This document shows positions 1 to 42,851 of a stretch of DNA of 42,851 bases, one piece after another. Under the pieces are notes generated by a model. The model made no database searches. It saw only the letters and a program-made list of their open reading frames with translations, and was not told the origin of the DNA. The stretch is from a virus. How positions within the stretch are numbered: the first letter of the stretch is position 1; each line of letters starts with the position of its first letter. Location of the stretch: positions 1 to 42,851 of the IMG/VR virus record IMGVR_UViG_3300021387_000151. One strand, 5' to 3'. Made by a program: the position numbers and the translations under genes.

Positions 1-107
1 CCTTAGTCCTCGGCGAAGTAGTAGATAAGTGTTCTATAGGTCTCCATAGTGCTCCATAGTGCAGTTATACGTTTCTATAGGTCTCCATAGTAGTGCATAT
101 TTCAGAA
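1..107. repeat. Terminal direct repeat, copy 1 (identical to 42745..42851)
   Basis: ccttagtcctcggcgaagtagtagataagtg...catatttcagaa read at both ends of the window. This is either a circular-assembly overlap or a true terminal redundancy. Confidence 0.95.
32..91 (+). repeat. Direct repeats in the int-proximal non-coding region (attP arm-type site candidates)
   Basis: TTCTATAGGTCTCCATAGT occurs at 32..50 and 73..91 (19/19 identical). CTCCATAGTG is tandem at 42..51 and 52..61. The repeats lie between the integrase 3' end and the lysis terminator, in an AT-richer stretch. Confidence 0.6.
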
Positions 108-139
108 CTTATGGACTGAGTTAGGACGCGGACGGCGGC

Positions 140-180
140 AAAACAAAAAAGGCCCCTCCCCACCAGAAGGTGGAGAGGGG
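140..180 (-). terminator. Rho-independent terminator closing the late/lysis operon
   Basis: Stem 153..164 / 169..180 (CCCCTCCCCACC-AGAA-GGTGGAGAGGGG, one mismatch). On the minus strand it is followed by CCTTTTTTGTTTTG, 23 nt after the endolysin stop. Confidence 0.8.
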
Positions 181-202
181 TTATAAGTGACGAACGTTTT
201 TA

Positions 203-1264
203 TTAGTAGGGGTTGCCGTCAGTGATGCACACCTGAAGTCGGTCGAGCGGCTCACCGTACATGCCCGCGAAGTCATCGCCGCCGTAGGTGGAGCCATCAT
301 CACAGACGGTTCCGAGCCATCCGGCGCGCGCGGTGGTCTGCGAACGGTACCACGCCTGCTTGTATTCCTCGCCGTTAGGGGTCACATAGTACATGCGCAC
401 GCCGTCTATGGTATGGCCGACGATGCCAGCGCAACCGTTGACGGTATCGTTGCGGTCGCCCTTGGTCACATAGTCGAGCCATCCGTCCTCGATGGTATGC
501 ACCTGATACTTGAGCGTACCGCGATCGACTCGCGCGCACAGCAGGTCGTGCTGGCGGCACGGGTAGCCCGCAAAGCCGTTGTCCCCAGCGCCGAAGTCCG
601 TCACCTCGTCCAGCCAGCCGCCGCCCTTGAGGTGCAGCGAGTAGTGCACGGGTACGCGTGCGCCGGAGCTCGCGGAGAAGCCGCCGGAGGCCGCCGTGGT
701 GCCCTGGGCGGGCTGCACCGGGGACGCGGACGGCGCCGGGGCGCTGCCAGACTTCATAGCGTCGTACCATGCCTGCGCGCGCTGCATGTAGTGGTCGCGC
801 TGGGAGCCGGCCAGCTCGCCCGGGCAGGCCGTGGAGCTCCAGTAGCGGTGCGGGAACACGTTCTTGCACCACTCGGGGCGACCGAGGCCGTAGTACAGGC
901 ACAGGGAGGCGACGAGGTGAGCGCCGCTTTCGATTGCCTTCTCGTGAACCGTCCACGGGTTGCTGCCGCTGTTGGCGTGCTCGATGCTGATAGTGGTGTC
1001 GTTGCCGCGCCCCGTGCCGATACCGTCGCCGCAGGCCCAAGCGCGGTCGGTGTCGTTGACGTGCTGCGTGATGTAGCCGTTGCGGTCAACCGCGTAGTGC
1101 GCGGACGTGCCAGCGCCGCGCCAGATGCCGTTGCACTGGTCGCCGGTGAGGTCGCCCGCCATATGGTGGATGGTCACGCCCCTGATGCCGAACGGGCGGC
1201 CAGCCGAGAAGTTGCAACCGAGCAACATATACTTGTCGGGCTGAACGTTTGCGAAGTCTGCCAT
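203..1264 (-). CDS. Endolysin, N-acetylmuramoyl-L-alanine amidase (Amidase_2/PGRP type) with three C-terminal GW-containing ChW-like repeats
   Basis: N-terminal motifs GVTIHHMAGD, SAHYAVD, ISIEHAN. An Ala/Pro/Ser linker is followed by three about 45-aa repeats, each with a G-W dipeptide (GGGWLDEV, EDGWLDYV, RAGWLGTV). It is the last gene of the operon, after the holin. Confidence 0.85.
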   Translation of the reverse strand: MADFANVQPDKYMLLGCNFSAGRPFGIRGVTIHHMAGDLTGDQCNGIWRGAGTSAHYAVDRNGYITQHVNDTDRAWACGDGIGTGRGNDTTISIEHANSGSNPWTVHEKAIESGAHLVASLCLYYGLGRPEWCKNVFPHRYWSSTACPGELAGSQRDHYMQRAQAWYDAMKSGSAPAPSASPVQPAQGTTAASGGFSASSGARVPVHYSLHLKGGGWLDEVTDFGAGDNGFAGYPCRQHDLLCARVDRGTLKYQVHTIEDGWLDYVTKGDRNDTVNGCAGIVGHTIDGVRMYYVTPNGEEYKQAWYRSQTTARAGWLGTVCDDGSTYGGDDFAGMYGEPLDRLQVCITDGNPY

Positions 1265-1569
1265 TAGTCCTCCTTAACCTCGCCGAGCGCCAGAAGCGCG
1301 TCGAGCCATTTGTCGGTCACGCCGACAGTCTTGAAGGCCGAGTAAGCCACCTGAACGCCGCCAACGGCTGCAAAAATGGACGTTACCCACGCCGATGCAT
1401 CGGTCGGCATACCGCCAGCCATAGCCGTCAATACGCCGCACAGCGCAGACACCGAAATGGCAATCCATCGAGCCACGTTGCCAGTCATGGCCTTCGTCTT
1501 GATTGCCTGCACGATATACGGCACGACAAGCACCGTGAGCACCGTCAGACCAGCTTGAATGTTCGTCAT
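1264..1569 (-). CDS. Holin (small multi-TM protein)
   Basis: 101 aa with hydrophobic segments (LTVLTVLVVPYIV, WIAISVSALCGVLTAMAGG, WVTSIFAAVGGVQVAY) and a charged C-terminus. TAATG overlap with the endolysin start. Confidence 0.65.
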   Translation of the reverse strand: MTNIQAGLTVLTVLVVPYIVQAIKTKAMTGNVARWIAISVSALCGVLTAMAGGMPTDASAWVTSIFAAVGGVQVAYSAFKTVGVTDKWLDALLALGEVKED

Positions 1570-1577
1570 TGTTTCTC

Positions 1578-1991
1578 CTATCTCCCAACCTCTTTGTCGT
1601 AGAGCAAATTAACGCGATCGAAGATGTGGTCGACCTTCTGCGCCATGCTTTGGCTTCGCGTCTTGCTATGAACCAAATCGGCATGGAGCACGTTATTGGA
1701 TGCCACAACCGATTCCATCAATGTTTTCATTGCTTCCATCAACGAGTTTGAGCGCTCCATCTGCGCTGCGATGCGGCCCTCCATCTCAGACCGCTCACGG
1801 TCACGTTGCGCTCGCTCCTTGACCTCATCTTGCTTGCGCTCCTCGCGCTTAATGTCCAAAGCGCTTTTGCGTTCGTTTTGCAGCTTGTATTCTTCGAGAA
1901 ATTGCCTGCCAAAGTAAAAAGCGATTAGCGCTAGCGCCGCGCCACCGAGCCAACCCGGTCCATACGGCGCGAAAAGCTTCAATACCTCCAT
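1578..1991 (-). CDS. Membrane-anchored coiled-coil protein of the lysis cassette
   Basis: Start moved to MEVLK (ATG 1991), preceded by AAGGAGG plus 6 nt. It has an N-terminal TM segment (GWLGGAALALIAFYFG) followed by a K/E/R-rich helix. Confidence 0.6.
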   Translation of the reverse strand: MEVLKLFAPYGPGWLGGAALALIAFYFGRQFLEEYKLQNERKSALDIKREERKQDEVKERAQRDRERSEMEGRIAAQMERSNSLMEAMKTLMESVVASNNVLHADLVHSKTRSQSMAQKVDHIFDRVNLLYDKEVGR

Positions 1992-2056
1992 CAGCACACC
2001 TCCTTTTCGTCCGTATTCCTGCACTGACGGCAGTATCCGAGCGCTGTCCCCCGCGC

Positions 2057-2081
2057 AAAAGAAAAGGCCCCTTGCGGGGCC
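2057..2081 (-). terminator. Intrinsic terminator/attenuator between the tail genes and the lysis cassette
   Basis: GGCCCC-GCAA-GGGGCC followed by CTTTTCTTTTG on the minus strand, 5 nt after the XkdX-like stop. Confidence 0.6.
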
Positions 2082-2085
2082 AGTT

Positions 2086-2223
2086 CTAGTCGCGTGCAGA
2101 CTTGATCTCGTCGTACTCGGATTTGGTGATGCGCTTCTTTTTCAAGAGTGCGTCCAACATAAGGTCGTTCCAAAGGCCGCTACGGTAGAACTTCTTGTAG
2201 CGCTCAAGTTCGGTGCTATTCAT
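2086..2223 (-). CDS. XkdX-family small phage protein (45 aa, not in the ORF track)
   Basis: Translation MNSTELERYKKFYRSGLWNDLMLDALLKKKRITKSEYDEIKSARD. It shows the XkdX-like pattern (Y..fY..GLW ... kIT..EYdEI) and sits between fibre genes and the holin, as in PBSX-like clusters. Confidence 0.65.
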   Translation of the reverse strand: MNSTELERYKKFYRSGLWNDLMLDALLKKKRITKSEYDEIKSARD

Positions 2224-2392
2224 CCTCGGTACCCTTCATTCCCATTCCGTTGGCGTCGTCCTCGGTGGGGATATCAATACCAGCCATGAGGACTGCAAAG
2301 GCAAGGTCGGCTGCTGTCTTGTCGGCCTGAGCCGCTATGTGCTCGATGTTGCGGTTGTCGTAGACGGTGCCGCTGATTCTCTTGTATTCCAT
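2216..2392 (-). CDS. Small hypothetical protein (58 aa, not in the ORF track)
   Basis: GGAAGGAG plus 6 nt precede the ATG. Translation MEYKRISGTVYDNRNIEHIAAQADKTAADLAFAVLMAGIDIPTEDDANGMGMKGTEDE. The stop overlaps the XkdX-like start (ATGAATAG). Confidence 0.55.
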   Translation of the reverse strand: MEYKRISGTVYDNRNIEHIAAQADKTAADLAFAVLMAGIDIPTEDDANGMGMKGTEDE

Positions 2393-2395
2393 CAG

Positions 2396-2539
2396 TTACT
2401 CCTTCCAAAGATTCTTGTAGTAGGCATCCATTCGCTTTATCAGTTTGGATGAATCGCCTTTGCTCGCGTGCGCCCTCCACCCGTGGTAGCTATCGTTTGC
2501 CTGCTTGCGCGTAAGGACACCTGCTTTTGCTAGGCGCAC
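2396..2539 (-). CDS. Possible small ORF (47 aa, GTG start), start uncertain
   Basis: Open frame ...RLAKAGVLTRKQANDSYHGWRAHASKGDSSKLIKRMDAYYKNLWKE ending 3 nt before the next gene. It has no ATG. An upstream ATG (2598/2606) with AAAGGA is in other frames. Confidence 0.3.
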   Translation of the reverse strand: MRLAKAGVLTRKQANDSYHGWRAHASKGDSSKLIKRMDAYYKNLWKE

Positions 2540-2625
2540 GATGCCTTTTGGTGTACGAGCAAATCGCTTTCACCGCGTCTGCCTGACGGTACGGACATGC
2601 ACACATCCTTTCAGTGCCGATTAAC

Positions 2626-2647
2626 GGCGGGCAAAGGGTTGCCCGCC
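2626..2647 (-). terminator. Stem-loop overlapping the stop codon of the receptor-binding gene (weak terminator candidate)
   Basis: Perfect 9-bp stem GGCGGGCAA / TTGCCCGCC with a 4-nt loop. There is no clear U-tract on the minus strand. Confidence 0.3.
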
Positions 2648-3945
2648 TATTCCTTGATGCCGACGATGTCGCAAGCGGGGCGAACGCGAAACCCGCCGCA
2701 GGCGAACGAGTTGTAGAGGCCGCCAGACGAACTCACGCAGAACACGCTGTAGGCACCGCCGCGATAAGGCGAACGCAGGAACACGCCCTGGGGAGTTGTC
2801 TTGGCGTTAATCGCATAAGAGCGCATCTGCGGGAACGTCTGCCACAACGGGAGTCGGGTGTTGGAACCGGACGCAAGACGGTTGTAGGGCCACACCTCGC
2901 CCTCCTTGCCGTTGACGCTCGCTTCGTTGCAAACGATGTTCATCTCTTCAAGAGACGGCAGGTAAAACTTCGGGTAGCAGGTGACGATGTTCGGCACGTC
3001 GGACGTGCCGCCGTCGCATACATAGTTCGTGCAGGTGTCCACGCGCAGGCCACCGATAACGGAAAGAAAATCATCGGAGAAGCCCTTGAGGAAACCCTGT
3101 TTGTCATTCAGCGTCCCATCGGCGAACGGCGCGCACGGAATATGGTCGAACTTATCGCGCGGTTTCCAGACCTCGCCGAACTTTGCTGCATCGCTGTTGA
3201 GGTATTGAAAAACATCTGAATCATCGGGACGATTCGAACCGTACGCGCAACGCTGCAAACAATTGAGGTCACCGTTAGGCTTGTCGCTGAGGAATGTTCC
3301 GAGATTCGTACCCTCGCCGCCCTCGGTAACAGAAACGGTCTCGGCAGCGGAAGTCGCAGTAGCGGATGCAAAGTTGTACACCTTCCACTGCTCCGGCTTT
3401 TGATCCCACGTTCCGAAGAAGCCGAGCAACTGCCCACCAGCGGGAAGCGCCTTGGTGAGCGTAAACTGGTAGGTCTTACCGTTGACAACAGTTCCCTGCG
3501 AAAATCCCATAGTTACGTTATAGGTGCCAGCGGCAAGACCGCCCTCGCCCGCCACATAGAAAGCGGAGCGAGCGTTGTACGTGGTTTCGAATGGCAGCGT
3601 GTAGTGCCACTGAAGCGTCATCTTCGGCAGGGTGTTTCCTGCGTTGTTACGTTTGGTGCCAAATGCCACGATATCGAGCGGCACGGGGTACTCTGTCGTT
3701 CCATCGCTCCAGTTAACGATGAACTGGTCTCCGATACTGAACACATTCTGAGCAAGACCGCTGGCAACGATATTCTTGACGGTGTTCCAGTCCATCGTGG
3801 AGTCGAGAACTCCGTTGCGTACGAGCTGGGCCATGAGCGCGTTTTGGGTATTAACGCCATTCACAAGCTCCTTCAGCGTGGCATCGCTTGCCAGCGGGTC
3901 TTCTACTACGACATAGTTCTCGTCGTTAGCGTTCTCGTCATCCAT
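2647..3945 (-). CDS. Putative receptor-binding protein / distal tail fibre
   Basis: 432 aa, last large tail gene. The C-terminal part (FYLPSLEEM...VFLRSPYRGG...GGFRVRPAC) resembles the surface-protein module with the LPS..E...WLRSP...VRPA pattern (DUF6273/DUF1566-like). Confidence 0.55.
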   Translation of the reverse strand: MDDENANDENYVVVEDPLASDATLKELVNGVNTQNALMAQLVRNGVLDSTMDWNTVKNIVASGLAQNVFSIGDQFIVNWSDGTTEYPVPLDIVAFGTKRNNAGNTLPKMTLQWHYTLPFETTYNARSAFYVAGEGGLAAGTYNVTMGFSQGTVVNGKTYQFTLTKALPAGGQLLGFFGTWDQKPEQWKVYNFASATATSAAETVSVTEGGEGTNLGTFLSDKPNGDLNCLQRCAYGSNRPDDSDVFQYLNSDAAKFGEVWKPRDKFDHIPCAPFADGTLNDKQGFLKGFSDDFLSVIGGLRVDTCTNYVCDGGTSDVPNIVTCYPKFYLPSLEEMNIVCNEASVNGKEGEVWPYNRLASGSNTRLPLWQTFPQMRSYAINAKTTPQGVFLRSPYRGGAYSVFCVSSSGGLYNSFACGGFRVRPACDIVGIKE

Positions 3946-4843
3946 TTGTTACCTCTTTCTTGATTCGTTGGCAGATTCGACCGTTTGCAATACAAAGCCC
4001 GAGCGGTAGCACGGCCTTTGCCGCCTCGGTTGCCGCATTGCACGCGGCGGTGGATTTATCCACGGACGTTGCGGCATCGGTAGCTGTCTTAGCCGCTTTC
4101 TTCGCTTCGTCCCTTGCGGTATTCGCTTCACCCGTTGCGGTCTCGGCATTTGTCTTTGCCTGCGCAAGTTCTTCGAGCCTTGTTTTGGAATCTTGGGCGC
4201 GTTTCTCTTCGGCCTTGCCGCGCTTCTTCTCTGCTACATCGCGTTTAGTCTCTGCATCGGCGCGGAGCTTTTCGGACTCGTCGAACGTGTTGCTGAAACC
4301 TTGCATTGCTTCGTCAAACGCATTTGATCGCTGTGACTGTGCAGTGGAGAAATTAGTAGCCTGCTGGTCGATTTGCGCCTTGTATCGCTTGTTGAGTGCG
4401 TCCATCGTGGCGGCAGTGGAACCAGCCGCACCAGCGGCGCTGTTCGCTGCTTCGGTCGCTTTTACAGCATCGTCGTACGCCTGCCGATACGCACTGATGG
4501 ACGGGTCGGCAGTAGTGGAGCCGTCCGACATGTTGGACTTCTTCACCACCATCTTGTGCGCGAGCGACGCATGGCGCATTGCCTTACCGTCCCGCGTGCC
4601 GAGCACGAACACGTCAACCTCGCCGCTATCCACCAGCACCTCATGCGGAATCTCGCACACGTTGGCGTTGAGTACGGGTGTTATCTCGGTCGTGGCGGCA
4701 ACGAACGTCACGGTCACGTTCAGACCGTTCCACTCGCTATCGAGATCAAGCGTCAGCGTATCCTGCCCAACGGTGCCCTGGACGAGCGTACGCGGAGTAA
4801 TGGACGCTTTTCGCCCACGCACGGTGAGAACATGGTTAACCAT
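3938..4843 (-). CDS. Tail fibre-like protein with long Ala/Lys/Glu coiled coil
   Basis: 301 aa with an N-terminal beta-rich domain and a long helical A/K/E/T-rich segment. The C-terminus PLGLCIANGRICQRIKKEVTNG is shared with the upstream 85-aa protein. Confidence 0.55.
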   Translation of the reverse strand: MVNHVLTVRGRKASITPRTLVQGTVGQDTLTLDLDSEWNGLNVTVTFVAATTEITPVLNANVCEIPHEVLVDSGEVDVFVLGTRDGKAMRHASLAHKMVVKKSNMSDGSTTADPSISAYRQAYDDAVKATEAANSAAGAAGSTAATMDALNKRYKAQIDQQATNFSTAQSQRSNAFDEAMQGFSNTFDESEKLRADAETKRDVAEKKRGKAEEKRAQDSKTRLEELAQAKTNAETATGEANTARDEAKKAAKTATDAATSVDKSTAACNAATEAAKAVLPLGLCIANGRICQRIKKEVTNG

Positions 4844-5093
4844 TCTTCACCTTCCTTACACGCTGGCAGATTTTGCCGTTGGATAGGCAAAGACCGATGG
4901 GTACTAGCTCAGTAGCAGCTCTCGTTGCTGTCTCAGCTGCCAGACGCGCGTTTTGCGCCGCGCCGTTAGCGGCATTGACCGCTTCGGTATATCTCTTTGG
5001 TTCTATATAGACTGTTCGGCCCGCTGCATCAATGAACCTGTCAACGTATCCGTCCTCGTTGATTACGGCCCTTATACTTCCCGCCATGCGCAC
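4836..5093 (-). CDS. Small tail-associated protein sharing the C-terminal motif of the fibre protein
   Basis: 85 aa with a GTG start. The C-terminus PIGLCLSNGKICQRVRKVKNG parallels 3938..4843, and the stop overlaps the next ATG. Confidence 0.5.
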   Translation of the reverse strand: MRMAGSIRAVINEDGYVDRFIDAAGRTVYIEPKRYTEAVNAANGAAQNARLAAETATRAATELVPIGLCLSNGKICQRVRKVKNG

Positions 5094-5143
5094 CTCCCTT
5101 GTTTTTCGGTTACGGTGCGCATGGTCTATCTACGTTCCCCCGC

Positions 5144-5416
5144 CTATGCGAGTATCGCGGTGATGAGCGATACGTGGTCTACGGTGTCAACCACGACGCT
5201 ATCTCCAACCTTGATGCCAGAGCACGACTTAACCATGCGCAGGCCAGCAACGGGCATAGGGGTGGATGTGCTGCCGAAATCAACGGTAACGGTGGAACCT
5301 GATACCGATTCGACCTTGCCTATGCGCCGTTTGACATATGCGCTCAAATCTGGGGTCTTGATACCTCGCTTGACCTTGCGCCCGAGATAGCGCATGTACG
5401 CGGCTTCTGAATCCAT
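5144..5416 (-). CDS. Small tail/baseplate-associated protein (hypothetical)
   Basis: 90 aa, directly after the Tal-like gene. Its beta-rich sequence (GKVESVSGSTVTVDFG...GIKVGDSVVVD) is reminiscent of small OB/spike-like modules. Confidence 0.45.
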   Translation of the reverse strand: MDSEAAYMRYLGRKVKRGIKTPDLSAYVKRRIGKVESVSGSTVTVDFGSTSTPMPVAGLRMVKSCSGIKVGDSVVVDTVDHVSLITAILA

Positions 5417-5419
5417 TGT

Positions 5420-6535
5420 CTACCTCACAAACTGGCGTAGCTCGGTCTCGGTCGGGCAGCCGCCCGTGAGCGTGAGCTTCTGAACTCGAATCTCGAACTT
5501 GCCGCTGATTGAGCCTGATGGATAGTCGATATCGAGCGAATCGTTGACGGTCGCTGGATATCCGGCACTCGTCATGGTGACGCGCCTGATAGCAGACTGA
5601 TTAGTTTTAAGCAGTGTCTCGGCGCGTTCGTTGGCGTACGCCTGCTTTTCCTCTTCGGTGCTGCCGACGGGCGCGTCCGAGTACTCATAGCTCTTGGTGA
5701 TGGTGTACCCGCGAGAGACGGTGGAAAACTGGCTATCGGGATCATTGTCCCACGCTTCGCCTACATACGTTACCTGGGTGCCGTCTTCGTTCTCACCCCT
5801 GTATACGACAACGGCATGGTTTGCGATCTCGGTGATATCCTGCTCGTCCGTCATATCTGGCTCAAACTTGCAGTCTGGCCCCTCCGACATGGAGTAAGCA
5901 GCTGGGCGGTTCACTGGGTCAATGTACTTTGAGTAGATGATGTTGCCCATCACATCGTCCTTGGCGGCGCGGAAACCAGCCAAGGAAAGAAGGTCGTTCA
6001 CCATGCCCAGCTTGGTATCGTCCGTCTCGCTGTTGTTCTGGTCAGCACCAATGCCGTAGACGCGCGTACGCGAAACGGTGTAATCGCTAGGGTCGGCGAT
6101 AACGGTAAGTCCGATATCGGCGGCTACTCTCTTGGCGACCTCCACCGCATTTTCGCCCTTGTTGACGGTGTACGGGTGGGCGAACTTATCCTGCAACAGC
6201 TCCTGTAGGCGCCCGTATAGCTTCACGGTGGCGGTGGAGAATCTGTTATGGACGTTTCGGCTGGGAATTACGGGAATGAACGTGCCGAGAACGACCGTCT
6301 CCGTATGCCCACCCCTCCATTCTGCCGTCCTGTAGACGCGCACCAAATCAGCGCCAATATCAAACTTGCCAACGCGCGTGACCTCGGCGGTATCCAAGAT
6401 ACGCACGTCATTGTTGCGGGTGATGGAGCCGCCGCGCAGCATTGGAAGCATTTCCAGCTCTTCGCCCGTGGCGCGTGAGACGCGCACGAACCTGTACACG
6501 TCTCGCACGGTGCGTTGTTTCCACCAGTCTGTCAT
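5420..6535 (-). CDS. Tail-associated (Tal/prophage-tail N-terminal type) protein
   Basis: Start set at MTDWWKQ (ATGA overlap with the upstream stop). It is the second gene after the tape measure, which is the typical Tal position. Confidence 0.5.
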   Translation of the reverse strand: MTDWWKQRTVRDVYRFVRVSRATGEELEMLPMLRGGSITRNNDVRILDTAEVTRVGKFDIGADLVRVYRTAEWRGGHTETVVLGTFIPVIPSRNVHNRFSTATVKLYGRLQELLQDKFAHPYTVNKGENAVEVAKRVAADIGLTVIADPSDYTVSRTRVYGIGADQNNSETDDTKLGMVNDLLSLAGFRAAKDDVMGNIIYSKYIDPVNRPAAYSMSEGPDCKFEPDMTDEQDITEIANHAVVVYRGENEDGTQVTYVGEAWDNDPDSQFSTVSRGYTITKSYEYSDAPVGSTEEEKQAYANERAETLLKTNQSAIRRVTMTSAGYPATVNDSLDIDYPSGSISGKFEIRVQKLTLTGGCPTETELRQFVR

Positions 6536-8862
6536 CGCAGCGGTTCCTCCCATACGCACTCGGTCATGCTCGCGCCCATGTTCCAAAGCATGTAGTTCTC
6601 AGCGGCATAGCTGAAGTTCCACGCTGATACGTACACTCGCGCGATGCGCCCGAACGCGCTGCGGAACCAGCAGACGGCGTTCTCAGGCTTGTCGGTGATG
6701 CGTTCGGCGCGATCGTAGAGCTCGCGCGAATGGAGCTTGTAGCTATGTGTGCCGTCGATATCCATATCGTCATTCGAGTAGAACGTGGGCAGCGGGGACG
6801 CTCCCTTGCCCAGCGCGAAGTGGAACGTGTTACCGGATACCTTCTTGCTTCTGCTCGCCTGAGCATCGAAGCCAACGCGCAGGCACGTTTCGGCTGCATC
6901 GCCGAAGTTGAACGCTTCGTCGCCGCTGGACGGGCAAAGTGCCTTTACGCTGAACGTGATATAGGTGCCAGACTCGGCGTGCGCCGTCATAACGTACTCG
7001 TATTCTGTGTTGAGCGGCGGCAGGCGGTCGATTACGAACGTGCCCAAGTCGTTACCAGTTCCAAGCACCGTGAGCGTGCCGTCAGAGTCTTTGCGCGCGA
7101 TATCGTAGGTCTTGGTGGGAGCGGTGCTCGTCAGCTTGATAGCGCCGTCCTCGATGGTCAGGTTTCCCGAAAGCAGCAGTCCATCGTCGGATTGCGTGAT
7201 TGGGCCAGTAAGCGCGGCATCCTGCACGGCGTAGTCCGTCTTGGGCTGATACACATGGATGATTGCGCATAAATCGTCCGTATACTCCACCTGCACAGTC
7301 GGGGCGGCGGGAGACAGCCAGTTTGTCGTGAACGTTCGCGTGAACTCGGTCGTGAGGCCAGCGCCGTTTCGTACGTAGCCTTTCAGCGTGTACGAGCTGT
7401 TGTTGACCAGCATGGAGTAGCCGCTGAGGTTCCACGAGCTGGTTGAGGTTGACGGCTCGATACTTGCGATAACGCCGCCCGAGGAATCGCGCAACTCGAT
7501 TTTCTGGTAGGAGATACCGGTGGAATCAGCCGCTTTCCATTCCACCGTGTACGGGAGAATGCCGACTTCAGTACCGTTAGTTGACGGGGACGAGAACCAC
7601 GCGCTAGCTTCGTATGCGATACGGACGGTTTTCCACTCGCTCCATGCGCCCCAGTTCGCATCGAGTCCCTTTGTGCGTACGCGGACAGATAACGTGCCAA
7701 CGCCATGTTTGATGGAGTAAGAGTTGGTCGAATCGGCGATATCCACCACTGGCAAAGCGCCAACGGAAGACCTGAGTTCGATTTGTGCCGCGCTTTGAGG
7801 TGAGCCGTCCGGGTGGTTCGGTGTCCACGTGAACGCGATGTTAGCGCCCCCGTTCATGTTGGCGGCATAGACGGTCTTTAGCCCGTTGATGGTCGGCGCG
7901 TTCGGGGGGCAGATGGTGGTGATGGAGTTAGATTCAGTCCATGGCGAATAGATCGTATCGCCGGCGCCGTTCCACGGGTTGTTTTTGTACGCGCGGACGC
8001 GGTAGCGGATGGTGCCAGCGGGTGCATCGGAATCAAGCCACGTATCATCGACCGTAGCGTTCTCCCACGTCTTGCCGTTGTCTTTCGTTACTTGGAACTC
8101 GTATCCGTCTTTCCAGCGCGGAGCGTCGTAGCCTTTGAGCTGTGCCTTGTTGTCGGCGGTCTTGGTGAGTTCCAGCCTGCCAAGCGCGTTCGGGCTTGTG
8201 AACACCGTGACCACGTTCGATATATCCGAAAGGTAATTATTATCGTCGCCATTCTGTACGCGGCAGTCATAGGTGTACTTGTGGCCTGCGGTCGTGGTCA
8301 GGTCGGTATAGTTCGAAATAACCTTATCGTGGTAAAGCTGTTCCGTATCTCCATCGTCTGTATGACGGTAGAAGTTGATTTTGTTGTAATCGTGCCAGCC
8401 GCTCTTGTCTGGCAGCTCCACAGATAGCTCTTGCTTGGTATCGGTGGAGCTTACAAGAGTGAGGTTTGTCGGCGATCTAGGAACGTAGCGCGGGTGAGCC
8501 GGGATTGTGTAAGTACCAGTCACCCATGATGTACCCGGGGCAAAGCCGCCTGTGGTTTGAATCCAGCCACCGCAAGAATACGTCCATGCATTTTCACCGC
8601 GTGCGAACTCCACGTCAGCAGACGTGACGGCGGTTGTAACCCAACCGCTGTTGGTGCCGGAATAAAGCGATCCAGACCAGTTCTTATTGTCTTGGTCTAG
8701 ATGCCCCTTTGCATATACGTTAATGGCATACCGCGTGGAATATCCAAGCTCGACATGGAGCGAGATTTTATCGTCGGTAATCCAATTCTGCCAGATGCTT
8801 ATATAGGCGTGCCAGTTGTAATAGCCATTTCCGTAGCCGGAAACCGCATTTCCATCAGCCAT
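6532..8862 (-). CDS. Distal-tail-position protein with several fibronectin type III-like repeats
   Basis: 776 aa, immediately after the tape measure. It has repeated FN3-like segments (PRSPTNLTL...YTYDCRV, PNAPTINGL...) and a C-terminal siphovirus tail-component-like region. Confidence 0.5.
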   Translation of the reverse strand: MADGNAVSGYGNGYYNWHAYISIWQNWITDDKISLHVELGYSTRYAINVYAKGHLDQDNKNWSGSLYSGTNSGWVTTAVTSADVEFARGENAWTYSCGGWIQTTGGFAPGTSWVTGTYTIPAHPRYVPRSPTNLTLVSSTDTKQELSVELPDKSGWHDYNKINFYRHTDDGDTEQLYHDKVISNYTDLTTTAGHKYTYDCRVQNGDDNNYLSDISNVVTVFTSPNALGRLELTKTADNKAQLKGYDAPRWKDGYEFQVTKDNGKTWENATVDDTWLDSDAPAGTIRYRVRAYKNNPWNGAGDTIYSPWTESNSITTICPPNAPTINGLKTVYAANMNGGANIAFTWTPNHPDGSPQSAAQIELRSSVGALPVVDIADSTNSYSIKHGVGTLSVRVRTKGLDANWGAWSEWKTVRIAYEASAWFSSPSTNGTEVGILPYTVEWKAADSTGISYQKIELRDSSGGVIASIEPSTSTSSWNLSGYSMLVNNSSYTLKGYVRNGAGLTTEFTRTFTTNWLSPAAPTVQVEYTDDLCAIIHVYQPKTDYAVQDAALTGPITQSDDGLLLSGNLTIEDGAIKLTSTAPTKTYDIARKDSDGTLTVLGTGNDLGTFVIDRLPPLNTEYEYVMTAHAESGTYITFSVKALCPSSGDEAFNFGDAAETCLRVGFDAQASRSKKVSGNTFHFALGKGASPLPTFYSNDDMDIDGTHSYKLHSRELYDRAERITDKPENAVCWFRSAFGRIARVYVSAWNFSYAAENYMLWNMGASMTECVWEEPLR

Positions 8863-8864
8863 AC

Positions 8865-8892
8865 CTACCTCCTTGTTTCGTCAAGAAGGTAG
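8865..8892 (-). promoter_or_regulatory. Hairpin sequestering the Shine-Dalgarno of the distal tail gene
   Basis: Minus-sense CUACCUUCUUG-ACGAAA-CAAGGAGGUAG forms 11 pairs (one G-U). The 3' arm contains AAGGAGG, 2 nt before ATG 8862. Confidence 0.45.
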
Positions 8893-8914
8893 ATACGGCA
8901 TCAATCCCCCGCTA

Positions 8915-11900
8915 CTAGACCAGCTCGCTCACGAGGGCTTCGATAAGCTCCTTGGCGCGGTCGTTGCCGCGAATGGTGGAGCCGTCGATATTCAGGGTGT
9001 AGTTGTTGACCACCTGCGCGGACACGCCGCCGCCCACCTGCTTCATCTGCTCGGCGATAGTGCGAGCGAACGGGCGCGAGTACTTGCGGTTGGTCAACGG
9101 GACGATAGCTTCTGCTCCAGCTTCGCCGACTATATCCAGCGGCACGCCAGCCCCAGGACGGTTCGCAATAGCGCCGTTGGCGTGGTATCGCATCATCACG
9201 CCGCCTGCCGCGTGGGGTCGAATACCGCCTGCGGCGTTGTTGTACTTCGAAATAATCTGATTCACAAACGTGGTGACGCTTCTGGGGATGCTGCTTAGCG
9301 CGCTTGTGAAGGTGTTGATAGCACTTGTATCAGCTGACGCGGAAATATGGGTGTTGTGGCTTTTCGGAATCCTATTGACCGATTGCGTAAATCTGTCCGA
9401 TTCGCGCGTGCCGCTACCGTCAACGACGTTACCGTTAGCCATGTGGTTAGTTGTTTTGCCACTACGCTTGTTTTCCGTGTCTTGGTATTTCTTAGATTGC
9501 TTCTCGGCAGAACCATCGGAAACATTGCCGGTCGAAGTGGCGGTGGTGCTCTTCGGAATAAGGGTGGAGCCGTTCCACGTCCACACGTTGCCCTGTGCGT
9601 CAGTCAGTGACGTATCATCGGCAATTGCATTGCCCTTTAGATCAACAAGCGTGGAGCCATTCCATACGGCAACATTGCCCTGAGCGTCCTTCAGCTGTAG
9701 GTCATTGATGCTGATATTTGCATCCTTGTTAACAATTGGCGCATTGTTGTACCCGTTGATAAGACCAATAAGAGTATCAATATCTCCACCGCAAGAATTG
9801 ACCATCGCCTTAAAGCTGTTCTTGCTGATGTTGCTCATTTGCTCCGAGGTAATACCGGCCTGCTGCATCTTAACAGCAAGGTCAGCGATATTGATGCCAG
9901 CGGAATCAAGCGAATTTCTCACACCATTGCCCATTGTGGAAATGGAGGATGCGATCTTACCAGCCATGTCAGCGGACGATTCGTCAAGACCAGCCGCGAG
10001 CGCCGCCGCGCGGGTGCTAAAGTAATCTGCCTTTTCCGCTGCGGACGTAAAGTCGCCGCTAATCTCATCAAGCTCGCACTGAGCATCTTCGAGAGCTTGA
10101 CCCGTCTTTGTGACTTCGCCTTTGAGCTGACCCCACTTCTTGGTGTACTCATTGGTGGTCTTGCTCGTCATGGCCTTGTCGATTTGCTCTTTATGCTTCT
10201 TGTAGTACTCGGTGGACTCGCTGATGGCGGCAGTATTTGCTTTCTGGGCTTCGGTCACTTTCGCCTGAGCGATTTCCAGCTTGCCCTCGGCTTCGATTTC
10301 CTGTTGGAGATACTTAGACGCTGCATTGGAAAGCGCCTTCATCTCGGCGTTGCGCTTCCATGCGGCTGCGTTCTTATCGATCTCATCGGTGCTCTTGGAC
10401 AGCTCGCCAGTGACGGCATTGGTGATGCTTACGGAATCGCCAGTGATTTCGTTATAGCCCTTTACCGCTTCGCCGAGACGGTACTGCTCGGTGGCGCTAA
10501 GGCTCGATTTCTTAGAAAGGTCATCAATCACGCCAACGTAATTATCAAGCGTGGCGCTATCGGTGCTTACCTTGGTGAACGTCTCGCCGATGGACTCGTT
10601 GAGGTCAATTAGTTTTTGCGTTGTCTCCTCAGCGTTTACAGACACATCGCCGATAGAATCGCCCAGACCGTCTGCACTTCGGGCGGCATTGTCCATGATG
10701 GAGCTGCCCGTTTGCATTGCCTTGCTCATTTTTTCCGCGTGCTCTTTGGCTTTTTGAGCCTGAGCGATAAAGTCACCGACAACGGCACCGATTGCGGTAA
10801 CTGCCGCCGCAAACGCGAGCTGTGGGCCAATAGAGGTCGCAAGACCGATGGCAAAGTTCTTAAAGCCAGTTGCGGCGTTTTTCACGCCGCTTCCGAGCGT
10901 CTTCAAGGCGCCGCCGCTTTGCTTTGCCGCGTCTGCCTGCTTCTTTAGCGCGTTGGCGGAATCGAGAACGCTAGTATTGGTCTTGTTGTTCGCGTCTGCA
11001 ATTTCCTTGGCAACCTTGGCGGTCTCCTTGGTGCTGCCGCTCCACTCGTCCACCATCTTGCCGTAGGTATCCCGGGCCTTGGTCGTAACGTCGATTTCGT
11101 CCTTGATTGACTTGACGCTATCGGCTGATGCCTTGGCTGCTCTATTCGCTGCGTCGGCTTTCGCTTTCAGCGTGGAAGCGTACTCGGTTGCCGCGGCCTT
11201 GCCCTCTTCATCTGCCGATGCCGCGAGCTTGGCTGCTTCTTTATATTTGTCAACGGCGGTCTTTGCCTTATCAGCAGCCGCTGTGCTTTTTGCTACAGCT
11301 GTGGCGTACTTGCCCTCTAGATCGACTACTTTCTGCGAAGTCTGGTAGTAGCCCTGCCATGCGGCAACATAGTTGTCGGCTCCACCAGCGGCCTTTGCGG
11401 CGGCGTTGCCAGCGATACCCATCTTATCGGCAAGCAAATTGGCAGACGCATATGCGCGCATTTGAGCGCCATCGGTGGTAACGAGCGCGTCTTTCCAAAC
11501 GCCAAAGTCCTGAGCGCCCTTGCCGATTGCCGTTATTGCGCTACCGACACCCTTCTCAATCTTACCAAACACGGTAAGCACGGGGCCAGCCGCCGCCGCG
11601 ATACCGACCATAGCCAGAACGAACTGCTGCTGTCCCGTATCCATCTTGGAGAAAGCGTCGGCAAGGTCGCCCACGCCCTGAATGAGCGGATCGCACGCTT
11701 CGAGCGCGGAAATAACGGCGTTGACTAGCGGCCTGCCGATGGAGATAGCAATGGAGTCAACCTTGTTCTTCAATACCTGTAGACGCGATGCCAAGCTCTC
11801 GTTTCGCTGGTCAACCTCGTTTTGGAGCGCTGTGTTCTCGCTCCACGCGGTGTTGGCACGGTCTACCGAATTGCGCAGCAAATCGCCAGCGTTGGCAAGT

Positions 11901-12898
11901 CGGCGCATGGTATCGGAGTTACGAACATTATTGATGCCGAGCTTTTCCAGCGTGACGTTCATATCCTCGCCGGAATCGCTCGTGCGCTTCAAGCCCTCCA
12001 CCAATGCTTCCATGGCTTCCATGGGGCGGTTTCTCCACGCATCGGCGAACTGGTCGGCGCTCATGCCAGCGACACGGGCGTATTCCTCCACCACGTCTGA
12101 ACCATTGGCCACGTTCTTAGAAATATCCTGAATGATACGGGTCATGGCTGAGCCGCCCGCTTCGGCCTTGATGCCGAGCGAGGACATAGCGCCAGACATG
12201 CCCAAGATATCGGCCTGCGAGAACTTGGCGGCGGTGCCAGCGCCAGCCAGACGCAGCGCCATAGCGGAGATATCGGCTTCGGTCGTAGCCAGGTGGTTGC
12301 CCAAATCAACGATAGTGGAGCCGTAGTTCTTGAACTGGTCTTGGCTCATTTGCGTGATGTTGGCGAACTGAGCCATTTCCTTGCCAGCGGTCTCGAAGTT
12401 CATGTTCGTTGCGATATCAAGGCCGCTCGTAACCTCGGCGAACGATTCGAGTTTGTCATGGGCAACGCCCAACTGTGCGCCTAGAGCTTCGATATTCAGC
12501 AGCGTTTCAGCCGTGACGGGCTGCTTGGTGGATAGGTTCTGTGCGGATCGCGCCAGCTTCTCGATTTCCTCGTTCGACATGTTCGTCGTCTTGCGAACGT
12601 TCGCCATGGCTGTATCGAACTGGACGGCGGTCTTTCCAGCGTATGCGCCGATAGCGACCAAAGGCACGGTGACGCTTTGCGTGAGCATCTTTCCGACCTT
12701 CTCGGTCTTGACGCCAGCGTTGTAAATCTTGCCGCCGAGTTCTGCCCACGCCCCGCCCTGCTTCACCAAATCGGCAGTGGTGGACTTAGAGCTAGCCGCA
12801 GACAGCGTGGTTAGCCGCCGTAGAGCCTTTTCCGCATTGTCTAGTTGCTTGCCGTTCCACTTGGCGTTTACGGCGATAGTGATTGACGCTTTGCCCAT
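8915..12898 (-). CDS. Tail tape measure protein
   Basis: 1327 aa. It has a TP901-type core (MALRLAGAGTAAKFSQADILGMSGAMSSLGIKAEAGGSAMTRII), long Ala/Lys coiled coils, and an internal DAQGNV..WNGSTL duplication. It sits after the chaperone genes. Confidence 0.9.
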   Translation of the reverse strand: MGKASITIAVNAKWNGKQLDNAEKALRRLTTLSAASSKSTTADLVKQGGAWAELGGKIYNAGVKTEKVGKMLTQSVTVPLVAIGAYAGKTAVQFDTAMANVRKTTNMSNEEIEKLARSAQNLSTKQPVTAETLLNIEALGAQLGVAHDKLESFAEVTSGLDIATNMNFETAGKEMAQFANITQMSQDQFKNYGSTIVDLGNHLATTEADISAMALRLAGAGTAAKFSQADILGMSGAMSSLGIKAEAGGSAMTRIIQDISKNVANGSDVVEEYARVAGMSADQFADAWRNRPMEAMEALVEGLKRTSDSGEDMNVTLEKLGINNVRNSDTMRRLANAGDLLRNSVDRANTAWSENTALQNEVDQRNESLASRLQVLKNKVDSIAISIGRPLVNAVISALEACDPLIQGVGDLADAFSKMDTGQQQFVLAMVGIAAAAGPVLTVFGKIEKGVGSAITAIGKGAQDFGVWKDALVTTDGAQMRAYASANLLADKMGIAGNAAAKAAGGADNYVAAWQGYYQTSQKVVDLEGKYATAVAKSTAAADKAKTAVDKYKEAAKLAASADEEGKAAATEYASTLKAKADAANRAAKASADSVKSIKDEIDVTTKARDTYGKMVDEWSGSTKETAKVAKEIADANNKTNTSVLDSANALKKQADAAKQSGGALKTLGSGVKNAATGFKNFAIGLATSIGPQLAFAAAVTAIGAVVGDFIAQAQKAKEHAEKMSKAMQTGSSIMDNAARSADGLGDSIGDVSVNAEETTQKLIDLNESIGETFTKVSTDSATLDNYVGVIDDLSKKSSLSATEQYRLGEAVKGYNEITGDSVSITNAVTGELSKSTDEIDKNAAAWKRNAEMKALSNAASKYLQQEIEAEGKLEIAQAKVTEAQKANTAAISESTEYYKKHKEQIDKAMTSKTTNEYTKKWGQLKGEVTKTGQALEDAQCELDEISGDFTSAAEKADYFSTRAAALAAGLDESSADMAGKIASSISTMGNGVRNSLDSAGINIADLAVKMQQAGITSEQMSNISKNSFKAMVNSCGGDIDTLIGLINGYNNAPIVNKDANISINDLQLKDAQGNVAVWNGSTLVDLKGNAIADDTSLTDAQGNVWTWNGSTLIPKSTTATSTGNVSDGSAEKQSKKYQDTENKRSGKTTNHMANGNVVDGSGTRESDRFTQSVNRIPKSHNTHISASADTSAINTFTSALSSIPRSVTTFVNQIISKYNNAAGGIRPHAAGGVMMRYHANGAIANRPGAGVPLDIVGEAGAEAIVPLTNRKYSRPFARTIAEQMKQVGGGVSAQVVNNYTLNIDGSTIRGNDRAKELIEALVSELV

Positions 12899-13323
12899 TA
12901 TTCGGCTCCCACCAAATCAGCGACCTGCGCCACCTCGTCATTAACCTGTTCGATGATGTTTTCCTCGTCTTCGAGGATTGCCTTGAGCAACGCACGCGGC
13001 GTATCGCCCGTATGAGGAACGCCAGCACGCCTGCCAGCGCGCTTTCCCGTGAGGATGACCGCGCCGGGATTTGCGAACTCGATAACGCCGCCGCCCGGGT
13101 CGCTGGAGATGAACACAACGCCGTTCTGACGCTGCCTGAGCGATAGCGAGTTGGCGAAAGCGCCCGTGGGGTTGGAGCCCACGTGCGCGTACCCCTTCGC
13201 CTTGCTGAGCGTCGGCTTGGTTATCTCGACGATGCGCCGCTTTAGGCGTTTCGCCATTTTCTTGTCCACTAGGTTGAGCGCGGCAATTGTCTCGTCTAGG
13301 TTTTGAATCTCGATGGTGTACAA
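12898..13323 (-). CDS. HK97 gp10-like (tail-completion type) protein, tentative
   Basis: 141 aa. TTG start with AGGGAG 6 nt upstream, and TAATG overlap with the tape measure. The N-terminal pattern (I..LDETIAAL...KRLKR.I.EI...L..AK..A....TG.....L) resembles the gp10 family. Confidence 0.4.
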   Translation of the reverse strand: MYTIEIQNLDETIAALNLVDKKMAKRLKRRIVEITKPTLSKAKGYAHVGSNPTGAFANSLSLRQRQNGVVFISSDPGGGVIEFANPGAVILTGKRAGRRAGVPHTGDTPRALLKAILEDEENIIEQVNDEVAQVADLVGAE

Positions 13324-13326
13324 GGG

Positions 13327-13590
13327 TCACTCCCTGTATTGCTCCATCTCCCTTTTCGCCTTCTCGCGCTGCGCCCTAAGACGATCTCGCGCGTCCCCTA
13401 TCGACTCCCCCGGCTTTCTCCACGGCTTGCCGTTCTTCGCTTCTTCGAGCGCCTGCACCAGCTCCATGTCAAATAGCATCTGGTCAAAGACGTTTGGGAA
13501 GTCGTACGCCAGGTCGATAAGCTCGCGCACGCCAGACCCGGAGAAGCGCCCTAGCGCAATTAGGACTCGTCCGAGGGTGCCGTAGGGTTT
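13327..13590 (-). CDS. -1 frame extension of the tail assembly chaperone (gpT-like part of a G-T fusion)
   Basis: This frame is open from upstream of the slippery site through 13327 and is -1 relative to 13560..13904. The track ORF 13327..13530 starts only at a GTG and has no SD. Confidence 0.6.
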   Translation of the reverse strand, partial: KPYGTLGRVLIALGRFSGSGVRELIDLAYDFPNVFDQMLFDMELVQALEEAKNGKPWRKPGESIGDARDRLRAQREKAKREMEQYRE

Positions 13591-13904
13591 TCGGTGCCGT
13601 CCTCGGTTGCGCCGTCCTCGTCCATCTCGACGTCGTAATAGACGGTCACCTCGTCCATGAGGTCGAGAACGAGCTCCTGCGTAATCTGGCGCGGGGCGGG
13701 AAGTTCCACCACGGGGTGCCCAGCCGCCTTTGCGCTCAGAAAGCCCCAGAGGGCAATCCAGATGTTCGTCTGCATGTTGCCAACCGGGTCAGCGCCTTTG
13801 AACAGGTAGAGCTTGGCTCGGTTCAATGCGCCCTGGCGGGTCTTGCACCTATAGATTTCCTCGCCAGTCTCGGGGTTCTCAAATCGGAAGATTTCGTTTG
13901 CCAT
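13560..13904 (-). CDS. Tail assembly chaperone (gpG-like)
   Basis: Start set at MANEIF (AAAGGAGAA plus 5 nt). 114 aa with an acidic C-terminus. It lies between the tail tube gene and the tape measure. Confidence 0.65.
   Translation of the reverse strand: MANEIFRFENPETGEEIYRCKTRQGALNRAKLYLFKGADPVGNMQTNIWIALWGFLSAKAAGHPVVELPAPRQITQELVLDLMDEVTVYYDVEMDEDGATEDGTENPTAPSDES
13584..13590 (-). promoter_or_regulatory. Candidate -1 programmed frameshift heptamer A_AAC_CCT
   Basis: XXXYYYZ pattern in the correct zero-frame phase (GAA AAC CCT) 24 nt before the chaperone stop. The -1 frame stays open for about 86 codons. Confidence 0.55.
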
Positions 13905-13971
13905 TGCGGTTCTCCTTTCAAAACGGCTTGGCGTGGATAATCGCGCCGCGTTCCCCCGCTGAATCGGCATG

Positions 13972-13997
13972 AAAAAGGCGCGACCGTAGCCGCGCCC
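13972..13997 (-). terminator. Intrinsic terminator/attenuator after the major tail gene
   Basis: Minus-sense GGCGCG-GCTACGGT-CGCGCC followed by TTTTTC, 27 nt after the stop at 14024. Confidence 0.55.
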
Positions 13998-14023
13998 GTT
14001 TGGTTATCTGTGACCGCCGTTCG

Positions 14024-15040
14024 TTAATTGTAAGAAGCAACCTTGTTGGTGAGCGTGATGGTCATGGGGGACTCGTCCGCGCCGGATACAACGGCGTTAT
14101 CAGTGCTGAACTGAATGGATGCCTCGTTGCCGGATGGGTCAAGTTCAGGGAAATCTGCCGTGAAGGGCAGGTGGTTAGCGGAGAACTCAAGCGTCTGCTT
14201 GGGGTCATCAGTGTGGAAGAACTTGGCATACACGCTGCCGAACACGACCTTGCCTGAAATGTCGGTGGAGTCTTCAGAGCCGGTAATGAGCTTCTGGTAC
14301 TCCTTCAGGTCATTGGGGATGGTGGTGACGTTCACGCCGAACTGGCACTTGCCCTCGGCAATCTCGCGGGAGGTGGCGCGACCAAGGGAGCGCAGACCGG
14401 AAACGTTGTTCTTAATGGTGAACGTGGCTTCAGAGACGAGCGCTGCGGCAGGGACTGAACCAGAAGCGTCAATCTTGAAATCGCAGTCGGTAGTGGTGTA
14501 CTTGCCGCCAAAGCAGGATGCCTGAACACTGCCGGGGATGGATGCAAGACCTACCTTGCCGTCGATGCCTTGCCAAGAAGCGGACATGGCAAGGTGCTCG
14601 TTACCAGTGGCGGTAAAGGTCAGCTCGTCGCACTTGCAGCCGTCGGCGCGGGTGAAGCCGTCCATGCCAATCTGAGACCAGATGGTGAAGTAGTCGAGCA
14701 CGGAGCCCATCGTGAACACGTGGGTGTAGTAGCCGGATGGTGATTCACCACTGCCAGCAACGGGGGTAGTCTTGACATTGCCGCACGCGGCAAGCAGGTA
14801 CATACCGAGAACGTCGGGGTAGCACAGGGACTCAATCTTGGGCGTAACCTCGATGGAGTCAACGCGAGCATCGGACGGGGCGCGGGAACCGCACGTAACG
14901 TCAGTGGTGGCGATGGAACGGGACACGCCGAACGGGGAGCCGCCCGTAAGACCGTGCATAAAGGTTGGAGCGGTTGCGGGGGTGTCGCGGTCTTCCTGCT
15001 TTGCGATAGCGGCAAGGCCAATAGAGGGGTTGAGTGACAT
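14024..15040 (-). CDS. Major tail (tube) protein
   Basis: 338 aa with a strong SD (AGGAGAG). It is placed directly upstream of the chaperone pair. The sequence is beta-rich with few charged runs. Confidence 0.55.
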   Translation of the reverse strand: MSLNPSIGLAAIAKQEDRDTPATAPTFMHGLTGGSPFGVSRSIATTDVTCGSRAPSDARVDSIEVTPKIESLCYPDVLGMYLLAACGNVKTTPVAGSGESPSGYYTHVFTMGSVLDYFTIWSQIGMDGFTRADGCKCDELTFTATGNEHLAMSASWQGIDGKVGLASIPGSVQASCFGGKYTTTDCDFKIDASGSVPAAALVSEATFTIKNNVSGLRSLGRATSREIAEGKCQFGVNVTTIPNDLKEYQKLITGSEDSTDISGKVVFGSVYAKFFHTDDPKQTLEFSANHLPFTADFPELDPSGNEASIQFSTDNAVVSGADESPMTITLTNKVASYN

Positions 15041-15050
15041 AGTTGCTCTC

Positions 15051-15512
15051 CTAGTCGATTACGGGGTCGATAGCCGCCTTGATGCGGACACCGCCCTCGA
15101 TGGATGCCATGTACGAATTGCCCGATGGAGCGGTGCCAACGGACGAAATAAATGGCTGGGCGTGGTCGCATAGGCCGCCCAGCGTCTTGTCTGATGCGAT
15201 GGAGGACATGATTCGCGCCATCCATTCCTGTGCTGTGGCGGTGGATTTCACGAGGGATGCGGTCTTAGCCCACAGCTCCACTCCCACAGAAAAAGTGATG
15301 GAGTAGCCGCCACGCGATGCACCAATGTAGGTGTTGGTTACAACGTCCTCGATTGAGTAGTCAGTTGCGATCTCGCGCACAAGAACCTCGAACGGCTGCT
15401 GTGTCTTGGCACCGCCGATGGAGATGTAGGGGTGCGGCTCCATATCGGATAGAGCCGCCTTAACGTCCTGCTCCACCCGCTCAATGCACTTTGAAAACAG
15501 ATTCGCGTCCAT
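15051..15512 (-). CDS. Head-tail joining / tail terminator-position protein
   Basis: 153 aa between the connector and tail tube genes. Stop and start are adjacent with the upstream gene. Confidence 0.4.
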   Translation of the reverse strand: MDANLFSKCIERVEQDVKAALSDMEPHPYISIGGAKTQQPFEVLVREIATDYSIEDVVTNTYIGASRGGYSITFSVGVELWAKTASLVKSTATAQEWMARIMSSIASDKTLGGLCDHAQPFISSVGTAPSGNSYMASIEGGVRIKAAIDPVID

Positions 15513-16316
15513 CTATCGCACCTTGTAGTCTTGAAGGCCGTAACGCTCGATTACGGCGTTAACCTCGGGGATTGAGGTAGCCGCTCCGTCAACACCGCCG
15601 ACAACGAACCGCATAAAGCCCAGGTCGGTATTTGCTGACGTGGCGTTATCTGGCATTGCGTGGTCTGTGAGATACCACGCCGCAAGCGAAACCACCGCGT
15701 TCTTGACCTCGGGCGGGGTTGGCTTCATCCCGCACTCCACTACCACCTCTGCGAACTTGTTAACGCCCAAATCGCGCACGTCCAAAAGCGACGGGTTGCA
15801 AACGCGCAGGTTCACGGGGTCACCGTCTTGGTCTTTCGCGGAAACGACCGAACGCATATCGGATGCCGTGAACTCGCCCAAGAAAACAAGCGAGGACGTG
15901 CGGCAGCTCGGGCGGTCGGTGACTCCACGCATGAGGACGGGCTGGAACACGCGGTGTGCTTCGCTCTCGATAACATGCTCGGCGCGGTCGATAGCATCCT
16001 GAATGGTTGCATCGTCCACGCCGTCAAGCAGGTTCTCGTCTGGGCGGTGGTTGAGTACGTCCTGAACGGTGCAGTAGCGCGTGGTAACGACCTCTACGGT
16101 CGCGCTGACCTTCACGCCGCTGTAGTCCCACACGACCTCGATAAGGTCTGGCGCGGTTCGGAGCGGAAGGGAGAACTTGCCGCCCTCCACCTCCACTTCT
16201 ACTGGCTCGGCACCAGATGCGTAGGAGACCGTCGCGCTAGTCGGTTCACCTTCGAGCGATACCGTCTCGCACTGCTCGATTGAAAGTCGCGTCCTGCTGT
16301 CTGGTGCCAATGCCAT
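15513..16316 (-). CDS. Head-tail connector (gp6-like adaptor) with N-terminal extension
   Basis: 267 aa directly after the capsid gene. The central segment DDATIQDAIDRAEHVIESEAHRVF fits the gp6-like connector pattern. Confidence 0.45.
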   Translation of the reverse strand: MALAPDSRTRLSIEQCETVSLEGEPTSATVSYASGAEPVEVEVEGGKFSLPLRTAPDLIEVVWDYSGVKVSATVEVVTTRYCTVQDVLNHRPDENLLDGVDDATIQDAIDRAEHVIESEAHRVFQPVLMRGVTDRPSCRTSSLVFLGEFTASDMRSVVSAKDQDGDPVNLRVCNPSLLDVRDLGVNKFAEVVVECGMKPTPPEVKNAVVSLAAWYLTDHAMPDNATSANTDLGFMRFVVGGVDGAATSIPEVNAVIERYGLQDYKVR

Positions 16317-16328
16317 TTAGAGCGCCCC

Positions 16329-17540
16329 CTAGCGACCAGCAACGCCGGTGTCGGCGAGGTAGGAGAAGGCCTTGGGGAAGGTGACCTTGAGACCGTACTG
16401 ACCGTTGATACGGATGGTCTTCTCGTTGCGGATAAACTGGTCGTTAACAAGACCGACCTCAAGCGTCTCGCCCATCTTGGTGTAGAAAGTGGCAGCGTTG
16501 GGGAGGTAGACCATCATGCCGTAGGTGGTCTTCTCGGCGGAAGGCTCGCCCGTGGTCTCGGTGAGGTTCAAGTCCTCCACCACGTTAAGGGCCCACAGCT
16601 TGCCGTTGACCATCTGGTTGATGTAGCGACCGTTCTTGTCCTTCTCAAGGTTTACAGACTCGGCGACGTAGGGGTGCATACCGACGGTGGTGGGCACAAA
16701 GCCGGTGGAAAGGAACACGTCAGTAGCCATCTTGTAGGCGCAATCGGTGATGGAATCGCTAGCTCCCTTGGTGAACTTCTGGATGCCGTCATGGTTGAGG
16801 ATGCCGACCATGCCAGTCTCGGCGTTGGCCTTAGCACCGTTGAGAACCTTTGCGCCCTTGGCAAGCTCCTGCATATAGAGCAGGGTGCCGTTAACGAGCG
16901 TCATAAGCTCGTTGTAGTCGTTAAGATTGTTCTCAAGCAGGGGCATACCGTTTGCGATCTGCTCCATGTGGAAGGAGCGCTGAGTCCATGCCATGCCAGA
17001 CATAGCGATAGCATTGCCGGGAGTCCAGGTTGCTGCGGCGTTGGTGAGCTTGGTCTGGTCTGCCTCGTAGAAGCTGATGGAATCCTTGTCGGTGACGGCA
17101 CGCGGCAGGGTGTTGTAGATGCCCAGCTTCGGCAGGTTCTGGGCGTACTGCTCGGGCAAGGAGTAATCGGTGTCCTTGTGCTCAGCCAGCTTGAAGTCCT
17201 GATAGGCATCGAGGGCAATGGAGGTGCCCAGCTTCAGGCCCTTGAACTCGTCACGTGCGCCAAGGACGAACTCACCGAGGTTCTTGGGCTTGAACTCCTT
17301 CTTGTTGCCAGCGTTGGGGTCAGCCAGCGGGATACCGCCGCCCTGACGAATCTTGTCCTCGTAGTCGAGGGCATCGGCAAGCTGCTCGTCAAGAGCCTTG
17401 TTCTCGCCCTTAATCTGGTTGATGGTATCGCGGTAAACGTCCTTGGCATCGCCCTCGGCAGCGTTAAAAGACTTCTCGGCTGCATCGAGCTTTGCGCGGT
17501 TCTCCACGATCTTGTTGTGAATCTGGATGGAAGAAAGCAT
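16329..17540 (-). CDS. Major capsid protein, HK97 fold, with N-terminal delta/scaffold-like coiled coil
   Basis: 403 aa following the protease. It has an N-terminal helical region of about 70 aa and then a typical capsid body. No separate scaffold gene is present. Confidence 0.85.
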   Translation of the reverse strand: MLSSIQIHNKIVENRAKLDAAEKSFNAAEGDAKDVYRDTINQIKGENKALDEQLADALDYEDKIRQGGGIPLADPNAGNKKEFKPKNLGEFVLGARDEFKGLKLGTSIALDAYQDFKLAEHKDTDYSLPEQYAQNLPKLGIYNTLPRAVTDKDSISFYEADQTKLTNAAATWTPGNAIAMSGMAWTQRSFHMEQIANGMPLLENNLNDYNELMTLVNGTLLYMQELAKGAKVLNGAKANAETGMVGILNHDGIQKFTKGASDSITDCAYKMATDVFLSTGFVPTTVGMHPYVAESVNLEKDKNGRYINQMVNGKLWALNVVEDLNLTETTGEPSAEKTTYGMMVYLPNAATFYTKMGETLEVGLVNDQFIRNEKTIRINGQYGLKVTFPKAFSYLADTGVAGR

Positions 17541-17550
17541 TCTCTACTCC

Positions 17551-18276
17551 CTAGTACGTCAAAAACTTTCCGTTCACGCACACGGTTTTCGAGACGGCTC
17601 CCGTCTCCACCTTGTCGGCTCCCGACACGGCTTTACCACCGTTGTTGCTGTCAGTGATTGTGGGTTCGGTTTCCCCCGCGCCGTTTACGTCCACCACGGC
17701 AGTGGTATCTAGCAGGTCTTTCGGCGCATTCTTGAATCTCTTGGCCTGCTCTGGGTCGATGCACGCGGCAACGGGCTCCATCTCCACGATTGAATCGCAA
17801 AATCCGTTCTCCACCGCTTCCTTGGCGGTGAACCACGTCTCGGCATCCATGAGGTCTGAGATAGCGTCCTCGTCCTTGCCCGTCTTGCGCACGTACTGGT
17901 TAACGATGGTGGACTTAACCTTGTCGAGAAAATCGGCGGTCTTGCGCAAGTCGTCAGCGGTGCCGCCAGAGAAGGAATAGGGGTTGTGAATCATCATCAG
18001 CGCGGAATCGCCGATGACCACCTTGTCTGCTGTAAGGGCGAAATATGACGCAGCACTAGCGGCAAGTCCCTCGATGATGCAGGTTGACTCGCCCTGATAG
18101 CTACGCAGAAGCTCGGCCATGGTATTTGCGTCGAACACGTCTCCACCGCCGGAGTTGACGTGGATGGTGACCGCTTCGCCGTTGGCTTCTTTAAGCTCGT
18201 TGGCAAACTTGGTGGCGGTCATATCGGTTTCGTCCCAGCCGTCACCGATGAACCCGTAAACGTTAATGTCCCTCAT
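17551..18276 (-). CDS. Prohead serine protease, ClpP/S14 type
   Basis: Start set at MRDINVYGF (AAGGAG plus 10 nt). Motifs: IHVNSGGGDVF, IIEGLAASAASYF, MMIHNP. Confidence 0.85.
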   Translation of the reverse strand: MRDINVYGFIGDGWDETDMTATKFANELKEANGEAVTIHVNSGGGDVFDANTMAELLRSYQGESTCIIEGLAASAASYFALTADKVVIGDSALMMIHNPYSFSGGTADDLRKTADFLDKVKSTIVNQYVRKTGKDEDAISDLMDAETWFTAKEAVENGFCDSIVEMEPVAACIDPEQAKRFKNAPKDLLDTTAVVDVNGAGETEPTITDSNNGGKAVSGADKVETGAVSKTVCVNGKFLTY

Positions 18277-19768
18277 GCTCGAAAATCTCCTTAATATCGG
18301 CTTCGATGTCGTACTCACGCCGCGCCAACAGGCAGGCGTTGGCGTAGGGCTTAAGAACCTTGGTTGCGAAAGCGCGGGTCTTCTCGGTGTCTCCAGCTTC
18401 GGAGATGCGCTGCTTGATACGCTCAACCATGTCATCGTGGATTGAATTCATGGCATCGCCGTTGCCGTCACCGCTGTAGGGCGCTCCACCCTCGCCAGAA
18501 GCGCCGGGGTCTTTCCCGTGCGTGGCGGTAATGGTCAGCTCGCCCGTTTCGGCGTTGAGCAGGTTGTAGGAAGAGGGAATAAAGAGAACGTCCAGACCCT
18601 CCACGGGCGGCAAATCCTCCTTGGCGCGTACCTCGGCAGGCATCATCCAGCCAGAGAAAACAGCCGCCTTGTAGCCCTCCATGCGGTCTCGGTAGCCGCC
18701 GCGCAGAAGGCCGTTCATATCGAATTGCACGTAGCAGTCTTTAAGGCCGATGCTCCAAAGTACGCTGGAGAACGCGCGTTCAAGCTCAGCGCACTCGGGC
18801 ATGAGCGTCTTGTTGGCGAAGTTCAGAGCGCCCTGCTCGATGTTGGAGTACGTTGCATTGGAAAGGTCGAATACCTCCTGCGGGGGCACGGAAAGCGTTC
18901 GGCAGACCTGCTGCAATATCCACCGCTCCTGCTCCACCAGCGACATATCCACCATGGTTTGCGAGGTGGACTTGTATTGCAGGCCATGGTCGAAGATGCG
19001 AATCTTGCCGGAATTGACTATGCCTCCGCCGTCTTCCAACTGCTTCTTAAGATTCTCAAACTCAGGTTTCTTGAGCGATTGGTCAGTCTCCAACCAGCCG
19101 GGGAAATTGCCCTCGCCGTTCAGGATGTGCGAATAGAACTTCTCTAGGTCAACGGACAAGCCGACCTCGTTGGCGGCAAACTCGGCAAGCGAGCGCCCGT
19201 GGAGACAATCGGAATCGAGGATGGGAGATTTGACCCACACGATCTCGTTCTCTAGGTATCGTCCAGGCGCGGTGAACTTATCGCCGCCGTAGTTGAACAC
19301 GTGCGAGCCGCCACGGATGATTTCGATACCGGGCGTTCCCGACATGGGCCAAAGCGCCACGATACGCGCGTTGCGCCACTCCACGCGCACGAACGCCTCG
19401 CCCTTTAGGTCTTTGGTCATATCGAGCCAGCGGATACCCTCCTGAGCGGACATGAGCGGGTTCCACTTGGTGCGCAACAGGGTTTCTAGGTCTTTCGCGG
19501 CACGCTTGGCGGCTGGTTTCCTAACGCCGCTATCGCGCTCGTAGACGTGTACGGGAAGTGCCGCCAAAGGTCGAGCCTTAGCCAGCGCACACGCACGGTA
19601 GGCGTTGGAGTAATAGGCTTCGAGCTTCGCTGCATCACGGTTGTAAACGTCCTTGCCGTCATAGTTCACGAAGTCGTATTGGATTGGCGGTATCTGCACG
19701 CCAGCGAAATTGAAAGCGCTGTACAGAGCGCGTGACGCGGCTGCGGTGATTCTGTTCTTTAGAGACAT
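18263..19768 (-). CDS. Portal protein (HK97 family)
   Basis: Start set at MSLKNRI (GAAGGAG plus 5 nt). 501 aa between terL and the protease. Confidence 0.85.
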   Translation of the reverse strand: MSLKNRITAAASRALYSAFNFAGVQIPPIQYDFVNYDGKDVYNRDAAKLEAYYSNAYRACALAKARPLAALPVHVYERDSGVRKPAAKRAAKDLETLLRTKWNPLMSAQEGIRWLDMTKDLKGEAFVRVEWRNARIVALWPMSGTPGIEIIRGGSHVFNYGGDKFTAPGRYLENEIVWVKSPILDSDCLHGRSLAEFAANEVGLSVDLEKFYSHILNGEGNFPGWLETDQSLKKPEFENLKKQLEDGGGIVNSGKIRIFDHGLQYKSTSQTMVDMSLVEQERWILQQVCRTLSVPPQEVFDLSNATYSNIEQGALNFANKTLMPECAELERAFSSVLWSIGLKDCYVQFDMNGLLRGGYRDRMEGYKAAVFSGWMMPAEVRAKEDLPPVEGLDVLFIPSSYNLLNAETGELTITATHGKDPGASGEGGAPYSGDGNGDAMNSIHDDMVERIKQRISEAGDTEKTRAFATKVLKPYANACLLARREYDIEADIKEIFEHEGH

Positions 19769-19908
19769 GCACGCTCCTTCTATCCGTTGCGTGCATGGTG
19801 CTATCGCTGTCCCCCGCGCGAGAAAATGGAGGGGGAAGGGGGCGGGGTTGGCGAAAGGAAGATGAAACTCCAACCCCGTTGCCCGAATGTTCGCGCCAAC
19901 GTCCCCCG

Positions 19909-21405
19909 CTACAGGTCGATAGTCCAGACGTTGGGCGATTCTTCCTCGTTGTTGTCGTAGGCCCACATAGCCATTGCCGCAGCTACCGCTGCGTCGATAC
20001 GCTTTGACCCTTGCCCGTGCTTCACGGACGTGAGCCTGCGCCCGTATGCCTTTGATTCGCTAGATACGGCGTTGATGCAATGCGCCGCCAAGATGGGCGT
20101 ATCGCCAAGCGATGCTATATGCGTGGATACTGCACGCGCCAAAAGCTCTGACGCGGGGCACATGATGGACGGCGTTTGCGGCACTTGCGATAGGTCGAAG
20201 TCGTAAGTTCGCTCTAGCCAGTTGGATAGGAACTGCATACGCGCGGGGTCGGCGCATATGAATGGAGCGCCGGGCTTTCTCGCCAGCTCTAGCAACACGT
20301 CTGCAACGGCGGTCAGATCGTAGACGGAACTCCCCTTCTCGGGCTTCTCCCAGCACCATTCGGCATATGCCCACCGTTCGTTTTGGCGTTGAGCCGCTAC
20401 GATTGCCAACGTATCGCCGCGAACGGCACCGTCCAGACCAACGCAAAACCATTGGTTCCAGTCGATTTCAAGCCGTTCCGTTTTCTGGCACGCTGTCACG
20501 TCCCTGCGCTTCATGAACGGTTCTTCCACCTCGTCCATAGGCGTACGGTTGAGGTAGTAGCGAACAAAGCCGGGGCCGGGCGTTCCGTCCTCCAGTTTGT
20601 CGGATTCGTACTGCTCTTCCAGCTCCTCCATCGTGATACGCCCAGCTGCGGTAATCTTCTTCCAAACCCTGCGGTCGGCTGGGTTGTCTTGGTCTGTGAT
20701 ACCGAGCCAGCACACGTAGGCGTGCTTATCGCGCTTCAACTTCTGATAGAGCTTGAACAGGAAACCGTCACGGCTGCTGCCTGCGGTCGTGATACCGATA
20801 GTAAGGGCGTTCCACACCTTAGCCTGACCGGACGTGCCTGCTTTCCAAACAGCATCATCGCGCCAGACGTGAATCTCATCGCCGATGAGAACGTGGAAAT
20901 GCTTACCCTGCAACGCCGCTTCCTTGTAGGGGTAGACGTGTATCTCCTGCCCCGTCTGTTCGTTGCGAATAACGTCCTTGTAGACCTTCCACTGTGCGCT
21001 GAGTGTTGGGTTCGCCTTGATGATGGTTGCGATATAGCCCTTGACCATGGCGGTATTTTCCTTGGAGTCTGCAACGATACCGTATTGACCGTTCGGTATA
21101 GCGTCCATGGTTGCAACGGTCAGAACCAAGCACGCCGCCAGCTGCGACTTGCCGAACGCGCGGTGAACGCCAATAAGGGCACGTCTATACTGTCTGCGAA
21201 ACTTGCCCGTCTTCTTGTCAATCTCGCCCGTTCCGAACAAGGGCCGCCAGATATATTTCATAAGCCATTCAGTGACCTTGTACGGGCAACCGCATAACTC
21301 GGATTCGCCAGCATACGTGAGGAACGCTTCCGCGAAAACGCGCGTGCGCTCCACTTGGAACTCCCCCGCCTTGCTCAGCTTCTTAAACGGTGTGTGGTAA
21401 CTCAC
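19909..21405 (-). CDS. terL: Terminase large subunit
   Basis: 498 aa. GTG start overlapping the terS stop (GTGA). ATPase region HRAFGKSQLAACLVL...LIGDEIH, and a nuclease half with GLDGA. Confidence 0.9.
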   Translation of the reverse strand: MSYHTPFKKLSKAGEFQVERTRVFAEAFLTYAGESELCGCPYKVTEWLMKYIWRPLFGTGEIDKKTGKFRRQYRRALIGVHRAFGKSQLAACLVLTVATMDAIPNGQYGIVADSKENTAMVKGYIATIIKANPTLSAQWKVYKDVIRNEQTGQEIHVYPYKEAALQGKHFHVLIGDEIHVWRDDAVWKAGTSGQAKVWNALTIGITTAGSSRDGFLFKLYQKLKRDKHAYVCWLGITDQDNPADRRVWKKITAAGRITMEELEEQYESDKLEDGTPGPGFVRYYLNRTPMDEVEEPFMKRRDVTACQKTERLEIDWNQWFCVGLDGAVRGDTLAIVAAQRQNERWAYAEWCWEKPEKGSSVYDLTAVADVLLELARKPGAPFICADPARMQFLSNWLERTYDFDLSQVPQTPSIMCPASELLARAVSTHIASLGDTPILAAHCINAVSSESKAYGRRLTSVKHGQGSKRIDAAVAAAMAMWAYDNNEEESPNVWTIDL

Positions 21406-21899
21406 ATTCCACCGCCTAGCGCCGCGTCAATCTGCTTTGCGATATTCAGCTGAACGTTCGCGCTCATGCCCTGCGTCAAGCCCAACCTAGCGCGAGCCAT
21501 AGGAGACAAACCCAAATCCTGCTCCAGCTTCATGGCCGTTTTCATCGCGTTGTCGCGAATCTTTAGGTACGGGTTCTCCTTGATGCGGATGCCGCCGAAA
21601 GCGTCCTCTTCCTCTACCGTGAGGTGCATGGTGCCGTCCTCGTCCATCAAGTGCCTTTGGCTCTCATAGACCATGGCGATGTTGAACACGTACTGCTCAA
21701 TCAGCGGGGAATCGGACGCGCGAAAACTTATGCCAGACCCAACTGTGTTGTCCCATATATCGCTCAGAATCGGCGTTTTCGACACGCTCTCGGGCTTTAC
21801 CAGCGCCCCGTCCTCCACTGTCACGGCGGTAGTGGTGGAAATATCGGCGGTGCTAGACCCGCGCCTTACCGCGAGCGCGTCGGGCTTACGTCCCCTCAC
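21402..21899 (-). CDS. terS: Terminase small subunit, P27 family
   Basis: 165 aa. The N-terminus (M)RGRKPDALAV and overall length are typical of P27-type small terminases. Translationally coupled to terL. Confidence 0.75.
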   Translation of the reverse strand: MRGRKPDALAVRRGSSTADISTTTAVTVEDGALVKPESVSKTPILSDIWDNTVGSGISFRASDSPLIEQYVFNIAMVYESQRHLMDEDGTMHLTVEEEDAFGGIRIKENPYLKIRDNAMKTAMKLEQDLGLSPMARARLGLTQGMSANVQLNIAKQIDAALGGGM

Positions 21900-22246
21900 A
21901 AGCCCACCTCCCTAAGCAGGCCCGCGATGCCGCGCGACAGCTCGGAACACATCGGACGGTACTTAATCGGTGCTGCCGTGGATGCCACATCGAAAAACGC
22001 GCCCATACCGCGCAATTCCACCGTGTTTCGCTCCACTGCTTTAGCCGAAACACATCCGCTAGCGGGAATACGGCTGATAGGCTCCATCTGCTCTAGGCAC
22101 TCGGGGGTGCTTCCGCTCTCACCCACGTACACGCCTTTATTTCTTTTTCTAAATGCGTTTTTCCTGCAATTATCCGAACAATATCGGCTTGTATTGCGTC
22201 TTGCGGCGTATTTTCTGCCGCAATATTCGCACGTTCTTACTATCAA
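21896..22246 (-). CDS. Zinc-ribbon protein, first gene of the late operon
   Basis: TTG start with GGAGGTG 5 nt upstream. Motif CEYCGRKYAARRNTSRYCSDNCRKNAFRKR. Confidence 0.6.
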   Translation of the reverse strand: MIVRTCEYCGRKYAARRNTSRYCSDNCRKNAFRKRNKGVYVGESGSTPECLEQMEPISRIPASGCVSAKAVERNTVELRGMGAFFDVASTAAPIKYRPMCSELSRGIAGLLREVGL

Positions 22247-22394
22247 AATCGCACCTCCGTAATCGGTGCGAAAGATAGGTTGGCGTTCCCCCGTTAGCGT
22301 CGCATGGAACGCTAAATCGCTATTCCAATTTCGTGCGCATAAAAAAATGAAGGGGCCGCGCTGGGTAGCCGTTGGTGGTGTCGTGATTTGACCC

Positions 22395-22620
22395 TCCCCA
22401 CTACCCCGCGTGCGGGGGCGCGCGCTCGCGTGGGCGCAGGTGCGCGCGTATGTGCTGGCATGGGCGCGTGCGTGTGTGCGTGGGCAGGCGCGTACGTGGG
22501 CAGGCGTGCGCGTTTGCGCATGGGGATACGCGCGTTAGGTCGTGGGGATAGGTGCGATCGTGTAGGCGCTCGCGTCTCGTCCTGGTATCCGCGTTCGCGC
22601 TCACGGTCGTACGCTGCGCG
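22395..22620. repeat. GC-rich degenerate repeat tract with alternating purine-pyrimidine runs
   Basis: CGTGGGCAGGCG is perfect at 22479..22490 and 22495..22506. Relatives occur at 22429, 22459, 22519 (CATGGGGATACG) and 22541 (CGTGGGGATAGG). There are GCGCGC/GTGCGTGTGTGCG runs and a 14-bp palindrome at 22404..22417. All frames give only Ala/Arg/His junk. Confidence 0.7.
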
Positions 22621-22629
22621 GCGTGGCTC

Positions 22630-22701
22630 AAAAGTTTTTTATGAGTGTTGACCTGCGGTTTTGTTGGGTTCTGAAAAGTTTTTTGAAAATTGTTGTTGAC
22701 A
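22630..22701 (+). promoter_or_regulatory. AT-rich promoter/operator candidate for the plus-strand island
   Basis: AAAAGTTTTTT occurs at 22630..22640 and 22674..22684, each followed by a TTGAC(C/A) -35-like hexamer (22648, 22696). No convincing -10 was found. Confidence 0.35.
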
Positions 22702-22788
22702 TGCCATCGCATACGGTGGCAGACTGTAGCCACACAACGAGCCACCGCAACAGGTGGCAAACCAACCACCACGGAAGGATGTGAAGAC

Positions 22789-23439
22789 ATGAGCACACGA
22801 GCAGAGCGCAGCGCATCCAACCGCGCCGCACATGCACTCAAGCGCGCAAAGCTTGAAGAGCAGTGGGCGCTCGCCGCCGCCGAAAAGCAGGCAGATCGCA
22901 AGCGCCGCCGCGATGAGAACCGCGCGGCATGGTGGGCGCGCTATGGCATGGCAACGCCTGGTATCGAGCAGTACGAGCAGGCCGAGCAGGTCGAGCATAG
23001 CGACCACGTGACCATGCCCGAGGTAACCGAGGATAGTTCCATCGTTGCAGCGAGCGCCACGAGGTCAAGGGGCGAGGCCGGTCATTGGTTTGTCGAGATG
23101 AACGGCGTCAAGTGCGGCACTATCTCGTGGAGCAACACGCCGCTCGTCTACGAAACGCCCGACGGCGAGAGCCTGCCATGCGAGACCGAGGAGCAGGCGC
23201 GAGGCCTTGCAGAGCTGTACGCGATGGATTACGCCGAGCGTTCGAGCGCGATAGCAAAGTTCAAGCCGGGCATGATGTTTGGCGACCGAGAGATCGTGAG
23301 CGTCGCGGCAAAATCCGTCACAGTGCGCCGCATTGGCTACGCCGACAGCGTCAAGCGCTACAAGATCAAGCGCAACAGCGAGCGCGGCGATTATATCTCC
23401 ACCAACATTGGCGAGCTTTACGCGAGCCGAGCGGCATAG
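22789..23439 (+). CDS. Hypothetical protein (basic coiled-coil N-terminus)
   Basis: Start set at MSTRAERS (GGAAGGA plus 9 nt). 216 aa. First gene of the opposite-strand island. Confidence 0.65.
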   Translation: MSTRAERSASNRAAHALKRAKLEEQWALAAAEKQADRKRRRDENRAAWWARYGMATPGIEQYEQAEQVEHSDHVTMPEVTEDSSIVAASATRSRGEAGHWFVEMNGVKCGTISWSNTPLVYETPDGESLPCETEEQARGLAELYAMDYAERSSAIAKFKPGMMFGDREIVSVAAKSVTVRRIGYADSVKRYKIKRNSERGDYISTNIGELYASRAA

Positions 23440-23456
23440 CGACGAATCCGACACAC

Positions 23457-23495
23457 ATAAAAACGCCCGGCGCAAGTACCACCAAAGCGCCGGGC
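23457..23495 (-). terminator. Minus-oriented stem-loop/terminator inside the plus-strand island
   Basis: Perfect 9-bp stem GCCCGGCGC / GCGCCGGGC (23465..23473, 23487..23495). On the minus strand it is followed by GTTTTTAT, and there is no U-tract on the plus strand. Confidence 0.45.
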
Positions 23496-23524
23496 ATAGG
23501 TCAAAGTGAGAAAGGACTAAGACC

Positions 23525-23929
23525 ATGAAGAAGATTAACACACATGAGCTGTATTTGGCAGTGTTGAACGACTGCAACGAGAAGCCTGAGCGCTCCGCCT
23601 GGGGTCGTGGCGTACAGACTTACGCAGTCGAGATCGCGGAAACGCTAGCAGACCAGACGCGCGAGGTCGAGCCGACAAGAGCAGCAATTGAGCACATCGC
23701 ATTGAATGGTGCGCGCGATTGGACTCAATACAGCTGGGGCGGTTGCTCGCTTATCTATGACGAGGATATTGCAAAGTCGCTTTGCCCTCCGTCCACGCTC
23801 AAGCGCAAGCACAACGGAGCGCTGCCGCCGAACAGCTGTGAGGAATGGCTCGATGTGCAAGCCAGGGCGCTAATGCAGGCCTGCCGCCGCGTCTGCCGTA
23901 TTGCCAAGGCGCTTAAGGTGGTGGCCTAA
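23525..23929 (+). CDS. Hypothetical protein
   Basis: 134 aa with SD GAGAAAGGA. Sequence features LNGARDWTQYSWGGCSLIYDEDIA...WLDVQARALMQA. No family assigned. Confidence 0.65.
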   Translation: MKKINTHELYLAVLNDCNEKPERSAWGRGVQTYAVEIAETLADQTREVEPTRAAIEHIALNGARDWTQYSWGGCSLIYDEDIAKSLCPPSTLKRKHNGALPPNSCEEWLDVQARALMQACRRVCRIAKALKVVA

Positions 23930-24064
23930 ATGGGCGTAGATCTGTTCGATATTGTGAACTATCCCGTCTGGAAGCTATCGCTGCTAGTCATAGGAGCAAT
24001 GGCACTTAGCTACGTGTACGGCTGGTTTATGGCATACGAGAAGTTTAACGAGAGGAAGCATTAG
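23930..24064 (+). CDS. Small membrane protein (44 aa, not in the ORF track)
   Basis: The ATG is adjacent to the upstream TAA. Translation MGVDLFDIVNYPVWKLSLLVIGAMALSYVYGWFMAYEKFNERKH (one TM). The stop is 2 nt before the next ATG. Confidence 0.5.
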   Translation: MGVDLFDIVNYPVWKLSLLVIGAMALSYVYGWFMAYEKFNERKH

Positions 24065-24066
24065 AC

Positions 24067-24321
24067 ATGGGAAACATCATCGTTGAGGACGAGAGCGAAA
24101 AGGTCATTTACTACGCCAGGAACATGTTCGATTTGGTCGATAGCTTGACCGATAACGGATTGACCGCCGCCGAGCTTGAAGCACTGGCGTTTGTCGTGGC
24201 GGCAACACATGACACGCAATACGACTACGCATCTAGGCATTTGAGCAGGCTTCTAGGCTATAACGTCAAGATTTGGGTTGGGTTTATATCAGACCAGCCA
24301 TACATCAATGAGCTGAGCTAG
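24067..24321 (+). CDS. Small acidic hypothetical protein
   Basis: 84 aa, D/E-rich, tightly packed in the island operon. Confidence 0.6.
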   Translation: MGNIIVEDESEKVIYYARNMFDLVDSLTDNGLTAAELEALAFVVAATHDTQYDYASRHLSRLLGYNVKIWVGFISDQPYINELS

Positions 24322-24334
24322 ACGATCCGGCACA

Positions 24335-24359
24335 CTGCCAACTTGTAACGAGTTGGCAG
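24335..24359 (+). other. Perfect 9-bp hairpin in the island intergenic gap
   Basis: CTGCCAACT-TGTAACG-AGTTGGCAG with no U-tract. GTAACGAG occurs again at 24388. Confidence 0.5.
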
Positions 24360-24445
24360 ACTGCCGCACCGTTTACCGAAGCGGAGCGTAACGAGAAGCG
24401 CGAACGGATAAACTAGAGCCATTCGCAAACGAGAAAGGACAGACC

Positions 24446-24889
24446 ATGACCGCCAACAAAGAACTCTGCTTTACCGTTTTCGAACGCGAGATTACGACTT
24501 GCATGGAGGGCGACCGCGAGGAATCGCACGGCTGGGACTGCGGGGACGAGCTGAACGTAAGCGATACAGACTTCGAGGGCGTTGTGTCCACCGTCCGCAA
24601 ATGGGCCGCGGAGGACAGCGTAGAGGTATGCCGCACGCGCCACGGCATCGGATCCATGACGCGCTCAGTCTATGACGTATGCGCATGGTGCGAAGACGGC
24701 AAAGGCGGTTTCATGACCTGCGATCTGGACGGGAACAGGAGCGAGGATAGCGTGTATGTGCTTGATGTTCTCGACTTGCACCCCGAGTACCGCGAAGCAT
24801 GGGACAAGGCGAAGCATGATTATTACAAGTTCCTCGATTACGAGGGCGAGACGTTCGGACAGGTCGCGGATTATATCGAGGGCGAGTAG
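24446..24889 (+). CDS. Strongly acidic hypothetical protein
   Basis: 147 aa with SD GAGAAAGGA. It has many D/E residues and several Cys pairs (CMEGD, DCGDE, CAWCEDG). Confidence 0.65.
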   Translation: MTANKELCFTVFEREITTCMEGDREESHGWDCGDELNVSDTDFEGVVSTVRKWAAEDSVEVCRTRHGIGSMTRSVYDVCAWCEDGKGGFMTCDLDGNRSEDSVYVLDVLDLHPEYREAWDKAKHDYYKFLDYEGETFGQVADYIEGE

Positions 24890-24891
24890 CC

Positions 24892-25227
24892 ATGACCACA
24901 CCAAAAGGCGTGGCACGCTACACAGACCTAGAAGGCACACCGTTTGAGATATTCGAGGTGCCCGACAAGGCTGACCAGTCGCTTGTGGTTACCGACCCAT
25001 CCACCCATCCGTTCGGGTTCCTGCTTCAACACAAGCAGTTCGAGAACCCAGAACTCACGTGGAGCGGTGAGATTGAGCGCGAGGTTGTAGCCGGACTGCT
25101 GCGCATGGACGAGAACGCCGAAGTCTGGGCCGATGCTTGGGGATGGTGGGCGCTCGACGTTTACCATCGCTGCAAGCGCGAGGGCACGCTACCGGAGCCG
25201 AAGAAGAAGCGTCGCAGGAGCGCATAG
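24892..25227 (+). CDS. Hypothetical protein with basic C-terminal tail
   Basis: 111 aa starting 2 nt after the upstream stop. It ends in PKKKRRRSA. Confidence 0.6.
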   Translation: MTTPKGVARYTDLEGTPFEIFEVPDKADQSLVVTDPSTHPFGFLLQHKQFENPELTWSGEIEREVVAGLLRMDENAEVWADAWGWWALDVYHRCKREGTLPEPKKKRRRSA

Positions 25228-25241
25228 GACGAGAGGGAACC

Positions 25242-25490
25242 ATGGAGAACGAAACAAAACGAGTGAGCCATAGCGAGGTGCTAAAGGCGCTCATGAACGA
25301 CAGCGACAAGACCGCCACGGATATTAGCCGCGCCTTGGGTCTGAATCGCTCTTATGTGACCAACACGGCAGCGCGGAATAACGTTAGGGTCGAGACGCTG
25401 GCGACAATCGCCGCCGCATACGGTTACGATCTGGCGCTGATTGACCGCGAGACGAACGAGACGCGCTATATCATCGAGCCGCCGAAATAG
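25242..25490 (+). CDS. Small HTH (XRE-type) DNA-binding protein, last gene of the island
   Basis: Start set at MENETKR (GAGAGGGAA upstream). HTH segment KTATDISRALGLNRSYVTNTAARNNVRVETLATIAAAYG. Confidence 0.65.
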   Translation: MENETKRVSHSEVLKALMNDSDKTATDISRALGLNRSYVTNTAARNNVRVETLATIAAAYGYDLALIDRETNETRYIIEPPK

Positions 25491-25515
25491 GTACAAGGGA
25501 CGAACGAGAAGCCCG

Positions 25516-25563
25516 AAAAAGAAAAAGCCCCCGTAGCGTAGTGCTGCGGGGGCGATTTTGTTT
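25516..25563. terminator. Bidirectional rho-independent terminator between convergent operons
   Basis: 11-bp stem 25527..25537 / 25543..25553 (one G-U), flanked by GAAAAAGAAAAA on one side and GATTTTGTTTGG on the other. It sits between the island (+) and the early operon (-). Confidence 0.8.
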
Positions 25564-25578
25564 GGCGAACGAGAGACG

Positions 25579-25872
25579 TTATTTAGTGCTGTGGATTAGG
25601 CTGCGCCATGAGTTACGGACTTCGCAGAACTTGGTGTAAAGAATTTTCACCTGCGTTGGGGTCATATCAAGTGCCCAAGATACATCGAGTATGTTCCAAG
25701 GGTCTTGATCTATCCGCTTCATGAGGAGGTAGACCGAACGAATGTAAGAGAAAAACTCGACAGCGCTAATGATAAGCAGCAGCATGATACCGACGATGAT
25801 TGTTGTTACAAGGGCTATGACAACGGAGTTAATAACCAATTTATCCCCTTCCCGCCGCGCGTCTGGCGGCAT
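25579..25872 (-). CDS. Small membrane protein (start uncertain: ATG 25872 or TTG 25839)
   Basis: TM segment VINSVVIALVTTIIVGIMLLLIISAVEFF followed by a soluble tail. GGAAGGGGA precedes the TTG at 25839, just after the HNH stop. The upstream part of track ORF 25579..26148 overlaps the HNH gene in another frame. Confidence 0.55.
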   Translation of the reverse strand: MPPDARREGDKLVINSVVIALVTTIIVGIMLLLIISAVEFFSYIRSVYLLMKRIDQDPWNILDVSWALDMTPTQVKILYTKFCEVRNSWRSLIHSTK

Positions 25873-26239
25873 CAATTCGGTTATGGCACGACACGCAAAG
25901 CAGCACGAGGTTATCCGCGCCGTTCCCTCCACCCTGTGAGAGTGGGCGGATATGATGCACTCCAGCACCGGTAAGTATCCAGGACGAACCGCGACGCTTG
26001 GCGCACACCTTGCCGCACGCCGCGCAGCGCCCGCTCGAGCGCTGTATTGCGATTTGACGGGCTGTCTTGTACTCCTTGCGTGAATACTCGGAACGCCACG
26101 GGTTAGCCTGCTTGCGGGCTTTTTCTTGGCTCTGGGAGCGCTTTCCATGCGAGCGAAAGGAACGAGAGACGCGTTTACAGCGTGGGCACGACGCGCCGGA
26201 GTATGGCTTGCCGCATATGGGGCACATCGAGCTAGGCAT
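25841..26239 (-). CDS. HNH endonuclease
   Basis: HHIRPLSQGGGNGADNLVLLCVSCHNRID plus N-terminal CPICG...CPRC. Start chosen at MPSSMC (ATGCCTAG overlap with the upstream stop). Confidence 0.85.
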   Translation of the reverse strand: MPSSMCPICGKPYSGASCPRCKRVSRSFRSHGKRSQSQEKARKQANPWRSEYSRKEYKTARQIAIQRSSGRCAACGKVCAKRRGSSWILTGAGVHHIRPLSQGGGNGADNLVLLCVSCHNRIDAARRAAGRG

Positions 26240-26555
26240 AGACCCTAGCCGTTCTATATGCGTCCTCCTTGCGGTTGAGCGCTCGAACGTCACGGTAGCA
26301 GTACTGGCAGAAGCCGGTCACGTTGTACGTGTTCCTGCCGCACATGGGACAAACGACAGGCTCGCTCAAGTGTTCATGTCCTAGGCTGGTCTGTTCTTCC
26401 GAGACGCTGAACGAGAAGCCGCTATAGGTCTTCTTGCCGCTGCGGATGTAACGTTTCATCGTGGTCTCGGCGATGCGGTTTGCGCGAGCAGCCGCCGCGA
26501 TGGACGGGTAGGTCACTCCATCGGAGCGCGTGACCTTGTATCCTACGAACTTCAT
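26232..26555 (-). CDS. DNA-binding protein (NUMOD1-like N-terminus plus zinc ribbon), tentative
   Basis: MKFVGYKVTRSDGVTYPSIAAAARANRIAETTMKRYIRSGK plus CPMCG...CQYC. Start 26555 (GGAGG plus 9 nt, ATGA coupling). An alternative ATG at 26600 also has AAGGAGG. Confidence 0.5.
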   Translation of the reverse strand: MKFVGYKVTRSDGVTYPSIAAAARANRIAETTMKRYIRSGKKTYSGFSFSVSEEQTSLGHEHLSEPVVCPMCGRNTYNVTGFCQYCYRDVRALNRKEDAYRTARVYA

Positions 26556-26887
26556 CTTGTATCGCCTCCGCATGGAGCTGTGCTGGAATGACTTGAGCAT
26601 ATAGGCTCAACCTCCTTGCGTAGCTTTTTCAGGCAATCAATGGCCTTGTCTATGTCTGATAGCGTCTGGCCTTTTGACAAGCAGCGCCAGACGTATTTGA
26701 ACGTACAGCACCACCACCAGACGATGATTGCCGAGTGGTTAAACTCGTCCCTCCACTGTTTGATAGCGGAGCGCATGGCACGGGTAGCTGTGATAAAGCC
26801 GTCACCGAGATAATGGCGGGGGCAGTCGGAATCGTAGGTCAAAACCTTGTGGTCGTTGTCCTCCAGCTCCACTCCCATTACTTGCAT
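26552..26887 (-). CDS. DUF3310-like phage protein
   Basis: HYLGDG...FKYVWRCLSKGQTLSDIDKAIDCLKKL matches the HY ... KY.wR..K....Dl.KA..yL pattern. Confidence 0.55.
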   Translation of the reverse strand: MQVMGVELEDNDHKVLTYDSDCPRHYLGDGFITATRAMRSAIKQWRDEFNHSAIIVWWWCCTFKYVWRCLSKGQTLSDIDKAIDCLKKLRKEVEPICSSHSSTAPCGGDTR

Positions 26888-27030
26888 TGCTCTCCCTCCA
26901 TCTGGTTGCGCAACCTACGCGCATGGCGCTCGCTTATGCCAGACCTCATGGCTACCTGCTTGGTGGTCAAGTTCGGGTTTTTCAGTAGCTCCATTGCATT
27001 TAGGGTCTTGGGGCTTTTCGTTCCGCTCAT
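26878..27030 (-). CDS. Very small HTH protein (50 aa)
   Basis: Start set at MSGTKSP (AAGGAGG plus 7 nt). Segment LTTKQVAMRSGISERHARRLRNQ. Confidence 0.6.
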   Translation of the reverse strand: MSGTKSPKTLNAMELLKNPNLTTKQVAMRSGISERHARRLRNQMEGEQCK

Positions 27031-27200
27031 TGCTCTACCTCCTTCGGCTCCCAGAAATTGCACCTGTTCCATGGCTTGCACTCGTGCGGCAGGTTTCGCC
27101 AGCACGTCAGATACTTGACCTCGACCACAGCGCTCTTGGTCGTGTGCGGGTTCTTTGCGAACTTGCACGTGGCACAACGCTCGCCCACCTTGCTAGGCAT
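27027..27200 (-). CDS. Cys-rich small protein (57 aa, not in the ORF track)
   Basis: Translation MPSKVGERCATCKFAKNPHTTKSAVVEVKYLTCWRNLPHECKPWNRCNFWEPKEVEQ. GGGGAGG upstream, TGATG junction with dut, ATGA junction with the next gene. Confidence 0.55.
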   Translation of the reverse strand: MPSKVGERCATCKFAKNPHTTKSAVVEVKYLTCWRNLPHECKPWNRCNFWEPKEVEQ

Positions 27201-27658
27201 CAAAACCTCCCCGATGAACCGAAACCGCTATCGCCGCGCGAGGTCGAGGGCAGCTTGTCTACTTCCTCGAATGCAACGGAATAGTACGCTAGGAAAATGA
27301 GCTGACCGATTCGCTCGAACGGCTCCACCGTGTACGGCTCAGTTGACATGTTGACCAAAGCGCATACGATCTCGCCGCGATAGTCGCTGTCGATGATTCC
27401 TGGAGCATTGGCTAATTGCAGACCGTGGTTGATGGACAGCCCCGAACGGATGGCCTGCAACGCAAACATGCCGTGCGGCATGGCAAGGTGGATACCCGTA
27501 CCGAACTTCACAATCTCGCTTGGGAAGATGGTCTTTGGTTCCGTGATGTTGGCTCGCATGTCGCAACCCGCATCGCCCACGCCATGAGCATATGACGGCT
27601 TGAGTTTCTTGCTGTCGAATTGCGCCTGAATCACTTGGATGTTTGGTGAGACTTTCAT
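27200..27658 (-). CDS. dut: dUTP diphosphatase (trimeric dUTPase)
   Basis: Motifs GDAGCDM, IRSG, GIIDSDYRGEI, RGDSGFGSSG. Confidence 0.9.
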   Translation of the reverse strand: MKVSPNIQVIQAQFDSKKLKPSYAHGVGDAGCDMRANITEPKTIFPSEIVKFGTGIHLAMPHGMFALQAIRSGLSINHGLQLANAPGIIDSDYRGEIVCALVNMSTEPYTVEPFERIGQLIFLAYYSVAFEEVDKLPSTSRGDSGFGSSGRF

Positions 27659-27958
27659 CTAATCTTCCTCACTTACGACAATGCCGCCTTGGATAATCAC
27701 GCGCTTGCCGTTCAGGTCGAAAAACACTTCTTGGTCGTTGGATTCAAGGTCAATCTTGCCGTGCCAGCTTTTTATTTCCTTGCCCGTGTTGTCGTAGAGC
27801 GTGACCGTGCGGTCAAGGCCACCGCTGATATCGCTAGTGGCGCTCTTTAAACTACGGCTGCACGATGAGCACCCAGCCAACCCGCACACCGTGACGATAG
27901 CCATGACGGATACAATTAGGGCCGCGACGAACGCGACCCTACGCTTGGTGATATTCAT
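27659..27958 (-). CDS. Lipoprotein
   Basis: Signal peptide with lipobox (VTVCGLAGC-SS). 99 aa, embedded in the early operon. Confidence 0.7.
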   Translation of the reverse strand: MNITKRRVAFVAALIVSVMAIVTVCGLAGCSSCSRSLKSATSDISGGLDRTVTLYDNTGKEIKSWHGKIDLESNDQEVFFDLNGKRVIIQGGIVVSEED

Positions 27959-28028
27959 TTGTTAGGTTCCTTTCTTTATAAGAAGACCCGTTTTTTCGGC
28001 GGGGCTAGTCAATTTAGACTGTCTTTAT

Positions 28029-28268
28029 TTAGGAGCTGTAGCGCCGTATATAGCCAACCTTTTCATAGCTATAGCAGCCAGCAGCTTTGCTTGACGGGTT
28101 GTTGGGTGAATCCAGCAGGTCTACTCTGATACGCAGCTTTTCGCAGTAGTAAACCTTTGGCATGTGCTCACCGAATATCTCGCGGTTAAATTTCGTGCGC
28201 TCTTCGTCAAGCACGAGATAGCGGCACTCGCCGCAGTGAACGCGGTAGCCAGCTCTGTCATAAGCCAT
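28029..28268 (-). CDS. Hypothetical protein
   Basis: 79 aa containing CGEC...C...C. Confidence 0.55.
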   Translation of the reverse strand: MAYDRAGYRVHCGECRYLVLDEERTKFNREIFGEHMPKVYYCEKLRIRVDLLDSPNNPSSKAAGCYSYEKVGYIRRYSS

Positions 28269-28350
28269 GGTTCACTACCTTTCTGCCGCACTGCGGGCAG
28301 AAGTTCCAGACACCGCTCACGCGATAGTGCTCATCGCTAGTGAATGTCAT
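28258..28350 (-). CDS. Possible 30-aa ORF bridging two genes
   Basis: Translation MTFTSDEHYRVSGVWNFCPQCGRKVVNHGL. It overlaps both neighbours and has no clear SD. Confidence 0.25.
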   Translation of the reverse strand: MTFTSDEHYRVSGVWNFCPQCGRKVVNHGL

Positions 28351-28846
28351 CAAAACCAGCCCCAAACATACAATCGTAGTCGCACTCCCAAGTCTCTCTG
28401 TCGCGGCTCATGGTCGCACCGTACCTCGGAGTACCGCCGTAATCGTCGCCCCAGAAATGGAAGTGCCATCCCAAGAAGTCAAACTCCTTGTCGTACTTGT
28501 CGGTGGCGTACCTCGTTTCGCCGTACTCCTCGTAATCGTCCCACCCGAACTTGCGGGAAAGGTCATCGAACGTGTATTTGGTCGGATCGTCCTTGCCGTC
28601 CTCCCATTCGTAGACCTCAGGCCAACCCTGCTTATAGCAGCCGACGCGGACACTGCCGTCTCCCATGACTCCATGGTGCGAGAACTCGAACCACTCGCAG
28701 CCGCCATGGTGCTTCATGATGTTCGCGTATATGCGGAGTCCAGTAGGCAATGAAGCCTCGTCGGTGTCGTATACGCCTACGTCCTCCTTGTCGGTTCTGC
28801 GCTCGCCGTTGAGGTACACGAACGCTCCGTAGTCGCTGTATGCCAT
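28337..28846 (-). CDS. Hypothetical protein (aromatic/acidic-rich)
   Basis: 169 aa with SD AAGGAGGG. Rich in W/Y/D/E. Confidence 0.65.
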   Translation of the reverse strand: MAYSDYGAFVYLNGERRTDKEDVGVYDTDEASLPTGLRIYANIMKHHGGCEWFEFSHHGVMGDGSVRVGCYKQGWPEVYEWEDGKDDPTKYTFDDLSRKFGWDDYEEYGETRYATDKYDKEFDFLGWHFHFWGDDYGGTPRYGATMSRDRETWECDYDCMFGAGFDDIH

Positions 28847-28892
28847 ATCTAGCCCTCCTTCTCAGCCAGCTCGCGGCGTTGCTCATAGGTAA

Positions 28893-29123
28893 TCATTCGT
28901 CAACCTCCACAACTAGATCGCGTACGTCTATAGCCGTCTCTTCGGCAATGGAGAACAGGTTTCTTAGCGAAATGTTCCTACGATCGTTCAGTAGCTCGTT
29001 GAAATACCAAGTAGAGATGCCAAGAGTCTTAGCAAAATCGTCTTGCGTTAGGTCGTGGTCAATCAGATAGTGCTGGATGGCCTTCTTGTTGAGCACGTAG
29101 CTGTGTTTCGTCTTAGCTGTCAT
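28893..29123 (-). CDS. HTH (XRE-type) protein
   Basis: Start set at MTAKTK (AGGAGGG, ATGA coupling). HTH segment LTQDDFAKTLGISTWYFNELLNDRRNISLRNLFSIAE. Confidence 0.65.
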   Translation of the reverse strand: MTAKTKHSYVLNKKAIQHYLIDHDLTQDDFAKTLGISTWYFNELLNDRRNISLRNLFSIAEETAIDVRDLVVEVDE

Positions 29124-29299
29124 TGCACCCTCCTGTTCCATGCTTCGATAGCATCGGTTTTGTCGTCATAAATGGCTGACGAAGAATTGCAGTTCTCGCA
29201 CCAAACGGAATAGCCTTCAAAGCAAAACTCAAAATCTTTTACAACTTCCACATCGGCACCGCAGAAGGGGCAGGGTTTCAGCTTGATTTTGTCGGTCAT
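29120..29299 (-). CDS. Lar-family (restriction alleviation-like) zinc-ribbon protein
   Basis: Start set at MTDKIKLKPCPFCG. Pattern PCPFCG ... VWCENC ... DAIEAWNRR. Confidence 0.65.
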   Translation of the reverse strand: MTDKIKLKPCPFCGADVEVVKDFEFCFEGYSVWCENCNSSSAIYDDKTDAIEAWNRRVQ

Positions 29300-29490
29300 T
29301 CGTCCACCTTCTTCGTGAGGTCGCGCCCGCAGAACGGGCAGTAGTTTATATGGGCGCTCCATGCGTATGGAGGGTCTACGGCGATGATGTAGCCACCGGA
29401 TTTAAGCGCGTCAATCCACATCTGGACTCCCTCGTCATCATCTCCGAAATTGAGATACGGTTCTCCGCAGTAGGGACAATCGTTAGGCAT
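29296..29490 (-). CDS. Zinc-ribbon protein
   Basis: MPNDCPYCGEP...YCPFCGRDL, 64 aa. Confidence 0.55.
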   Translation of the reverse strand: MPNDCPYCGEPYLNFGDDDEGVQMWIDALKSGGYIIAVDPPYAWSAHINYCPFCGRDLTKKVDE

Positions 29491-29869
29491 CGCACTCACC
29501 CCTCAGCTTGCGGATGCGGTCGAGAATGTCGCGCATGGCGACGCTTTCGCAGGTTCCGCCTTTGTCGGCGATGCACGATGAGCAGTCGCACGCGCTTTTG
29601 CCAAAATAGGCGCATGCTTCGTAATTCAGCGCGTCCGCGCCCCTGCCCAAGTCCTCCTCCAGCTCCTCCCAAGTGTCGGGCTTAGTTAGGCTAAGGTTGT
29701 GCGGTGAAAAACGTACACAGCTATCTTCAAAGACAACATCCCACCTGTCTTTGTCTGGATAGAACGTGTACCAATCGACTTCCCTTCGTTTGCCTTTCTT
29801 GTCGTACAGAAATTCGGTATCTAGCGGAATCTCGCGACCTTCCGCATCCTTGAGCAACTCGACACTCAT
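29483..29869 (-). CDS. Hypothetical protein, paralogue of 29866..30258
   Basis: 128 aa. It shares with its neighbour D.(E/D)G..IP, Y(D/E)K.G, W.V, L.L.KPD, DL.R, ACAY, C..C, G..C, R...L.G(E/D). Confidence 0.65.
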   Translation of the reverse strand: MSVELLKDAEGREIPLDTEFLYDKKGKRREVDWYTFYPDKDRWDVVFEDSCVRFSPHNLSLTKPDTWEELEEDLGRGADALNYEACAYFGKSACDCSSCIADKGGTCESVAMRDILDRIRKLRGECDA

Positions 29870-30258
29870 TCGGAATCACCGCACAGACGGTGAACACGGA
29901 CGGCAACGTCTTTGAATGCCGACATCGAGCATACGGAGCTCCCGTGGAACTTGCAGCCGTCGCAAAACTGTCCGGAGTGATTCGCATAAGCGCACGCCGG
30001 AATCGAGAAGCCGCAATTTGGCTTGAAGTTCACGACTCTGTCGAGGTCTTTCGCGAGCTGCTTGAGGCTGTCCGGCTTGTTGAGATAGAGCTTGCTTGGG
30101 TTAAACAACGAGCTGCCCGAGTGGACGCGCCATTTTTTCGAGACGATAAAGTAGGTCATATCGTCCACTCGTATTACGTTGCCATCCTTCTCGTACATCA
30201 CCTTGACGTTCGATGGGATAACGTTCCCGTCTGCATCGTCCGGTAGATAGATTTTCAT
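29866..30258 (-). CDS. Hypothetical protein, paralogue of 29483..29869
   Basis: 130 aa. ATGA-coupled to its paralogue with the same motif order. Confidence 0.65.
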   Translation of the reverse strand: MKIYLPDDADGNVIPSNVKVMYEKDGNVIRVDDMTYFIVSKKWRVHSGSSLFNPSKLYLNKPDSLKQLAKDLDRVVNFKPNCGFSIPACAYANHSGQFCDGCKFHGSSVCSMSAFKDVAVRVHRLCGDSE

Positions 30259-30303
30259 TTGGTTTCTTCCTTTCTGTCGTTGTCGCTATTTGGCGCTTGC
30301 GAT

Positions 30304-30582
30304 CTAACGCGCCATCGAGTGCATGGAATCGTGGAGCTGTTCGACTTTTGCCAAAAGCTCGGCTGCATCGCATGTGTCTACGCTGTCGCGCTCGTTGAAC
30401 TGAATGCACCGATTGATAGCGGCTTCGAGCGTGTTCGGGTAGCACTCAATGGCTACAAGGCTCCTGCCGTCAATGGGGCTTTTCTTCATCTTTGACTTGC
30501 CGTCCCATCCATCGGGCGCGACTTTGTACATCTGATAGCACCACTGGTTGGACTTTAGGAACTCGTAGTTTCCGAACCTCAT
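30304..30582 (-). CDS. Hypothetical protein
   Basis: 92 aa with strong SD AAAGGAGA. Confidence 0.6.
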   Translation of the reverse strand: MRFGNYEFLKSNQWCYQMYKVAPDGWDGKSKMKKSPIDGRSLVAIECYPNTLEAAINRCIQFNERDSVDTCDAAELLAKVEQLHDSMHSMAR

Positions 30583-30704
30583 TTGTTATCTCCTTTCTCT
30601 GTTCGCTAGATTTGCCGTTCTGCGTGCCAGCAACGCCGCTGACGGCGAAAAAACCGCCTAATCCTAGTCGGTAGCCGCGCCGTCCCTTATGGCGTTGCGG
30701 AACA

Positions 30705-31823
<1,119 letters not shown>

Positions 31824-31961
31824 TTATTTAGTTGTCGATAGCTGAATTACTGATATGCCGTTTTCGCTTGCTTAGGCTGCGCTGACAGCTAGATAACCGC
31901 CCTACCCTAGTCCGTGTAGGGTCAAGCCAAGTCGCGCCTTGTACGCGCTGAAAATCGGTTA

Positions 31962-32330
31962 TTAGCTTTCCTCCACCTCTGGGGAAGAGGTGCGGTTGAG
32001 AACCTTGGGGCGCAGCTCCGCGCAATCGGCGCTCGGATAGGTCGGAGCTACTACTTTGCGGATGTTCGCCGCGCATACCGCAACGCCGTAAGCATTAGCC
32101 ATGCTTGTTCGGTCTGTTCCATGCGCTATGAACGAATGGTACAGTTTGTCCACCCTATCCAACGCCCTCTCCCACGATCGGCAGCGCTCGCGGTACATCT
32201 TCATGCGGTCGCGCGTCTTGGATAGCTTGCTTTCAAGCCCTCGGCAATGGCGCTCTAGGCTCGCGTATCGGCGCTTCAGGTCGGACAGCTCTTCGGCGTA
32301 GCTCAGGGCCAGCGATTGGTAGTCCTGCAT
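31962..32330 (-). CDS. Coiled-coil hypothetical protein
   Basis: 122 aa with a heptad-like R/L/E-rich N-terminal half. TGATG junction with the upstream gene. Confidence 0.55.
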   Translation of the reverse strand: MQDYQSLALSYAEELSDLKRRYASLERHCRGLESKLSKTRDRMKMYRERCRSWERALDRVDKLYHSFIAHGTDRTSMANAYGVAVCAANIRKVVAPTYPSADCAELRPKVLNRTSSPEVEES

Positions 32331-32635
32331 CACTCATCACCGTTAAGCGTCTTGGTGAGCTTGTCCACGCGCTTCTTGCAGTTGAGCCGTTCGGCGGCAA
32401 TCGCCACCTCAAACGACATGAACCCGCGCTGATTGCTCTCGATGATTTCGATTCGCTTTTTCAGCTTCAGCATTTCATCATCCACGAGAAGGGCGATAAG
32501 CATGGCAACCTCAGCGCAGAATCTCGCCAAATACACACCATCGAAGGTCTTGAAATACAACACGGCACTAGTCACGGCTGCAATGGTGACAATCGCCTTA
32601 GCCAGCCATAAAGCGTACTTCGCATACTTGCTCAT
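32330..32635 (-). CDS. Membrane protein (2 TM) with C-terminal helix
   Basis: 101 aa with TM segments AKAIVTIAAVTSAVLYF and FCAEVAMLIALLV. Confidence 0.55.
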   Translation of the reverse strand: MSKYAKYALWLAKAIVTIAAVTSAVLYFKTFDGVYLARFCAEVAMLIALLVDDEMLKLKKRIEIIESNQRGFMSFEVAIAAERLNCKKRVDKLTKTLNGDE

Positions 32636-32651
32636 GCGAACTCCTTTTCTA

Positions 32652-32856
32652 TTGGGTTGTTGGTTGGTTGTTGGGGTTTGTAACGATGTAACGTTCTATT
32701 TCCTATTCCCATATTTCTATATATATATTTTTATTTTTAGAAGTTGGGAATTGGCGGCGATTTGAGCGTTACATCGTTACATAGGCATATCTACCTGCAA
32801 AAATCTTGTAACGTTTTGGGTTTTTCAAACGTTACAAATCGGTCTCAAACGTAACA
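32652..32856. other. Putative origin of replication (iterons plus AT-rich core)
   Basis: 15-bp inverted repeat TGTAACGATGTAACG (32679..32693 vs 32767..32781) flanks an AT-rich core (32709..32745). There are seven GTAACG/CGTTAC-type hexamers in about 180 bp and a G/T-rich TTGG run at 32652..32678. The element abuts the primase 3' end. Confidence 0.5.
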
Positions 32857-35043
32857 AACAGCGAACACACGTACTACTCTTGTTGAGTTGTCAACACGTG
32901 CAGCTCGGCTTTCAAGCGTGTTTCCGTTTTTAAGCGTTACGTTCTCTTTGACCTTTGCAGTCCATGTTCTACGGGCGTAAGGCGAGCGCTCACCGCTGTC
33001 ATCGCACCATTGCTTGTATTCGCCGTACACGGTTTCGATAGAACGACCAACAAGCTGTTCGCCAGTGATGCCGCAATCAGCAATCCACCTGACAACGGAA
33101 TCGTTGTTAAGCCTGACCTCTTCCACCTCCGCCGCCATATCGGGGATGGTGGTGAGCGTTCCGCGCCGAATCAAGTCACCAAGCGCCATAAGCCCCAGCA
33201 GCGCCCCGCGCTCAAGGACTTCCGGCTGTGATAGCTTCTCGGCTATGTGCGGATCGTATCCTTCCGTACCCGGTGAGAACCGCCTGCGGAACGGGATGAA
33301 GGCCAGGCGCCTGAAGATGCCGTCCGTGGTATCCGAAAGGCGCGGAACCGAGTTCATGGAGAACACCATAGACGCGCTCGGTCTGAACTCATAGCCATCG
33401 CCGTTCTTCACGTCCGTGTAGATGGCATCGCCAGTAACTAGCTTCTTGAACATGGATAGCTCGTCACCGCGTAGGAAGCCGTCCGGGATATCGTCACCGA
33501 GGTTTGCCAGCTTACCTACTACACGCCCTGCCTGGAACCTCTGGCCCAAGGTCGCAATGTCCAGACTTGACGTGTTCTCGGTTCCGAGGATAGACCTCAG
33601 CCAGTTCAGATAGGTCGATTTGCCGTTGCTCGCCTTGCCGCTCGCGCCTCCCGCCTTTCCTATGAGCATGGGCGATTGGCTGAGCACGCGCCGCGAGCAC
33701 ATGCAGGCGCCTATGACCTCCTGCATAGCTAGCAGCGTTGCGCTGTCGCCGTTGCTGATGGATTCCAAGAACTCGTCGGCGGCATTGCGCCCGACGCTAA
33801 AGTTCAAGTTGACGGGTAAGGTTGCGATGATATACATGGACGGGTCTGGTTCGACCTCGCGTTCCTCCAGCACGTCATAGGTGCAGTTGGCGAACTGCAC
33901 GTAATAGCCGCCGTCGAACTCGCGGTCGCTCGTCACGCTGGGCGCCATGTCCATGATGTAGCTGGCGACTTCCGCTTTGTCCTGCTTCTTTGCATCGTCG
34001 GCGAGATGTAGCGTGCAACGGTTGATGGCGCGTGTTCCGAACTCCCATTTGCGACCCGTCCACACGGCGGGTGCGCCGTCTATTTTTCGGGCGTGGTTCT
34101 CGGACATCACCATCTTGGCAAGCTCGTTAGTGAGGATGCCGCCGCGCTTGCCGCGCGGTGCCGCCCCTCCACTACCACCACTGGAATGCCCGGGTGCGCC
34201 GACGGTACGCCCGTCGTCACTTGGTTTGTATCCGATGCCGCCGCCCTGCTCGTACTTGCACGCGCTCTTTACGATGCGGTCGATATCGCGCGAGTCCATG
34301 GGCGGCTTACAACGCATGAAGTTCGCGCCAAGCACTGCGTTATGGATTTCCTCGTCCGAGCGCCCGATGCTTCTGAGGTGTGACGCATAGCGGAAAAGCG
34401 TCTTGTCGCGCTCTCCAGACTTGATTTCGGCTGGTAGCGAAAACTTGCCGTTCTCCTTGCGCGCGTTCACCTCGTCCGAACCGTTGCGCTGGATGTAATC
34501 GAGAAAATCGTAGACGTTATCGTCCGCTGTGGCTATGTCCACTTCCCAAGGCGATGCGATCCATTCGTACATCTGACCGTTAGGATGGATGGAGCCAGCC
34601 GCGACAACGAATGAGCCGTCACAGCGAACATCCACGCCCAAGGTCGAGTTAGTAGATGGATGGATGTTCGTCCTGCCCGTCCTAAAGAAGTAGTGCCTGC
34701 CGCCGCTGCCGGTGACGGCAATGGGCGTGTCGGGCAACTCGCCGTGGGTTGTCTCCCACTCCTTGAGCGTCGCAAGCCCGTCCTTGGAATCTGACACATC
34801 GAAATCAAGGACGAGCAGACCGCCGCTCGGCGCTCCGCACGTGATTCCGATGTTGGCGTTCGGATGCTCAGTCCAGTAGTTGATTACGTTGTCCGGGTTG
34901 TCCGTCCAGTCATTTAGGCCGTGGCGTGCCTCAGATGCCGGGACTTTGCCGCGCGGGGCCACCGGAAAGACGGCGAACCCGGCGCGAACGTATGAAAGCG
35001 CCGTCCTTCCCAGCTCGGATAGGCGCGATTCGCGTTCATCCAT
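32845..35043 (-). CDS. Bifunctional primase-polymerase / P4-D5-type helicase
   Basis: N-terminal prim-pol (AGFAVFPVAPRGKVP...LLVLDFDV...GGRHYFF). PriCT-like segment (GERDKTLFRYASHLRS). Walker A GKAGGASGKASNGKST. Confidence 0.85.
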   Translation of the reverse strand: MDERESRLSELGRTALSYVRAGFAVFPVAPRGKVPASEARHGLNDWTDNPDNVINYWTEHPNANIGITCGAPSGGLLVLDFDVSDSKDGLATLKEWETTHGELPDTPIAVTGSGGRHYFFRTGRTNIHPSTNSTLGVDVRCDGSFVVAAGSIHPNGQMYEWIASPWEVDIATADDNVYDFLDYIQRNGSDEVNARKENGKFSLPAEIKSGERDKTLFRYASHLRSIGRSDEEIHNAVLGANFMRCKPPMDSRDIDRIVKSACKYEQGGGIGYKPSDDGRTVGAPGHSSGGSGGAAPRGKRGGILTNELAKMVMSENHARKIDGAPAVWTGRKWEFGTRAINRCTLHLADDAKKQDKAEVASYIMDMAPSVTSDREFDGGYYVQFANCTYDVLEEREVEPDPSMYIIATLPVNLNFSVGRNAADEFLESISNGDSATLLAMQEVIGACMCSRRVLSQSPMLIGKAGGASGKASNGKSTYLNWLRSILGTENTSSLDIATLGQRFQAGRVVGKLANLGDDIPDGFLRGDELSMFKKLVTGDAIYTDVKNGDGYEFRPSASMVFSMNSVPRLSDTTDGIFRRLAFIPFRRRFSPGTEGYDPHIAEKLSQPEVLERGALLGLMALGDLIRRGTLTTIPDMAAEVEEVRLNNDSVVRWIADCGITGEQLVGRSIETVYGEYKQWCDDSGERSPYARRTWTAKVKENVTLKNGNTLESRAARVDNSTRVVRVFAVCYV

Positions 35044-35551
35044 CGTATGGAACTCCTAGAATCTCACATATCCGGCGTGCCGTGTCCCGCTTGTAGCAGA
35101 ACTCGAACATGACGCCGTGCTCCTTTTCGAGCGTGCCGATGATACGGGCAACGGTGCGCCCGTTCATCGGCTTGCTTCGGTACTTGACGCATTTGCTACC
35201 GCGATCAAACGGGTTGCATCTGCGGCATTTGCGGCAAACGTAGCTCTTCCATTGGTACAGCTTCGAGCGGTCGTTGAACTCGGGGTGTTCCTCCACGAGT
35301 ATTACCAGGCGGTAACCTTCTGCTCGCGCCCTGTCGCACTCGCGGACGAACCTCGCGTGGTCGCGCCCGATGTTCCCCGCCACCTCCTGCACATCCTGCT
35401 TGGTGTCGATGGAGATATTTGAACCTTCGAGCATGTAATCGCCGAAAGGTAAGGCGGTAGCCCTAGGCGCGAACTCCACGCCATGGGCTACCATCCATTT
35501 TTCTATGTTGCTGTGCTTGGACTTCTGTTGCCGTGAATCTTCGATAATCAC
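35036..35551 (-). CDS. ERCC4-type (Mus81/Hef-like) nuclease, tentative
   Basis: GTG start. IIEDSRQ...LPFGDYML...ISIDTK fits the ERCC4 D.RE ... GDY ... E.K pattern. There is a Cys-rich insert CRKCRRC. Confidence 0.5.
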   Translation of the reverse strand: MIIEDSRQQKSKHSNIEKWMVAHGVEFAPRATALPFGDYMLEGSNISIDTKQDVQEVAGNIGRDHARFVRECDRARAEGYRLVILVEEHPEFNDRSKLYQWKSYVCRKCRRCNPFDRGSKCVKYRSKPMNGRTVARIIGTLEKEHGVMFEFCYKRDTARRICEILGVPYDG

Positions 35552-35553
35552 GA

Positions 35554-36117
35554 TTAGTTGAACGGGATGGGGCCAGCGTAGACGTTAGCCGCAGGATCCG
35601 CCACCGCCGCAGGAGTAGTGGATGGGGCGGCACCACCATCGAGCTTCTTTGTATCTCGGGGCTTCACCTTGCCGTCGCGCACGTCCTGAACGGGCACGAC
35701 CTGACAGACGTCAAGGCGCTTCTTGACCTCGCCGTTGGACTCGTACTCTTCCTCTTGGAGGTTGATGCCGACGAGACGGTTGGCGAACATATCGAGACGG
35801 CCTGCATCCCACGCGGCGAACGGTTCAAAGCCGGGGTTGGATGCCTGGATGGCTTCGAGACGGCCCTTGAGCATACCCAACGCCGTGTCCTTGTAGCTCA
35901 AGAAGAAGTGGTGGGCGTAGGGGTGCGCCTGTCCCCAGTCATCGGAGTAGTAGTTGGCGAACTCGCCCTCGGCAATGTCGAAAACGGCTTCGACATACTG
36001 CTTTGCATCGTTGTCTTCGAGCGACACGAGACGTGCGACATAGCCGCCAGGCGCGGGTCGCTTGAAATCGCCCCCGTCTGCGGTCGCGGTCACGCTGCCC
36101 CAGTTGACGTTACGCAT
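35554..36117 (-). CDS. DUF669-like / SSB-like protein
   Basis: 187 aa downstream of the Sak4-like ATPase. The C-terminus ends ...YAGPIPFN, resembling the SSB IPF tail. Confidence 0.45.
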   Translation of the reverse strand: MRNVNWGSVTATADGGDFKRPAPGGYVARLVSLEDNDAKQYVEAVFDIAEGEFANYYSDDWGQAHPYAHHFFLSYKDTALGMLKGRLEAIQASNPGFEPFAAWDAGRLDMFANRLVGINLQEEEYESNGEVKKRLDVCQVVPVQDVRDGKVKPRDTKKLDGGAAPSTTPAAVADPAANVYAGPIPFN

Positions 36118-36328
36118 GTTGATTCCTTTCCGCTACGCTTCGTAGCTTGTTCTCAAAAAGGCGGTCGCGCTTATCGAAACATTGCGGTACCTCGCCAAGT
36201 GCCGCTCTTAGAGCGTCAAAGGCTCGGTCTGCCGCCACGTCCGGGTCGCAACCGCCCTGTATCAACTGTTGGTATCTGTCCTCGCAAAGACGCTCCATCT
36301 CCGCGAGGGTTTCGTTATCTACGCGCAT
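36110..36328 (-). CDS. Hypothetical protein
   Basis: 72 aa, overlapping both neighbours by 8-10 nt. Confidence 0.5.
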   Translation of the reverse strand: MRVDNETLAEMERLCEDRYQQLIQGGCDPDVAADRAFDALRAALGEVPQCFDKRDRLFENKLRSVAERNQHA

Positions 36329-36819
36329 TCCTGCTTACGCTTTCTGAGGGCGCCGCCGTAGAGCAAAGAGTTGAGCCATTCATATTTGTCTGGCTCATTC
36401 TCATACAGCAGTGCATCGCACTCGGCTTTGGAAATCGGCGCGTAGTCGATGAACTCTTTGTTCTCGGCGCACGCGATACGGATTATTACGGTTGCAACGT
36501 GGTCGTTCACGATTACTCGCTTATTATCAATGGTCACGTTGTCGCGCCTAAGAGTTCGTTTTAGATCGCACTTGAACTCTGATGATGTATAGCCAACATC
36601 GTTATTTCTAACGGTGTTGAGCATGATGGCGTTAACCACGTCTCTTACCGCTTGGTTCGCGTACAGTTCCTTAGCTCTATCAACGCACTTGGACACATCG
36701 CGCACACGATTCTTGCGGTTCTCTTCCTTGTCGGAGGAATAGCCGCTACTGTCGAACTCTTCTTGCGTAAGTTCTTCTTCTGAATGCTCGTCACAATCGA
36801 ACTCATAGCTATCAGGCAT
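36319..36819 (-). CDS. Hypothetical protein (acidic N-terminus)
   Basis: 166 aa. The region appears AT-richer than the backbone. Confidence 0.6.
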   Translation of the reverse strand: MPDSYEFDCDEHSEEELTQEEFDSSGYSSDKEENRKNRVRDVSKCVDRAKELYANQAVRDVVNAIMLNTVRNNDVGYTSSEFKCDLKRTLRRDNVTIDNKRVIVNDHVATVIIRIACAENKEFIDYAPISKAECDALLYENEPDKYEWLNSLLYGGALRKRKQECA

Positions 36820-37430
36820 TATTCTTCACCCCCGATAAAATTTCGGATGCCCTTGTCGATTAACGCGAGGTCATTAGGCAACTTTGGCGTATCGAAAATG
36901 CCGCAGCTCTTTGCTGGCGGCTTATCGTCAACGATGAACACGTGTTCACCCTCGATTACCTCGGACAAGATGCAGACGTTGACCATGCCAAGAAGGTCGA
37001 TTTTCTCGTTGACCATCTTTCCCATGAGTTTTGGGATGATGTTATTGAAAGCGTCGGAATCGGTGTGCATGGTGATGTACACGATCACATCGCTAGGCAG
37101 CTCGTTGATGAACTCGACCGTGTAATAGACCTCGGCGGCGATGTTCTTATAGATGGAGTACTGGTCTTTGTCTCCGATATGCTTGATGAACAAATCGGTA
37201 ACGCAGTACCCGAAATCATCAACAACGACCGTCTTGTATACGTTAGCGTACTGCTTGATGATTCCGCGCAAGGCTGCAAACTCTTTGGTGCGTGCGAACT
37301 TCTTGCCGCCGCGAAACGGCAGCATGGTTTTTTCGCACTCGATAAGCCCGTAGGAATTAACGGGCATGTTGCGCATCGAGTAGGTCTTGCCAGAACCGGA
37401 CGGCCCTAGGATAAGCACCGGTACGCCCAT
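36819..37430 (-). CDS. Sak4-like / AAA_24 ATPase (RecA-related annealing protein)
   Basis: Walker A LILGPSGSGKT and Walker B VVVDDFGY. 203 aa. Confidence 0.7.
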   Translation of the reverse strand: MGVPVLILGPSGSGKTYSMRNMPVNSYGLIECEKTMLPFRGGKKFARTKEFAALRGIIKQYANVYKTVVVDDFGYCVTDLFIKHIGDKDQYSIYKNIAAEVYYTVEFINELPSDVIVYITMHTDSDAFNNIIPKLMGKMVNEKIDLLGMVNVCILSEVIEGEHVFIVDDKPPAKSCGIFDTPKLPNDLALIDKGIRNFIGGEE

Positions 37431-37433
37431 CAG

Positions 37434-37793
37434 TTACACCTTCTTATTGAAAAATCGTTGAGCAGCGTCAATGCGTCCAGCGATAATGCCGAGTTCAAAC
37501 GGGTTTCCGTGGCATTTGTCCAAATCTGCTGTGATATCAATCGCATCAAACAATTCGTCCTTGTTGAACGAAAAATCCAGATGCCTTTTTGCATCTTTTC
37601 CAATTTCAGCAAAAGCCAAAGTTTTTTTGTGGCTGTGCTTTTGCAAAAGCCCAGGCTCAAACTTCATTCCATTCAGCTCGATAGGCTTCAAAAGATAGAG
37701 TTCGCGTGGTTCCTCCCAGCACACTCCAAACGTTTTTTTGTCGTATGCCTTGGAGAGATACTTCGAAATTTGTACGATGATGCTATCTTCCAT
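37434..37793 (-). CDS. Hypothetical protein
   Basis: 119 aa in a visibly AT-richer segment. Confidence 0.55.
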   Translation of the reverse strand: MEDSIIVQISKYLSKAYDKKTFGVCWEEPRELYLLKPIELNGMKFEPGLLQKHSHKKTLAFAEIGKDAKRHLDFSFNKDELFDAIDITADLDKCHGNPFELGIIAGRIDAAQRFFNKKV

Positions 37794-38284
37794 TACTCCA
37801 CCTCTCCCGTAAGCAGCGCGGCAGCGGCAGCACCGAGGTTGTTCCCCAGGGCTTCAACCACCTTGGGAAGCTGTACGCGGACGGTCGTGCCAGTCATCAT
37901 CGGCGGCTCACAACGCTCGACAAGCTCGCAGCCATCCGGCAGCTCTCCATCCGCAACGGCGGCATCCAGAACCAAATCGGGCTCGATGGAGACAAGGCGG
38001 TTGAGCGTATCCAGTCCACCATCTGATGTGCGCAACCACTCCACGAACTCGGGAGCAGACTTGAGCATGGGATACTTGCCCACCTTCTCCTTGGTCATTC
38101 GCGCCGAGATCGTGCCAACCTTCTGACCGTTCACGGTGAGCTGCTTCTGGGTAACGCCGTTTACCATAAAGTCATCGCGCATCTGCGCATCGACTTCCTC
38201 GCGTACCTGCTTCTCGGCCTGCTTCACGGCCTTGCCGAAAGCGGTGATGACCGCAAGGCGCTCTAAGTTACTCACGTTCGGCAT
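37793..38284 (-). CDS. Hypothetical protein
   Basis: 163 aa. Coupled to its neighbours through overlaps. Confidence 0.6.
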   Translation of the reverse strand: MPNVSNLERLAVITAFGKAVKQAEKQVREEVDAQMRDDFMVNGVTQKQLTVNGQKVGTISARMTKEKVGKYPMLKSAPEFVEWLRTSDGGLDTLNRLVSIEPDLVLDAAVADGELPDGCELVERCEPPMMTGTTVRVQLPKVVEALGNNLGAAAAALLTGEVE

Positions 38285-38465
38285 CGCTAATCACCTCGCA
38301 GACAACAGGCTCGGACACGATGGGGAACTCATGCACGTGGCAATCGTCCTCGCCGCCGAAAAGCGCACCGTTCGCGCCCTTGCTCACGGCAAGCGCCGTC
38401 TCCCTGTCCTTGAAAACGCCAATTGGCGTGTAGCCTTGGCTCACGACATAGACTTTCATATTCAT
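38268..38465 (-). CDS. Hypothetical protein
   Basis: 65 aa with SD GAAAGGAAG. Confidence 0.55.
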   Translation of the reverse strand: MNMKVYVVSQGYTPIGVFKDRETALAVSKGANGALFGGEDDCHVHEFPIVSEPVVCEVISDAERE

Positions 38466-38482
38466 CTTCCTTTCGTTTGGGG

Positions 38483-38920
38483 CTACTCGTCCCTTTTCCT
38501 GCGCTTCTTCTTCTCGCGCTGATATTCCGACTCGGCTGCTCGCTCGCTTCTCCCCTCGCGCATGGCCTGTGCCTTGCGCTTCGTCCAGCAGGTTGGGCAG
38601 AAGCCAGCCCTGCCAGCCACCGTGCCGGGTCGAGCTTCATAGCATCCGCATTCGATACACTTGCGAACTCCATGCTCGGGGTATTTGCTTAGCGGGAACT
38701 TCAGGCACCTGTAGGCGTGCATCCTCACGGCCTCGGGGCTTCGGTAGTAACCCATGCCCTTTAGACCTTCGGAAATAAGCACGTATCCATCGGTGCGGTG
38801 CTGGGATATATACCTGTCCTCGGCATCGCGCCAAAAGTAGGTGGACTTGTTACGCGCACGCTTAACAACTCGCGCACGTTCCACAGAATCAACACGATAG
38901 TTCTTCGTGCGCTTCGGCAT
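38483..38920 (-). CDS. Basic zinc-ribbon protein
   Basis: Start set at MPKRTKNY (TAATG junction). CIECGC...CPTCW. K/R-rich C-terminus. Confidence 0.55.
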   Translation of the reverse strand: MPKRTKNYRVDSVERARVVKRARNKSTYFWRDAEDRYISQHRTDGYVLISEGLKGMGYYRSPEAVRMHAYRCLKFPLSKYPEHGVRKCIECGCYEARPGTVAGRAGFCPTCWTKRKAQAMREGRSERAAESEYQREKKKRRKRDE

Positions 38921-39114
38921 TAGTTCAGCACCCCCGCGCGGTACATGCGCATGATTCCACGCTCGGCATCGCGCTTGGTAGCGTTGCGACCGAGACCGGT
39001 AATCGTCTTGCGCACCCATACCGCGCCAGTGGAGCCGTAATTGCCGCCGTCCATCAACTTACGGGCGTACCAAACGCCGCCCCTCTGCTCCGCAGTCCAT
39101 CCGAAAAACGACAT
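38920..39114 (-). CDS. Small hypothetical protein (64 aa)
   Basis: Start set at MSFFGWTAEQ (AGGAGGG upstream). The longer track ORF N-terminus overlaps a better small gene. Confidence 0.45.
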   Translation of the reverse strand: MSFFGWTAEQRGGVWYARKLMDGGNYGSTGAVWVRKTITGLGRNATKRDAERGIMRMYRAGVLN

Positions 39115-39121
39115 GGCCCTC

Positions 39122-39289
39122 CTAGTAGTACATGCCGCTCGGCGCGGTGCCCTCGATTCTTCCAGCGATAGCGAGCAACATAAGCAGAACGACAGCGCAA
39201 ATAATGCTTTGCTTGCGTTCGCTCTGCTTGCTCCACCACCAACTGGCTTTGTCAAATGCCACCAGCGCCAGCGTGCTGATATAATCCAT
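39122..39289 (-). CDS. Small membrane protein (55 aa, not in the ORF track)
   Basis: GGAGG plus 6 nt precede the ATG. Translation MDYISTLALVAFDKASWWWSKQSERKQSIICAVVLLMLLAIAGRIEGTAPSGMYY. Confidence 0.5.
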   Translation of the reverse strand: MDYISTLALVAFDKASWWWSKQSERKQSIICAVVLLMLLAIAGRIEGTAPSGMYY

Positions 39290-39315
39290 CTGAGACCTCC
39301 TTTCTGTCGGGTCTG

Positions 39316-39351
39316 AAAGCCGTTTCCTTGTTGCTAGCTCGGGACGGCTTT
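39316..39351 (-). terminator. Stem-loop after the excisionase-type gene (attenuator candidate)
   Basis: 8-bp arms AAAGCCGT / ACGGCTTT with a 20-nt loop, directly after the stop at 39353. Confidence 0.3.
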
Positions 39352-39352
39352 T

Positions 39353-39571
39353 TTAGTTTTCATTCATCCAGCGGTCGAACTCGCTCACGCTGATTAGCGC
39401 GTTGCGCTTCCCGTAGGTCTTGAACTTCAAGCGTCCCGCCTTGTGCTCCGCATACAAGGTGGAGCGCGGAACGCCCGAATAGAGCGCCGTCTGACGGACT
39501 GTGTACGCCATTTGCGGTTTCAGCCCGGCGGCTATAGCGAATTGCAGCGCTCGACTTTGCATCTCTTCCAT
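39353..39571 (-). CDS. Excisionase/AlpA-type (MerR-like HTH_17) DNA-binding protein
   Basis: YTVRQTALYSGVPRSTLYAEHKAGRLKFKTYGKRNALISVSEFDRWM. SD GGAGGTG. Confidence 0.6.
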   Translation of the reverse strand: MEEMQSRALQFAIAAGLKPQMAYTVRQTALYSGVPRSTLYAEHKAGRLKFKTYGKRNALISVSEFDRWMNEN

Positions 39572-39667
39572 GCTTCACCTCCTAGAGCCGCCAGCGCGAT
39601 ACTGCCTAGGTACGCAATCAAAAGGGCTATACAAATTTCCTTATGACACGGCAGTACCGCGTTCGCG

Positions 39668-39700
39668 GTTCTATAAGGGTTCTAGAAGGTTTCTAGAAAT
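39668..39700. repeat. Three tandem 11-bp units containing the palindrome TTCTAGAA (operator-like)
   Basis: Units GTTCTATAAGG, GTTCTAGAAGG and TTTCTAGAAAT have one helical turn periodicity. They lie about 100 bp upstream of the excisionase-type gene. Confidence 0.6.
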
Positions 39701-40190
39701 GCGCCCCAGCGCCATGCGGTACGTATCCTGATTTGCTTATAGGCGGACTGAGAACTAATCGAGAACTTACGATGGCTTGATTAGCGGATACGCACCACGT
39801 GACGCTGGGGCTTGATAGGGGTTCACGGTATGGGAACGTAAACCCGAATACCGATAGATGCGTGGGATACGCGGTCATTTCCTACCGCGCTACGGCTCTC
39901 CACGCTTACCGCCAGCCCGTGGGCTGGAATCTTGGGTTCGCCTAGCCAGCTCAGGCTAGACTCGCGCGTTGGCGCTCCCTCCCGACTGTTCGCCCACCCG
40001 CGCTCGTTGACCCTCGCAAGGGGCGTTCTTGGCTCGGCTAGCAGTGGAGGGTATGCGGTTCTCAAGGGGCGCTATCTCCCTTTGCGTCCCGCTCGCACCG
40101 TACTGGCGAGTGTGGTTGGCCCGATCGCAGGAGGCATGTTCACGTAGAGAGGTTCGTGATTCGCCAGTGCGGCGCGTGCGAAACGCATGT
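39701..40190 (-). ncRNA. Candidate large structured RNA or structured early-operon leader (no family assigned; strand tentative)
   Basis: No protein-like ORF. Ungapped long helices 39703..39728/39786..39811 and 40083..40111/40159..40187, plus several local hairpins. Most mismatches become G-U in minus sense. Confidence 0.4.
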
Positions 40191-40216
40191 TTGATAAATC
40201 AGTGGTTGGTTACAAC

Positions 40217-40453
40217 CTAATTACGTTTAACGTAATCGTTGCCGTAAATAAAAAAGCCGACAGCATCAACGAGAATCGGCTTCGCAGTATCAGATAGGTT
40301 CCGATACAGTGATTTAAGCTCAGCCAATCGAAACTCTGCTGGGTTTAACTCTCGCTGAGCATATGTAACTCGGGACAATCCGCAGGCACTACCAGCATCT
40401 TCACATGTCATGCTGGATGCCTTGCGTGCTGCACCGAACTTTTCCTCATGCAT
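40217..40453 (-). CDS. Cro-like HTH protein, divergent from the repressor
   Basis: 78 aa with SD AAGGAGGAG. HTH segment MTCEDAGSACGLSRVTYAQRE. Confidence 0.6.
   Translation of the reverse strand: MHEEKFGAARKASSMTCEDAGSACGLSRVTYAQRELNPAEFRLAELKSLYRNLSDTAKPILVDAVGFFIYGNDYVKRN
40219..40235. promoter_or_regulatory. Perfect 17-bp palindrome ATTACGTT-T-AACGTAAT (operator-type site)
   Basis: It has the same half-site as the two arms in the switch region and lies in the last codons of the cro-like gene. Confidence 0.5.
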
Positions 40454-40481
40454 TGGCTCCTCCTTTCTTCTCGCCTGGTTT

Positions 40482-40548
40482 AGTGTAAACCGTAATTACG
40501 TTAAATGCAACGAACAATCTGAAAAATATTTTTAACGTAATGTATAAT
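40482..40548. promoter_or_regulatory. Divergent switch region: operator half-sites plus candidate promoters
   Basis: ATTACGTTAAA (40495..40505) and its reverse complement TTTAACGTAAT (40531..40541). Plus strand: TG-TATAAT at 40541..40548, 25 nt before the repressor ATG. Minus strand: -35 TTGCAT (40505..40510), 17-nt spacer, -10 TACACT (40482..40487). Confidence 0.5.
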
Positions 40549-40573
40549 TGAGTAACACGTAAGGGAGGTAAAC

Positions 40574-41239
40574 ATGGGCATACCTGAGAACATTGACGCT
40601 CTTCTGGTCAAGTTTGATATGACACCAGAAGGTCTAGCTCGAATTGCCGGTGTTACAACAGCTACTGTTTCAAGGTGGAGGACTGGTAGCACCGAAGCTA
40701 TACGCCCTAAAACGTTGAACCGCATATGTGAAGCGCTGGAACTTGAGCCAGATGATATTGTTTCAGATCAAAACGGCCTTGCCGCTAAGGAACACGGTCG
40801 TATTCCAGACGGAGCTATCAAACCCTGTGCTTCTGAACCCGCCTACGCTCCCCTACTAGGCCGCGTCCACGCAGGAGAAGCCCAGGAGCCTGATGTATTG
40901 CAGGATGCAGTACCCGTACCATACGAAATCATCAAGCGCCATCCGCAGGGCTATTTCCTACAGGTGGAGGGCGATTGCATGGATAACGTCTATCCCGAGG
41001 GCTGCTACATCCTCATAGACCCCGAGCAGCGCCCCTCAAACGGCTCTATAGCGGTCGTTAGCATAGATGGAGCCGACTATGTAATGCGCCGCCTGTATCG
41101 CGGTGCCAACACGCTGATACTGTCCCCTGATTCGCATAACGCCGAACACGAGGACATGGTATTTGCCGCCACCACCGAACACACGGTGGAGTTCCACGGC
41201 ACAGTCGTATGGTTCCAATCGTCAAAGGAGATGGAGTAA
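40574..41239 (+). CDS. CI/LexA-like repressor (XRE HTH plus S24 peptidase-like domain) with substituted catalytic positions
   Basis: N-terminal HTH (LARIAGVTTATVSRWRTG). The C-terminal VEGDCM...YILIDPEQ...YVMRRL aligns with lambda CI VEGNSM...LILVDPEQ...FTFKKL. Confidence 0.8.
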   Translation: MGIPENIDALLVKFDMTPEGLARIAGVTTATVSRWRTGSTEAIRPKTLNRICEALELEPDDIVSDQNGLAAKEHGRIPDGAIKPCASEPAYAPLLGRVHAGEAQEPDVLQDAVPVPYEIIKRHPQGYFLQVEGDCMDNVYPEGCYILIDPEQRPSNGSIAVVSIDGADYVMRRLYRGANTLILSPDSHNAEHEDMVFAATTEHTVEFHGTVVWFQSSKEME

Positions 41240-41404
41240 ATGGATAACGACCTTTACAACCAAGGCAAGAAGCTGGAACAGATGGGCAACGCCATGCAAA
41301 GGCAGGGTGACAGCATAGCTAATGCTGGATGCTCCATGACCATTGGTTGCCTGCTGATGTTCATCATCCTGCTATTGATCGTGATGTTCTTCATCTTTAT
41401 CTAG
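41240..41404 (+). CDS. Small tail-anchored membrane protein co-transcribed with the repressor (54 aa, not in the ORF track)
   Basis: The ATG is adjacent to the repressor TAA, with AAAGGAGATGGAG upstream. Translation MDNDLYNQGKKLEQMGNAMQRQGDSIANAGCSMTIGCLLMFIILLLIVMFFIFI. Confidence 0.5.
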   Translation: MDNDLYNQGKKLEQMGNAMQRQGDSIANAGCSMTIGCLLMFIILLLIVMFFIFI

Positions 41405-41441
41405 TCACATAGTCACATAGTCACATAGTCACATAGTCACA
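41402..41441. repeat. Perfect octanucleotide tandem repeat (TAGTCACA)x5
   Basis: Five contiguous identical units. The first unit supplies the stop codon of the small membrane gene. The array lies 100 bp upstream of the integrase. Confidence 0.95.
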
Positions 41442-41540
41442 CATTTAGCCAAGTAACGAAAAAGCGCCCCACCAACCCGCCAAGACCAGTGGAGCGCCAA
41501 CCCTCCTGCAAACTCACGATTAGAAGGGGGTAGGTTCATT

Positions 41541-42671
41541 ATGCCACGTTCATCATGGGGAACCAAAACCAAAATCGACAAGAACAAGTGGCGCATCAGG
41601 TGGTGCGAGTGGGACGGTCTCAACCGCGTTCGCCGCTCAAAGACGCTCTACCCCTGTACCTCGCGCGAAGCCGACGATGAGTTGCGCCGCCTTTGGCAAC
41701 TCCATCACTTACCGCCCAATGAGCGCGTAGTGCCGTGTCCCACGTTCGCCCAATGCTGGGACGAATGGTATTTCCCACAGCTTGAAAAGCAGCTTGAGAC
41801 TGGCGATATGTCGCGCAGCACATTCGTCAACTACCGTAGCGCATGGAGGTCAAAGGTCTCGCCGAAATGGGCAAACGTTGCCATGAATAAAGTGAGAGTT
41901 GAAGAATACCAACGTTGGTTGGACAAGTTCACTGCGGCACAGGCTCACGTCTCGCATATCATCATTCTCAATCTCGTCAACTGTGCGAGACTTCACGATG
42001 TGGACGGCATTTCTTTTATCGATGCAAAATACAAAATGCCGCGCGAAAAGAAAAGCTCAGGCGACAGCGGGCTAGAAGTCTACACGGTAGCCGAAATCGA
42101 CAGCATCCTTGAATCGTTGCGAGGTAGTCGCATCGAGGGCGTTGTGATTCTAATGGCTAAAGGCTCATGTCGTGTTGGCGAAGCAGCGGCAGCAGCGGTG
42201 AAAGACATTACGTTTGATGAATACAATGGTCGCACGTACGCCGTCTACGACCTTTATCACCAGTATTCTCAGCACAATAGCTTTGAACCGCTTAAGACAG
42301 CAGAAAGCCGCCGTGCAATCATCATTCCACCACCATGGAGCTTGCGGCTCGCCGAGATAGCAAAGCAGCGCACAGAAGACCAAGAGCTATACATCTGCGA
42401 CAAAGGCACGGGAATGCCGATTGATCGCAAGAGGATTACAGGTGAGTGGCTCAGCTATTACAGGAATGGAACGATTGACTTGCGCTACCTGACCATGACC
42501 AAGTTGCGCAACTCATGGGCCACGGCAATGCTTTGGAAATACGGAATTCCCGCACAGATGGTGGACAAAATGATGGGCCATGCCGCGAAAAATATTCTCG
42601 GCAAACACTACGACCGCCCCGACAAAGAACTGTTCATCGAGACGGTCGATAAGGCTTACTTCGGAAATTAG
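41541..42671 (+). CDS. int: Tyrosine integrase
   Basis: 376 aa. N-terminal arm-binding-like WRIRW..., C-terminal LRNSWATAML...MGHAAKNILGKHY (R...H..Y region). It sits at the genome end next to repeat-rich non-coding DNA. Confidence 0.8.
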   Translation: MPRSSWGTKTKIDKNKWRIRWCEWDGLNRVRRSKTLYPCTSREADDELRRLWQLHHLPPNERVVPCPTFAQCWDEWYFPQLEKQLETGDMSRSTFVNYRSAWRSKVSPKWANVAMNKVRVEEYQRWLDKFTAAQAHVSHIIILNLVNCARLHDVDGISFIDAKYKMPREKKSSGDSGLEVYTVAEIDSILESLRGSRIEGVVILMAKGSCRVGEAAAAAVKDITFDEYNGRTYAVYDLYHQYSQHNSFEPLKTAESRRAIIIPPPWSLRLAEIAKQRTEDQELYICDKGTGMPIDRKRITGEWLSYYRNGTIDLRYLTMTKLRNSWATAMLWKYGIPAQMVDKMMGHAAKNILGKHYDRPDKELFIETVDKAYFGN

Positions 42672-42744
42672 TTAGGTACCCGTAAGGACAAATTAGGACG
42701 CAAAACCTTTATGCAATCGTTCTACCTGCGGGTTTGTTAAACTA

Positions 42745-42851
42745 CCTTAGTCCTCGGCGAAGTAGTAGATAAGTGTTCTATAGGTCTCCATAGTGCTCCA
42801 TAGTGCAGTTATACGTTTCTATAGGTCTCCATAGTAGTGCATATTTCAGAA
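42745..42851. repeat. Terminal direct repeat, copy 2 (identical to 1..107)
   Basis: Exact 107-bp match to the window start. Confidence 0.95.

Follow-up and report, generated by a model that had tools for sequence, protein, structure and literature searches.

A Collinsella prophage from the human gut carries, next to its DNA-packaging genes, an island of seven plus-strand genes, which we read as an autoregulated accessory operon with cargo that would act on the host early in infection. We give this reading as a whole a probability of roughly 0.42, and its parts differ in strength. That the island is a self-contained, autorepressed operon is, going by its sequence features, highly probable. That the cargo has an anti-defence function is a tentative proposal made by analogy, at somewhat less than even odds. 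The in silico support covers operon anatomy, coding status, cargo shuffling and the pairing of HTH alleles with operators.

The island spans 22789-25490 of the window (the whole stretch of DNA that was analysed, 42,851 nucleotides) and, as in the original prediction, separates the early operon, at its HNH end, from the terS operon. Two further small minus-strand genes also intervene: a zinc-ribbon protein gene (21896-22246) sits between the Terminase_4 terS gene (21402-21899, minus strand) and the island, and a membrane protein gene (25579-25869) sits between the island and the HNH gene (25841-26293, minus strand; E 6e-11). The other called genes of the region are all on the minus strand, and AT skew is above zero only at 23-26 kb and 40-42 kb, which agrees with the prediction of a single multi-gene plus-strand block outside one other pair, a CI-like repressor (HTH+S24) and an integrase, separate from the island. 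The island had also been described as inserted between genes that are normally adjacent, and for this we see no support: every relative found with both HNH and terS has the island too, none of them lacks it, and its GC content (0.54-0.58) is the same as that of the rest of the phage. Among the relatives compared, the terS/zinc-ribbon module changes type while the island stays unchanged.

Each of the seven genes has a GGAGG- or GAAAGGA-type ribosome-binding site (RBS) upstream, and genes called independently on identical metagenome contigs were the same seven, as predicted. Their dN/dS values against relatives are 0.01-0.3 throughout, and these are therefore real coding genes. One could still suspect chance ORFs or a decaying remnant, given that g1, g4, g5 and g6 are orphans, but that explanation is refuted by the RBS on all seven genes, the dN/dS values and the identical copies of the island in at least 23 metagenome contigs; the strand-specific AT skew and the confident model of g2 also speak for coding.

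The gene g1 (22789-23439, 216 aa) starts at an ATG with an RBS, in preference to the TTG at 22690. Its product has a long Arg-rich N-terminal helix, a disordered acidic linker and beta-rich C-terminal domains (AF2 model, pLDDT 70; dN/dS 0.08). Relatives of g1 form 42 clusters, all Collinsella phage-like, so the gene is clade-restricted; it is absent from locus L089 and was not detected in L023, whose contig starts inside the island. The Arg-rich helical module is reused with a different C-terminal domain in P0174 and P0175. After g2 (23525-23929, 134 aa) comes g3 (23930-24064, 44 aa), a single-span membrane peptide (mean Kyte-Doolittle 1.7 across 19 residues) found in all islands that extend to its position. 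Both g4 (24067-24321, 84 aa) and g5 (24446-24889, 147 aa, Cys-rich) are variable cargo with a pI of 4.32. With 35 acidic versus 14 basic residues, g5 has a net charge of about -21; its family comprises just 13 clusters, of which one carries the NCBI/UniRef name Collinsella aerofaciens, and most relatives lack the gene. An orphan with five representatives among 1.84 billion proteins, g6 (24892-25227, 111 aa) is present in all islands, ends in a basic KKKRRR tail and has a dN/dS of 0.05-0.10. The last gene, g7 (25242-25490, 82 aa; dN/dS 0.01-0.08), encodes an XRE-type HTH protein that matches HTH_26 above the Pfam cut-off (E 7.5e-5, 23.3 bits vs 22). The membrane peptide, the two acidic products and the terminal HTH gene are all as originally described.

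The products had been called small and unassignable, and searches of Pfam, PHROGs, NCBIfam, PADLOC and the PDB indeed assigned none of them by match. A comparison with Acr, Ocr/ArdA and other anti-defence sets had been proposed; by sequence, no product matches Acr (the Pfam set includes Acr families such as PF22147), Ocr/ArdA, defence or housekeeping families, the last including the ordinary phage families of PHROGs and Pfam. The models of g1 and g2 matched no solved or viral predicted fold: g1 gave no PDB fold match and no profile match, and g2 gave no PDB or BFVD fold match. There was no family or PDB match for g4, none for g5 in Pfam, PHROGs or the other searches run, and none between g7 and Aca proteins of solved structure; the best PDB matches of g7 are weak ones to restriction-modification (R-M) controller proteins of the C.Esp1396I type (E 0.06, not significant). 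Ten alternative cargo proteins likewise gave no Acr, anti-restriction, DNA-mimic or other anti-defence match in Pfam, PHROGs or PDB sequences.

The widest family is that of g2, with 1,691 clusters in phages and other mobile elements of many phyla and no Pfam domain; its model is all-alpha (pLDDT 87). A single g2 homolog carries a fused AcrIC5 domain (76.5 bits). This fusion is the sole anti-CRISPR tie and did not generalise: a g2 relative lies near just one of 33 AcrIC5-like viral loci, and none of the 149 neighbours of g2 homologs matched a known anti-defence family. Elsewhere, g2 homologs occur in operons of small unannotated phage genes, near LPD26 polyvalent-protein domains and ICE-type genes. 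For example, in Eggerthella phage EL753P1 they belong to a small-gene operon that starts near the genome end; the stretches of this phage that were examined have no integrase or repressor annotation, and nearly all genes are “hypothetical”. AcrIC5-like genes, for their part, lie at the very ends of many viral contigs of ~16 kb. Homologs of g2 are about 50% identical across many phyla, far better conserved than is usual for Acr proteins, which counts against an Acr reading.

Upstream of g1 lies a promoter cassette. The original prediction noted two near-palindromes, each before a TTGAC, and the 42.8-kb window does contain exactly two copies of AAAAGTTTTTT, at 22630 and 22674, both directly followed by TGTTGAC. 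Allowing one mismatch gives four matches; the chance expectation is 0.36, and none of the shuffled sequences gave as many. These elements look like an UP element. The upstream part of the cassette is a distal A/T element, CTCAAAAGTTTTTT then TGTTGACC (22627..22656, plus strand; direct repeat family D4/D5), which is conserved in all three operator types described below; in L089, where other DNA puts 1.4 kb between the cassette and the terS side, it moves with the operators. Its TTGAC reads TTTAC or TTGGC in relatives and, because it is not conserved, is probably not a -35 hexamer. The nearer tract, AAAAGTTTTTTGAAAAT (22674..22690, plus strand; -57 to -41 of the proposed promoter), is UP-element-like, matching the E. 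coli UP consensus (AAAWWTWTTTTnnAAAA) at 15/17 positions in the register that we read; we offer this match and register as a lead. The proposed -35 hexamer is TTGACA (22696..22701, plus strand), with TTGCAA or TTGACC at the equivalent position in type B and C relatives, and the putative, weak -10 hexamer CAGACT (22720..22725, plus strand) was placed by aligning it with CATAAT, CACAAT or CATGAT in relatives. A consensus promoter scan detects neither this promoter nor its -10 hexamer. Of the AT-rich upstream region that had been predicted, the island's own promoter region stands, and simple AT-richness does not: GC-rich palindromes adjoin the A/T elements, as does a GC-rich repeat tract (22408-22551). 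At the other end, the predicted bidirectional intrinsic terminator (25516..25563, both strands), common to the island and the converging early operon, is well supported; its core (25527-25553) has an 11-bp GC stem with U-runs on both strands, and it folds at -32.4 kcal/mol on the plus strand (z -4.4) and -25.9 kcal/mol on the minus strand (z -4.1).

The main evidence for autoregulation comes from two 18-bp GC-rich palindromes of the form GCCAyCGCAnnnGGTGGC. Candidate operator O1, GCCATCGCATACGGTGGC (22703..22720, plus strand; repeat D3), lies inside the -35/-10 spacer, and candidate operator O2, the perfect palindrome GCCACCGCAACAGGTGGC (22741..22758, plus strand), belongs to the 5' leader (about +10 to +27), where it is also a potential RNA hairpin. 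Such A-type operators are found nowhere else in the window. Among about 30 related loci, g7 has three alleles, each with its own palindromes and no exception. Allele A goes with one or two of the above palindromes in the window and in 21/26 A-type loci, some of which are one contig counted twice; the five loci that have no motif are rearranged or do not include the promoter region. Allele B (L022, L081, L089) goes with three GTCCGwACGGAC palindromes and allele C (L023, L075) with two AACyCGnnCGGGTT palindromes. Palindrome positions are equivalent in all three types (the promoter spacer and about 15 nt into the leader), and no cross-type motif occurs anywhere in the compared loci of 2-20 kb. 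The g7 gene and the operators switch together though they are 2.5 kb apart, with the intervening g1-g6 84-95% identical (L022 vs L007). It is the HTH helices that distinguish the alleles; the C-terminus is constant. Furthermore, proteins B and C share about 80% identity, and CCGnnCGG is the common core of their operators; allele A differs from both in protein and operator alike. With only five non-A loci, the independent switch events are few. Given this allele-specific pairing, g7 is very probably a dedicated autorepressor of the island, acting via O1 and O2; the HTH gene had been predicted to be an autoregulator, with the AAAAGTTTTTT elements as its sites, and the second half of that proposal is probably wrong, as AAAAGTTTTTT is kept across all three alleles and the GC-rich palindromes switch instead.

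Between these constant ends, the cargo is heavily shuffled. The promoter cassette, g3, g6, g7 and a hairpin junction persist, and gene content differs from one relative to the next, in the manner of accessory or anti-defence loci. The g2 slot is filled by g2, by a 144-aa gene or by a pair of 111-aa and 117-aa genes (g2 is replaced in L071, L075 and L080); the g3-g6 slot holds g4, a g4-like gene, g5, genes of 61, 68, 84, 105 or 115 aa, or nothing; and in L089 four other genes replace g1 and g2. Most island genes are replaceable or absent even in relatives with terL 96-98% identical. The “junction” in this context is a conserved non-coding sequence between g4 and g5 (24322..24445, plus strand) that is 86-100% identical among the islands reaching it and has no Rfam match. 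A long imperfect hairpin, almost without variation, takes up its 5' 60 nt; the stems are invariant, the loop varies and there is no covariation. Cargo genes enter the junction at GCACCGTTTAC; in L071 and L074 an 11-nt direct repeat lies on both sides of the inserted gene, and the L089 junction is split in the same way.

We propose that the island works as an accessory operon under negative autoregulation, carried by a temperate cos-type Collinsella siphophage. Transcription would start at the promoter (A/T tract, TTGACA, CAGACT), cover a leader of some 57 nt followed by the seven genes, and end at the bidirectional terminator. The g7 protein, presumably a dimer, would bind O1 in the spacer and O2 at +10 to +27, and once accumulated would shut the operon down, independently of the phage's CI-like repressor. 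DNA entry into a g7-free cell may therefore give a burst of expression that settles to a low set level. The cargo consists of small clade-restricted orphans, exchanged among related phages at conserved junction sequences, and most likely acts on the host early in infection, to counter its defences or take it over, in the manner of acr-aca operons. Binding, repression, timing and anti-defence function are steps we infer, the last from layout, because no family matched and the AcrIC5 link did not generalise.

The cargo may instead benefit the lysogen, as a “moron” operon expressed mainly from the prophage, e.g., for superinfection exclusion via g3 and partners, as a small defence system or as another fitness factor. 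We consider this unlikely, though it has a good deal in its favour: the island has its own CI-independent promoter and its own terminator, its variable cargo sits between conserved flanks as in prophage defence hotspots, and three repressor specificities are what one would expect when resident and incoming phages interact. Moreover, g3 and g6 occur in every island reaching them while other genes vary; such constancy is atypical of acr loci, and superinfection exclusion would fit it equally well. However, PADLOC matches none of the products, which are 44-216 aa long with no enzymatic domains, island GC equals phage GC, no relative lacks the island, and g2 homologs also occur in the EL753P1 stretches that have no integrase or repressor annotation.

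Two further explanations make the island part of the phage's own workings, and both seem to us quite improbable. In one, it is a second region for immunity or regulation, comparable to P22 immI, and encodes antirepressor-type or other regulators silenced by g7. A small dedicated repressor with three allele/operator types is a hallmark of immunity regions, the island is apart from the CI/int module, and the reuse of the g1 N-terminal module would suit a regulator, but Pfam and PHROGs show no antirepressor domain (Ant, KilA-N, Bro), g1 is dispensable (as L089 and, by non-detection, L023 indicate) and most of the cargo is exchanged freely, which is unusual for a regulatory circuit. In the other, the genes are housekeeping accessories (for packaging, cos recognition, replication or late-gene control) on the other strand beside cos. 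The HNH-terS interval is the expected place of cos in HNH-dependent cos phages, all relatives have the island, purifying selection on g6 and g7 is strong, and the g6 tail or the g1 helix may bind nucleic acid. Against this, no PHROGs or Pfam housekeeping family matched, most genes are replaceable among phages with near-identical terL, the island ignores swaps of the terS/zinc-ribbon module, and the operon appears insulated by its own repressor and terminator.

Of the known systems, R-M controller (C) proteins and other small XRE autoregulators resemble g7 in being XRE-type HTH proteins of about 80 aa with palindromic operators (here candidates) at their own promoter, and they include its non-significant best PDB matches, but the island has no restriction or methylase genes and its regulator gene is last, not first. 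Like the morons of lambdoid and HK97-like phages (HK97 gp15, lambda bor/lom), the island is an opposite-strand promoter-gene-terminator unit amid co-oriented genes and includes a small membrane protein; unlike them, it is multi-gene, predicted to be repressor-controlled, of the same composition as its phage and present in all relatives found. First-entry anti-defence islands (T7 0.3/Ocr, T5 first-step-transfer, conjugative-plasmid leading regions) are also small orphan-gene clusters with their own strong-looking promoter. The island probably shares their position, at one end of the packaged genome beside cos and reading inward, which we assume by analogy with lambda and HK97; the contig-end AcrIC5-like genes and the g2 homologs near the EL753P1 genome end are similarly placed.

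The acr-aca operons (Aca1 of Pseudomonas phage JBD30, Aca2 of Pectobacterium phage ZF40) are where the original prediction looked, and what stands of it is the self-contained operon with its own promoter and terminator, its HTH end and its small unassignable products, none of which matches a known anti-defence protein. The island departs from them in that g7 has no sequence match to Aca proteins of solved structure, no cargo gene is a known Acr, it is long (seven genes), the membrane peptide and g6 are always part of it, one phage clade contains three repressor/operator specificities, and its host is a Coriobacteriia gut anaerobe. Inverted repeats in acr promoters are binding sites of Aca repressors; Aca1 and Aca2 also bind RNA motifs in the 5' UTR, and Aca repressors control non-Acr anti-defence candidates as well (PMC13551039). 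The island likewise has small unrelated genes followed by a small HTH gene, inverted repeats over the core promoter and 5' leader, a predicted negative-feedback logic, and a constant regulator beside cargo that varies from one related element to another; one of its operators lies in the transcribed leader, comparable to the Aca1/Aca2 RNA motifs (PMC13551039). Its layout and control logic are acr-aca-like.

The island is an insulated operon whose cargo (the variable genes between its promoter and its regulator) is swapped between relatives. In silico, its last gene encodes a predicted repressor matched to palindromes over the operon's own core promoter and leader. The surrounding genome is that of a temperate siphophage or prophage: the minus strand carries terL, portal, ClpP-type protease, HK97-type capsid and tail tube genes in a run, and the plus strand has, at 40.5–42.7 kb, a CI-like repressor (HTH and S24 domains) and a tyrosine integrase. 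Collinsella is the host; homologs of the first and fifth island genes (about 80–85% identical) bear the NCBI/UniRef name Collinsella aerofaciens, Collinsella MAGs are the closest genome matches, and at least 23 metagenome contigs carry the island in identical form.

As the original prediction stated, the seven co-oriented genes form the only such plus-strand block in the window besides the repressor/integrase pair. They are g1 (22789–23439), g2 (23525–23929), g3 (23930–24064), g4 (24067–24321), g5 (24446–24889), g6 (24892–25227) and g7 (25242–25490), each with a ribosome-binding site. Their dN/dS against relatives is 0.01–0.3, so they are real genes. The anticipated small acidic products are those of g4 and g5 (both pI 4.3), the 44-aa membrane peptide is encoded by g3, and the terminal HTH gene is g7, which comes last after short intergenic gaps. 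A putative promoter cassette (22627–22758, plus strand) stands at the front, and the terminator 3' of g7 (25527–25553) is predicted to work on both strands, again as proposed.

The island is flanked by a zinc-ribbon gene and terS (Terminase_4) at one end and, at the other, by a membrane-protein gene and an HNH gene (25841–26293, E 6e-11); after terS come TerL, portal, ClpP-type protease and HK97-type capsid. An HNH gene near terS and terL is a feature of the HNH-dependent cos packaging module (HK97/P27 type), and here the HNH–terS gap is 3.9 kb because the island and two small genes intervene. The island had been described as an insert between genes that are otherwise adjacent, a view that the relatives do not support: every one with both flanks has an island.

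These neighbours vary in their own right. The terS and zinc-ribbon genes (21402–22246, minus strand) occur as two module types (57% and 36% identity, compared with the related loci L006, L022 and L024), across which terL is 96–98% identical and the adjoining intergenic DNA about 90%, with a left recombination boundary near 22320. Between the HNH gene and the shared terminator, a gene for a 96-aa single-span membrane protein (25579–25869, minus strand) overlaps the HNH 3' end by 29 nt in another frame; in relatives, its product is variable (43–78% identity) or missing. Further away, a 59-aa early-operon gene (29120–29299, minus strand) has a Lar restriction-alleviation domain (PF14354, precomputed match), so a recognisable anti-restriction candidate already exists outside the island.

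The case for a dedicated regulator comes from comparing about 30 related loci gathered from IMG/VR, GTDB genomes, JGI/ENA metagenomes and Logan. The g7 protein matches PF13443 HTH_26 in Pfam (23.3 bits against a cut-off of 22, E 7.5e-5), making it an XRE/Cro-C1 type HTH; it scores slightly under the Pfam cut-offs for HTH_31 and HTH_3 and matches PHROG 'transcriptional repressor' families at E 1.5e-4. Among these loci there are three g7 alleles, in which the HTH helices vary and the C-terminal third is identical, and the region immediately 5' of the first island gene changes type together with the allele. Allele A goes with GCCAyCGCAnnnGGTGGC, mostly in two copies, in the window (22703–22720 and 22741–22758) and in 21 of the 26 A-type loci collected, a number in which some contigs count twice; loci lacking the motif either have no promoter region or are rearranged. 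Allele B (L022, L081 and L089) goes with three copies of GTCCGwACGGAC, and allele C (L023 and L075) with two copies of AACyCGnnCGGGTT. Palindromes of the other two types are absent from every locus over its entire 2–20 kb.

Whatever the type, the -35 (TTGACA-like) and the -10 (CAnAAT-like) are separated by one palindrome that fills the spacer, and a second lies about 15 nt 3' of the -10. The two switched sites, palindromes and g7, are 2.5 kb apart, and the genes between them stay 84–95% identical (L022 versus L007). In L089, the B-type cassette heads entirely different first genes, so the allele–palindrome pairing is not simple linkage. Alleles B and C encode proteins of about 80% identity, with the core CCGnnCGG common to both operators; allele A is unlike both in protein and in operator. 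Because the three alleles pair with their own promoter palindromes, and because, in the whole window, the A-type operator occurs at the island promoter alone, g7 is very likely the island's dedicated autorepressor.

The original prediction had pointed to a different candidate binding site for the HTH protein, the A/T near-palindrome AAAAGTTTTTT. This element is indeed present twice upstream of g1 with TGTTGAC directly after each copy, but it is unchanged across loci with different g7 alleles, and we therefore reject it as a g7 operator. The proximal copy (22674–22690) spans -57 to -41 of the proposed promoter and, on our own reading, agrees at 15 of 17 positions with what we take to be the UP-element consensus of E. 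coli. The distal copy moves with the promoter cassette in L089, so it is part of the island and not of cos. We also discarded the first TTGACC (22649) as a -35 hexamer, since relatives do not conserve it and no -10 hexamer pairs with it.

Between the terS-side genes and the island promoter sits a GC-rich tract (22408–22551) with a periodicity of roughly 22 nt and a purine/pyrimidine alternation of 0.83 (mean 0.52). It is kept in most relatives, including those with the other terS/zinc-ribbon module, and is replaced in L089. A similar CA/CG-type alternating tract lies between the terS operon and a g2 homolog in an unrelated low-GC phage clade (L009–L014). The tract could be cos/pac-related or Z-DNA-prone. 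A functional tie to g2 was considered and dropped: L071 lacks g2 yet has the tract, and no such tract is present at most g2 loci.

The promoter cassette, g3, g6 and g7 are constant, as is a 124-nt junction without coding sequence (24322–24445), and nothing else is. Around these five parts the content changes. The g1 gene is missing in L089 and was not detected in L023 (whose contig starts inside the island), the g2 slot holds other genes in L071, L075 and L080, and the slot between g3 and g6 may contain g4, a g4-like gene, g5, genes of 61, 68, 84, 105 or 115 aa, or nothing. A shared (A/V)EVC(R/N)(T/C) motif follows an alanine-rich helix in g5 (24446–24889) and in cargo of L066 (4010–4357) and L075 (2086–2340); these proteins are otherwise dissimilar and, judging from the motif, may have diverged within one small domain family. 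L089 carries a 170-aa island protein (8992–9501, minus strand) with an HPD motif and a weak DnaJ-domain match (E 4.7e-4, under the Pfam cut-off), which might be a co-chaperone-hijacking cargo gene.

The junction is 86–100% identical among the islands that reach it. A long hairpin takes up its first 60 nt; the stems are the same throughout, and the loop differs. An additional gene sits within the junction of L071 and L074 with the 11-nt direct repeat GCACCGTTTAC on both sides, and the junction of L089 is split in the same way. The junction has no T-run and no Rfam match (a search of 22100–25700 returned none), and we set its hairpin aside as a g7 site because the hairpin does not vary with g7 type. 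The junction could serve recombination, RNA processing or protein binding.

The products were expected to be unassignable, and g1–g6 have no family match in Pfam, PHROGs, NCBIfam, PADLOC or PDB sequences; when all seven were searched against the first four of these, the g7 HTH was the sole match. PADLOC at E up to 1 returned nothing for the seven products and the neighbouring membrane protein, ten alternative cargo proteins had no match in Pfam or PHROGs, and the island had no megablast match among 50,697 phage records. Nothing meaningful was found among PDB sequences for g1 and g2 (each as a profile), g4, g5, g6 or g7 (as a single sequence and a profile); TPR-like matches of g5 were dismissed as low-complexity noise. 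The proposal that products might match Acr or other anti-defence proteins thus drew a blank in Pfam (including its Acr families), PHROGs and PDB, as did Foldseek for g1 and g2.

Four of these products (g1, g4, g5 and g6) are clade-restricted orphans. The g1 model (pLDDT 70) has a long arginine-rich helix, a disordered linker and beta-rich domains, and nothing in PDB fell below E 0.1 with Foldseek. Its N-terminus (22789–23030, ~80 residues) is the arginine-rich long helix, nearly invariant and with two NRAA motifs; in the proteins P0174 and P0175 this module is joined to another 200-aa C-terminal part with no Pfam match, which suggests a reusable targeting or nucleic-acid-binding module. A sliding-clamp-like domain in P0174 was rejected for lack of Pfam support.

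By contrast with these orphans, g2 has a large family, for which Pfam has no model: 1,691 clusters, with 25 invariant positions and about 50% identity among members from Actinomycetota, Bacillota, Bacteroidota, Pseudomonadota, Chloroflexota and CPR bacteria. Its predicted structure is a confident all-alpha fold (pLDDT 87), for which Foldseek found nothing below E 0.1 in PDB or BFVD, and tblastn found no g2 in plasmids. Homologs occur in operons of small unannotated genes: in Eggerthella phage EL753P1 the homolog comes third in an operon that begins close to the right genome end, and others adjoin LPD26 proteins or the FtsK/primase genes of ICE-like elements. P0109, one of the homologs, carries a fused AcrIC5 domain (76.5 bits); its neighbours are a recombinase and, on the other side, a terS-like gene. 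AcrIC5-like genes are not regular g2 neighbours, since a g2 relative occurs at 1 of 33 AcrIC5-like viral loci, the fusion itself. Among 149 neighbours of g2 homologs, about 15 had any Pfam match and none belonged to an anti-defence family. Separately, IMG/VR contigs of about 16 kb (L097–L115) carry AcrIC5-like genes 100–400 nt from their ends; in two contigs (L107/L109 and L110/L111) such genes are at both ends, apparently in terminal inverted repeats of small linear phage genomes.

We propose that when the DNA enters a g7-free cell, the island promoter, with a predicted transcription start near 22732, would fire; g7 would then build up and shut the promoter, leaving a low expression level independent of CI. 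In the packaged DNA, the island is probably at one end, adjoining cos and reading inward; by analogy with lambda, that end could be the first to enter the cell. For the cargo, the one reading that we favour most is anti-defence or host takeover (a probability of roughly 0.4), since the cargo is small, acidic, orphan and fast-turning-over. A moron benefiting the lysogen, for example through superinfection exclusion by the membrane peptide g3, draws on the constancy of that gene across islands whose other content changes, and we think it unlikely. Lower still is the chance of a second regulatory region resembling immI; equally improbable are accessory genes for phage housekeeping. The three repressor specificities in one clade are compatible with every model that lets the g7 of a resident prophage silence a related phage coming in.

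Anti-defence cargo can be built into a larger scheme, doubtful as a whole, in which the island serves gut Coriobacteriia phages as a hotspot where cassettes with new anti-defence genes are exchanged. Under that scheme, the island would lie at the first-entering DNA end; g7 would represent a new Aca-like repressor family with three specificities or more, which would keep resident prophages from silencing relatives that come in; g2, the only cargo gene with a wide distribution, would be a new broad-range anti-defence or Acr-linked protein; and the hairpin junction with its 11-nt repeat would be a recombination site capturing cassettes.

To our knowledge, almost nothing is known about how phages of Collinsella and other abundant gut Actinomycetota handle host immunity, and the island is a clearly delimited, testable unit. 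The allele–palindrome pairing is clean and directly testable: the three natural specificity variants of g7 and their matched operators are built-in controls for binding and reporter assays. The g2 family is a good candidate, and the island and its relatives supply at least 15 small orphan cargo genes for defence screens (CRISPR-Cas, R-M and others). If the cargo is anti-defence, then the promoter cassette, g3, g6, g7 and junction hairpin become guilt-by-association probes for gut viromes, and the pan-phylum g2 family becomes a priority target. If it is not, the locus is still a clean case of modular repressor–operator co-evolution.

Among known systems, acr-aca operons have been described with the same negative-feedback control logic, including an operator inside the transcribed leader (PMC13551039). 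The island resembles them in having a small HTH gene in the same operon, 3' of small candidate genes. Its predicted operators lie in the -35/-10 spacer and leader and pair as three palindrome types with three alleles, strong in-silico support for a g7 that would bind and repress the island's own promoter. It differs in that g7 has no Aca match by phmmer or three-allele profile against all PDB sequences, where the best matches are R-M C-proteins and XRE regulators at E 0.02 or weaker; that search presumably covered the Aca proteins of solved structure. Nor do g1–g6 or the ten alternative cargo proteins match an Acr (Pfam including Acr families, PHROG and PDB), and the fusion of a g2 homolog to AcrIC5 is an indirect tie that is not general. 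Like a moron in the Hendrix/Juhala sense, the island has its own putative promoter cassette and a bidirectional terminator; unlike one, it is not sporadic, its content alone varying, and its composition is not atypical (GC 0.54–0.58 versus 0.50–0.62 over the window, lower only in g3 and g4 at 0.47–0.49). Unlike prophage defence hotspots, it holds no cargo matching defence systems in PADLOC. The island therefore reads best, from its sequence and that of its relatives, as a putative HTH-autorepressed accessory operon of a temperate phage, made unusual by its constant g3/g6 core, its junction hairpin and its three specificities.

Follow-up and report, generated by a model that had tools for sequence, protein, structure and literature searches.

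Genomic setting of the segment

The window, by which we mean the whole stretch of 42,851 nt that was analysed, is a temperate-phage genome or prophage with a G+C content of about 56%. An integrase gene and a CI-type repressor gene lie at its right end, and divergently from the repressor runs a cro-like ORF, for which no Pfam match was obtained. Beyond the cro-like ORF comes the segment studied here (39572-40216), which leads into a short gene of the excisionase family, hereafter the HTH_17 gene, and into the early genes that follow it (Table 1). The HTH_17 product matched PF12728 (E = 9e-8), phrog_66 (excisionase and transcriptional regulator) and TIGR01764 (excisionase family of DNA-binding proteins), and a profile made of this protein and its homologues matched PDB entry 4j2n, Gp37, which we take to be a mycobacteriophage excisionase (E = 3.7e-4). 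After the HTH_17 gene, the first gene of the early operon, there is a conserved hairpin with compensatory changes (39310-39350), which looks like a terminator for antisense transcription, because its T-run is on the opposite strand. No sense-strand terminators were identified in the early operon, and ARAGORN reported no tRNA or tmRNA genes in the window.

Table 1. Genes, boundary elements and RNA parts at the locus, with the parts of the RNA given from 5′ to 3′.
Feature	Positions	Strand	Remarks
Tyrosine integrase gene	41541-42671	plus	right end of window
CI-type repressor gene	40574-41239	plus	HTH and S24 peptidase domains; right end of window
cro-like ORF, 78 aa	40217-40453	minus	divergent from the repressor gene, upstream of the RNA
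Terminator-like hairpin	40245-40282	minus	AAGCCGA-15 nt-TCGGCTT, then TTTTTATTT; inside the 3′ end of the cro-like ORF, upstream of the RNA
Immunity-operator palindrome, third copy	40219-40235		ATTACGTTTAACGTAAT; repeat family D1
Inferred transcription start region	40208-40219	minus	candidate −10 TAGGTT (40214-40219), then conserved GUAACC (40208-40213); by eye from alignments
Structured RNA, putative leader, whole (about 640 nt)	39572-40213	minus	z = −6.8, homologues, consensus structure, covariation
5′ domain	40083-40187	minus	helix B (40161-40187 / 40083-40109) and two capping hairpins
Small hairpin	40064-40082	minus	AAGGG..CCCUU
Junction	40052-40063	minus	GAGAACCGCAUA; after the AAGGG..CCCUU hairpin
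Variable domain	39976-40051	minus	long form in window
Central core	39860-39961	minus	c1, c2 and nested c3/c4
Hairpin c1	39940-39961	minus	central core
Hairpin c2	39912-39927	minus	central core
Nested hairpins c3/c4	39860-39905	minus	invariant loop AGGAAAUG, junction GGCGGUAAGCGUGGAGAGCCG
Optional hairpin insertion	39824-39858	minus	present only in the window, L016 and L012
Helix A domain	39703-39811	minus	26-bp outer helix, inner hairpin 39754-39785, internal loop 39729-39753
Linker	39674-39702	minus	UUCUAGAA-type repeats, 1 to 3 copies among homologues
3′ helix	39583-39673	minus	39650-39673 / 39583-39606, inner hairpin 39617-39647; base extends onto the Shine-Dalgarno sequence
Shine-Dalgarno sequence and start codon	39569-39582	minus	GGAGGUG (39576-39582) and AUG (39569-39571) of the excisionase-family gene
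Excisionase-family (HTH_17) gene, 72 aa	39353-39571	minus	the RNA leads into this gene
Early genes, including AAA_24 and Prim-Pol primase		minus	after the HTH_17 gene, all on this strand

The segment does not code for protein and folds better than shuffled controls

A first-pass annotation, made from the sequence of the window alone, had proposed that 39572-40216 is free of protein-like ORFs and encodes either a large phage non-coding RNA or a structured regulatory leader. The homologues described below bear out the first point, as their longest frames differ in strand, frame and position. A conserved frame or a 3-nt periodicity among homologues would have refuted the proposal; neither was found, the substitutions being distributed over the three phases as 42/36/35. 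Only four of the 28 indel events are multiples of 3 nt, while 24 are not, and the indels correspond to whole structural modules, namely a swapped hairpin domain, an optional hairpin and variable numbers of UCUAGAA repeats. A hidden small protein-coding gene, for which one can cite open frames of 60-170 codons on both strands that are expected at 56% G+C, is hardly credible, given that no frame is kept across the homologues, that most indels would break one, that 3-nt periodicity is lacking and that the ATG at 40188 is CTG in most copies.

The 645 nt in minus sense fold with −276 kcal/mol, compared to −225 ± 7.5 for dinucleotide shuffles (z = −6.8), and in plus sense the whole segment obtained z = −4.0 (20 shuffles for each sense). 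Folding no better than shuffled sequence, another outcome that would have counted against the proposal, is clearly not what was observed. Parts of the segment were assessed with 200 shuffles and gave z = −7.8 for the 3′ half, −3.8 for the 5′ domain and −2.6 for the centre. A mechanical search for inverted repeats recovered, with matching coordinates, the two long helices that had been traced by hand in the first-pass annotation (repeat I2 is helix A and I3 is helix B), and its repeat I1 is the 3′ helix.

Homologues are found in Collinsella prophages and gut contigs

BLASTN of the segment found nothing similar among GenBank phages or PLSDB plasmids. A protein-anchored search of IMG/VR yielded six contigs with the RNA, and a 20-mer of the conserved core was found at five places in GTDB genomes (four in Collinsella and one in a MAG labelled Clostridiales) and at seventeen places in human-gut metagenomes. 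Homologues of the downstream HTH_17 protein led to further copies (L039-L042 and L046). The main type consists of about 26 distinct sequences from Collinsella prophages and human-gut contigs, which are 79-93% identical to the window. Where hosts are named they are Collinsella (Coriobacteriia, Actinomycetota), and one copy, L020, belongs to a prophage whose host genome is recorded under a strain name, Collinsella sp. CM84Y_54, and not as a MAG. Two loci reported by the 20-mer genome scan (L015 and L021) were false positives that share only a 21-mer inside a methyltransferase gene, and none of 33 extra IMG/VR loci collected with a degenerate core pattern matched the covariance model.

Divergent versions were found by nhmmer and covariance models. 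Four divergent subtypes were counted beside the close copies; those described here are subtypes 2 to 4 and a tentative mini version. Subtype 2 (L043, a contig that starts inside the element) has the core, helix A and the 3′ helix, and subtype 3 (L051 and L052) is full length. In subtype 4 (L095-L101) the helix A domain, the junction motif and a 3′ helix are present with a different centre, and the mini version (L050) has only helix A and the 3′ helix. The size of the RNA ranges from 560 to 650 nt.

The RNA travels with the HTH_17 gene, and not with cro or cI. In all four subtypes it abuts an HTH_17 homologue, while the tentative mini version abuts another first early gene and the HTH_17 gene is second. 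The cro-like ORF is common to only one of the six IMG/VR loci, whereas the RNA is common to all six, and the same RNA is found downstream of at least five different operator and cro modules; the cro-like ORF is part of an interchangeable immunity module, not of the RNA module. The RNA is absent from some HTH_17 homologues. Those at 49-58% identity (L007, L044, L045, L047, L048, L053, L054 and L102-L115) had no element under models R1, R2 or R3 or by nhmmer. At L007 a tRNA-Arg gene occupies the analogous place.

Compensatory changes support an RNA read on the early-gene strand

Structure at the RNA level is conserved on the strand of the early genes. RNAalifold, applied to 22 main-type copies (alignment A2), gave 147 pairs, almost none of which is broken, and one-sided G-C/G-U/A-U series appear in several of the helices. 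A core covariance model was built from main-type sequences only and comprises hairpins c1, c2 and c3/c4 and the helix A domain (62 pairs). This model matched the divergent L051 and L043 over its full length, with 118 and 83 bits, respectively, and subtype 4 over the helix A half. In an alignment of 31 sequences 99.1% of the cells are standard pairs and 23 of the 62 core pairs are changed on both sides (20-23 across two tests). Any of the observed covariation measures was reached by none of 500 column shuffles, and when the 3′ partners were slid by 1-3 columns pairing fell to 34-42%, with 0-7 compensated pairs. Compensated pairs are present in each of the six modelled helices, and in helices 1-4 all cells (100%) are paired and 10 of 29 pairs are changed on both sides.

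Compensatory pairs beyond both shuffled and slid controls are the criterion for a structured RNA family, and this criterion is met; their absence would have spoken against the first-pass proposal, which relied in part on helix A, and helix A is among the helices supported. Two caveats apply: the covariation alignment, in which only four subtypes are represented, was fitted by the covariance model, and no more than three or four lineages contribute the divergent information. The MFE folds of the divergent L051, L043 and L101 (z = −8.2, −4.0 and −5.4, respectively, as single sequences) independently show the elements in the same order. The ACCGC/GCGGU closing helix and candidate pseudoknots, such as CUCUCUAC with GUGGAGAG, are invariant in the present set. 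The RNA is narrow in its distribution, yet strongly supported as a genuine structured RNA family.

The modelled pairs include 164 G·U cells and two A·C cells. Because G·U so far outnumbers A·C, the RNA is read on the minus strand, in the sense of the early genes, as the G-U bias of a few hand-traced helices had led the first-pass annotation to expect. Pairing is therefore selected on the minus strand only, and neither a DNA cruciform nor a plus-strand transcript accounts for it. It is thus very improbable that the inverted repeats act at the level of DNA, for example by forming an origin of replication, cruciforms or palindromes for protein binding. The arms of the repeats are indeed long (24-29 bp), and TTCTAGAA-type palindromic repeats and an operator copy are found in or beside the segment. 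However, the pairing is kept on one strand, the compensatory changes keep intramolecular pairing and not sequence, and the number of TTCTAGAA repeats is anywhere from 1 to 3, while subtypes 2-4 have none.

The RNA is built of conserved and exchangeable modules

Helix B of the 5′ domain, one of the two long hand-traced helices, is present and 81% complementary, and covariation says nothing about it either way, because it is almost invariant in the main type. Two divergent subtypes have equivalent long helices at the same place; this comparison (CACUGG/CCAGUA in the main type, CAUUGG/CCGAUG in L051) is by eye only, as the divergent subtypes could not be aligned by MAFFT in the 5′ domain. The loops of the capping hairpins (40140-40159 and 40119-40135) have CCUCU and CCUCC motifs. 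Among main-type copies the 5′ domain has a pairwise identity of 98.8%, with 12 of 136 columns variable, compared to 85.6% at the third codon positions of the adjoining gene, 47 of 72 of which vary, and within the domain loops and junctions are constrained as much as stems.

The junction that follows contains a motif, CUU..A.AAC.G.AU, which recurs in subtypes 2, 3 and 4. The variable domain next to it is swapped for a shorter, unrelated hairpin in 10 of the 22 distinct A2 copies; the stems of its long form covary (CCCUCC/GGGAGGG to CCAUCC/GGGAUGG), and its apical part, CAAGAACG-hairpin-CAACGAG, is common to L043 and L051. A long-range helix that had been suggested between 39895-39903 and 40044-40052 could not be supported, as its reported 5′ partner is in this domain, absent from 10 of 22 copies, and pairs locally in the MFE fold. 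The central core is kept in subtypes 1-3, swapped out in subtype 4 and missing from L050, so that no single sensor core is universal. Three local hairpins that had been seen by eye here (39870-39889, 39912-39927 and 39942-39959) were confirmed and covary as helices 4, 2 and 1, respectively. A fourth, at 39819-39845, is real but turned out to be an optional insertion, found in three of the 22 distinct A2 copies.

No module is more widely conserved than the helix A domain: of model R1 this part alone matches subtype 4, and model R3 finds helix A in L050. The outer helix, first drawn by hand at 39703-39728 / 39786-39811, is 85% complementary, with eight of 24 pairs changed on both sides; the inner hairpin that it had been thought to enclose (39754-39760 / 39779-39785) is present and covaries, and the internal loop is conserved. 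In the 3′ helix two pairs show an A-U to G-U to G-C series. In L043, where the 3′ helix is kept with 24 bp, both partners are changed in about four pairs and a single partner in three others (counted by hand), and model R2 matches L051 immediately after helix A. Across subtypes, then, the most conserved modules are the two gene-proximal hairpins, helix A and the 3′ helix, and not the 5′ part. A string, GGUGCGAGCG, which we took to resemble the 530 region of 16S rRNA, was discarded, as the likeness is at chance level (about one such 10-mer is expected).

The RNA extends from an immunity-specific operator to a ribosome-binding site

The RNA starts just after an immunity-specific operator and runs without a terminator into the ribosome-binding site of the excisionase-family gene. 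At the upstream side conservation begins at or just after GUAACC. A palindrome is found immediately upstream of the RNA in every locus, and its sequence differs, with at least five immunity types. In the window it belongs to a repeat family with two other copies, 40494-40511 and 40524-40541, both between cI and cro. The segment had been described as bracketed by operator-type repeats; this is correct for the palindrome but not for 39668-39700, which is no shared operator but the variable-copy UCUAGAA repeat inside the RNA. The terminator-like hairpin within the cro-like ORF was omitted by our scan because its loop exceeds 8 nt. An equivalent hairpin with a T-run precedes the element in most main-type loci, and the type IV loci L020 and L029 are without it. 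By eye, the sequence abutting GTAACC is a TAnnnT-like hexamer in each of the immunity types I, II and III and a TATA-rich stretch in L051, while a sigma-70 consensus scan called no promoter in front of the RNA.

From the upstream palindrome, the hairpin with its T-run and the TAnnnT-like hexamer we infer an operator-controlled promoter that would be dedicated to the RNA, with transcription starting in the region given in Table 1. The first-pass annotation had assigned transcription of the segment to the early promoter at 40482-40510. As a terminator-like hairpin and an operator lie between cro and the RNA, transcription from its own operator-controlled promoter appears likelier than read-through from the cro promoter, an inference drawn from sequence.

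At the downstream side the conserved block ends at the Shine-Dalgarno (SD) sequence and ATG of the HTH_17 gene in every main-type copy. No terminator was detected between the RNA and the gene, by scan in the window or by eye in the subtype sequences, so that the generic criterion for a leader (same strand, contiguous with the gene, no intervening terminator) is met. In main-type leaders the 3′ helix reaches the SD sequence with its base, through pairing of CUUAU with AGGAG, and the 5′-terminal UUUAYC pairs with GRUGAA between the SD sequence and the AUG. The latter pairing has one compensated change and five wobble variants, and the long-range pair 27/654 occurs as C-G, U-G and U-A. The SD sequence of subtypes 2 and 4 is covered by a local hairpin, CCAC(C)/GGUGG, and that of subtype 3 by a CGACC/GGUCG hairpin. 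In seven leaders from four subtypes the SD core is predicted to be mostly paired, with partners that differ by subtype. Different platforms with the same outcome at the SD sequence suggest that the leader controls translation initiation of the excisionase-like gene. The evidence for such control, which rests on predicted pairing, is soft: the probability of being unpaired is 0.29 for the SD sequence in the window and 0.44 ± 0.16 for 27 other window genes, about one standard deviation lower and not significant, and in L039-L042 the SD sequence is outside the 3′ helix.

Comparison with known RNAs

The first-pass annotation could not place the element in any known family, and our searches led to the same result. 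Rfam 15 gave no match for the whole window at gathering thresholds and no family match at E ≤ 10 for 39300-40500 and three divergent copies, where the only hits were chance-level microRNA-hairpin matches far below gathering scores. With the covariance models of ROOL and GOLLD there was no match in the whole window, nor at E ≤ 10 in 39300-40500 and the three divergent copies, and for riboswitch classes and T-box leaders in Rfam there was none in the window, 39300-40500 or these copies. Group I and II introns, RNase P RNA, 6S RNA, tmRNA and tRNA were without Rfam or ARAGORN matches, and for c4 antisense RNA there was no Rfam match and no matching repeat family in the window. No description of the RNA was found in the literature searched. 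The RNA represents a structured family that is absent from Rfam 15 and undescribed in that literature. The precedents named earlier (GOLLD, ROOL, P4 CI RNA and HK022 put) hold as analogies; membership of those that are in Rfam does not.

Functionally, the closest analogies are the leader of lambda N and put of HK022, on the strength of their position behind an early promoter. The lambda N leader contains nutL and an RNase III-sensitive hairpin next to the ribosome-binding site of N. Like the Collinsella-phage RNA as we read it, this structured 5′ leader precedes the first gene of an early operon under repressor control and has a long hairpin that abuts the SD sequence, so that translation, as is established for lambda, depends on structure or processing. 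The Collinsella-phage RNA differs in being about three times longer, with many more helices, and in preceding an excisionase-like gene and not an antiterminator gene; the sequences are unrelated, and no N-like protein or boxA/boxB motif was recognised in the context of the Collinsella-phage leader. The put RNA of HK022 is a cis-acting RNA for processive antitermination, located directly downstream of the early promoters. The likeness is one of topology only, two tandem stem-loops right after a promoter, which here is inferred; put measures about 70 nt, compared to about 200 nt in total for the tandem hairpins here, to which 350-450 nt are added in most copies.

Another structured RNA, the int-alpA motif, precedes integrase and AlpA-type HTH genes in prophages of Proteobacteria, and here too the RNA is 5′ of a small Xis/AlpA-type HTH gene in prophages. 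That motif is much smaller and from another phylum, and the Collinsella-phage RNA has no Rfam 15 match. The P4 CI RNA and the c4 RNA of P1/P7, both of which serve RNA-based immunity, are similar in that a temperate phage encodes them in its early leader region or produces them from it by processing. In the present phage the repressor is a protein, for which an S24 peptidase domain and matching operators were identified, and repeated target sequences of the seqA/seqB kind were not seen. By size and prophage origin, the nearest analogues would be ROOL and GOLLD, large ornate prophage RNAs of the type studied by cryo-EM (PMC12286853). Like these, the RNA is prophage-borne, longer than 500 nt, of unknown function, and has many conserved helices and variable peripheral elements. 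ROOL and GOLLD are separate RNA genes, often near tRNA genes, while the Collinsella-phage RNA is a 5′ UTR that ends at the SD sequence and is found in a different host phylum, Actinomycetota (Coriobacteriia).

Interpretation

Both alternatives of the original proposal, a large phage non-coding RNA or a structured regulatory leader, concern an element that we find to be non-coding, supported by covariation, of minus sense and of no known family. Between them we prefer, with moderate confidence, that the early lytic operon of temperate phages of the gut bacterium Collinsella has in this segment a large, modular, structured 5′ leader, which gates expression of the excisionase-like gene; its assignment as a 5′ leader rests on topology, and its function is inferred. 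On loss of the repressor, the promoter overlapping the operator would fire and the nascent leader would fold, forming the 5′ domain with helix B, the central core, the helix A domain and the 3′ helix. The base of the 3′ helix (CUUAU/AGGAG) and the 5′-terminal UUUAYC (with GRUGAA) may then occlude the translation start of the excisionase-like gene, and as a consequence of this proposed occlusion the gene would be translated only once the leader is remodelled or cut. Three helices of 24-29 bp look like RNase III-type substrates, by analogy with the lambda N leader. The leader would in this way time the production of the excision factor, or keep it low, in relation to the integrase, and it may in addition stabilise the long early mRNA or condition it in some other manner. 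In the absence of expression data the promoter, the transcription start, the processing and the trigger of the leader are all inferred.

Against masking as the sole role, about 600 nt with near-invariant loops far exceed what is needed to mask a ribosome-binding site, and size and conservation suggest more than an ordinary leader. A second role therefore remains open, either as a processed stable RNA with its own activity or through an effect on the elongating polymerase. It is possible, and clearly less favoured than the leader reading, that this is a large ornate RNA with an activity of its own (a sensor, scaffold, self-assembling particle or ribozyme), which would couple the excision or lytic decision to a cellular signal and whose functional centre would be formed by the central core (GGCGGUAAsCGUGGAGwGCCG ... 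AGGAAAUG) together with the near-invariant 5′ domain.

Equally tentative is a free-standing, ROOL/GOLLD-like RNA, cut from the early transcript or forming its stable 5′ part, which would act in trans or via tertiary or quaternary structure during lytic growth, its position serving only expression. The size of 560-650 nt and the number of helices are within the range of large ornate prophage RNAs (PMC12286853), the 5′ domain is near-invariant beyond the needs of pairing, loops and junctions included, peripheral hairpins are gained and lost as modules, and palindromic single-stranded motifs (CGAUCG, UCUAGA) could, judging from sequence, mediate self-association; the statistical weakness of SD occlusion also leaves room for this explanation. 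However, no subtype has a terminator or an obvious 3′ end before the gene, linkage to the start of the early operon is strict, the ROOL and GOLLD models found no match, and conservation across subtypes is highest in the two gene-proximal hairpins and not in the ornate 5′ part.

We consider it unlikely that the leader acts on RNA polymerase in the manner of put or EAR, conferring resistance to terminators further down the early operon. Its location immediately downstream of the inferred early promoter is that of put sites, its minimal conserved unit is a pair of tandem stem-loops (helix A and the 3′ helix), and the first gene is followed by the conserved hairpin at 39310-39350 with its compensatory changes. 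Yet the two stem-loops, of 95-110 nt each, are several times larger than put, the T-run of the 39310-39350 hairpin gives it the look of an antisense terminator, the early operon has no identified sense-strand terminators, and no antitermination RNA in Rfam was found to resemble the leader.

Few bacterial or phage RNAs longer than 500 nt are known to have a conserved architecture, and each of these has opened a line of work. Three points make the present RNA convenient to study: it occupies a well-defined place, with the immunity switch on one side and an excisionase-family gene on the other, one copy lies in a prophage of the named strain Collinsella sp. CM84Y_54 (L020), and natural modular variants, including the tentative mini version with its two 3′ hairpins (L050), amount to ready-made deletion mutants. 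Every temperate phage faces the problem of making integrase without excisionase on infection and both on induction. If the leader indeed controls the excision factor, it would be an RNA-level answer to this problem and would provide one more regulatory element for the phages of gut Actinomycetota, which are poorly studied.

Variation at the RNA position in related loci

The position of the structured RNA, between the cro-like gene and the early gene encoding the excisionase-like HTH_17 protein, is not occupied in the same way in all related loci. The related phage L007, which encodes an HTH_17 protein of 57% identity, has a tRNA-Arg(CCT) gene (2221-2296) downstream of its cro-like gene in place of the structured RNA. 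One main-type locus (L046) carries ~400 additional bases (3004-3412) between the cro-like gene and the RNA start. A natural mini version of the RNA, reduced to the 3′ helix and the helix A domain, was tentatively identified in L050 at 3296-3512 (matches with E ~1e-4); the next gene downstream of it encodes an HTH_3 protein, and the HTH_17 gene comes after that. Two further matches, L015 2350-2370 and L021 7771-7791, were rejected as RNA copies. Both lie within a methyltransferase-like gene, each in an Eggerthellaceae genome, and share with the RNA core an exact 21-mer (GGCGGTAAGCGTGGAGAGCCx) that is a chance match; a 20-mer scan over 596 Gb yields about one random match.

The excisionase-like homologues of the divergent subtypes (L043, L050-L054 and L095-L101) have an additional N-terminal segment of ~35-45 aa, which is absent from the 72-aa main-type protein (alignment A9). 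A DUF3800 gene (L051 584-1282) adjoins the immunity region of a subtype 3 phage. Elsewhere in the early region of the window, a 369-aa protein (30705-31814, minus strand) matches radical SAM only weakly and below threshold (E = 2.4e-4).

Putative transcription signals near the start of the early operon

Signals and small ORF around the structured RNA and the HTH_17 gene (window coordinates)
Feature	Position	Strand	Remark
Terminator-like hairpin and T-run	40245-40282	-	within last codons of cro-like ORF
Promoter-like site (ATGCCA-18-TG-n-TATAAT), then terminator-like hairpin with T-run	39256-39352	+	
Hydrophobic ORF, 55 aa	39122-39289	-	conserved

The hairpin at the end of the cro-like ORF points to a short, independent transcription unit for cro and to a separate promoter for the early operon. 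The plus-strand signals after the HTH_17 gene would yield a ~60-nt RNA, whose predicted antisense target is the beginning of the hydrophobic ORF together with its SD. Their terminator-like hairpin is conserved and shows compensatory changes. Conservation of the TATAAT may be coding-driven, because it falls within the conserved codons M-D/N-Y-I. The arrangement is reminiscent of type I toxin-antitoxin pairs, or of a small membrane protein under antisense control.
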